A stretch of DNA of 31,261 bases from a virus. Lineage: Duplodnaviria; Caudoviricetes. This document shows positions 1 through 31,261 of this stretch, piece after piece. Position 1 is the first letter of the stretch. Each line of letters begins with the position of its first letter. The notes below the pieces were generated by a model, which was not told the origin of the DNA, did not search any database, and saw only the letters and a program-made list of their open reading frames with translations. The translations under genes were made by a program, and so were the position numbers. The stretch spans positions 1 to 31,261 of IMG/VR virus record IMGVR_UViG_3300021139_000078; one strand, given 5' to 3'.

Positions 1-49
1 GTCTACGCTCAAACCACCAGAAAAAATGAAAAAGTTTTTCCACGCTTGT

Positions 50-370
50 TCATCGGTTCTTCTTTGATGAATTACACGCTCGACACATGGCAACGAGGTT
101 GCTCATGTCCAGTCGGCTTCCACCTGAAAACAACGGCACAATGTGATCGACTGTGGCATCGCTACCCACCAGCAATTTCTCACACGATGAACAAATGTAA
201 CGATCGCGCTCGAGTACTTGTATTCGTACCCGTTGCCAATCTCGGTCATATCCGCGAGCGTTTGCGGTTGCTCGCTGGCGAGGATTGTTCAGTGCGTGTC
301 GCTCCCGACATGAGGGGCAGCGAGAAGATGGGGTGGGTACACCACAATCTAGGCAAAAAAGTTTTGGCAT
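50..370 (-). CDS. HNH endonuclease, HK97 gp74-like packaging accessory
   Basis: CxxC pairs, RGYDRDWQRVR, VLERDRYIC, VDHIVP...GG...NLVAMCRACNSSK HNH motif; adjacent to terS across the genome ends. Confidence 0.92.
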   Translation of the reverse strand: MPKLFCLDCGVPTPSSRCPSCRERHALNNPRQRATANARGYDRDWQRVRIQVLERDRYICSSCEKLLVGSDATVDHIVPLFSGGSRLDMSNLVAMCRACNSSKKNR

Positions 371-912
371 TACTTGCCGAGTTTCATTTGTACCCGGGTG
401 ATAAAAGGTGCGCCCGTGTTCACATCATTTTGTTCAGCGATCTCCATGGCTTGATGCACATTAGCCCCAGCACAAATTGCGCCGATTGCATATGGCGCGC
501 CACTGCCGATGGCAAAGAATCCATCCTCACGAATGGCAACGGATAGAGCTTCATCAATCTCAAACACTTGACCGTTGATAGCGATCAACATTTGAAATGA
601 AGCGCCATCATCTTTTTCTTTGTCAGTAAAGATTTTTGATTCAGCAATAAATGTTCGAAGCGATGGAATTATTTTTTGTACAACATAATCAAAAGCACTG
701 CCCCGATATCGTGATGTGGGTGCAGGTGGTTTCCAGAGATGATGAAATGCTTGCAATGCAGTGACATCACCAGCAACGCCAATCAAATGTTTTCCTGTAT
801 CAATGATCTTTGTCATGTCAGGATGAACATAGGGACGACCATCAGAATTGATTTGTGAATCTGCCATCATGACCACATGATCTGCATGTTGAATTGCAAT
901 GATCGTTGTCAT
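370..912 (-). CDS. Ntn-hydrolase, proteasome beta-subunit/HslV-like peptidase
   Basis: N-terminal M-T-T-I-I-A, then ADSQ, a downstream KI, GVAG and AIGSG, matching the Thr1/Asp17/Lys33/Ser129 layout. Confidence 0.85.
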   Translation of the reverse strand: MTTIIAIQHADHVVMMADSQINSDGRPYVHPDMTKIIDTGKHLIGVAGDVTALQAFHHLWKPPAPTSRYRGSAFDYVVQKIIPSLRTFIAESKIFTDKEKDDGASFQMLIAINGQVFEIDEALSVAIREDGFFAIGSGAPYAIGAICAGANVHQAMEIAEQNDVNTGAPFITRVQMKLGK

Positions 913-1073
913 TTGGATCGCTCAAGTTTTTCATCGAGCATGCGATCAATTTCCTCTTCACACCATTTGGCAAAATGCACATCATGAGAATTCTTCATGG
1001 TGTTGCGTAGATGGGTGATTGCTTCATCTATGTCATCTTCGTTCGTCAATGCGTCCACAACAATTTTTGCCAT
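909..1073 (-). CDS. small acidic helical hypothetical protein (54 aa), first late gene
   Basis: Start reassigned to ATG 1073 (GGGTGA upstream); ATGA overlap with the Ntn-hydrolase gene. Confidence 0.6.
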   Translation of the reverse strand: MAKIVVDALTNEDDIDEAITHLRNTMKNSHDVHFAKWCEEEIDRMLDEKLERSK

Positions 1074-1105
1074 TGTGTCACCCATATCAGAATGAAGGAT
1101 TTGTG

Positions 1106-1139
1106 AGAAAAGTATCAATGGCACAAATTCTGCCGACAC
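1106..1139 (-). terminator. putative intrinsic terminator/attenuator just downstream of the late promoter
   Basis: GUGUC-GGCA...UGCC-(AUU)-GAUAC hairpin followed by UUUUCU. Confidence 0.45.
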
Positions 1140-1143
1140 TGAA

Positions 1144-1176
1144 AGTGTATCAAGCACGATGGACATTTCTAGTCAA
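1144..1176 (-). promoter_or_regulatory. putative late promoter
   Basis: Extended -10 TG-A-TACACT (1152-1144); TTGACT (1176-1171) lies 21 nt upstream of the -10 hexamer. Confidence 0.5.
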
Positions 1177-1932
1177 ATCCTTGTCGCCCATAATCGAACG
1201 GATGGCGTTCACATCATAAAGTTGACCTTTTTTAGCAACCTTATGAGCCTTGGCAATTCGGTGAATATGTCGTTCGGTTACACCCACATATTTGCTGATC
1301 GCTTCGGCATCCAGCCACACTTCACGAGATGGGTCGGAAAGAGCTACTGCCACCAAGCGAATGGTCGTCCACAGAGTGTCGCATCTTCGACATGAGAATA
1401 TGTCCAGCGGATCATCGTCATTGATTCGTAGCAAATTGCCACATGGTGTCCCCTCCGATGTTTCGGCAGGACATGCGATTCGGCGAGATCGCTTGACGAA
1501 TACTTTGGCAGCGGTCATGCCTTTGGAATGAAGCTCTCGGAGTTCCTGATAGAAGTCACGAAACCATGGCTGCTGGGATGAATGCGCTAAATGAACCTGA
1601 GCGAAGGTGACGGCGTTTCGAATTTCGACTTCTAGGGAATGTTTGACCAACATCGCTGGTTTGGTCAATTCTCGTTCCTCTCGGATGAGTTTTTCCCATT
1701 CATGAAGTAGTCCCAAAATGTCGTCACCCGTGATGAAGGATAAAGCTGCGACATTGACCCCGATAGTTCGCTCGGATGATCTCCCGCCATTACCTGATCT
1801 GCCGGGAAGCAACTCGTCATGTGCCAGTTGCCAAAATTCGATCAGGTCGGACAACATGGTGTGAATCTTGACGGTGCATCGATGGCAGAGATTTGAATTT
1901 TCGACGGCAAAATTGCACATGACACAATTCAT
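1150..1932 (-). CDS. Zn-finger plus C-terminal HTH protein, candidate late transcription regulator
   Basis: CVMC..CHRC and CP..CG..CRRC clusters; C-terminal HTH-like WLDAEAISKYVGVTERHIHRIAK; last early gene before the late promoter. Confidence 0.6.
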   Translation of the reverse strand: MNCVMCNFAVENSNLCHRCTVKIHTMLSDLIEFWQLAHDELLPGRSGNGGRSSERTIGVNVAALSFITGDDILGLLHEWEKLIREERELTKPAMLVKHSLEVEIRNAVTFAQVHLAHSSQQPWFRDFYQELRELHSKGMTAAKVFVKRSRRIACPAETSEGTPCGNLLRINDDDPLDIFSCRRCDTLWTTIRLVAVALSDPSREVWLDAEAISKYVGVTERHIHRIAKAHKVAKKGQLYDVNAIRSIMGDKDLTRNVHRA

Positions 1933-2035
1933 GAGGACACCTTCTCTGACGGGTTGTGGATAATTCGAGATTCATAGGAAATGGTGAAAGTTGAGTCGGT
2001 GTGGCTCAATTTAGTGCCATTTTTAGACAAAACCA

Positions 2036-2208
2036 CCTCGCCCTGTCTAATTTCAATAACTAGACGCATGGAACGGGTATTTTGAGCGTAAAAACCCTCA
2101 CATACCTCCACCTCGTCCTCGCCCCCTATAGATAGGGGGGCGAGGGGCGAGGTCGTTGGAGAGGATATGACTTCGCCCGGGGCGAGGTCGGGGCGAGGTG
2201 GGGCGAGG
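2036..2208. repeat. GGGGCGAGG repeat cluster with palindrome, putative replication origin
   Basis: GGGGCGAGG at 2137, 2144, 2179, 2190, 2200; inverted copies at 2036, 2117 and a variant at 2171; imperfect palindrome 2111-2152 around TATAGATA; directly downstream of the primase-helicase. Confidence 0.7.
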
Positions 2209-2217
2209 TCGAGATGA

Positions 2218-4308
2218 TTACGCAATGTCGGAATCCTGACTCTCGTAGATGAACTCTCTAACATCAGTTTCAGTATCTGTGGACTCTCGGTAAGGTGTGA
2301 GAAGCTTCAAATTGAGAGAATTTCGGGAGCCATGTTCAATGCCGACAAATTTTTCGTCAATCAACACCTGACATGCCAAACGGACGAATTCCCGCTTTCC
2401 GGCAACCTCATTTTCAATGACATTTTTGGACAATGGCGCTTTTGCAGCTTCTAACAGTTTGGACACCTTCTCCATCAAGTGGGTCGGTCGAATTTTCTGT
2501 GTGCCATCGCCAAATGGGTGAATACCCATTTCGATTCCTGAGTCATCCGACTTGATGACCACCCGACCGACCAATTTGGCATCTTTGGAAATGGCACGGA
2601 CATGACCTGCGCGATCTTTCGACATTCTCAGGTTCAATTCACCCGTCATCCCCCGACCAAATGGCTGGACGACTTCGACAATGATGGCGCACCCGTTGAT
2701 GTCTGCTCTTTTGGCTTGTGCGCCAATGGCGTTGTTGCCCCGAGCATCTTTGGATTTGGTCACATGGTCGATGGTGATGACACATGCCCCTTTGCTGGTA
2801 AGTGGTCGCAAAATGGTTTGGGAAAAGAATGTGGCATCCCTGTTAGACATCAAATCCAGCCCCAGCAAGGTCATGGCAGCGTTCACACCATCAACAACTA
2901 TCAAGTCAGGGTTGAGGGTTTCTATCGCCCGCTGAAGGTCGATTTTCGCCTCTAGCGTGAACGCCTCATCGGGATTGGCATAAGTAAATTTGGCAAAATG
3001 TCGATCTTCTAGCCCGAGCAACCGAAGTCGCGCCAAAATGCCTTTGCCCGAATCCTCAAAGTCGATATAGGTGACGGTTTGACCGATGTGGAGAGCTTGT
3101 TTGACGGCAAAGAGCGCCACCCATGTTTTTCCCGATTCTGATTCGCCGATGAGTGCGTTGACTTTGCCTTTGTAGAAAAGTCGGTATCCATCGACACGAG
3201 ATAGGAATTCCGGTGGCTCCTCTTCCGTTGCCCCCGACAAATCCAATGGTTTCGGAAGCCATGAAGTCGGTTCGGCAGGGATTTCGACATGATCAGCATC
3301 AAGGTCAGGAACAACACTCAATGATGGTTTTTTAGGTTCAAGGAAATTGGCACTGCCAAATCCTTCGGATCGCAATTGCCGTGCAGCTGCGGAGAAATCG
3401 CCCCGATGATGAATGTGCGCGTAGGCAGCAAATTTGGAGTACGGCTTTTCCGCTTCAAAAGTGGTCGATGTCGTGAACACGAACAAGTTGTCGGAATCAT
3501 TGCGACCCGTAGAAGCGGAGACACCCTGCGATTTGCCGGGTCGTCGCCAGTAAGTCACTCCATGGGAGGTAAAAAGCTGTTTCCATCCGACGGGTTCGAG
3601 GATTTCTTTCCAACTCGTGCGAGTATTGAAATCGTCGCCCGGCTTCTCTCCACTCGACTCACTGGGAGTAATTGTTTTGGCGATACTTTCTTGAACAGGC
3701 ATCGCATCCAATGCTTGAAATAATGTGTGTAGCGAATTTCGTTCCTCCATGGAAAGCATGGGAATCATGGCGGGTGATCCCGCTACTTTCACCCATGGTC
3801 GTGAGCTGGGATGTGTTGTACCGGATGATGGCGCGGTGACAACGAATCCACCTTCACCACGAGTCTCGGCTAATACTTCGACCGTGCCATTTTCACCGGG
3901 ACGGCGAGCAAGTTTGGTGTTTCCGGGGACGGGTTCATCAGCAATGCGATAGAGCATGTGAATGCCACCCGATGGAGTCATCTCCAAATATCCGTGAGTG
4001 ACAATTTCCCACAATTCTTCAAGGCCAGAATTGATGGCAAGATTGCGAGCTTCCTCTAATAATCCCGAGGTCACTCCCCGACCTTCCATCTCGAGCATTT
4101 CAAGATTTCCAGATACGGCTCCGGTGATGATGCCAATTCCAATGGCGTTGCCACCGAACCAGTCATGAATTTGCTCGAGAGAAGGTTTGGAAACCTGATA
4201 TTGCTTCCATGTGCCGATCGGTCGCTTTGATCCATCTTCACTGGCAGGAACAACGCACACGCCAGCAGAATGAAAGTCGAGCGCAGCTTGTAATACTTCG
4301 GCGGTCAT
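2218..4308 (-). CDS. bifunctional primase-polymerase fused to RecA/AAA-type helicase
   Basis: Prim-pol N-terminus (KRPIGTWKQYQ, GIGIITGAVSG, TPSGGIH, RGEGGFVVTAPS); Walker A GESESGKT; YIDFED and IVVDG motifs. Confidence 0.9.
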   Translation of the reverse strand: MTAEVLQAALDFHSAGVCVVPASEDGSKRPIGTWKQYQVSKPSLEQIHDWFGGNAIGIGIITGAVSGNLEMLEMEGRGVTSGLLEEARNLAINSGLEELWEIVTHGYLEMTPSGGIHMLYRIADEPVPGNTKLARRPGENGTVEVLAETRGEGGFVVTAPSSGTTHPSSRPWVKVAGSPAMIPMLSMEERNSLHTLFQALDAMPVQESIAKTITPSESSGEKPGDDFNTRTSWKEILEPVGWKQLFTSHGVTYWRRPGKSQGVSASTGRNDSDNLFVFTTSTTFEAEKPYSKFAAYAHIHHRGDFSAAARQLRSEGFGSANFLEPKKPSLSVVPDLDADHVEIPAEPTSWLPKPLDLSGATEEEPPEFLSRVDGYRLFYKGKVNALIGESESGKTWVALFAVKQALHIGQTVTYIDFEDSGKGILARLRLLGLEDRHFAKFTYANPDEAFTLEAKIDLQRAIETLNPDLIVVDGVNAAMTLLGLDLMSNRDATFFSQTILRPLTSKGACVITIDHVTKSKDARGNNAIGAQAKRADINGCAIIVEVVQPFGRGMTGELNLRMSKDRAGHVRAISKDAKLVGRVVIKSDDSGIEMGIHPFGDGTQKIRPTHLMEKVSKLLEAAKAPLSKNVIENEVAGKREFVRLACQVLIDEKFVGIEHGSRNSLNLKLLTPYRESTDTETDVREFIYESQDSDIA

Positions 4309-4640
4309 GCGAGATGACTTTCAATAGCCTGAATAGTGGGGCAGGGATATTTATTTCCAGCCTGATGGCATTTACAATCGCAATCAATACATCCCCATTC
4401 TTGACAACCCCAACATCCATCGTTGCAGTGGGAACATTCGGTAAATTCATTGCCATTTGGATATATGTGATGAATTGGCTTATGCAGTTCCACTACCTTG
4501 CGAAGGGCTTTGGTTTTATCTGTAAGTATTACATCAAGGTTTGGAATCCATTCGGCGTATTTTTTAGACATACCTATAATCTTTTCTAGCAATTCATCAT
4601 GTGACATTTGATAACCACCAGCATCTCGACGCGGACTCAT
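4305..4640 (-). CDS. Cys/His-rich hypothetical protein
   Basis: VVELHKP...CSHC...YPCPTIQAI pattern; ATGA overlaps on both sides. Confidence 0.7.
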   Translation of the reverse strand: MSPRRDAGGYQMSHDELLEKIIGMSKKYAEWIPNLDVILTDKTKALRKVVELHKPIHHIYPNGNEFTECSHCNDGCWGCQEWGCIDCDCKCHQAGNKYPCPTIQAIESHLA

Positions 4641-4777
4641 TCGCCGACCCCTAACATCTCGACCAAATCTGCTGCATCATGTGCAATCAATACTGACAAC
4701 GCCTTTTTGCGTTGTTCATCGGTGCAATCTTTGATCTGTGACACGAAATCACCGATTCCCGCTAAGTCGAGCATCAT
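4637..4777 (-). CDS. small hypothetical protein (about 46 aa)
   Basis: Start reassigned to ATG 4777/4774 after AAGGGGGA SD; stop overlaps the next start. Confidence 0.6.
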   Translation of the reverse strand: MMLDLAGIGDFVSQIKDCTDEQRKKALSVLIAHDAADLVEMLGVGE

Positions 4778-4810
4778 TCCCCCTTGTAGTAGTTGATCAA
4801 TTTTTTTCAA

Positions 4811-4876
4811 GTCCATCGTCGGGAGTTGAACCCGAAGCGGTGAAAGGTAATAAGCCCGCTGCGACCTGCCGATGGG
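4811..4876 (-). ncRNA. tRNA-like RNA with acceptor stem and T-arm, no D-stem, 15-nt loop in the anticodon-arm position
   Basis: CCCAUCG/CGAUGGA acceptor (C1:A72 mismatch); UCGGG-UUCAACU-CCCGA T-arm with canonical 7+5 geometry; AGCGG/CCGCU stem with loop GCUUAUUACCUUUCA. Confidence 0.7.
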
Positions 4877-4914
4877 TTTGCTCACGCACCCTGATCATGA
4901 GCAAAGGTGTGGAT

Positions 4915-5376
4915 TTAGAAAGGTGGCTTATCTCCGATGGGAGTTGCACCTAACTTTTCCAAAAGCGCTTGAACGGCAGCTGAATCAACCGATCCCACTG
5001 CTGGTGATGGTGGCTTGATTTGACCCGCAAGATAGGCGGTTGCCTTAGCAACATCGGCAGGGTTTGTGGTGGCATCCACCAAAATCCATGGCGCTGATTT
5101 GCCGGGTTTTGCAATGCCTTGACCCATACGGCTCAACACGGTTTGACCGACCTTGTTGCGAAGTGCGGTGCGCAGTGCCACATTGAAAAACAACACGGAA
5201 TCATGCTCGGTGTTGGTATCGAGGTCGATGAGGTTGACTTCAATTGCCTCAGCTTCACCCAATGATGTTTGGATGCCTGTTTTGTATTCCACTGGCTTGA
5301 TGATGAGCAAGTGGTTGTGAAGATCGGCTGGTCGGACGGATTCCGACTGCCCGGATAATGCGCTGAACTCGGTCAT
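4915..5376 (-). CDS. putative ssDNA-binding protein
   Basis: Beta-rich OB-like core, low-complexity linker, C-terminal PPF; in the recombination/replication cluster. Confidence 0.5.
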   Translation of the reverse strand: MTEFSALSGQSESVRPADLHNHLLIIKPVEYKTGIQTSLGEAEAIEVNLIDLDTNTEHDSVLFFNVALRTALRNKVGQTVLSRMGQGIAKPGKSAPWILVDATTNPADVAKATAYLAGQIKPPSPAVGSVDSAAVQALLEKLGATPIGDKPPF

Positions 5377-5562
5377 TTATTTTCTCCCTGATTGTTGTAG
5401 TTGATTGGTTCGTGCCAAATTTTCAAACTCTTTTTCAACATCTTTGATCGCTTGTGTGATGACGGATTCCATCTGCACACAACAATCGCCACACCACGGC
5501 ATCTGCTCGACATCGCTGCGAATACGAGCGCGGTGATTGCATCTTGGACATGTCACTTTCAT
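5377..5562 (-). CDS. small Zn-ribbon protein
   Basis: MKVTCPRC...WCGDC; start 5562 overlaps the upstream stop (ATGA). Confidence 0.6.
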   Translation of the reverse strand: MKVTCPRCNHRARIRSDVEQMPWCGDCCVQMESVITQAIKDVEKEFENLARTNQLQQSGRK

Positions 5563-5738
5563 GGTTTCGACCCCCAGCCATTTCCGACGAAGATGGCTCC
5601 AATGCCACCCGTCATTTTTCGTTTCATGATTTCGTTGCAGTTTGAACATTTTCTTTCGGTATCACGCGACTCGATCGGTGTATTGATGTCGATTGTGAAA
5701 TCGCATGATGTGCATGAATATGTGTATGTGGGACTCAT
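5559..5738 (-). CDS. FmdB-like zinc-ribbon protein
   Basis: MSPTYTYSCTSC...CSNC...MKR...F-x-G-x-GW; start 5738 overlaps the Cas4-like stop. Confidence 0.8.
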   Translation of the reverse strand: MSPTYTYSCTSCDFTIDINTPIESRDTERKCSNCNEIMKRKMTGGIGAIFVGNGWGSKP

Positions 5739-6448
5739 CTCGCGTCCATATCTCCCGGACAACCGACACGAAGATCGGTGGAGTTTGGCAAATACCAGGA
5801 GCAGTAACTGCATAAGCCACTAGGTTCGGCAGGGATTTCATCGACCTTTACATATTGCAAAGAATCTTCGATAGTTTCCATGCGATTGATGGCATCCATC
5901 GCCGTGCCAATAAAGAATGGCTCAACGACGACATGCAAATTGTCGAGACGACCACCCAATGGGTAATAGGCGCAAGCAATGTTTTTGGGTTGATAGCCCA
6001 TTTTGATCAGTCCGAGCGCATACATGGAAAGTTGTACTCGCTGAGTTTTTGTCATTCCCTCTTTGAGACGCTTTTTCATCGAAGTTGCACCGACACATTT
6101 ATGATCGATCACGAGACCTTGTTCGATGTCGTAGAGATCAACTGTTCCACTCAGACCCGTTGCAGCTTCAACCTTTTGCTCAACAAGATAATTGGGATCA
6201 GTGCCAAAACAATCGGCTAACCACGCATGGATTGCCGTGCCGGAGATTGATGCCCATGGATCAGTGGACACATTGGTTTTTTCTGTGCCGGTGATTTTGT
6301 AAGCAATTTTTCGAGCGCAGGGATCACCAATCTCTGATAACCCAATTCGGGTTTGCAACGAGCGTGGCGCAAATTGTGCGTGACGAGTAATTGTTTGACG
6401 AAGTCGATCGGCGATCGCTTGTGAAGGTTCGACGGGTGAGACGAACAT
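5735..6448 (-). CDS. Cas4/RecB-like PD-(D/E)XK exonuclease
   Basis: GDPCARK, GTAIH, GTVD, IDHK, QLSMY and C-terminal CSYC...C (1+3 Cys). Confidence 0.85.
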   Translation of the reverse strand: MFVSPVEPSQAIADRLRQTITRHAQFAPRSLQTRIGLSEIGDPCARKIAYKITGTEKTNVSTDPWASISGTAIHAWLADCFGTDPNYLVEQKVEAATGLSGTVDLYDIEQGLVIDHKCVGATSMKKRLKEGMTKTQRVQLSMYALGLIKMGYQPKNIACAYYPLGGRLDNLHVVVEPFFIGTAMDAINRMETIEDSLQYVKVDEIPAEPSGLCSYCSWYLPNSTDLRVGCPGDMDAR

Positions 6449-6759
6449 CAGTCCTCCACGACGGTGAAGCGACGAGAGACGGTGACTGTTTCAAGTTTCT
6501 CGACAACATCACTGGGAAACATCTCCCGCAATTTTTTGACATCTACTCGGCGAGCTTCCACCGTTGTCCAGCGAATAGCTTCCCTTCCATTCACAAGACC
6601 GATTTCTGCATCGCCGAGAGCTGCCTTGATCTGTTCAGCCATGAGGTCGGCTTTTTCCGTCCACTCTTTGACTTTGGCTTTTGCTTCGATATACCCGGCA
6701 ACAAATGCTGCCGTTGTTTGGTCGAGATCGACCATTTCCTGATTGATTTGAGTTGACAT
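6448..6759 (-). CDS. coiled-coil protein resembling the C-terminal part of YqaJ-type nucleases
   Basis: Start ATG 6759 after AGGGGA SD; IKAALGDAE...VDVKKLRE...SRRFTV. Confidence 0.6.
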   Translation of the reverse strand: MSTQINQEMVDLDQTTAAFVAGYIEAKAKVKEWTEKADLMAEQIKAALGDAEIGLVNGREAIRWTTVEARRVDVKKLREMFPSDVVEKLETVTVSRRFTVVED

Positions 6760-6766
6760 GATTCCC

Positions 6767-7198
6767 CTAGTAGCTGTGAATTGTTTGTTCGGATTTCCAT
6801 GCAGCACATGTGCCACCTGAGCCGTAGTGACGGCTGATATATGCCAGCGATGCGACAACTTGTGCCAGCGAACTTGATGATTTCTTGAGTCCGATGTTGT
6901 TGTATGTTGATTCGAGCAACTGACCCACGCCATATGCGCCACTGGATGTGTTCAATGCGTGTGGATTGTGATGAGATTCAGCGGTGATGATGTTGATGAA
7001 ACATTGCGCTGATTTGGGTGTAAGCAATTCATTGATGAATAAATCAATGCGCTGAGTTTCCGTCATGACAATTGCCTCTTTGACGGTGACGACACGAATC
7101 TCTTTGATCTGACGAGTGGCTGACCAAATGGACGCGACGAGTGATAGCACGGTAAGAATTGCAACGAACGATGCAAAACGATTGAGTTTTTGGTTCAT
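6767..7198 (-). CDS. membrane-anchored lytic transglycosylase (SLT/lysozyme-like)
   Basis: N-terminal TM helix; AES...NP.A.N.SSGAYGVGQ and YISRHYG motifs. Confidence 0.85.
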   Translation of the reverse strand: MNQKLNRFASFVAILTVLSLVASIWSATRQIKEIRVVTVKEAIVMTETQRIDLFINELLTPKSAQCFINIITAESHHNPHALNTSSGAYGVGQLLESTYNNIGLKKSSSSLAQVVASLAYISRHYGSGGTCAAWKSEQTIHSY

Positions 7199-7596
7199 GA
7201 TATATATCCCTTCTCTTTCGCCCTGAATAGCTGACGCGAGACTGAATCTCGATGTATTCCCATGGAATGTGCGATGGCATCATCGCTCCAGCCCATTTCA
7301 CGCTTCATCAGAATTTCGAAGAGTCGATGAGGAATTCGCTCAAAACTTTTTCCTTGATTTTCAATCATGGAAGCAATTTCGTGAGGTGAGAAGCCACCCC
7401 ATACGCCGTCAGTGATGTTGTTGTTGATGGCAAAATCCGCACAATCCTTTTTGTGTGGACATTGATCGCAGATCGCTTGCAATTCGGGCAAACGCTCTTT
7501 GAGTTGCTTATCGCCGACTGGAAAGAAATAGTCGGGATCGCCCGAAGTGCATTTGGCTTCGGGAAAGTTAGGAAAGGCGATGTGGTCATTGATCAC
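7195..7596 (-). CDS. whiB: WhiB-family regulator with C-terminal HTH
   Basis: C...DPDYFFP...CDQC.....C and GVWGG; C-terminal GWSDDAIAHSMGIHRDSVSRQL; GTG 7596 preceded by GGGGA. Confidence 0.9.
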   Translation of the reverse strand: MINDHIAFPNFPEAKCTSGDPDYFFPVGDKQLKERLPELQAICDQCPHKKDCADFAINNNITDGVWGGFSPHEIASMIENQGKSFERIPHRLFEILMKREMGWSDDAIAHSMGIHRDSVSRQLFRAKEKGYIS

Positions 7597-7945
7597 GCGA
7601 ATCCCCATAACCAGCATCACGGATCAGATTCATCATTTCTGAAAGGGGCATCACTGCCCACCAATCGCCAACACGGGTGATTCCCACGCCATTGGGTTTG
7701 ACGATCAAAATGCCGAAATCTGCTTTCGCATTGTTTTTCTCAATTTCGGTTTCCTTGATCCATTCAGGAAATTTGTAGCTCTTGTGATTCTTGACCTCCA
7801 TGACAAGTCCGGGAATTCCAGTGATGTCCCCGAGGTCACTGCTGCCGGCAAGCGCTCGTCTCTCTGCACCGGGGAAGCCCTGTCCCGCGATGTAATTGAC
7901 GACCGCCGTCTCGGCAGCAGTTCCCTTTGCCTTGGCTTTGCTCAT
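7586..7945 (-). CDS. Holliday junction resolvase, actinophage PD-(D/E)XK type
   Basis: KAKGTAAE, AERRAL.G..D.GDI.G, EVKN. Confidence 0.8.
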   Translation of the reverse strand: MSKAKAKGTAAETAVVNYIAGQGFPGAERRALAGSSDLGDITGIPGLVMEVKNHKSYKFPEWIKETEIEKNNAKADFGILIVKPNGVGITRVGDWWAVMPLSEMMNLIRDAGYGDSRDQ

Positions 7946-7951
7946 CGGTGA

Positions 7952-8155
7952 CTAAGCGCAATCGCCAAGTTCGGGCAGATGCCGACGGATGACATCTCCG
8001 TTTCGGTACAAAATCTCACGCAGTTCATCAGCTTCTCCATAGGCATGGAAAAGTTCGGCTTTCACATTGTCGAGTTCGTTGTTCATGCCCCACCAAGTCA
8101 CGCATGCGCCAAAAAGGAAAGTGAGGAAAGAGAAGAAAATCCAAAACTGAGCCAT
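7952..8155 (-). CDS. small membrane protein
   Basis: N-terminal hydrophobic helix; AAGGGGGA SD. Confidence 0.7.
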   Translation of the reverse strand: MAQFWIFFSFLTFLFGACVTWWGMNNELDNVKAELFHAYGEADELREILYRNGDVIRRHLPELGDCA

Positions 8156-8308
8156 TTATTTGTCCCCCTTGATTGCGCGTTGAAATTTATGAAATGACTC
8201 GATCTCATCTTCGATGCGATAGAAATCCTCACGCTCAAAAAAGTTGATAATGGTGAGAGTGGTGATGCTTGCGACGAAGCACCCCGCCAAAATTGCTAAA
8301 ACGATCAT
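8156..8308 (-). CDS. small membrane protein (50 aa, not in ORF track)
   Basis: MIVLAILAGCFVASITTLTIINFFEREDFYRIEDEIESFHKFQRAIKGDK; TGGGGG SD; stop abuts the next ATG. Confidence 0.7.
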   Translation of the reverse strand: MIVLAILAGCFVASITTLTIINFFEREDFYRIEDEIESFHKFQRAIKGDK

Positions 8309-8439
8309 TTATTGCCCCCAGAAATGAGTGAAGCCCCATGGAAAGCGCTGGGGGCAGCACGAACCATGGAGCTTCTAATGATTGAACCAATTCTGAAATC
8401 GCAAAATTCCCGTGGAAGTGATGCTGAAATTCGATCCAC
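8305..8439 (-). CDS. putative leader ORF (44 aa, not in ORF track)
   Basis: GTG 8439 after AAGGGGGG; open to a TGA overlapping the next ATG (ATGA); spans a strong RNA hairpin. Confidence 0.45.
   Translation of the reverse strand: MDRISASLPREFCDFRIGSIIRSSMVRAAPSAFHGASLISGGNK
8330..8375 (-). promoter_or_regulatory. leader RNA hairpin with C-rich anti-SD loop
   Basis: 12-bp and 6-bp stems whose mismatches are G-U pairs only on the minus strand; CCCC loop. Confidence 0.6.
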
Positions 8440-8494
8440 CAACTGCCCCCCTTGCGACTAGGATGGGAGTTGAAAAGGTTTACTTAGCTTTCAA

Positions 8495-8549
8495 TTTGTC
8501 TGAATTTGACCACTCGGACACAAGTAGTCAAAAAGAGATATCAGACAAA
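8495..8549. promoter_or_regulatory. divergent promoter/operator region
   Basis: TTTGTCTGA...TCAGACAAA and TTTGAC...GTCAAA inverted repeats; opposed -35-like TTGACC (+) and TTGACT (-); lies between divergent units. Confidence 0.45.
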
Positions 8550-8576
8550 AATCGCCGAAAATCCATCTCGGCGTGG

Positions 8577-8624
8577 CTTTCATAAACCTATTCAATGCCC
8601 CCATATTGAATTAGTAGGTGAAAG
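8577..8624 (+). promoter_or_regulatory. integrase 5' leader hairpin occluding the SD, loop GCCCCCAU
   Basis: CUUUC/GAAAG, ACCUA/UAGGU and UUCAAU/AUUGAA stacked stems ending 3 nt before the ATG. Confidence 0.55.
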
Positions 8625-8627
8625 ATA

Positions 8628-9689
8628 ATGAACAACGAAAAGAATGTCTATACCAACACGCCGAGCCGTGTCAGAAACTTTCAATCTCAAGTTGAGGCTG
8701 AGACCTCTAGCCTAATCGAGCCACAAGAGCGTAGCGTTCCTCATGCTCGCAATCAGGCGAGTCGCAGTTATCGTCGGGAGCGAGACCCTGACTTCGGATT
8801 GGGAATTGAGTTGGAAAGTATTTATTTGAGGATGCCCGAATTTACGCAATCGTGGCATATTGAGGTCGGAAACCTTTTGCATAGAAGGTACGAATTAGCA
8901 GGTTTTGCCCGTTCAACATTTATGAAAGATTTCTCCATGCTTCGGCATATATGCAAGGAACGCCATCCGCGGGATGTCTATTTGCAGGATTTGGAAGAGT
9001 ATGTGCTGGGAGCCACCAAACTTTCGACACGAGCTGCCTATATCGCCCGAGTGAAATCAGTGTGGAATTCCTTGCGTATTCTCGGAATCATCCCGAATGA
9101 CTTTCGCCCGGATGAAGGCTTGCCCAAAACCAAAGAGCCACGCTATACCCCGCGCCCGATCAGCAAAGAGCAAGCCATCATGCTGATGACTCAGGCTGAA
9201 GAGCCGATGCGCGAATGGTTCATGTTCGCATGTTTGGCAGGGTTGAGAGCTATCGAAATCAGTCGCATTCAGGGAAATTGGCTGGAGCAACATGCGGGTG
9301 AGTATTTTCTTCGAGTACTAGGAAAAGGAAACACCGAGCTTCTCGTCCCCCTGCATCCCAAACTGGTGCAGATCATTTTGTCCAAAAAGACTCAAGGTCG
9401 CCTGTACACGATTGAAGCGAACTATCTTTCTCGGATCGCCTGTGCTGAAATGCGCCGACTCGGAATCTTCACCAAAAAGAATGGCTCAAATCGCTCACGA
9501 TTGTCATTTCATAGTTGCCGACATTTCTTTGCAACATCGGTGCTTGCTGCTAGTAATAACCTCATAACCACGCAAAGATTGATGCGACATGCTTCCCCGG
9601 TTGTCACGGCTCGGTATGCCGATCTCGTCAACCACGAGGAACGCGCCGTCATTCAAACTTTGCTGGACGATATCGAATGGAGTAAGTGA
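8628..9689 (+). CDS. int: tyrosine recombinase/integrase (XerC/D-like catalytic domain)
   Basis: AGLRAIEI (R), GKG (K), HSCRH (HxxR), LMRHAS (H), TARY (Y) all intact. Confidence 0.92.
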   Translation: MNNEKNVYTNTPSRVRNFQSQVEAETSSLIEPQERSVPHARNQASRSYRRERDPDFGLGIELESIYLRMPEFTQSWHIEVGNLLHRRYELAGFARSTFMKDFSMLRHICKERHPRDVYLQDLEEYVLGATKLSTRAAYIARVKSVWNSLRILGIIPNDFRPDEGLPKTKEPRYTPRPISKEQAIMLMTQAEEPMREWFMFACLAGLRAIEISRIQGNWLEQHAGEYFLRVLGKGNTELLVPLHPKLVQIILSKKTQGRLYTIEANYLSRIACAEMRRLGIFTKKNGSNRSRLSFHSCRHFFATSVLAASNNLITTQRLMRHASPVVTARYADLVNHEERAVIQTLLDDIEWSK

Positions 9690-10069
9690 TGAACGATTTA
9701 GAGAAGTGTGTGAAGAAACAAATGAATGTCGGGATATATCAATGGCTTCCCGATCGAATTGCTGGTGACATCACGGGTTCACGCGATCATCAAGCGGCAT
9801 TGATCAAGATTTTCAAAAAGCACAAAAATAACATGATTCCCGTTGAGTTGATTTGGAAATCCCAAACCATCATGGAGTATTACTGCGACGGAATGATGAT
9901 CGGTTTTATACCCACCGACCACCTTGATCGATGGAATGAATTTTTCAATTACATGGGTGATGCACCCAAACGAATGGTGGGAACTGTTCAAATTTCCTAC
10001 TGGGATAAGGGAAAAATGTATTTGCCGGGAATGCCCGCAATGCAGGTGATCTATAAGCCAAAAAAATAG
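9686..10069 (+). CDS. hypothetical protein, possibly HIRAN-like
   Basis: ITGSRDHQAAL and YCDGMMIGFIP resemble HIRAN motifs; start overlaps the integrase stop. Confidence 0.5.
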   Translation: MMNDLEKCVKKQMNVGIYQWLPDRIAGDITGSRDHQAALIKIFKKHKNNMIPVELIWKSQTIMEYYCDGMMIGFIPTDHLDRWNEFFNYMGDAPKRMVGTVQISYWDKGKMYLPGMPAMQVIYKPKK

Positions 10070-10090
10070 CCCCAGCCCGAAGGCTGAGGC
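10060..10090 (-). terminator. intrinsic terminator of the late operon
   Basis: GCCUCAGCC-UUCG-GGCUGGGGC followed by UAUUUUUUU, between convergent genes. Confidence 0.85.
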
Positions 10091-10095
10091 GTGTG

Positions 10096-10353
10096 TTAGA
10101 TAATTTCCCCGGCGATTGCCATATATGCAGCGCCGTCAATGAATGAATCGGTGTGGTCGGGAGTTTCAATCAAACGAGCAAGTTTGACTCCCACCATGCA
10201 CAATGCAACTTGTGATGGCGTGATTTCCTGTTGCAAGATGACCGACCAAATATCGGCAATTCTCTTGTGGTTGGTATAAGGATCGCCATAGTTTTTGTTG
10301 CGATCAATACCGGTCAATCGTGCAGCTTCCTCAAGGATTTCTTGTCGGTTCAT
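10096..10353 (-). CDS. DUF6378-like phage protein
   Basis: ILEEA...DRNKNYGDP..NHKRIA.IWS...VKLARL...H.DS..D.AAY.A. Confidence 0.8.
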   Translation of the reverse strand: MNRQEILEEAARLTGIDRNKNYGDPYTNHKRIADIWSVILQQEITPSQVALCMVGVKLARLIETPDHTDSFIDGAAYMAIAGEII

Positions 10354-10865
10354 GCTGACACCGTCAATGCTGACATTGGCAAAATGTCATCCTCATGCAG
10401 CTGATAATTGAATATCTGACGACCGATCTTTCCGGTCATCAATGGTTCGTATTTGTCTAGTACTGCCACATCACACCACCCCTTGATTTCGACAACTGGT
10501 TCGGAACTCTCAACATCGGAGATCACGCACCACAACACAAAATCAGATTTGCGCCGAATGCTGGCAAGTTGTGTCACGCTAATCGAGCGACCTAACTCAT
10601 CCCAATGTTGTGCATTCCATGTTTTGACTTCACATCGACCTGCATTGGTATAGATATCACATTCCAAACGCTCGGTGGCAAACTTCGGTTCAAAGCCATT
10701 GTCGGCAAACCAATGAAATGCCGCGAACTCCCCCAGTCGTCCCGTGAGGTGACCTTTGGGGTTGTTGAAGTAATGTCCCCGCTTGTTTGCATAGACCTCA
10801 TAGGTCATCTCTGCGAGCGAGAGCGCTACATTCTTGTGATCGGCACTGAGTTTGTATCCGTGCAT
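10350..10865 (-). CDS. putative PD-(D/E)XK nuclease-fold protein
   Basis: GRLGEFA...CDI...EVKT motif. Confidence 0.55.
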   Translation of the reverse strand: MHGYKLSADHKNVALSLAEMTYEVYANKRGHYFNNPKGHLTGRLGEFAAFHWFADNGFEPKFATERLECDIYTNAGRCEVKTWNAQHWDELGRSISVTQLASIRRKSDFVLWCVISDVESSEPVVEIKGWCDVAVLDKYEPLMTGKIGRQIFNYQLHEDDILPMSALTVSA

Positions 10866-10880
10866 GTGATCCTCTGGTAA

Positions 10881-11207
10881 TCAGGTGATGATTCGAGAAT
10901 TTACTTGAATCAGTTTGGATATGTCCGTCCCCTGAGTAGTTGCATTTGGAACCAAAGCATGCTCCGTCGGTTTCTCCACAATGTTTTGAGCATAGGGAGT
11001 GACGATGTGAGCATCGGGTGGAATTGTTTGTTCAAAATGAGTTGCTTCATGGGATACCAATCCCCCGGATAAAAACCCGATCAACACATATGAAAGATGT
11101 GGAAGGTCGCGTTGAAATCCTGTTGCTGCCCATGTTGAAAAACTGGCGGTGAATGCGAGCATCAATGTTTTTGCATCGCCGATGGGAAATTTGAAATGTT
11201 TTTTCAC
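10881..11207 (-). CDS. two-TM membrane protein, second holin-like lysis gene
   Basis: GTG 11207 overlaps the endolysin stop; two hydrophobic segments and a hydrophilic tail. Confidence 0.55.
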   Translation of the reverse strand: MKKHFKFPIGDAKTLMLAFTASFSTWAATGFQRDLPHLSYVLIGFLSGGLVSHEATHFEQTIPPDAHIVTPYAQNIVEKPTEHALVPNATTQGTDISKLIQVNSRIIT

Positions 11208-12076
11208 AATGTTGCCTTCAATGTGTCGTACACCAGTTGTGGAATGGTGACTTGTTTGCCGACTATTTGATGAGGAACGACGATTCCCTTTTTCTTCTCC
11301 CATTTGGCAAGAGCTGCAAGGGATGTGGTTGTTTGATGACCATCAACATAGTGAGCAGGGAGCAACCCCGCTTTGGCTAAGCCTTTTTCAATGGTCAGCA
11401 CATAGTTGTTTTTCTGCCCGACATTGAACGCCGTTTTGGAAATAGGAAATGGCGGTGCAATAAATACTGTGGGAGCAGTGGTTGTCGTTGTCTGTGGCGC
11501 GGTTGTGGAGTGAAGCATTGCCGTTCCACCCGTTGCCAATGTTCCAGCTGCTGCAACACCCGCGGTTGCTTTCTTGCCCGTTGATACTGGTTTAGCGGGA
11601 GCAATAGTGGTGGCATATTTGGGACGAACAATTGCCATCACGAACATATATGGTCGATGAACCCGATAGCACCCAGTTTTGGGATTGGTGTGATCATTCG
11701 GGTTGCCAGTATTGAACTCGATGGTCGTCAGCCCGTCTGAAGAGGAATTCTCGATATAACCGACATGGTCGGCAACTCCGTCGGAGTTCCAATCAAAGAA
11801 AACCAAATCACCGGGTTGACCCTGATATTTGTTGACCACACAACCTTGTCGCTGAAACCATTCCAAACCAGCGGGGCAATAGGAAAAGCCTTTGATGGTT
11901 TGAGCAGCGACAAGATGTGAGAGTCCTACCTGAGCGAAACACCAGCTGACGGACATCGCGCAATAGGCTTGATTCGGAATTCCATACCACATGGCATACG
12001 GCGTTTCCTCAGCGTCACCTTCAACGAAGCCAATTTGTGAACGGGCAACATTGAGAACATCGAGTGCGCCAGCCAT
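11204..12076 (-). CDS. endolysin, CHAP/NlpC-P60-like peptidase with putative C-terminal wall-binding domain
   Basis: ARSQIG..E, YCAMSVSW (Cys), PGDLVFFDW, DHVG (His), TIEFNT. Confidence 0.88.
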   Translation of the reverse strand: MAGALDVLNVARSQIGFVEGDAEETPYAMWYGIPNQAYCAMSVSWCFAQVGLSHLVAAQTIKGFSYCPAGLEWFQRQGCVVNKYQGQPGDLVFFDWNSDGVADHVGYIENSSSDGLTTIEFNTGNPNDHTNPKTGCYRVHRPYMFVMAIVRPKYATTIAPAKPVSTGKKATAGVAAAGTLATGGTAMLHSTTAPQTTTTTAPTVFIAPPFPISKTAFNVGQKNNYVLTIEKGLAKAGLLPAHYVDGHQTTTSLAALAKWEKKKGIVVPHQIVGKQVTIPQLVYDTLKATL

Positions 12077-12100
12077 GTGGTATCCCCTTATCTAGTGAAA

Positions 12101-12418
12101 TTACTTTTGAGCAGGTGTGGAATTTTCTACAACGAACTTGTCAGCAGCTTGAACGGCATCATTCACGGCAACTTGCACCAATGGTGCTGGTGCGCCTGTT
12201 TCGTTACTGATCTTGTTGGCAAGGGAAAGTGGATTGAGTCGAGCGATCAAGGGAGACAAGATGCCACCGGCAATTGCTCCGAGAGCGATCTTTTTGTAGT
12301 CATGAGAACCGACATATTTCTCGGTCGTCCATCCAGCAACAACAACGCCGTACAGCAAATGTTCAGCAAATGCCTTCTCTCGGTTGGTCAAACGCCAATT
12401 CTTGAGTGTTAGTTTCAT
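12101..12418 (-). CDS. putative holin
   Basis: Hydrophobic segments and RLNP motif; directly upstream of the endolysin. Confidence 0.6.
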   Translation of the reverse strand: MKLTLKNWRLTNREKAFAEHLLYGVVVAGWTTEKYVGSHDYKKIALGAIAGGILSPLIARLNPLSLANKISNETGAPAPLVQVAVNDAVQAADKFVVENSTPAQK

Positions 12419-12654
12419 GATTGCTCCCTTGTTGCTTTGAGTACTTCGAGATCGATCTTGATCTCAGCTTGTTTGGTATGTAAATCCTGAACTTGTTGCT
12501 TCATGCCATTGCCGTCGTTGAAAATTGCATACTCAATGCGATCTAATTTCTTGATGAGTTTGAGATACACCCGAAAACCTCCACCGAGAATGGCAACAGT
12601 GTCCACGATTGCCCAAACAAGATTTGCCATGAGGTTGGTGTTGAAAAGATTCAT
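12415..12654 (-). CDS. TM plus coiled-coil protein of the lysis cassette
   Basis: One TM helix, then LDRIE...NDGNGMKQQV coiled coil. Confidence 0.65.
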   Translation of the reverse strand: MNLFNTNLMANLVWAIVDTVAILGGGFRVYLKLIKKLDRIEYAIFNDGNGMKQQVQDLHTKQAEIKIDLEVLKATREQS

Positions 12655-12710
12655 CGGTATTCCTTATCTGCCAGTGGCATGGATAAACCCCGAAGGGTTT
12701 GGCGGGTGAG

Positions 12711-12845
12711 TTAGATTTTTTCTGAGAGCTGCTTGAGTAGCGCAGCGTTTGTTGCTTTCAACATTGCGTTTGCTTGTGCCATATCTGCCACCTGTTCACG
12801 AAATGCTTTCAAAATTTCACTGATTTCAATTTCCTGCTGTTCCAT
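12711..12845 (-). CDS. small coiled-coil protein (44 aa, not in ORF track)
   Basis: MEQQEIEISEILKAFREQVADMAQANAMLKATNAALLKQLSEKI; GAGGGGA SD. Confidence 0.7.
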   Translation of the reverse strand: MEQQEIEISEILKAFREQVADMAQANAMLKATNAALLKQLSEKI

Positions 12846-14073
12846 TGATTTTCCCCTCGAGTGTTGTCAATCGATTGTTCAACTCTTGAATTGCCGGGAC
12901 AAGTGCAACGGCTAGCGAGTCGTAGGAAATGGAAAAGGGAGTTTCATCCTTTGGGTCATATCCCACAATCAAATCTTTGAATTGATCAATCTCCGCAACC
13001 TCTTCGGCAATGAGACCCAAAATCTTTCGAAGTCCATCGCCTGAATTGTTGTTGTTTTCAAAGTCCTCATTGCTCACATATGTCGCTGGACGAAGTTGCA
13101 TGAGGTTGTCCATTGAAATCTGTGCGGTTTGAATATCTTTTTTGAATCGTGCTGAGGATGATTTGGTGTAGATATATCCCGAAGCGTTTTCATACAACGG
13201 CAAATCGCCACCTGAACCTGATGACGAGTGAACCGTGTAACTGTTTCCGTAGTACATGTTGCCATTGGCGTTCAAATTACTGCTGACATTGAGTGTGGAA
13301 AGGTATGAAGTTCCATTTCCATAAAAATCACTGTGAGCAGTCAATGTTCCATTAGCATCAACAGTGTTGAGGTTTGCCACCCCGTTGTAATAGACATAGT
13401 AAGTTCCGGAACCAAACAACCCGCCGGAGTTGATTGTCCATCCACCGATTGAGCCTGAACTTGCGTTGACGACTCCCGAGATGTTGGCACTGGAAGCGGT
13501 AAGCGCACCTGTGGAAGTGACCGAAAAGGTTCCTGAACCATTGTTGATGGCAATGCTGGAAATAGTTCCTGAAGTAATTTTGCCCGCATCCAGTGAGGAA
13601 ACAACGATATTGCTCAAGGTGTTTGACACCCATGATGTTCCACCTTGTCCGGTGTATTGAGCCGTGATCACGCCACCGGTTGTGTATTGGAACCAAATAT
13701 CTCCCGCACTGTTTGCGGTTGATCCGGGTGAACCTGATGAATAGGTGACTTTATTTTTTCCATTAGCCGTGGATTGAGCAGTGCTGGCAGCCGTACTTGC
13801 AGCGGTTGCAGCACTCAATGCACTGTTGGCAGTTGTTTGAGCCGTATAAATCGATCCATCCTGAACACTCACCCAGTTCGACCCATCCCAGCGGTATTGC
13901 TTGTTGCCGTTACTGGTATCAAACCAAATATCGCCAATAGCTTGTGCGCTGGGTTGAGTTGATTGTGTGAAAGTTGTCGTGGTGTTTTGAACATTTGCCA
14001 CATAGGTGACGACATAGTCACTGGTGTTGGTGATGGTGACTGGCGTGTTGGTGATCTGTGGTGCAAGTGCCAT
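12826..14073 (-). CDS. tail fibre/spike with C-terminal intramolecular chaperone (peptidase S74-like)
   Basis: Two GDIWF repeats, GSIGGWTI, SSARFKKDI cleavage motif, GLIAEEV, terminal AIQEL coiled coil. Confidence 0.85.
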   Translation of the reverse strand: MALAPQITNTPVTITNTSDYVVTYVANVQNTTTTFTQSTQPSAQAIGDIWFDTSNGNKQYRWDGSNWVSVQDGSIYTAQTTANSALSAATAASTAASTAQSTANGKNKVTYSSGSPGSTANSAGDIWFQYTTGGVITAQYTGQGGTSWVSNTLSNIVVSSLDAGKITSGTISSIAINNGSGTFSVTSTGALTASSANISGVVNASSGSIGGWTINSGGLFGSGTYYVYYNGVANLNTVDANGTLTAHSDFYGNGTSYLSTLNVSSNLNANGNMYYGNSYTVHSSSGSGGDLPLYENASGYIYTKSSSARFKKDIQTAQISMDNLMQLRPATYVSNEDFENNNNSGDGLRKILGLIAEEVAEIDQFKDLIVGYDPKDETPFSISYDSLAVALVPAIQELNNRLTTLEGKINGTAGN

Positions 14074-14082
14074 TGTCGCCCC

Positions 14083-15207
14083 TTAGATTGTGATCGAGTA
14101 TGAGTTCATGGTTGATGTCTGAATGACGGTGCGCCATGAGTCGGGAGTAATGGTGTGGGTGAACCCTTCCACGACGAGGTAATAGGTCATGGATCGACCA
14201 TCAACCGTGGTTCGCTGAACGGTCAATTGATCAGCCAATTCCAATGACAAGAAATCGGGATATAAAGTTCCCAATGCCAACGCATCAAATGAAATTGAAT
14301 TCACCAATGTTGTGGGAGTTGCCATGAATCGTGAGTAATACAGTGCAAGGTTTTGAGCATCCGAATCATTGGCAACAGGCGCGTCATATGTTTTGCTTTG
14401 CAATCCGTATGCGCTGACGCTCGGATTGTATGTGCAGGTGTATTGATTTTTGCTGGCACGATTGATGATTGCTTGATTGAGAACTTGCAATGTGCCTGGA
14501 GTAGTCATGATTTGATCATATTCAACAGTGTTGGTCGCACGAGAATCGCTCAGCAATAATCGAGTGACGGCGCTGAACTTTGAACTCAAGGGAAGGAATG
14601 TTGCAACACCACTTCGTGAGATAAAGAATCGTCCCGCTTCCACGGCAACACATTGTTGAATCATTGACCACAATGATGTGTTTTGAGCAGTGGGAAGCAT
14701 CGTCACTGAACCGGACACGCTGGATGATCCTGACCAACTTGCATAAGTCAACATGCGACCGATACGAGTGGATGAGGTTTCCTGATATGCCGGCGCAGAT
14801 AATGCTGGTGCTTGAATAGTGGCGAAGTCTGCTGACTGTTCCACGAACACCATCGTGCAAATGGAATCAAATCCAATGTCTAAGGTATTGGTTTCAAATG
14901 AGCCAGTGAACAATATGTAATCGGTGGAACTCCATGTTGCCACCAATCGAGCTTGTAAGCCTGACTTGAGAATGGAAGTTCCACTGACAACCCATGTGCT
15001 GGCAGATGTGTAGTCGGGATCATAGATGCCCGATCGATTGTCGAGGATGACGGTCATTGTGCCGGGATCATCTTGCTGATCTTGCCGAGAGCGACCACGC
15101 TTAGTGGCGATTTGTCGCACATCGGTTGTGGTCACATCTGTCCATGTTCCTGACTTGAGGAATTGAATGCGAAGTGTGGGAGCGTTTGAACCGTCAAATG
15201 CTGCCAT
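14083..15207 (-). CDS. minor tail (tip/hub) protein
   Basis: Follows the tape measure; RGR...PGT.T..LDN..G..DP pattern typical of siphophage tip proteins. Confidence 0.7.
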   Translation of the reverse strand: MAAFDGSNAPTLRIQFLKSGTWTDVTTTDVRQIATKRGRSRQDQQDDPGTMTVILDNRSGIYDPDYTSASTWVVSGTSILKSGLQARLVATWSSTDYILFTGSFETNTLDIGFDSICTMVFVEQSADFATIQAPALSAPAYQETSSTRIGRMLTYASWSGSSSVSGSVTMLPTAQNTSLWSMIQQCVAVEAGRFFISRSGVATFLPLSSKFSAVTRLLLSDSRATNTVEYDQIMTTPGTLQVLNQAIINRASKNQYTCTYNPSVSAYGLQSKTYDAPVANDSDAQNLALYYSRFMATPTTLVNSISFDALALGTLYPDFLSLELADQLTVQRTTVDGRSMTYYLVVEGFTHTITPDSWRTVIQTSTMNSYSITI

Positions 15208-17007
15208 TTAGAGTCCCAATGCGCTCAGTGGTGCGCCTTTGCGACGCAACACTTGACCGAGTTGATCTCGAACCTGAGTCACCAAATCATTTTGAGAGAT
15301 GACCGATCCTTGAACATGAATGACAACATTGACTCCCCCGCCCATCGATCCCATCTTTGACAATGGAATGACGGCTTCGGCTCCCGCTTCACCAATCATG
15401 GCAAGGGTCGGCGATGACACAATTCCACCTTCAGCAAGTTTAGGAATCTCAGGAATGTTGACACCAAATTCTTTGCCACCGATCAGCGGAATCCAGTCAG
15501 GTAACTTCACATGGATCGCATCGATAGCACGGATGACAAGGTTGACGATGCTGATCAAGCCGTTGATTTCAGCTTTGAACAATCCGACAACACCCTTGAC
15601 CCCATCAACGATTTTGCCAAATATGCTTTCAATAAAATGCCAAACACCAGTGACGACATCTTTCATGCCGTTCCAAATTTCCGACCAATGATCTCCGAGG
15701 AATTTGATCGCTAAGCCGAAAGGTGATGAGTATTCAAAAACCTTGACCAAGAATCCGACAACATCTTTGATCCATTGCCACGCATCAGAAATGACATGCT
15801 TGATGTCTGCCCATACTTGCTTCCAGTGAGTAGCAAGATAAAGAGCTGCTGCTGCGACAAGTCCGATCACAATCGTCATGCCACCGGTTGCCACGCCAAT
15901 TTCAGCGCCCGCTGCGGTTGCTTCCGCACCAGCGGTTGTTGCTGCCGTACCAAATCCGAGCCATCCTGCAATCATTTGAGCAAAGGAAACGGCTGATTCA
16001 ACGGCTCCCTTGACCAGTGTGGAAATGTATGCACCAATCGCGCCAACAAGTACTGTGCCAATGACGACACCAAAAGCGATGGCGATATCTTTGTGTTTTC
16101 CAAACCAATCAACGACATCCTTGATCGCTCCGACCAATTTCATCATGATCGGAATCAATGCCATGCCAATGTTTTTGGCGACATCTTCAGATTGTGCTTT
16201 GAGCGCTTGCATTTTTCCAGCGAAAGTTTCAGCGGATGCAGCAGCTTGTCCACCCACGGCTTTTGAAAGAGCATTCATCACATCAGTTCCGGCTTGTTGA
16301 GATGCGGTGACTTTATCTTGTGAGACTTTGATCTTGTCGAGCATTTGCATGTAGGTGAGATGAAATTTGCTGCTGGTATTGAGTGCATCACTATGAGCAT
16401 CCAAAAATGTTTTGGCTTTTTCTGTTTGTGTTGCCAAAGCGGTTTGAGCAGCAGCAAGTGCCTTTGCTCCACCGGCAGCGATAGGAAGATCAATACCTAA
16501 TTGTTTGAGTGGCTTGAGGTTTCCCTCTTGAGCGCGAGCAACAGCAAGCGCTGCGGTTGCCAAATCAACATGCTTGAACTTTGCAAGGTCGGCAGCAACT
16601 CCGAGGTCATTGAGTGCCTTTTGTGGATCGTGAAGAGCTGTGGTGAGGTTTGCAAGTGCCTCTTGAGTTTGAGCATTGGTGAAGCCGTAGTTTTCCATCG
16701 ACTTTTGTGCAACACCGATTTTTTGTGAATACTCTTCAAAATTTGATCCCGCATTTTTGATGGCGGTTTCTAATTTGGCATGGGATTTTTCAAATTGATC
16801 AGCCATTTCCAAAGAGAGACCACCAACGCTGACTGCTGCGGTTCCAATTCCAAACAATGCTGCCTTGCCGAAAGTGGCAAGTTTGTCGAATGAAGTGACA
16901 CCTTTATTTTCAACTTTGGAAACTTCGTCACGAGCTTCACCCATTGCTGCGGTGAACTCTTTGATGTTGGCTTTCAGCTCAACATATACTGGAGGTAACA
17001 TGCCCAC
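15208..17007 (-). CDS. tape measure protein (599 aa)
   Basis: Ala/Gly-rich helical, Trp/Phe periodicity, IPKLAEGGIV..PTLAMIGEAGAEAVIPL. Confidence 0.92.
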   Translation of the reverse strand: MGMLPPVYVELKANIKEFTAAMGEARDEVSKVENKGVTSFDKLATFGKAALFGIGTAAVSVGGLSLEMADQFEKSHAKLETAIKNAGSNFEEYSQKIGVAQKSMENYGFTNAQTQEALANLTTALHDPQKALNDLGVAADLAKFKHVDLATAALAVARAQEGNLKPLKQLGIDLPIAAGGAKALAAAQTALATQTEKAKTFLDAHSDALNTSSKFHLTYMQMLDKIKVSQDKVTASQQAGTDVMNALSKAVGGQAAASAETFAGKMQALKAQSEDVAKNIGMALIPIMMKLVGAIKDVVDWFGKHKDIAIAFGVVIGTVLVGAIGAYISTLVKGAVESAVSFAQMIAGWLGFGTAATTAGAEATAAGAEIGVATGGMTIVIGLVAAAALYLATHWKQVWADIKHVISDAWQWIKDVVGFLVKVFEYSSPFGLAIKFLGDHWSEIWNGMKDVVTGVWHFIESIFGKIVDGVKGVVGLFKAEINGLISIVNLVIRAIDAIHVKLPDWIPLIGGKEFGVNIPEIPKLAEGGIVSSPTLAMIGEAGAEAVIPLSKMGSMGGGVNVVIHVQGSVISQNDLVTQVRDQLGQVLRRKGAPLSALGL

Positions 17008-17510
17008 TAGAGAATTCCTCCCATTTTGTTGATGGCTGAGTCCCAGCCTTTTTCATAATTTGCAGCCATCGTTGGTTCAACGGATTGAACGGCTGGCTTG
17101 AAGTACGGAAATTTGGCTTCGAGTGTGGTTTTCTTGAAATTGTTGACGGCAAGATATTTTTTTCCTGCTACTCCAACTCCACCCACCCATGAATTTCCAA
17201 CCATTTCAGGTTTTTTTGCGCCAACACCTTTATACAACATGCCTGTCATTCGACCCGGACCGCCACCACGAGGATTGTTGTGTTGTCCCGTTGTGCCGGG
17301 AAGTTGGAAGTGTGCGCCTGTTCTTTTGCTATATCCACGCTCAGTCCAACGAGGTGCGCCACGCAAATTCTTTCGAATGGCGGTTTTCAATTTGTTTTGA
17401 TTCACGCGCAACGCGGCAAGTGTTGCTTTGTCCACACGAGTTTCAATTTCTTTCGTCACGGATTTGAATTCATTGACACCTGAAAAGATGGCACTGATTG
17501 CGTTAGGCAT
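17007..17510 (-). CDS. HK97 gp10-like tail completion protein
   Basis: Basic; PG..TG.L and PYFKPA motifs. Confidence 0.65.
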   Translation of the reverse strand: MPNAISAIFSGVNEFKSVTKEIETRVDKATLAALRVNQNKLKTAIRKNLRGAPRWTERGYSKRTGAHFQLPGTTGQHNNPRGGGPGRMTGMLYKGVGAKKPEMVGNSWVGGVGVAGKKYLAVNNFKKTTLEAKFPYFKPAVQSVEPTMAANYEKGWDSAINKMGGIL

Positions 17511-17737
17511 TAGATTTCTCCGTTTCGAATCTTATTTTCGGTGGAGATAAAAACTTCATCAATCGCAAGCAACCAATCGAGCATGGCTGCTGGTTCCTCC
17601 TCTAATTGAGTGGGAGTACATCCCAGCAGCTTGCAAAGTCGATAGGTTTTTAGTTGATCCGGTAATGGTTCACGAATTGTTCCACCCTCAAGCGCTCGTC
17701 CTATGCGTCTGAGGGCTAGGAAGGGGAATTTGCGTCG
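17510..17737 (-). CDS. tail assembly chaperone extension (gpT-like), reached by -1 frameshift
   Basis: Open -1 frame without a suitable start, encoding LCKLLGCTPTQLEEEPAAMLDWLLAID; TAA overlaps the next ATG. Confidence 0.75.
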   Translation of the reverse strand, partial: RRKFPFLALRRIGRALEGGTIREPLPDQLKTYRLCKLLGCTPTQLEEEPAAMLDWLLAIDEVFISTENKIRNGEI

Positions 17738-18093
17738 TTACTCATTCCAAAGTTGGGAACCATCTCGTTCATGTTTTGAGCGCAAATTGCTTGAAGAGCT
17801 TTGTAATTTTCATCGCTCAGTGAACCCAAAGAATCAAGTGAAATTTCACCATCAAATGACCACGACTCAACTCGTGCCACGATCAATAAATCGTTGAGCA
17901 AGTAAAACTGATCAATGACTTCATCGGTCATGGTTGCCGTCGGATTGGCTGCATTACTTTCCAATGCCGCTTGTGCCTGTCCACGACCGATTGCCATCAA
18001 TGTTTTTTCGATAGGTCGGCGAAGTTTGACCGGCACGGCAGCTGGATCACGAAGGATTGCCCAGCCACCGTTGAGATCGATTTTCTGTGTCAT
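17716..18093 (-). CDS. tail assembly chaperone (gpG-like)
   Basis: Directly after the major tail gene; VESWSF motif; overlaps a -1 frame ORF. Confidence 0.8.
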   Translation of the reverse strand: MTQKIDLNGGWAILRDPAAVPVKLRRPIEKTLMAIGRGQAQAALESNAANPTATMTDEVIDQFYLLNDLLIVARVESWSFDGEISLDSLGSLSDENYKALQAICAQNMNEMVPNFGMSNDANSPS

Positions 18094-18114
18094 GTTGTCC
18101 CCTGTTCGTTGAAT

Positions 18115-19092
18115 TTAGAGTGCGGAATCTGCGGTTTGATAAACGATTGTCAATGGAGCATCTGTTCCGTTGTCATACACTTCAAAAGTGATGGCGAGAT
18201 CGATGACACCCGGTGATTGAACATTTGGTGTGTCTGCATCAAATTTGACGGCTGGAAGAGTGATGGAAAGTGACTCATTTTGACCACCAGCAATCACTGC
18301 ACCTGTGAAGGTAAGAGCGATTGAAGTTGTGGTGTCAGCAAGGAACGCATTGAGCAAAGTGGTGTCTGAAAATTCAGCAGTCATCTTGCCCGAAATTTTG
18401 CGGAAACCATTGATAACTTGTTCAGCTTTTTTGCCGTTTGCACCGAGGTTGAAACGATCACCCTTCAATGTGTTTGCAACAGTAAGAGTGAAATCCTTGA
18501 TGTTTGCAACGGATGAACCATTGACGGTGACTGCACCTTGCGAGAAATTGAACAAGTTGCTAATGGTTGAGTATGAAGCGGTGGCAAGGGAAATTCCTGT
18601 GGTCAATGAAACGCCATCAACGGTGAACTTGCCGGTGGCAATTCCATCCTTTTGAACGGCTAATTCCCAACCCTGAATCTTTGCGCCACTGATTGTTTTT
18701 GGTGTAACAGTTCCACCATATTGAGGAACACCGACCTGAGCAGTGAAGGATCGACCATAAACATCACCAAGGGTGAATGTGTAGCTATACACGCCTGTGG
18801 TTACTGTTGTGGGAGATGGTGCTGAACCCATTGCATGTGACAACAAAAGACCGAGTCCGCGAGTAGGAAGATCGATGACGATGTCGCCTGTTGCATCAGA
18901 TGTGGTGACGACGCGACGCTGAGAGCGAGGAAGTTGTCCACCAGCTCGTAAGCCCATGCCCACGGCGGTTTTCTTGTTGTATTGCAAATTTTCAGATGTA
19001 AATTCATAGAATCGTGACACGGTCACGGGTGTGTTGAATGTTGTCTCGGACGCGATCCCCAGTTGAGCGCCAATTCCTGAGCCAATGGTCAT
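18115..19092 (-). CDS. major tail tube protein
   Basis: GIGAQLGIASETTF.T start; RKISGKMTAEF; position in tail operon. Confidence 0.85.
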   Translation of the reverse strand: MTIGSGIGAQLGIASETTFNTPVTVSRFYEFTSENLQYNKKTAVGMGLRAGGQLPRSQRRVVTTSDATGDIVIDLPTRGLGLLLSHAMGSAPSPTTVTTGVYSYTFTLGDVYGRSFTAQVGVPQYGGTVTPKTISGAKIQGWELAVQKDGIATGKFTVDGVSLTTGISLATASYSTISNLFNFSQGAVTVNGSSVANIKDFTLTVANTLKGDRFNLGANGKKAEQVINGFRKISGKMTAEFSDTTLLNAFLADTTTSIALTFTGAVIAGGQNESLSITLPAVKFDADTPNVQSPGVIDLAITFEVYDNGTDAPLTIVYQTADSAL

Positions 19093-19103
19093 GTGTTTAT
19101 CTC

Positions 19104-19322
19104 CTAGTTACTGGCAGCAGGGATTGAGTCTGCTGGTGTGTTTGATGTGTCGGGTGTTGAACTTGATGAAGATTTGCTGGATGTCCAGTTGTCAGTTTGC
19201 TCAAGTAATGATGCAGCTGCATCGGCTGGAACTTCAACGCTATCCCCTGCCTTGACAACAAGATTGTTGAGTGCAGGAATGATGAGATCGCCCAGTGGCG
19301 AAATGTTGGTGATGAGTGTCAT
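19104..19322 (-). CDS. small virion-associated protein with Ser/Thr/Pro-rich tail
   Basis: Start ATG 19322 after AAGGGAG; VKAGDSVEVP...LL.Q..NW. Confidence 0.65.
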   Translation of the reverse strand: MTLITNISPLGDLIIPALNNLVVKAGDSVEVPADAAASLLEQTDNWTSSKSSSSSTPDTSNTPADSIPAASN

Positions 19323-19335
19323 GACTGTTGCTCCC

Positions 19336-19797
19336 TTAGATTTTGGACTGATAAGTAAGTGTGAAGAGAATGCCCACGCCTGAACCATTGAGCGTTTGGC
19401 GATATTTGATCTCGCTCATTTCCATTGCGGAAAACTGAACAATTCCACCGAAAGAGACATCGGCACGCACAACGGATTCAACATCTCCGAGAAGCTGAAA
19501 GGCTCGTGTTCGACGATCAGAAATAGTGGTGGAACCACTAGCAGACCAAAGAAAACAATTGAGGACACCTTGTTCGAACTTGCCGACGGCTCCGAGTCCC
19601 CGATATTCCTGACGGATCGATGACGCGGAAACTTCATCTCCATCAAGGTTTCCATCGTGACCGATTGCGATCGCATCGCCCGGATAGGACATGTCGATTT
19701 CAATACCATCAAAGATTCGAATGCCGGACAATGAACTTGCATTTTGAAGAGCTGTGATCACCGAGTTGATGAATGTCGGCATCGTTGAAGTTGCCAT
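19336..19797 (-). CDS. putative tail terminator
   Basis: Size, position and VESVVRAD.S.GG.V pattern. Confidence 0.6.
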   Translation of the reverse strand: MATSTMPTFINSVITALQNASSLSGIRIFDGIEIDMSYPGDAIAIGHDGNLDGDEVSASSIRQEYRGLGAVGKFEQGVLNCFLWSASGSTTISDRRTRAFQLLGDVESVVRADVSFGGIVQFSAMEMSEIKYRQTLNGSGVGILFTLTYQSKI

Positions 19798-19799
19798 GA

Positions 19800-20642
19800 T
19801 TACGCCAATCCGGGAAGAGATGTGGGATCAAGTAATTCCATCGCACGACGGGGCAAGGAATATGTGGGTGATGAATAAAACTCATCGCCTGAATTGGTTC
19901 GGGACATGACATTGATCGAACCGCGTTGTGTCTGCCATAAGTGGCGAATGATTTCGAGGACACCTTGCTTTGCTGCCATTGGAGGTTTGACGAATCCCGC
20001 CACATAAGTGACCGAGATGTTGTTCATTCCTTGCGTGAAATATCCATATGAGTTGGTGGCATATAAAGTTCCTGAGCCAATTCGATACAGGCGTTGTCCG
20101 GTGTAGTCGGTCACATATGAAGTCGAGGGAAGCAACACGCCGTTTTCATAGACCGAGGTGATGGAAATGGCTGCTGGGTTTCGAAGTCGAATGAACTCCG
20201 CTCCCCCGTCGTATAGCTCACTGGTAAATGTGCGACGACCCAAAATCATGCCGACATAGGACTCAGCGAGATCAGTTGCAGAGTCAATGATCGAACGCAA
20301 TTCTTCATCGTTGCTGATATCGGTGGAAGGAATGTTGAGATGATTCTTTGCATCATCAAGGGAAACAATTCCTGAATCGTTGTAATCACGGACGATGAAA
20401 TCATCACCAAATGCACTGGCATTTGTTCCTGTGGCTAACCATCGAACGGCGTGACGACCTGCCTGAGAAGGCTGAAAATCGCAGTTGTACAAGCCTGTGG
20501 AGGGATTTGTCACCGATCCTGAAACAGTTGTTCCATCAGGTTGTGTGATCGTGCAAGTGACCGCTGAGGCGTTTGCAATTGCACCCGTCGCATCGGTGAT
20601 CTTGATTCCTAACGGTACGACATCTCCGAGATCATAATTCAT
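19800..20642 (-). CDS. head-tail adaptor (gp6/gp15-like) with extra N-terminal beta-sandwich domain
   Basis: VSLDDAKNHL...DEEL..II.SA...AESY.G and VTYVAGF...P...KQGVL; about 85-aa N-terminal extension. Confidence 0.8.
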   Translation of the reverse strand: MNYDLGDVVPLGIKITDATGAIANASAVTCTITQPDGTTVSGSVTNPSTGLYNCDFQPSQAGRHAVRWLATGTNASAFGDDFIVRDYNDSGIVSLDDAKNHLNIPSTDISNDEELRSIIDSATDLAESYVGMILGRRTFTSELYDGGAEFIRLRNPAAISITSVYENGVLLPSTSYVTDYTGQRLYRIGSGTLYATNSYGYFTQGMNNISVTYVAGFVKPPMAAKQGVLEIIRHLWQTQRGSINVMSRTNSGDEFYSSPTYSLPRRAMELLDPTSLPGLA

Positions 20643-21913
20643 CGAATTCTCCTTGTGATGGTTGACTGAGTGCGTTCAACAGTTGAAATTGACGAGGTTG
20701 ATCTTTCTTGTGGAGCGATCGATGCTCGTGTGGGAATGTAGGTACTCATCGAACTTCGCCCACGAATTCGCTCGACCATGGTGCTGATAGGTCGAATTCG
20801 CATGACGATCGAGCCACCAGAAACGGTGAGCAATGCTGAACCGACGGCAGTGAAATTGATAGCGCCTGACAAGCTCGGTGCAAAGATGAGGAAACTTCCA
20901 CTCAAGGTTCCTGATAAGGAAATGAATGCAACCGCTGAGACGGGATAGGAAAGAGATGATGTTCCACTAGCTTGCAGTGAAAGTGATGAGGTTGCGGAAA
21001 CGGGATACTTCAACGAATCTGTTGCTTGTCCAGCAACCGCAATTGATCCCGACAAAGTCAGGGATGTAAGAGTGCCAGTTCCTGATGCAACCAGGGTGAT
21101 GAAGGCTTGTCCTGCATCAACGAAGTAGAGAGTATCTGCGCCACTGGCGACAACCTGAATTGTTCCCGCACCTGTTGTCGAATATGTGATTCGAGAATAA
21201 GTGCCTGATGCAACCAGCGAAATTGAATTGCTACCGGTTGTCGATAGACGCAAAGTATCGGTGGCTGATGCCGAAAGCGCTAAGGATGCAGAGCCAGTTG
21301 AGGATGTAACCGTTGCCGTGTTTGCTGATCCACTGAATGCAATGCTTCCCGATGCTGATACCGGATAAGCCAATGAAGCCGAGGATGAAGCGACAAGTGA
21401 AACACTGCCTGATGCTGATATCGGGAAAGTTTCGGAATCGGTAACAGTTGCAACCAATGAGATTGAACCGCTGGCGCTAACACCAAACACCAAAGTGGTT
21501 GATGCGCTTGCCGACAATGAAATCGAGCCACTAGCAGATACAGGATATTTATCAACATCGGATGCCGATGCCGTCAATGTCAGTGAGCCTGTTGCACTGA
21601 CGGGATAGGTCAATGTTGCTGAGGAATTGCTTCCCGCAATTGAGATCGATCCCGTCGCTGATTCGATGAAGCTGAGAGAATCGCTACCAGTGCCAACAAG
21701 TGCCAGAGAACCTGAACCTGTTGAGGGGAATTTCAATGAATCGGAAACGCTACCTGCAAGGGTCAGTGATGCCGATCCCGTAGAGGAATAAACAAGTGAT
21801 GACGATGCTGACGCTGCAAGAGAAATTGATCCTGATGCAGTGGCAAGAAAAACGCCGTTGTAAGTGATGTGAGCGTTGTAGGCAAGACTTTGATTGTAGT
21901 TTGCCACGATCAC
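20639..21913 (-). CDS. Ser/Thr/Ala/Gly-rich protein with about 17 repeats of about 20 aa
   Basis: Consensus close to VSASGSISLxASASxSLxYP. Confidence 0.75.
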   Translation of the reverse strand: MIVANYNQSLAYNAHITYNGVFLATASGSISLAASASSSLVYSSTGSASLTLAGSVSDSLKFPSTGSGSLALVGTGSDSLSFIESATGSISIAGSNSSATLTYPVSATGSLTLTASASDVDKYPVSASGSISLSASASTTLVFGVSASGSISLVATVTDSETFPISASGSVSLVASSSASLAYPVSASGSIAFSGSANTATVTSSTGSASLALSASATDTLRLSTTGSNSISLVASGTYSRITYSTTGAGTIQVVASGADTLYFVDAGQAFITLVASGTGTLTSLTLSGSIAVAGQATDSLKYPVSATSSLSLQASGTSSLSYPVSAVAFISLSGTLSGSFLIFAPSLSGAINFTAVGSALLTVSGGSIVMRIRPISTMVERIRGRSSMSTYIPTRASIAPQERSTSSISTVERTQSTITRRIR

Positions 21914-21946
21914 TCCCTATCTCACTTGTGAATCCGTGTTGTGTAT

Positions 21947-22108
21947 TTAGTTAGCAGGTGAATCAGGAATGTCTATTTGGTTGATTAGTTCATAGTCTGC
22001 ATTCCCACACTGATTGCAAGTGGGGAAATACATGGGTTCATCTGCATTTCGTTGTTCAACATATTGATGACCGCAACAAGCGGACACATATTCAAATCGA
22101 ATAGCCAT
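21947..22108 (-). CDS. small zinc-ribbon protein (53 aa)
   Basis: MAIRFEYVSACCGH...PTCNQCG; AGGAG SD; the true start lies inside a spurious 283-aa ORF. Confidence 0.7.
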   Translation of the reverse strand: MAIRFEYVSACCGHQYVEQRNADEPMYFPTCNQCGNADYELINQIDIPDSPAN

Positions 22109-22116
22109 GATCGCTC

Positions 22117-23049
22117 CTAGTAATAGAGAAGAATTGCGCCAGCACCACCGTTGCTGCCAGTAGAGTTTGAGCTGTAACCTGCTCCGCCTCCGCCTCCACC
22201 ACCAGAACCGCCAGTGCCACCATTGTTTCCCGTTGCGCTTATGCCATTGGCAAGATATCCAGCACCGCCTCCGCCACCACCATTGTTGCCATTGCCACCG
22301 GTGTAAGTACCACCTGCGCCTGTGCCACCTACACCACCAGTGCCGTTTGCTCCTCCGCCTCCGCCACCAGTAAAACTTCCCGCGCCACCTACGCCACCCG
22401 GAGTCGCGTTTACTCCGCCACCTCCGCCACCTGCAAGACCAGCAGCTCCAGTTTTGGTTGATGAACCAGTTCCGCCACCTCCGCCACCCCAACCTACTGT
22501 TGGAGAAACTGTTGCTGTTCCACCTGTGCCACCTGAAGAGCCGGGATAAGATGCGCTTCCGTTTCCGCCTGATGAAACTGCAGTTGCGCCATAAGCCCCT
22601 CCGCCACCGCCTCCACCATTTGTTCCAGCAGCACCAGCAACGGCAGTACCAACTCCACCGCCTCCACCACCGCCACCACCTGCGAGCAATCCACCCATAT
22701 AAGTTGCGCCACCATTGGTTCCAACACCACCAGACGCGGCTCCGCCGGTACCTGCTACGCCAATGATTATTGGTGTCGAAGTTGTGACAGGAACCCATCC
22801 ATAAGCAACCCCTCCACCGCCTCCGCCACCACCTGCACCTGAACCACCCGTTGATGCACCGCCTCCACCGCCTCCGCCTCCACCAATGAGAATGGCGTAT
22901 GCCCAGTTGATGCCCGAAGGAATTGTTGCAGTTGTACCTGATGTAATTGTTTGTTGCAAAGTCAATCCATACGGTGAATTGGTGTTGGCTTGAATTGCTG
23001 AACCACTAGCTGTGGTTGGTGTAAAGATTTGTGAAAGTGTGAGTGTCAT
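22117..23049 (-). CDS. glycine-rich fibre/adhesin domain protein
   Basis: TIPSGI..AYAILIGGGGGG...GGAGAILLYY framing of poly-Gly runs. Confidence 0.8.
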   Translation of the reverse strand: MTLTLSQIFTPTTASGSAIQANTNSPYGLTLQQTITSGTTATIPSGINWAYAILIGGGGGGGGGASTGGSGAGGGGGGGGVAYGWVPVTTSTPIIIGVAGTGGAASGGVGTNGGATYMGGLLAGGGGGGGGGVGTAVAGAAGTNGGGGGGGAYGATAVSSGGNGSASYPGSSGGTGGTATVSPTVGWGGGGGGTGSSTKTGAAGLAGGGGGGVNATPGGVGGAGSFTGGGGGGANGTGGVGGTGAGGTYTGGNGNNGGGGGGAGYLANGISATGNNGGTGGSGGGGGGGAGYSSNSTGSNGGAGAILLYY

Positions 23050-23673
23050 TTATGCGACCTTCCATCCATATGTTGACCCTGTATAGACCAAAGTGCATGA
23101 GGCATAGTTGAAGTTGATGAGAAGAGTTTGAACCGAGCCTTGAAATTTCAATGATCCCGGAGTGACTGTGATGTTATTTGTTCCCGCGTTTCCTGACGCA
23201 TCAAAAATGCGAATTTCATCGCCTTGATTGGGAGAAGCGGGAAGTGTCAATGTGATTGCGCCACCTGATGTGGTGACGAAGTATTGATATCGGGTGACAA
23301 GGTTTGTTGCACCTGAGATTGCTGAAGATGTCCATGCAGCTGGTGCAGGTGTCGCCCATGTCGCCGTTGTTCCATTGGATGTCAACACTTGGTTACTGGA
23401 ACCAATTCCCAAACGGGTGACGGCGCTGGAACCTGTTGCCACGATCAAGTCACCAGCAGTGGTGACGGTGGAAAGTGGAATGACGGTTCCAAAACGAGCT
23501 GCGACCGTTGCTGATGATCCTTGCGGATTTACTCCGAGAGTGGATTCAATAGCAGCGATCGCATCATTCGCGTTGTCGTGTTGAGCAGCGTGAGGAACTG
23601 TTGATGAATCGAGGGTATCCGTTGAAGTGGGATTGGTAAACGAATCGATTGCACCGGGAAATGCAGTAGTCAT
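23050..23673 (-). CDS. fibre-like structural protein
   Basis: HAAQHDNANDAIAAIE..LG, GDLIVATG...RLGIG...QVLTS, TLTLPASP..GDEI.I.D, LVY......GW. Confidence 0.7.
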   Translation of the reverse strand: MTTAFPGAIDSFTNPTSTDTLDSSTVPHAAQHDNANDAIAAIESTLGVNPQGSSATVAARFGTVIPLSTVTTAGDLIVATGSSAVTRLGIGSSNQVLTSNGTTATWATPAPAAWTSSAISGATNLVTRYQYFVTTSGGAITLTLPASPNQGDEIRIFDASGNAGTNNITVTPGSLKFQGSVQTLLINFNYASCTLVYTGSTYGWKVA

Positions 23674-23688
23674 TGGATACCCCTTAGA

Positions 23689-24042
23689 TTAGGAAGCTGA
23701 TACGGAAAGAGAACCTGAAGCAATGCTTACAACACCAGCGGATGTGCCTGTTGTGATTGCTGGGGAAAGCGCTCCACCGATGTAATAGGTTCCAGCAGTT
23801 GCAGCAGACCACACGCCGAAATATGACGCAGTGGTGGATGCTGGAAGGTTGATGGAAAGAGCTGATGAGTTAGTGACTGAACCACTAGAAGGTGAGTTCC
23901 ATGTGACTGCTACACGAGCATAAGTTCCACCTGTTACTTCACTGCCACCAGTGGTCGTGGGATCTGCAGTATGTAGGCTGACATAACCCCATCCAGTTGT
24001 GGATAGAGCTTGATTGGCTTCCGTTGTGGAAATTCGTGCCAT
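23689..24042 (-). CDS. small structural/appendage protein
   Basis: YVSLHTADP...G.EV.GG.YARVAVTW...FGVWSAATAGT pattern common in phage structural modules. Confidence 0.7.
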   Translation of the reverse strand: MARISTTEANQALSTTGWGYVSLHTADPTTTGGSEVTGGTYARVAVTWNSPSSGSVTNSSALSINLPASTTASYFGVWSAATAGTYYIGGALSPAITTGTSAGVVSIASGSLSVSAS

Positions 24043-24101
24043 CGTTTTTTCTCCTTATTTGTAAGGGCATAAGAGTTGAGGTGCAGGGGTCATCTCAACT
24101 C

Positions 24102-24809
24102 TTATGCTTGATCTTGTTGTGTTGCCATGTGACGCATCAAAGAATGATGGCGTTCGTCGAGCCAAAAAGTTTTGTTGTGTTGCAAGATCGCTCCGGTATG
24201 AGCATGGATTGTGTATCCCATGGATTTGAGCCGTTTGGAAAAGAGTAAATCCTCACCAAAGTAAGTACCGGCAATTGCGCCTTCCACGAACCATGCCCAA
24301 TCTTTGCCTTGATTTTCTGTGGCTTGATTTTGCATGTCGAGAAGTACATCCCGATGAATCAAAATGCACCCAGTTCCAATTGCATCAACTTCCATCAAGG
24401 TATTGAGTGGATAGTCATCAATCGGTTGCAAACCCGTTTCGGGGTTCATTCGATAAATTGTGGGAACGGGACGAAGTTGATCGTCGTTGTCGAAGAATGC
24501 TGCAAACACCAATCCTGAAACGATCGGTCGATCTTTGTCGTGTGCAGCTTCAACCAGCAAGTGCCATGTGTCGAGAGTCAATCGCTCATCGGAGTCGATC
24601 ATCAAGAGCCATTCGGCTTTGGTTGTTTCTAAGAATGTTTTGACCACGATATTGCGTGATCGAGTGGTGAGTCCAATGTTTGCAACTTGAATCAAGTTAT
24701 GGAAACGACGGCTCGGATCAAGTGCAATGTGGATCAAGTCTTGAGCAAGTAGTCCATTCATATTGCCATTGTTGACCATGCCAATGGCGATCTTGTCTTT
24801 GCTCTTCAT
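24102..24809 (-). CDS. GT-A fold (family 2-like) glycosyltransferase
   Basis: RN..V..FL, WLLMIDSD (DxD), VDAIGTGCILIHRDVL, GEDLLF, terminal H-x-K. Confidence 0.85.
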   Translation of the reverse strand: MKSKDKIAIGMVNNGNMNGLLAQDLIHIALDPSRRFHNLIQVANIGLTTRSRNIVVKTFLETTKAEWLLMIDSDERLTLDTWHLLVEAAHDKDRPIVSGLVFAAFFDNDDQLRPVPTIYRMNPETGLQPIDDYPLNTLMEVDAIGTGCILIHRDVLLDMQNQATENQGKDWAWFVEGAIAGTYFGEDLLFSKRLKSMGYTIHAHTGAILQHNKTFWLDERHHSLMRHMATQQDQA

Positions 24810-24949
24810 CGTTTTTCTAATACCGGATGACGAGCAGCGTTTTCAATCGGTGCAGTTTTGAGTTCATTGATAATTGAATCGAGGTGTGCAAGACCTTTGT
24901 TCACGATGATTTCTCGTGCTGATTCCAAACCTTCTAAAAATAGTGACAT
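24806..24949 (-). CDS. small hypothetical protein (47 aa, not in ORF track)
   Basis: MSLFLEGLESAREIIVNKGLAHLDSIINELKTAPIENAARHPVLEKR; AGGGGGA SD; ATGA overlap with the glycosyltransferase. Confidence 0.7.
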   Translation of the reverse strand: MSLFLEGLESAREIIVNKGLAHLDSIINELKTAPIENAARHPVLEKR

Positions 24950-24977
24950 GAAATCCCCCTGTGGATTTTGTTAGTGC

Positions 24978-25019
24978 GCCGAAGCGCTGACCCCACCGAA
25001 ATGAGATCAGCGCCGCGAC
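24978..25019 (-). promoter_or_regulatory. long UUCG-capped hairpin after the capsid gene
   Basis: GCGCUGAUCUCAU-UUCG-GUGGGGUCAGCGC, 13 bp with G-U pairs; no U-tract. Confidence 0.6.
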
Positions 25020-25027
25020 TGTGGCTA

Positions 25028-26380
25028 TTAGTAGCCTGTTGGAGCGATTGCGCCGGTGCCTGAAATTGTTGACACTGACTTGTTGAAGCGGTGAGCGAGA
25101 GCTGAGTATCCGTAAACTTGGAAGCGAACGGTGAGGTTGCTTGAAAGTACATCTGGAAGAACGCGTGTCTTGACACCTGACTCGAAGAGGTAAGAATCTG
25201 AGAACTTACCGACGAGGATTGGTGACTGGTTGGTTCCAGCACCGTATGTCTTTGTCATTGTTGCATCGACATAAACAGGAACGCCTTGAATTGTTCCGAC
25301 GAGTCCAGCTGATGCACCAGCATTTGTGATGATGCCGTTAGCGTTGAACGCATTTGAACCACCAGCGGTTGGGACAACGAGTGGACGGTTTGAACCATCA
25401 ACCTGTGAAGCGAACCAGTACCAAGTAGATGGTGACATGATGATTGCTTCTGCTGCCTTGTAGCGGTTTGTGACTACCTTTGAAATTGCCTTAGCAATTG
25501 CAATTGCGCCGTTTACAGCTGATGGAGTTGTTTCAGTCCATGTTGTAGGAATGCCGTTGGTTGTATCAGCACCAAGAGTTACGAGACCCTTCAGTGTTCC
25601 TGATGTTCCATCGCCAGTTCCAAGAACTGCGGTGTTGAGTTGTAGCGCATAGTCAGACATGAGATCGCCGAATACGAGCTTGTCGAGTCCACCAGCAAGT
25701 GGGGATTGCTCAACGAGCTGAATTGATACATTCTCATAACCTGAAATGGTACGAACTGGAGCCACAACTGTATTTGTGACCAAGTCGCGTGTTGTTGTAG
25801 CAGCGTTATCTGCTGACTGGAATGCAGCCAATGTACCTGTTGTAATTTGAGGGACATTGATTGAGTCTGTTCCAGCTGGCATTGCCATACCGGTAACGAG
25901 GTCAGCGGTTACGCGAGCAGCACGAGCGAACTCTGCATAATCGTTGATCAAGTACAGTGGTGGAACCAAGTCACCAGCGGATGTTGAATCTGTTCGTGAA
26001 ACATCACGAGTTTCGATTGCAACTTCGCGTGAGTGGCGGTTCAAACGCTCCCATGATGATGAATCATTGCGGAGTTGTGCGCCGATCAAGTCACGAACGA
26101 ATGAATTCTTTCCATCACGATCGTAAGTCATTGCTTCGCGTGTAACAACACCGTTTCCGAATGTTGGTACGCCAGACTCTTTGCGAGCCTCTGCGATTGC
26201 TGCGGTGCGAGCTTCTACCTTTTCGGCAGTTGCGATGCGCTCATCAAGAGCAGAAATTTCATCCTGCTTTGCTGATGCTGCATCAAGAGCTTCTGCGGTA
26301 ACTTCTTCTGCTGCCAAAGTTGATTCAACCTCAGCGACAATTGCGTCACGCTGCTCCTTGAGTTTTGATGCTAGAGACAT
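25028..26380 (-). CDS. major capsid protein, HK97 fold with N-terminal delta/scaffold domain
   Basis: N-terminal coiled coil, GDLVPP, INVPQIT, VDGSNRPL, GTIQGVPVYVD, VGKFS. Confidence 0.93.
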   Translation of the reverse strand: MSLASKLKEQRDAIVAEVESTLAAEEVTAEALDAASAKQDEISALDERIATAEKVEARTAAIAEARKESGVPTFGNGVVTREAMTYDRDGKNSFVRDLIGAQLRNDSSSWERLNRHSREVAIETRDVSRTDSTSAGDLVPPLYLINDYAEFARAARVTADLVTGMAMPAGTDSINVPQITTGTLAAFQSADNAATTTRDLVTNTVVAPVRTISGYENVSIQLVEQSPLAGGLDKLVFGDLMSDYALQLNTAVLGTGDGTSGTLKGLVTLGADTTNGIPTTWTETTPSAVNGAIAIAKAISKVVTNRYKAAEAIIMSPSTWYWFASQVDGSNRPLVVPTAGGSNAFNANGIITNAGASAGLVGTIQGVPVYVDATMTKTYGAGTNQSPILVGKFSDSYLFESGVKTRVLPDVLSSNLTVRFQVYGYSALAHRFNKSVSTISGTGAIAPTGY

Positions 26381-26436
26381 GTGTGTCCCCTCTCATGGAT
26401 TAGATGTGGAACAAGCCGGGGCAAATGCGCCGGGTG

Positions 26437-27819
26437 TTATGCCTTGCTCTTGCGAGTCAAGGAATACTGTTTGAACTTGAGCTGCAATTTGCGCTTAGCA
26501 AGTTCGAGATCGATCTCTTGTGCATCGCGCATTCCCACTGATGTGGAGTCGTATGCCGGAAGAGTCACCACGGACACTTCATAGAGTCGATCGATATCTT
26601 CAATGGTGCGAAGTCCCGCTTCACGAGTTTGTCCATCAGGTGACACGGTGAATGCAAAACTCATCTTGTCCATGTCGCCACGACGAAGCGCGGATGATAA
26701 TTCCTGAGCTTTTGGATTGGCTGGATCGAGTGTTGCTTCCATATACAAGCCAGTGTCATCTTGACGAAGTTGCAAAGTTCCTGACTGGGTTGAAGCGAGT
26801 GGAATTCCTTCCATGTCATGATTGACGAGAAGGAACACGGGATCATTGGTTGCAAGTGCGCGTGTAAATGCACCGGGTGCAATCACTTCACGGAAGTTCA
26901 AACCAGTTGCTTCCGAGTTGAATGTGGCAGCGTAGCCGCCAATTTTGAGTGAGCCATCATCAGTTGCAACAGCTCGAACCTCTGAAATCATGGTGATGCG
27001 TTCAGCTTTTTCCATTGCTTTGCGATCTTCGATCATGTCGAGTTCCTCCGAACGGGGATGTGGAAGTGCAGAAATCAAAGTGAGGATGTCACTTCGTTGC
27101 ACATTGACGGTGTCGGTGGGAACCCACCCATTCCCCTGCTCTTTATAGATACGAATCTGAAATACCGGATGATCGGGAGTTGCTTCTAATGTGTAGCCTT
27201 CAGTGGAAGTTGCTTGTCCTTTAGTAATGACCTTTTCAACTTTTCCACGACCACGACCTGTTGATGTACCCCATGAGACGAATGAACCTTCACCGATTCG
27301 CGCAGCAGATGCACGATCTTCGGCAGTTTCATCAGCTGAATTCATTTCAACGGCTGGTGTTTCATCGCCATCGTCGGTTGATTCAGCAGCCTCTTCGTCA
27401 GGATCGCTCAGACCTAAGCCTTCGATCACGGAATCAAGAGATGCGTCAGCAGCTACGAGCAAGTAGTACGCCTGAGCAGCGACGGGATTGGAATCAATGA
27501 TTTGTTCGAGTAGTGATTGCGCTGCATCGATGGATGCGTCAGCAGCCATGACACTGTTTGCCATGCCGTAGGCATTCTCTCCATCAAGGGTGTCGCGGTT
27601 TTCAATCATGTGTGAACCTTCCTCAGATTTGAGCAATGCAGATTTTGCGCTCAACTGGTCGATGATTTTTTGCGCCCATTCACTTCCCCATTGAGAACGG
27701 ATTTGAATAACAGTCTCGAGATCGATGCTCTCTTGAGTGCGAACCTGAAGCGCAAGTGGTGTGTCATACCCTTGAGCGATATCTCGCACGGCGTTGGGAA
27801 TTCGAAATGTCTCAGCCAT
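26437..27819 (-). CDS. HK97-family prohead protease with long N-terminal extension
   Basis: IGGYAATFN, FREVIAPGAF, LLVNHD, MSFAF, LYEVSVVTLPAY. Confidence 0.92.
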   Translation of the reverse strand: MAETFRIPNAVRDIAQGYDTPLALQVRTQESIDLETVIQIRSQWGSEWAQKIIDQLSAKSALLKSEEGSHMIENRDTLDGENAYGMANSVMAADASIDAAQSLLEQIIDSNPVAAQAYYLLVAADASLDSVIEGLGLSDPDEEAAESTDDGDETPAVEMNSADETAEDRASAARIGEGSFVSWGTSTGRGRGKVEKVITKGQATSTEGYTLEATPDHPVFQIRIYKEQGNGWVPTDTVNVQRSDILTLISALPHPRSEELDMIEDRKAMEKAERITMISEVRAVATDDGSLKIGGYAATFNSEATGLNFREVIAPGAFTRALATNDPVFLLVNHDMEGIPLASTQSGTLQLRQDDTGLYMEATLDPANPKAQELSSALRRGDMDKMSFAFTVSPDGQTREAGLRTIEDIDRLYEVSVVTLPAYDSTSVGMRDAQEIDLELAKRKLQLKFKQYSLTRKSKA

Positions 27820-29048
27820 TATTCGAGCAGTCCCATCACTTTGCCGGATGTTTCGGTGTCCTCACCCAATGCAGGGAAAGCGCCACCAGCGAGTGCTGCA
27901 CCTTGGAATGCCTGATGGAATACATCTCCACCTTCGTATGGCTCCAAACCTTCTTGACGGCGTACTTCGTTCGGAGTCTGTGCGCCCAAAGCAACATTGA
28001 TCTTTGCAACATTGGCACGGGTGATCGCATCGAGTCGAAGCAATGATGAGGTGTCGAATACGACATCATCACCTTTGTCGAGAATCTGTGAGAATCCAAT
28101 TTCGATACGACGAAGCCATGGAGCAATGGTGTGAGTCAAATAATTCAATGATGCTTGCTCGACATTCATATATGTCTGATTGTCGCCCGATGCCAAAATC
28201 AAGTGGCTCGGAATACGAAACACTCGAGCAACATCTCGAACAAGTTGTTCACGAGTTTTAGTCATCTCAGCATCAGCAGCTGATGTGTTGATTGGCTTGA
28301 AAGTCAATCCATCAGATAGCACTGCTGGTCGTCGGTGACGACGATGAGTTGCTTCCCATGTTCCTTGAATGACTCGAGCTTGTTCAAGGTTCAATTTGCC
28401 GGGAGACTCGAGAACGCCTGACGGTGTTCCACCTTCGGCGTAAAACTGAGACAAGTGACGATCCATCGCAAGGGATAAGCCGATGAGATTGCGCGCCTGA
28501 TTGAGTGGTGAAATACCCACCAAAGATTGGGGAGGTGTGAACCATCGAAGGTGCATGATGTCCTCACGGTTCATCTCATTACCCAAATGCAAATAACGGC
28601 GACCTGCCATGTCGCCCGTTGGCAACACCTGCATTTGATAGGGATGAAGTGGGACAAGTGCAATCATGTTTCCACGCTTGTCACGATCGATCTTGACATA
28701 TGCATTTCCATGAAGCGCCATCGATGCCACGATCTGATGGATCAACTCATAGATGTTTGATTCAGGATCAGGATCGGCAATGACATCGGGCAATGGTTTG
28801 GAAACTCGAAAGCCATCTGAATTGATGGTGTAACAACGAAGAGTCATGGTTGCCACGGAATCGGCAAGTAATGACACGGCTGAAAGTACGGATGACACTC
28901 CAAGTGCCGTCCATTCATCAATTCGCTCACCCGCAGCTGAGGTCATGGATGTTTGACCATACAACTGGCTCAGTGGAGACACATAGTTGTTGAATTGTGG
29001 ATATCGTCCTGATGCTATCGTCTGAATTCCTCGACTGAAGATGCTCAC
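27819..29048 (-). CDS. portal protein, HK97 family
   Basis: LHGNAY, GISPL, GGTPSGVL, VARVFRIP.HL, TPNEVR..EGLEP..GGD. Confidence 0.95.
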   Translation of the reverse strand: MSIFSRGIQTIASGRYPQFNNYVSPLSQLYGQTSMTSAAGERIDEWTALGVSSVLSAVSLLADSVATMTLRCYTINSDGFRVSKPLPDVIADPDPESNIYELIHQIVASMALHGNAYVKIDRDKRGNMIALVPLHPYQMQVLPTGDMAGRRYLHLGNEMNREDIMHLRWFTPPQSLVGISPLNQARNLIGLSLAMDRHLSQFYAEGGTPSGVLESPGKLNLEQARVIQGTWEATHRRHRRPAVLSDGLTFKPINTSAADAEMTKTREQLVRDVARVFRIPSHLILASGDNQTYMNVEQASLNYLTHTIAPWLRRIEIGFSQILDKGDDVVFDTSSLLRLDAITRANVAKINVALGAQTPNEVRRQEGLEPYEGGDVFHQAFQGAALAGGAFPALGEDTETSGKVMGLLE

Positions 29049-29200
29049 TATTTATCTCCCAAATCTGCAAGAATCGAACCGACAAGAATCAAAACGCCAC
29101 TGCATATCAATGCAGCGCCTACGCCTAAGATGAAACCAACACCTGCTGAAATCATGGCTGCGCCGATGGCTTCACTTACTGTTGTGACCCAGTTACGCAT
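29048..29200 (-). CDS. small membrane protein between terL and portal
   Basis: ATG 29200 after GGAGG; two hydrophobic helices. Confidence 0.7.
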   Translation of the reverse strand: MRNWVTTVSEAIGAAMISAGVGFILGVGAALICSGVLILVGSILADLGDK

Positions 29201-30734
29201 CGGAAACCTCCATTGAAAACGGATCGAAAATTTGTGGCATTGAGCCACCTTCGGAATGCCACCAACTGGCTCGCTCTAACGCCATGACCGCGGAAACCGC
29301 TAAGTCAATACGGCGCTTTGAACCCTTTGCCTCTTTGGATAGGCGTGAACCTCGATTGTCAGTTCGAAGTTGTGCGTTGGCGATATGTCGTGCAAGTCGG
29401 GGATCATCATCATGGGTGATTTGTTTATTGACAACGGCTTCAAAGAATCGAGTTGTTGCTGGTGTCATTCGACTCGGTGTCTGCGGGAAGGTAACAACCG
29501 GCAAACCTTCATCTTCAAGAATTTGAAATGTTCGCGCCCATCGATAGGGATCGCACACAATTTCCAACACTTGAAACTTTTGAGCCGTCTCACGAATCTT
29601 TTCTTCGACTTCGAGAACGGGAACTTGCCAACTGGAATCTGCCTCATCCGGCTTTTCCCATACGGCAATTGGAAACACATGGGGATCACTTTCAACCGTC
29701 ACGGCGACGATCGCCGTACAGTCACCGTTGAACGATCCATCAAAGCCAATGACGATGTCAGTGCCGTCAGGAATTTCTCTCGGTTCACAACACGCATCCC
29801 ATGTTCCGTGTGGCAACCATGCGTCAATGGTTGATGACCAAATGTTTAGTCGTTTTGTTTTGAACTCAGCCTCTGGTGTTCGAAGTATTGCCGAAGCAAA
29901 ATCATCAGCAGCAACAATGTCACCGAAGCCAGGATTCGCTTCTTGCCACAACGCTTTGTCACGATAATCCCCTTCGTTGTTTGCTTCCCACCATGCAAAA
30001 AAGAATGTCGGATCATCAATCTCACCGAGTGCAATTTTTTTTCCATACTCATACAATGAAAAACACAATGAATCTTTTCCACTGTTGTCGGTTTTGACCC
30101 CCGCAGTGGTGATGGCAACAAGCATCGGTTCGATACGAGCGCCCATCGCTAGGGACATCACATCAAACAACTCTCGATTGGGTTGTGCGTGAAGCTCATC
30201 GAAGCACACCAATGTCGGGTTCAAACCCTCTTTGGAAAATGCGTCGGATGAAAGTGCGCGATAGACCGATCCTGTTTTGGGATTGTGAATCGTGTCTTTG
30301 TACACCGTCAACATTTCTGACAATTCAGGATGAAGTCGAACCATTTCTTTTGCTGTGTTGAAAACAATTTTGGCTTGCTCTTTTTCAGCAGCGCAGGAAT
30401 AAATCTCGCCACCTTGAGCGCCTAACACCAACGATTCAAGTGCGACGGCTGACAACCATGCAGACTTGCCATTCTTTCGCGGCAACCCGACGAGGGCAAC
30501 GCGATGACGGAAAGTGTTGTTTGCTTTGACGGCGAAAAGTTGTTTAGTCAATTCGCGTTGCCATGGTCGAAACACGAGATCATCGCCCGCATGTCCAGCA
30601 ACGGAATCTTTTGTAATTTTGCATAGAGCTTCAGCAAAGTCGGCAATGTCATCGCCACGAGATCGCTTCAAGTCAGCAACAGGAACTTTCGTCAACCATT
30701 TCGGTGGAAACCCATCGATCTTTTTCGTTGACAT
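29193..30734 (-). CDS. terL: terminase large subunit
   Basis: Walker A PRKNGKS, Walker B VCFDELH, ITTAG, nuclease GFDGS and RIDLAV. Confidence 0.96.
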   Translation of the reverse strand: MSTKKIDGFPPKWLTKVPVADLKRSRGDDIADFAEALCKITKDSVAGHAGDDLVFRPWQRELTKQLFAVKANNTFRHRVALVGLPRKNGKSAWLSAVALESLVLGAQGGEIYSCAAEKEQAKIVFNTAKEMVRLHPELSEMLTVYKDTIHNPKTGSVYRALSSDAFSKEGLNPTLVCFDELHAQPNRELFDVMSLAMGARIEPMLVAITTAGVKTDNSGKDSLCFSLYEYGKKIALGEIDDPTFFFAWWEANNEGDYRDKALWQEANPGFGDIVAADDFASAILRTPEAEFKTKRLNIWSSTIDAWLPHGTWDACCEPREIPDGTDIVIGFDGSFNGDCTAIVAVTVESDPHVFPIAVWEKPDEADSSWQVPVLEVEEKIRETAQKFQVLEIVCDPYRWARTFQILEDEGLPVVTFPQTPSRMTPATTRFFEAVVNKQITHDDDPRLARHIANAQLRTDNRGSRLSKEAKGSKRRIDLAVSAVMALERASWWHSEGGSMPQIFDPFSMEVSDA

Positions 30735-30751
30735 CAAGCCCCCCGGCTAAT

Positions 30752-31204
30752 TCATTGAGATCGCGCCTCTCGTTTTGCGAGAAGTTTGTCGATGGCACTG
30801 ATTGCTTTGACTTCGGCAACACCGAGTCGTGAACGACTGGTGGGATCAAAGCCCAGTGTGGAAAGTGAATCGACGAATGCTTTGTTGATTTGAACCATGA
30901 CTCGTCCATCAGCTGATTCCAAAGTTGCTCGGTATTTGTTGCGAGCATGAGCAAGGTCATCGGCGAGACGAGCTGCATTTTCGATAGCGTGAAAGTCGCT
31001 CGCCGGTGACAACCAGTTGATGGCATGTCCCCATGCTGCGTTCCATAACGCCGTGCCGTCGTTTCCAAGTCCAGCGGGTGGTTCGGGAATTCGATCTGAC
31101 ATTGGCAAGGAATGAACCACGCTCAATTCAGGGAGTTTGCGTCTGCCGGGATTGCCGGTAAGCCGTTTGAGTTCGGCTGGTTTAGGTGGACGACCGTTCG
31201 CCAT
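30752..31204 (-). CDS. terS: terminase small subunit (P27-like)
   Basis: GRPPKP..LK.L.GNPG.R and LGFDPTSRSRL. Confidence 0.9.
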   Translation of the reverse strand: MANGRPPKPAELKRLTGNPGRRKLPELSVVHSLPMSDRIPEPPAGLGNDGTALWNAAWGHAINWLSPASDFHAIENAARLADDLAHARNKYRATLESADGRVMVQINKAFVDSLSTLGFDPTSRSRLGVAEVKAISAIDKLLAKREARSQ

Positions 31205-31261
31205 TGCGTAAGTTCCAATCTGAAACCCGAGTTCGAAGTTTCGCGCATGCGGAAAAAAAAC

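Follow-up and report, generated by a model that had tools for sequence, protein, structure and literature searches.

[quoted passage not shown] As set out in the accessible parts of the source, these phages combine an arm-less integrase of the Brujita class with an attP upstream of int and a tRNA gene as attB, and int loses its promoter when recombination occurs, so that recombination is itself the decision (PMC3694055); for CyranoPS, the preprint text available likewise reports that integration deprives int of its promoter (10.64898/2026.10.29.762952). In the first of these sources, the three-gene type of switch is proposed as an ancestor of the lambda-type switch (PMC3694055). The locus analyzed here resembles these phages in its integrase, in the position of its predicted attP and in its match to a tRNA, and loss of the int promoter with recombination as the decision is predicted for it as well. 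Unlike them, it is predicted to have the lytic promoter itself severed, no immunity is predicted, and no clear C-terminal tag is apparent on its integrase. The tRNA identity is also shorter, 9 to 16 nt here versus the 35 to 39 bp that the available accounts give for integration-dependent systems. The predicted attP does not lie inside rep in this phage because no repressor gene is recognizable.

A second likeness is with integrase-bearing T7-like cyanophages and HTVC019P-type pelagiphages. These too infect streamlined hosts in aquatic habitats; their prophages are rare, and attB is a tRNA gene, often tRNA-Leu, with short cores of 11 to 46 bp (accessible sections of PMC8776855 and 10.1101/410191). 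Unlike the present phage, these are podoviruses with attP downstream of int, and those sections do not describe facing promoters around attP; some T7-like phages carry a MarR regulator, according to the part available of PMC10134795. For RNA-based control, the comparison is with the CI RNA of P4 and the c4 RNA of P1 and P7, which, like the RNA discussed below, are small and structured; they are processed from an early transcript, and their exposed loops can pair with mRNA. In P4 such control works without a repressor protein (PMC4825925, in part), and the c4 antisense RNA is listed in PMC2864571. The tRNA-like RNA of this phage differs in that no Rfam match and no conserved complementary target were found for it and that it occurs regardless of the integrase.

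The features of the locus are collected in Table 1; "the window" is the whole stretch of DNA analyzed, 31,261 nt of a freshwater bacterial virus. The original prediction of an intact tyrosine recombinase in a two-gene divergent unit is borne out: the protein matches PF00589, residues R207, K233, H295, R298, H321 and Y330 are invariant across 57 homologues, and a second plus-strand gene follows directly. Brujita Int (5vfz) is the top PDB match both by fold and by profile (E 3.7e-26), and the annotated relatives are integrases of Mycobacterium and Gordonia phages, at 27 to 33% identity. The structure model has no regular secondary structure ahead of residue 62 (pLDDT <50 for residues 1 to 31), and the modelled integrase appears to lack the N-terminal arm-binding domain. 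In a check for a proteolysis tag on 14 sequences, the C-termini diverge past a D-x-x-W-like motif, with no common tail visible by eye. The second gene has no tblastn match in the 14 closest loci, and its Atlas structural matches (TM 0.56 to 0.63) fall below the naming threshold and are not HTH.

Table 1. Features of the divergent integrase locus and of the RNA locus after ssb.
Feature	Position	Strand	Basis or remark
tRNA-like RNA: acceptor stem, GG loop, variable stem-loop, T-arm	4811..4875	-	fold and covariation
Loop 13-mer complementary (12/13) to int RBS and start, 8617-8629	4839..4851	-	not conserved clade-wide
Hairpin just upstream of tRNA-like RNA	4876..4905	-	fold
Gene called ssb, phrog_870, anchor for the RNA	4915..5376	-	label from position and C-terminus
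WhiB-HTH regulator, early operon	7195..7620	-	PF02467; in relatives with and without integrase
Leader ORF, 45 aa, G-rich RBS	8305..8442	-	stop overlaps first early gene; no family
Predicted -10 box (TAGGAT) of rightward int promoter P_R	8459..8464	+	early-gene side of core; start ~8471
Structured int leader with a long imperfect stem, the core at its centre	8465..8627	+	inverted repeat I23
Predicted attP core: 10-bp arm, 8-bp spacer, 10-bp inverted arm (9/10)	8505..8532		inverted repeat, intergenic
Core spacer CGGACACA	8515-8522		first 7 nt = last 7 nt of tRNA-Leu(GAG)
Predicted leftward early promoter P_L	8622..8650	-	consensus scan; overlaps int RBS; start ~8615
P_L boxes: -35 TAGACA, -10 TATCTT	8650-8645; 8627-8622	-	consensus scan
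Tyrosine integrase, arm-less Brujita type, 353 aa	8628..9689	+	PF00589, catalytic residues intact
Second gene of int unit, HIRAN-like lead, variable cargo	9686..10069	+	Atlas PF08797 in 40% of one cluster

Predicted attachment core, predicted facing promoters and int leader

The case for an attachment site begins with the inverted repeat, whose arms covary among relatives while the spacer stays constant; the exact spacer with inverted arms is present in 8 of 13 integrase phages and in 0 of 45 others. When regions of about 308 nt were compared with eight host tRNA-Leu(GAG) genes, the longest word in common joined the core to the tRNA 3′ end in 15/18 loci, reaching 16 nt in locus L213 and 15 nt in L020, against shuffled means of 7.9 to 8.7. 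The match fails in 3/18 loci, the 9-nt words of L009 and L018 are no longer than those from shuffles, one shuffle reached 15, and the window itself has only 9 nt of identity to the tRNA proper. The spacer is identical at 8/8 positions to a host 3′ end in 12/14, and the variant spacer of L015 has a matching host variant; L018 and L019 carry the spacer in reverse, and L021 and L022 have a different one. The tRNA-Leu end was found in 189/390 genomes from the order to which genome G001 belongs, with 0 for the control. The tRNA lead itself came to light in 1/20 loci, inspected once a pattern search had performed at chance level: that first attB search matched 38/390 genomes, and a reversed control gave a similar number. 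The tRNA 5′ end was judged the less likely target, since the spacer matches it at 6 to 7 of 8 positions versus 7 to 8 of 8 for the 3′ end. Taken on sequence, 8505-8532 is likely the phage attachment site, with the 3′ end of a host tRNA-Leu gene as its predicted target.

Integrated copies, which the original prediction proposed looking for, did not turn up intact in genome, metagenome or order-wide searches. The sole case among the 390 genomes is a broken copy, L082, a 42% homologue that lies in a host chromosome at another site, directly behind host genes. A sigA-like gene's 3′ end was dropped as the site for this clade, having been seen only next to that homologue. No attL or attR junction was found in the contigs of four of five sequencing runs, an assembly form that drops rare variants.

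Two predicted promoters face each other across the core, and their distances from it are regular. For P_R, a TANNNT box falls between -57 and -54 relative to the core in 17/20 loci and within -60 to -50 in 18/20 (chance 0.21 per locus); for P_L, a minus-strand TANNNT lies at +99 to +110 in 13/13 close loci and within +85 to +110 in 17/20 (chance 0.45), both promoters being consensus predictions and the loci counted being related rather than independent. The P_L -10 box is retained in L003 and L206 despite loss of the ATG that it overlaps. The two predicted transcripts share an overlap of about 145 nt. In coliphage 186, lytic and lysogenic transcription from pR and pL run head-on, and in lambda, sib retroregulation makes int expression depend on an intact att. 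The predicted facing promoters and core-dependent int resemble these arrangements, but 186 and lambda use CI and other proteins, and their att is not known to lie between the promoters. We found no description of a facing-promoter attP in the literature searched, which was mostly without subscription papers.

The int leader spans the core, and folding predictions make int expression sensitive to its integrity. In 11/12 cases, a leader cut at the core is predicted to hide the int RBS, whereas the whole leader exposes it: the int start region opens more easily in the whole leader (11/12), and the native left arm outdoes 24 to 25 of 25 shuffled arms in 11/12. L005 fails this test, and start codons are uncertain. 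The leader's own left arm ranks 1 to 2 of 11 as pairing partner in 11/11 loci, and its C-rich segment covaries in cis with its own 5′ arm (mean rank 2.3). RNAalifold on the leader alignment gave no consensus pairs, and the long stem is stronger on the plus strand in only 7/11. The fixed promoter-core spacing and the core-dependent fold together point to selection on the integrated state.

From what was observed (the genes, the repeat, the spacer identity, the spacing and the covariation) we infer promoter activity, crossover, silencing and lysogeny in the following scheme. The arm-less integrase would insert the phage via the core at the 3′ end of a host tRNA-Leu gene. Before integration, leftward transcription from P_L, at the int start, would cross the core to reach the early genes, and rightward transcription from P_R, on the early side, would cross it to reach int. 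Since the core lies between the predicted facing promoters, integration would disconnect both from the genes they serve, the early lytic operon and int, and leave each at the opposite prophage end, pointing into host DNA. The host tRNA gene would then precede int, whose remaining half leader is predicted to fold over the RBS, keeping excision rare. Recombination would thus itself be the switch, silencing early operon and int with no repressor, a reading to which we give about even odds (roughly 0.5). More tentatively, and at somewhat below even odds, a whole family of freshwater actinophages may practice one-protein, recombination-only lysogeny in which the severed leader locks Int off and a tRNA-mimic RNA acts as a lineage-specific brake. 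If true, this would be a repressor-free switch simpler than the three-gene integration-dependent ones, with geometry alone silencing the prophage; it could be a simpler step before the three-gene switch, itself proposed as ancestral to the lambda type. Phages of abundant streamlined freshwater Actinobacteria would then go dormant without conferring immunity, and lifestyle calls based on repressors would miss such phages.

The tRNA-like RNA and its pairings

The fold of the tRNA-like RNA is supported by covariation: in 40 sequences, 11/11 pairs change on both sides and 99.8% of cells are paired, against 0/500 shuffles. Its folding z is -2.1 with the upstream hairpin and +0.15 alone. ARAGORN gave no call, and no Rfam match at E up to 1 was obtained for the window and 12 loci; a full cloverleaf with anticodon loop is lacking, the middle stem-loop varies in length and sequence, and purine-rich or CCTTTC motifs exchange positions between the hairpin loop and the variable loop among relatives. 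A real tRNA or an attP remnant was rejected as an identity: there is no anticodon arm, int is 3.6 kb away, and the RNA occurs without int. It is found downstream of ssb in 45/45 distinct relatives that lack the divergent integrase (a search pattern built on the RNA had picked out 12 of them, the other 33 having been found independently of it), and by this distribution it is a family-wide element, not an integrase-specific one. It is likely cut out of the early transcript, and represents a well-supported phage RNA family missing from Rfam 15; the 10,006 candidate viral RNAs tabulated with PMC10690425 may include it.

The original prediction had this RNA and the int leader inhibiting each other. 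Both complementarities are indeed present in the window, each picked after the fact. The loop 13-mer match was expected 0.05 times by chance (0/100 shuffles reached 2), the int site is the best coding-strand duplex of the 15-nt loop, ranking 94th once stems are included, and the window RNA ranks 1 of 59 RNAs for pairing with its int start. In the other direction, of 41 start regions tested, the first two early ones form the strongest duplexes with the C-rich leader segment at 8590-8603 (-17.9 and -16.6 kcal/mol); many other G-rich RBSs pair with it too.

Neither pairing is kept across relatives. For 14 integrase phages, the mean ranks of the cognate RNA-int pair are 26.3 and 29.9 of 59 versus 30 expected, and in the first of these rankings half of them (7/14) rank 34 or worse, so that relatives keep the integrase without the pairing, an outcome that the original prediction named as its refutation. 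For the reverse arm, no covariation with the first early RBS is seen (mean rank 5.8 versus 6.0 expected). Nor did the expected co-occurrence with the integrase appear, the CCTTTC loop being present in 8/13 integrase phages and 19/45 others (Fisher p=0.34). There is a residue of positive cases. In 5/14 phages the pair is among the 6 best of 59, and with a longer leader this holds for 3/14 versus 1/14, 0/12 and 0/11 for control genes. L013 has a perfect 12-nt match across the int start codon; it also has two 15-nt matches elsewhere, and therefore such matches arise readily. In some lineages (window, L013, L008, L022 and L010/L210) the RNA may act as a one-way brake on int translation. No conserved complementary phage target is common across the 59 RNAs, and a genome-wide count of complements (140 per strand versus about 70 in crude shuffles) was set aside, both strands being equal with no common target. 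Bearing on whether the CCTTTC loop acts more generally on divergent genes, a GAAAG-type RBS stands before such genes in 8/19 integrase-less phages with the loop and 4/26 without it.

Repressor candidates and rival readings

The claim that no recognizable CI/Cro gene stands at the divergence held up: the family is absent from the 59 window ORFs by Pfam and PHROGs, and from the 15 compared with NCBIfam. HTH signal is confined, as had been stated, to the WhiB-HTH protein and, weakly, to the 1150-1932 product (Atlas MerR_1 in 14% of one cluster). In the close clade, no HTH match occurs beside int among the 107 flanking ORFs scanned, and no repressor gene enclosing attP was found upstream of int, where the gap from core to int start is only 105 nt. 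As far as sequence goes, "repressor-less" describes both this genome and its close clade. A protein repressor is distinctly unlikely, whether one of these two HTH proteins, a host factor, or Int itself roadblocking the P_L transcript at the repeat. In its favor are a LuxR-type HTH gene behind int in the distant subclade L020, L021, L022 and L214, and a GAA-N7-TTC-like motif that occurs twice in relatives, once inside the P_L spacer. However, both the WhiB and 1150 families occur in relatives without the integrase and sit downstream of P_L, int is alone in its unit in L205, L002, L003, L005, L010 and L013, and the window copies of the motif are degenerate.

An effectively lytic phage, with transient or dead-end insertion at tRNA-Leu and no real lysogenic switch, is unlikely. 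It accords with the searches, in which no prophage was found, with the T7-like cyanophage precedent in the accessible part of PMC8776855, and with the absence of the divergent integrase from most relatives (57 loci versus 24, duplicates included, 43 unclassified), but it leaves the apparent selection on the integrated state to be explained. The repeat might alternatively be a lox-like self-recombination site at which the recombinase resolves multimers, or a mere RNA hairpin, the tRNA match being chance; the short identity in most members and the missing junction suit this, as does a second recombinase family (36 to 41%) among the tail and lysis genes of many relatives. We consider it highly improbable given the long tRNA-end identities in L020 and L213 and the host-matched variant of L015, and self-recombination needs no fixed spacer alongside drifting arms. 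The bistable RNA toggle, in which the int RBS would be shut by the tRNA-like RNA and early RBSs by the int leader, has the precedent of RNA-only control in P4 (PMC4825925, in part), but with the RNA in 45/45 integrase-less relatives, pairing ranks at chance and no reverse-arm covariation we regard it as very remote indeed; moreover, blockade of int alone would be unable to keep a prophage silent. Recombination as the switch remains the preferred reading.

Smaller observations concern the early side. The first early ORFs (45, 50 and 67 aa) have no family match and include no divergent cro-like HTH gene, and a plus-strand ORF spanning the core (8412-8585) has no family and loses its frame in relatives. 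P0031, a 60% homologue, lies on a 360-kb contig. Leader ORFs resembling that at 8305-8442 occur in L205, L003 and L005, the frame not being kept in every relative, and the leader of the window ORF also holds a hairpin with an anti-RBS (z -2.5).

The integrase unit and its predicted attachment core

The record is that of a near-complete virus of 31,261 bp (96%), present in five sequencing runs, all freshwater metagenomes. Its terminase, portal, capsid, tail, lysin, primase-polymerase, exonuclease, RusA and WhiB genes all lie on the minus strand, and int and the gene behind it are the only plus-strand genes. An actinobacterial host is indicated by the integrase's relatives and by WhiB, which has been treated as an actinophage marker (PMC10202952). 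The original prediction of an intact tyrosine recombinase in a two-gene divergent unit lacking CI/Cro held up: R207, K233, H295, R298, H321 and Y330 are kept in 57/57 aligned homologues, both genes read rightward, and family searches found neither CI nor Cro among the 59 window ORFs. The structure model of Int lacks regular structure before residue 62, and the best solved relative, by fold and by profile, is Brujita Int. The second gene had no match in the 14 closest loci; a HIRAN-like product is a lead.

Alignment of the intergenic regions shows a 10-8-10 inverted repeat, the predicted attP core, with arms that drift with compensation and a fixed spacer. An attB pattern search across 390 genomes of the order that includes genome G001 gave matches at chance level. 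One of the 20 loci read from that search is the 3′ end of tRNA-Leu(GAG), which occurs in 189 of the 390 genomes (control 0). A variant of this end in small genomes (1.2-1.4 Mb) is identical to the cores of related loci L213 and L020 over 16 and 15 nt, and another host variant matches the spacer variant of L015. Compared with 8 host tRNA-Leu genes, 15/18 loci have their longest shared word between the core and the tRNA 3′ end (L019, which matches the 5′ end instead, is not among the 15); the spacer is identical to the host at 8/8 positions in 12/14. Exact spacer and inverted arms occur in 8/13 integrase phages versus 0/45 integrase-less ones (those without a divergent integrase at this site, some having a different, tail-linked recombinase); weak one-mismatch core matches occur in 9 of these 45. 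The window's identity to the tRNA proper is 9 nt only.

Predicted promoters and a possible recombination switch

Two predicted promoters flank the core; the loci counted for them are related to one another. In 17/20 loci, distant ones included, a plus-strand TANNNT (P_R, toward int) is found 54-57 nt to the left of the core (chance 0.21). A minus-strand TANNNT (P_L, toward the early genes) lies 99-110 nt to its right in 13/13 close loci, and within +85..+110 in 17/20 (chance 0.45); in the window it is the promoter from the consensus scan, atop the int RBS, and L003 and L206 retain it despite loss of the overlapping ATG. A GAA-N7-TTC-like motif, possibly a binding site, occurs twice in L002, L003, L005, L007-L009 and L015, in the early leader and the predicted P_L spacer. 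Near-consensus promoters for variable small divergent genes lie just after the int stop in L007, L008 and L015 and in the gap region of L090, L101 and L121; these genes resemble cassettes at the same site in integrase-less relatives.

The best reading, at a probability of roughly one half, is a repressor-less recombination switch at tRNA-Leu. P_R and P_L would face one another across the core. After crossover P_R would stay at the early-gene end, reading outward into host DNA, and P_L would sit beside int and read away from it, so that both units would be deprived of a promoter with no repressor required; integrated int would lie behind the host tRNA gene. By folding prediction, cutting the leader at the core raises the cost of opening the int start region in 11/12 loci (from 4.9 to 8.4 kcal/mol in the window), and the native left arm is better than shuffled arms in 11/12, the failure being L005, whose start is uncertain. 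The predicted closed start agrees with an account in which arm-less Int requires no directionality factor and low Int is the basis of prophage stability (PMC3694055). Before integration, the P_R and P_L transcripts would have an overlap of ~145 nt, interfering with each other more directly than the suggested trans pairings would.

The phage would function much like those with integration-dependent immunity (BPs, Brujita, CyranoPS; PMC3694055; 10.64898/2026.10.29.762952), but it falls outside that class because it has no repressor around attP and no cro.

Coordinates of features in the window and in related loci
Feature	Location	Strand	Remark
int	window 8628-9689	+	
Second gene	window 9686-10069	+	
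Predicted attP core	window 8505-8532		spacer 8515-8522
C-rich int-leader segment	window 8590-8603		
GAA-N7-TTC-like copy	window 8372-8385		degenerate
Terminator-like hairpin	window 8553-8573	-	~45 nt past predicted P_L start
Terminator-like hairpin	window 10069-10090	-	late operon end, facing int unit
tRNA-like RNA	window 4811-4875	-	after ssb
Two RNA loops	window 4811-4905		also in relatives
Second tRNA-like element	L163:608-679; L169:391-462		downstream of first; degenerate anticodon arm
Core with reversed spacer	L018:7669-7696; L019:2349-2376		reversed relative to int; leader fold kept
Broken Int homologue	L082:9740-10669		42%; one internal stop
LuxR-type HTH regulator	L020:3870-4598; L021:2603-3352; L022:9050-9802; L214:6415-7161		directly behind int; distant subclade
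Second recombinase family	L001:6442-7227; L005:9148-9900		

The tRNA-like RNA

This RNA is genuine but not linked to int. All 11 acceptor and T-stem pairs vary on both sides, with 99.8% of cells paired in 40 of 55 distinct cores (the 15 omitted being mostly longer forms and near-duplicates), a pairing reached by 0/500 shuffles; since the acceptor boundary was picked by complementarity, the T-stem is the only unbiased covariation test. Of the 124 loci that contain ssb together with the DNA following it, duplicates included, 24 have the divergent integrase, 57 span the site without it and 43 are too short. Co-occurrence of the RNA elements with the integrase was one of the checks named with the original prediction; with duplicates removed, the RNA is present in 11/13 integrase loci by pattern (12/13 by eye) and in 45/45 integrase-less loci, 12 of which had been retrieved with the pattern for the RNA itself.

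P4 CI and c4 RNAs (PMC4825925; PMC2864571) are similar in outline, but the tRNA-like RNA has neither an Rfam model match nor a conserved target. SD-like (GGGGAA, GGAGAA) or CCTTTC motifs are found in both of its loops, with positions interchanged among relatives. Host GAAAGG-type mRNAs are candidate targets, because the phage's own genes, late as well as early, have G-rich RBSs. The second tRNA-like element scores 27.5-27.7 bits, just below the Rfam tRNA threshold.

Alternatives to the recombination switch

An antisense toggle, in which the RNA blocks the int RBS and the int leader blocks early RBSs, is very improbable. Both complementarities are real in the window: 12/13 loop positions match the int RBS (0.05 expected), and of 41 start regions the two with which the C-rich leader segment forms its best pairings are the first two early ones. 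Against this stand the RNA's presence in every integrase-less locus and its CCTTTC loop, which is not enriched with integrase (8/13 versus 19/45, p=0.34) and which we take to resemble a generic anti-Shine-Dalgarno sequence. Ranked among 59 RNAs against their own int starts (n=14), own RNAs stood at 1, 10, 52, 53, 20, 34, 2, 5, 6, 59, 39, 1, 39 and 47, near chance (mean 26.3, expected 30; 29.9 on the longer leader), and as to the high ranks, the window was chosen for its match and L010 and L210 are near twins. On the longer leader, the top rank goes to the own RNA in L008 and in L013; the L013 RNA makes a perfect 12-nt match across the int start codon, via a different part of the RNA, and has two further 15-nt matches elsewhere. 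It is possible that the RNA is a lineage-level brake on int rather than a conserved circuit. The C-rich segment ranks on average 5.8/11 against the first early RBS (expected 6.0) versus 2.3 against plus-strand sequence at the opposite end of the same intergenic region, with a long stem outside the central repeat at rank 1 or 2 in 11/11 loci; since it tracks its own region's far end and not the first early RBS, it is accounted for in cis.

The recombination switch itself faces contrary evidence. No attL/attR junction or intact prophage was found in genome, metagenome and order-wide searches or in contigs of 4 runs. The integrated copies sought in host genomes and MAGs came down to one broken chromosomal Int homologue, in a host MAG (L082), probably what is left of a prophage inserted outside a tRNA gene: it lies directly behind a retained gene end, presumably of sigA, with DUF7455 and gyrB-like genes. 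The reversed spacers of L018 and L019 would place the tRNA promoter before the early genes, and a LuxR-type regulator follows int in a distant subclade, two members of which (L021, L022) carry a different 8-nt spacer whose sequence suggests another target. The HTH scan that detected this regulator covered 107/213 flanking ORFs (omitting long enzyme ORFs and apparent shadows) and also gave one weak HTH_24 match, among the late genes of L025. By analogy with T7-like cyanophages, which integrate without lysogeny (PMC8776855), the window phage may do likewise.

An Int homologue (60%), P0031, lies on a 360-kb contig and is possibly an integrated copy. A second widespread tyrosine recombinase family (L023-L081, L001, L005), 36-41% to the window Int, is encoded in the late orientation with tail genes on one side and lysis genes on the other, and some phages have both types.

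Follow-up and report, generated by a model that had tools for sequence, protein, structure and literature searches.

The transposase gene of IS10 is subject to 'fold-back inhibition', in which a structure in its 5' UTR sequesters the ribosome-binding site. Loop-mediated antisense control is known from CopA/CopT, RNA I/RNA II and RNA-IN/RNA-OUT, and loxP, FRT, dif and the attP and attB sites of Brujita are core-type sites of simple tyrosine recombinases. In IS200, too, translation of the transposase is repressed by 5' UTR secondary structure (PMC4513863), and in Brujita-type integrases, which lack a directionality factor, the direction of recombination is reported to be set by the Int level (PMC3694055). 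In the integration-dependent immunity cassettes of BPs, Brujita, Charlie and Phrann (PMC3694055 and PMC4557955), int and a divergent lytic operon point away from each other on either side of a short control region, and a repressor gene with attP inside it lies directly upstream of int.

The locus described here comes from a freshwater actinophage-like virus and was analysed within a window, meaning the whole stretch of DNA, of 31,261 nucleotides. Its integrase gene is preceded by a hairpin, H3, that is predicted to pair the Shine-Dalgarno (SD) sequence of int, and the explanation preferred in this work, with a probability of about 40%, is that H3 is a cis-acting leader hairpin masking this SD.

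The integrase gene and its translation start

8628..9689, + strand: int, encoding a probably arm-less tyrosine recombinase of 353 aa with matches to PF00589 and 5VFZ
8617..8621, + strand: predicted int SD, GGUGA, paired in the outer stem of the predicted fold and of putative function

The product of int matches PF00589 (E 3.2e-9, 37.2 bits against a cut-off of 27.1) as its sole Pfam domain, with no Pfam domain found before residue 180, and among solved structures it matches gp33 of Brujita (PDB 5VFZ, E 4.3e-13) ahead of XerD (2.8e-6). Matches were found in 192 phage records, all at below 60% identity, and the matching phages are those of Mycobacterium, Gordonia, Mycolicibacterium and Rhodococcus. 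The N-terminus can be aligned across nine family members, and residues R207, K233, H295, R298, H321 and Y330, invariant in nine Int sequences, are read here as the conserved Arg/Lys/His/Arg/His/Tyr catalytic set. In an AlphaFold model that is poor as a whole (pLDDT 48), residues 1-53 are without secondary structure, at a pLDDT below 30, and residues 62-164 form helices. Judged by sequence similarity, which is closest to the Brujita-type integrases, Int is a Brujita-like simple tyrosine recombinase. Its C-terminus reads ...DDIEWSK, with no evident ssrA-like tag on reading.

The start of int is assigned to ATG 8628 and not to ATG 8832, given that TGA 8619-21 closes the frame upstream, that the conserved residues Y48, R52 and I65 precede Met69 (8832) and that no other ATG, GTG or TTG occurs before these residues. 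As the only canonical start that takes in conserved residues 48-68, ATG 8628 is considered the real one, and the SD GGTGA (8617-21) lies 6 nt before it.

A predicted hairpin over the int ribosome-binding site

8577..8624, + strand: hairpin H3, of three segments, in the presumed int 5' leader
8597..8604, + strand: H3 loop GCCCCCAU, which with U8596 contains the octamer UGCCCCCA (8596-8603, site S4)

H3 consists of an outer stem CTTTCAT/GTGAAAG (8577-83 / 8618-24; CUUUCAU/GUGAAAG as RNA), a short middle stem ACCT/AGGT (8586-89 / 8616-19) and an inner stem ATTCAAT/ATTGAAT of 7-8 bp (8590-96 / 8605-11), closed by the loop that reads GCCCCCAT as DNA (8597-8604). A 20-nt imperfect inverted repeat is listed at the same place in the repeat listing of the window. 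The initial annotation had described this hairpin at 8577-8624, its loop, a 12-of-14 match to an early ribosome-binding site and a 9-bp inverted repeat bracketing the domain, all of which are present at those coordinates. Its proposal that the hairpin hides the int SD agrees with the predicted fold, in which SD bases G8618 to A8621 are paired and the H3 stem ends 3 nt before the ATG.

The significance of the hairpin is mixed. H3 is the minimum-free-energy fold at -12.0 kcal/mol (z -4.59) and is equalled by 0 of 200 shuffles, and with the 9-bp bracket included the value is -28.2 kcal/mol (z -3.93). Within a 69-nt context, however, z is only -1.73 and 13 of 200 shuffles are as good, while 15.2% of the 10,405 + strand 48-nt windows of the genome reach -12 kcal/mol or better. 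Perfect 7-bp inverted repeats with spacers of 4-10 nt occur 17 times in the window against about 13 expected, which is chance frequency. The int translation start is no less accessible than the starts of other genes, with a mean unpaired probability of 0.46 over -15..+3 (16th of 37 genes), and seven genes have a more stable -55..+3 fold. Elements like H3 are unremarkable in kind, and the function of this one is putative.

Masking of the SD in cis would operate as follows. A transcript of int starting upstream of 8577 would include the 5' arm of H3, whose U-rich strand 8577-8583 may then pair with the SD GGUGA (8617-8621); this pairing would limit ribosome binding and lower translation of the probably arm-less integrase, and the purpose of the masking may be a low level of Int. 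Because the hairpin is predicted to pair the int ribosome-binding site, it likely damps int translation. A simple scan of 8100-8800 found no + strand sigma-70-like promoter, and no RNA run is listed among the sequencing runs that contain the region.

Conservation of the hairpin and of its core

8591..8612, unstranded: 22-nt core TTCAATGCCCCCATATTGAATT, comprising the inner palindrome minus A8590, the 8-nt spacer or loop and one base past the 3' arm

The core is identical in the closest relative, L016 (the same sequence as L002; Int 75% identical), while the flanks diverge. Among 25 exact matches of at least 14 nt between the window and L016 over 9 kb it is the third-longest, and the only one in the intergenic region. 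The hairpin of this relative is predicted at -19.6 kcal/mol (z -3.12) with 0 of 200 shuffles as good; its SD is a different one, GGAAAGG, again paired with an upstream U-rich strand, CUUUUUCC, and two wobble pairs were gained through changes on both strands. In L018 a C-to-U change makes a C-G pair U-G, and the predicted folds of L056, L011, L012 and L086 likewise pair a purine run resembling an SD. The + strand RNA folds better than the - strand RNA in the window (-13.3 vs -11.8 kcal/mol), in L002 (-15.9 vs -8.4) and in L056 (-15.4 vs -11.2), yet this preference holds in only 9 of 15 sequences.

Across the wider family, in a 10-sequence alignment, in-register pairing is found in 62.2% of cells compared with 58.4% in shuffles, 4 of 17 pairs are changed on both sides in the family-wide alignment of H3, and the hairpin is missing from the RNAalifold consensus of 10 sequences. 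Over a longer segment z is -1.5 or lower in only 5 of 14 family sequences, ranging from +0.3 to +1.7 in the clade of L003-L007 and standing at -0.09 in L086. The 5' arm of the inner stem is kept only in the window and L002/L016; it is not kept in L003-L007, and other clades have different palindromes or none. By these alignments the closest relative is the only one to keep H3, and conservation in register is lacking family-wide. The end of the spacer and the 3' arm are kept in four clades, and the sequence CCCC(A/G)TATTGAATTG, which joins the loop end to the 3' arm, in L002, L003, L004, L005, L006, L007 and L018, although the copy in the window itself ends in A and not G. Identity of the full stem and loop over 22 nt fits a sequence-specific site better than a mere stem, and a sequence-specific partner of the conserved sequence formed by the loop and 3' arm, CCCC(A/G)UAUUGAAUU, is probable as well. 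An exact search of the 22-mer against viral_contigs, from which the record of the window itself was possibly excluded, gave no match. The 14-mer CCCCATATTGAATT gave about 280 mostly random matches in the same collection, and the 118 loci examined among them contained one family member, which was already known.

The control region between int and the early genes

8567..8575, + strand: 5' arm of the 9-bp bracket present in the window, with its partner at 8657-8665 inside int codons 10-13
8553..8573, unstranded: hairpin H2b, directly 5' of H3
8505..8532, unstranded: palindrome H2 (10-8-10) with centre CGGACACA, given as context outside the finding proper
8330..8375, - strand: hairpin H1 of the early-operon leader, the apex of which bears UGCCCCCA (8356-8349 on the - strand, site S2)
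8313..8320, - strand: SD UGGGGGCA of the first early gene (8156-8308), site S1, the proposed trans target of the H3 loop

The octamer TGCCCCCA occurs three times in 31 kb with both strands counted, against about 0.7 copies expected from base composition, and all copies fall within 8313-8603; it is complementary to 8349-56. The further match of the loop motif UGCCCCC to the SD of a leader ORF (8450-8444) is borne out by CTGCCCCC at 8443-50, which includes TGCCCCC at 8444-50. The 22-nt core identity in the closest relative and the threefold octamer, all copies of it within this region, are beyond chance. In contrast, the 9-bp bracket is present in the window but absent in all 12 relatives, none of which has a complementary run of more than 5 nt at these places, and it is for this reason likely fortuitous.

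The RNAalifold consensus of 10 sequences contains H2b as its single helix, with compensatory changes in 4 of 4 pairs; H2b is terminator-like on the - strand in the window only. The centre of H2 is kept in every family member. Lying between the octamers, it has the same orientation in all relatives read except L086, where it is flipped, and no strand-changing joints were found; a fim-like inversion switch between the inverted octamers 8349-56 and 8596-8603 was rejected for lack of evidence. Small protein genes were likewise considered for this region and set aside, as neither the two + strand ORFs (57 and 40 aa) nor the one beginning on the - strand at ATG 8604 (37 aa) is kept and relatives use all three frames. 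No conserved ORF was found in 8309-8627, and no repressor gene upstream of int. Rfam gave no family at E up to 1 for 7800-9800, the window contains no tRNA, and by eye no hairpin fits a tRNA T-arm or anticodon arm. A blastn search against cultured phage genomes gave no match.

Alternative explanations for the leader hairpin

The inner palindrome may instead act as DNA. In this explanation the 7-8-7 palindrome ATTCAAT-GCCCCCAT-ATTGAAT would be the attP core or an Int-binding autoregulatory site and the RNA hairpin a by-product, a possibility already raised by the initial annotation, which had offered TTCAAT-N8-ATTGAA as a tyrosine recombinase core site. The shape of the site and the probably arm-less integrase fit this idea, while an attB in a host was not found, and on balance it is considered unlikely. 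Int has the marks of a simple recombinase (PF00589 as its one match, Brujita gp33 as its best solved relative, and residues 1-53 unstructured in the low-confidence model), and such simple recombinases use short inverted-repeat sites, as Lunt and Hatfull reportedly described in 2016. Perfect inverted arms with an 8-bp spacer adjoin int 17 nt upstream of its ATG, the related phage Phrann has a tRNA-like stretch, read as its attP core, some 60-115 nt upstream of int, and no conserved att-like block lies downstream of int. The 22-nt block shared by the window and L016 between diverged flanks is what would be expected of a common core, and small stem-loop att cores exist, such as that of ICEBs1 (PMC5812530). 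Against this, an 18-mer of the core has 13 matches in 596 Gb of genomes, with about 17 expected by chance and none of them actinobacterial, and no integrated copy of the Int family was found in genome_contigs (185,579 species genomes), collections from which the host may be missing. In the relatives with upstream DNA read, a phage control region of one and the same type always stands before int; a metagenome scan for integrated relatives of Int returned phage-form contigs only, and the Logan contigs of three freshwater runs also show the phage form only, with the hairpins free of joints, inversions and loose ends. Perfect pairing of the arms extends over only 7 bp, a size of repeat found at chance frequency, the 5' arm is not kept in L003-L007, and H2, a 10-8-10 palindrome whose centre every family member retains, is an equally good or better candidate. 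The selected element could also be linear, namely CCCC(A/G)TATTGAATT(G) just upstream of the start, as part of an int promoter or an A/U-rich ribosome standby site for example, with the palindrome in the clade of the window being incidental. This proposal, which is doubtful, draws on the retention of the motif but not of the 5' arm in the window, L002, L003, L004, L005, L006, L007 and L018, on the chance frequency of palindromes of the size of H3, and on L003 and L008-L010, where no recognisable SD follows the motif; moreover, a direct repeat, R2, begins with the motif, and its partner R1 adjoins H1 in other clades. It is opposed by the 5' arm being perfectly kept as well between the window and L016, where the outer stem has been re-made, by the lack of a + strand sigma-70-like promoter in the simple scan and by the hexamers TATTGA and TTGAAT, each of which, on reading, misses one key -10 position.

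Other explanations place the partner of the loop in a second RNA. The loop of the int leader, UGCCCCCA, could pair in trans with the G-rich early SDs (8320-8313 and 8451-8443) and repress early translation, and the 12-of-14 complementarity between the repeat at 8307-20 and 8590-8603 on which the initial annotation built this idea is real. The predicted duplex with the start of the first early gene, at -17.3 kcal/mol, ranks second of 36 start regions (genome-wide mean -6.0 +/- 3.1), and all three octamer copies lie in the control region. This octamer is also found at the apex of H1, the hairpin of the early leader itself, where it is complementary to the early SD in 9 of 9 relatives, which implies that the int loop copies an anti-SD acting in cis; in other clades the loop is C/U-rich and could still pair with G5 through G-U. 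The score of the repeat, however, is within the shuffle range (18 in the window against 16.0 +/- 2.4, maximum 26; 15 against 15.7 in L002), and better duplexes are predicted elsewhere, at -17.9 with the late terminase-like gene 29193-30737 and at -19.5 with 5582-5626. Since SDs of the GGGG type are common in this phage, a C-rich loop has no specificity for early genes; in L003-L007 the C-run is predicted to be base-paired and not displayed, and the loop is absent in L086 and L011-13. Action of the loop in trans is thus regarded as quite improbable. A more elaborate scheme, in which an RNA-level switch fills the space of the Brujita-type repressor gene, is speculative to a similar extent: the shared octamer UGCCCCCA would let the divergent transcripts compete for or silence each other's ribosome-binding sites and, should the palindrome double as the attP core, the hairpin would be split on integration and int translation altered, making it an integration-dependent riboregulator. 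Finally, H3 might serve as a kissing hairpin in an arrangement like that of IS10 or IS200, with a short cis-antisense RNA that would begin at a promoter-like site (8650-8622, - strand) and end at the terminator-like H2b (8573-8543, - strand). The scan does give a promoter-like site (TAGACA-17-TATCTT) and a terminator-like site, one of each, correctly ordered on a single strand, the RNA of about 77 nt between them is predicted to fold into three hairpins, including a mirror of H3 with a G-rich loop, and in IS200 an antisense RNA of such a kind acts against the transposase 5' UTR (PMC4513863). Yet each type of site was found once with 1.0 expected by chance, the closest relative, L016, has neither at the corresponding position, and the fold of the antisense RNA has a z of only -1.85, which leaves this arrangement very improbable.

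Comparison with known systems

Masking of the int SD in cis, the preferred explanation, resembles the control of IS200 tnpA (PMC4513863), where a stem-loop directly upstream of the start of a DNA-recombinase gene likewise pairs the SD, with a low level of a potentially harmful recombinase as the presumed purpose. The present case differs from IS200 and IS10 in that the gene is a phage tyrosine integrase, that the pairing is a predicted one and that the loop bears a conserved C-rich octamer repeated in the leader of the divergent operon. If H3 does limit Int synthesis, it would join the mobile-element recombinases known to be restrained at the step of translation, which would not be surprising, and such a translational limit would help to annotate integrase modules in uncultured actinophages.

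With loxP, FRT, dif and the Brujita att sites H3 shares inverted arms around a 6-8 bp spacer beside a recombinase gene, and the arm-less type of recombinase uses such sites; the 17-bp stem-loop core of ICEBs1 (PMC5812530) resembles H3 in having inverted arms and a spacer adjoining a recombinase gene. Unlike in core-type sites, perfect pairing of the arms is limited here to 7 bp, the Int family as a whole does not conserve the arms, attB was not found, and a second, better palindrome (8505-8532) lies 70 nt away. CopA/CopT, RNA I/RNA II and RNA-IN/RNA-OUT have in common with H3 a G+C-rich loop of 6-8 nt on an A/U-rich stem and exact complementarity to the loop or SD of another RNA, but here the partner transcripts do not overlap and the complementarity comes from an 8-nt repeat in putative RNAs.

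The immunity cassettes of BPs, Brujita, Charlie and Phrann (PMC3694055 and PMC4557955) have a related arm-less integrase (28-30% identity to the Int described here) and the same arrangement of int and a divergent lytic operon on either side of a short control region. Int here differs in having no evident C-terminal ssrA-like tag, and where those cassettes hold a repressor gene with attP inside it, 8309-8627 contains only a chain of hairpins. The wider region is in this respect more interesting than H3 itself, as it pairs a Brujita-like, probably arm-less integrase with the lack of the repressor gene that defines integration-dependent immunity, and the true recombination site and transcripts of this locus would bear on the choice between lysis and lysogeny in such phages. 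In place of that gene stand several conserved hairpins and a thrice-repeated C-rich octamer.

Gene layout and the int product

The 31,261-bp virus record has a CheckV completeness of 96% and carries all its long ORFs on the minus strand, bar int and the 127-aa ORF that follows it. Structural and lysis genes (31 kb to ~10.1 kb) and early genes (8308 to 1) both run leftward, with the rightward int between the two blocks and a 319-bp non-coding region (8309-8627) before it. The WhiB-type, RusA-like, PD-(D/E)XK nuclease, primase-polymerase and CHAP lysin genes mark the genome as actinophage-like, and near-identical DNA was found in freshwater metagenomes only. The main features are:

7195-7620, minus strand: WhiB-type gene
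8330-8375, minus strand: early-leader hairpin
8505-8532: palindrome (10-8-10)
8553-8573: hairpin directly 5' of the int-leader hairpin
8577-8624, plus strand: int-leader hairpin
8628-9689, plus strand: int
9686-10069, plus strand: 127-aa ORF, overlapping the end of int by 4 nt

The product of the WhiB-type gene joins its WhiB domain to a C-terminal sigma-70 region-4-like helix-turn-helix. The 127-aa ORF has no family match and is missing in relatives, and it therefore looks like an inserted accessory gene (moron).

The int frame is closed by TGA 8619-8621, and the first start afterwards is ATG 8628. Residues Y48, R52 and I65 are invariant in nine family members and precede the next canonical in-frame starts, so translation from ATG 8832, considered in the initial annotation, would drop them and is not tenable. 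The sole domain in Int is Phage_integrase (residues 180-333), and the solved structure that matches best is gp33 (5VFZ, E 4.3e-13), the Brujita integrase, with XerD ranking behind. The 192 phage records that match all come from phages of Mycobacterium, Gordonia, Mycolicibacterium or Rhodococcus and lie below 60% identity (~27-33% among the 30 matches listed). A low-confidence AlphaFold model (pLDDT 48) leaves residues 1-53 without structure and places a helical domain at 62-164. Together these observations point to a 'simple' recombinase, probably arm-less, within the IntBrujita subgroup (PMC8138268).

Int searches of viral and metagenome collections yielded ~20 distinct related contigs (39-75% identity); a search of 185,579 species genomes gave no relative. 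In every relative with upstream DNA examined, int is preceded by a control region of this type. In the window, 8309-8627 holds no conserved ORF, the small ORFs there falling in any of the three frames among relatives. Contig L054 of the closest relative (locus L002, also numbered L016) encodes at 480-1265 a second tyrosine recombinase (37% identical to Int) upstream of the lysin on the late-gene strand, unlike the window, which has none there. Most relatives have bidirectional terminator-like hairpins after int, and L003 has a (GA)n microsatellite of ~45 nt after the int stop.

A hairpin in the presumed int leader

Every sequence statement of the initial annotation was confirmed. The three-segment hairpin proposed there was recovered as the minimum-free-energy fold (-12.0 kcal/mol, z -4.59, 0/200 shuffles as good), with the loop as described (GCCCCCAU). 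Inclusion of the 9-bp inverted repeat that brackets it (8567-75/8657-65) gives -28.2 kcal/mol (z -3.93); this repeat is real in the window, but it has no counterpart in 12/12 relatives. Excess of the hairpin over chance is mixed. Its z drops to -1.73 in a 69-nt context, 15.2% of the genome's plus-strand 48-nt windows reach -12 kcal/mol or better, and the window contains 17 perfect inverted repeats of 7 bp (spacers of 4-10 nt) against ~13 expected.

The claimed 12/14 match of 8590-8603 to 8307-8320 also holds, with a score of 18 against 16.0 +/- 2.4 in shuffles, as does that to the leader-ORF SD, CTGCCCCC being present at 8443-8450. The octamer TGCCCCCA, complementary to 8349-8356, has three copies genome-wide (both strands), all inside this intergenic region, and the closest relative shares the inner 22 nt of the hairpin (8591-8612) without a difference, the sole exact match of at least 14 nt in the intergenic region; the clustering and the identity are clearly non-random.

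Conservation among relatives

In the closest relative the outer stem is remade with other letters and pairs that phage's own SD, GGAAAGG (-19.6 kcal/mol, z -3.12, 0/200 shuffles as good). The loop end and 3' arm, CCCC(A/G)TATTGAATTG, are common to L003-L007 and L018, where the 5' arm is not kept. That the palindrome is incidental, surrounding a conserved linear motif, is rather unlikely. L008-L010 surround this centre with palindromes of their own, e.g. GATAG-CTCTCCA-CTATC, which include one double change from A-T to G-C as well as some G-U pairs. The predicted folds of L011-13, L056 and L086 pair an SD-like run with a pyrimidine run located upstream, that of L086 being at chance level (z -0.09).

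Support for conservation of the hairpin weakens beyond the clade of the closest relative. Placed in register on 10 sequences, the window's structure pairs 62.2% of cells (shuffles, 58.4%), z is <= -1.5 in only 5/14 sequences (longer segment), and the RNAalifold consensus of 10 sequences does not predict the hairpin, its only helix being the adjoining 8553-8573 (compensatory changes in 4/4 pairs). This adjoining hairpin is followed by a T/C-rich run (plus strand) that forms the 5' strand of the outer stem. The plus strand folds better than the minus strand in 9/15 sequences, among them the three members of the window's clade. The hairpin is real, and within its own small clade it is under selection.

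The early-operon leader

The early-operon leader (8309-8490, minus strand) has the layout of a putative translational switch. Its hairpin at 8330-8375, very stable and conserved with a CCCC tetraloop, reaches -20 to -33 kcal/mol in 9/9 relatives, its basal stem being built in at least four different sequences. UGGGGGCA, the SD belonging to the first early gene (8320-8313), is complementary to the apex UGCCCCCA, and the RNAalifold consensus contains this anti-SD:SD helix in 9/9. The apex is also complementary to the G-run 8451-8443, and the end of a leader ORF (8442-8305, minus strand) overlaps the start of the first early gene in the sequence ATGA. A direct repeat at ~-250 and +8..+22 from the int ATG joins a block beside the early-leader hairpin with int codons 3-8 in L003, L005, L008-L012 and L023. 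Its two copies vary together in no fewer than three clades (GAATTACC.ATTC, GAAATGCC.ATTTC, CCAACTCCCCTCT), and neither the window nor L002 has the repeat.

Possible roles of the int-leader hairpin

The most economical reading, to which we assign a probability of about 0.4 in view of the weak support across the family, is that the leader hairpin acts in cis and would mask the int ribosome-binding site. The SD is hidden in the predicted fold, as initially annotated, although the start region is not unusually closed: mean unpaired probability at -15..+3 is 0.46, which ranks 16th among 37 genes, and the upstream fold is more stable in seven genes. A DNA site for the recombinase is a less probable role. 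Palindrome shape and a probably arm-less integrase fit an attachment site, and downstream of int there is no conserved block, but the core 18-mer has 13 matches in the genome collection, none actinobacterial, against ~17 expected by chance, and contigs of three freshwater runs contain the phage form only. The palindrome 8505-8532 is, moreover, a rival site. All Int-family loci retain its centre, (T)CGGACACA(A), which is flipped in L086, and the arms vary between clades; this palindrome may be the real recombination site or, just as well, an operator for the early promoter. Two inverted TCGGACA copies occur in L087/L024.

Action of the loop in trans on the early genes, as first proposed, is physically reasonable because the apex is an anti-SD within the early leader, of which the int-leader loop is a copy. 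It is still quite improbable: an apex probe pairs slightly better with a late-gene start region (-17.9 kcal/mol) than with the early gene (-17.3), a coding site (5582-5626) scores -19.5, GGGG-type SDs are common in this phage, the 12/14 repeat stays at the level of shuffles both in the window and in L002, and the C-run of L003-L007 is predicted to be paired, not displayed. We give least credence to the hairpin as a target of antisense RNA. On the minus strand, transcription from a promoter-like site at 8650-8622 to a terminator-like hairpin at 8573-8543 would yield a ~70-nt RNA antisense to the int leader, but both matches occur at chance frequency and neither was found in L016. Cis masking ranks first, the DNA site and linear motif next, and trans antisense and antisense target last; these roles do not exclude one another.

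Comparison with known systems

Masking of a ribosome-binding site by leader structure is a known control of recombinase genes, for example in IS200 (PMC4513863). The window differs from Brujita-type phages in having no repressor gene upstream of int. In those phages, a repressor gene with an internal attP lies directly upstream of int (PMC3694055 and PMC4557955). The repressor gene of Phrann ends 4 nt before int, and a tRNA-like stretch ~60-115 nt upstream of int is, on our reading, the attP core.
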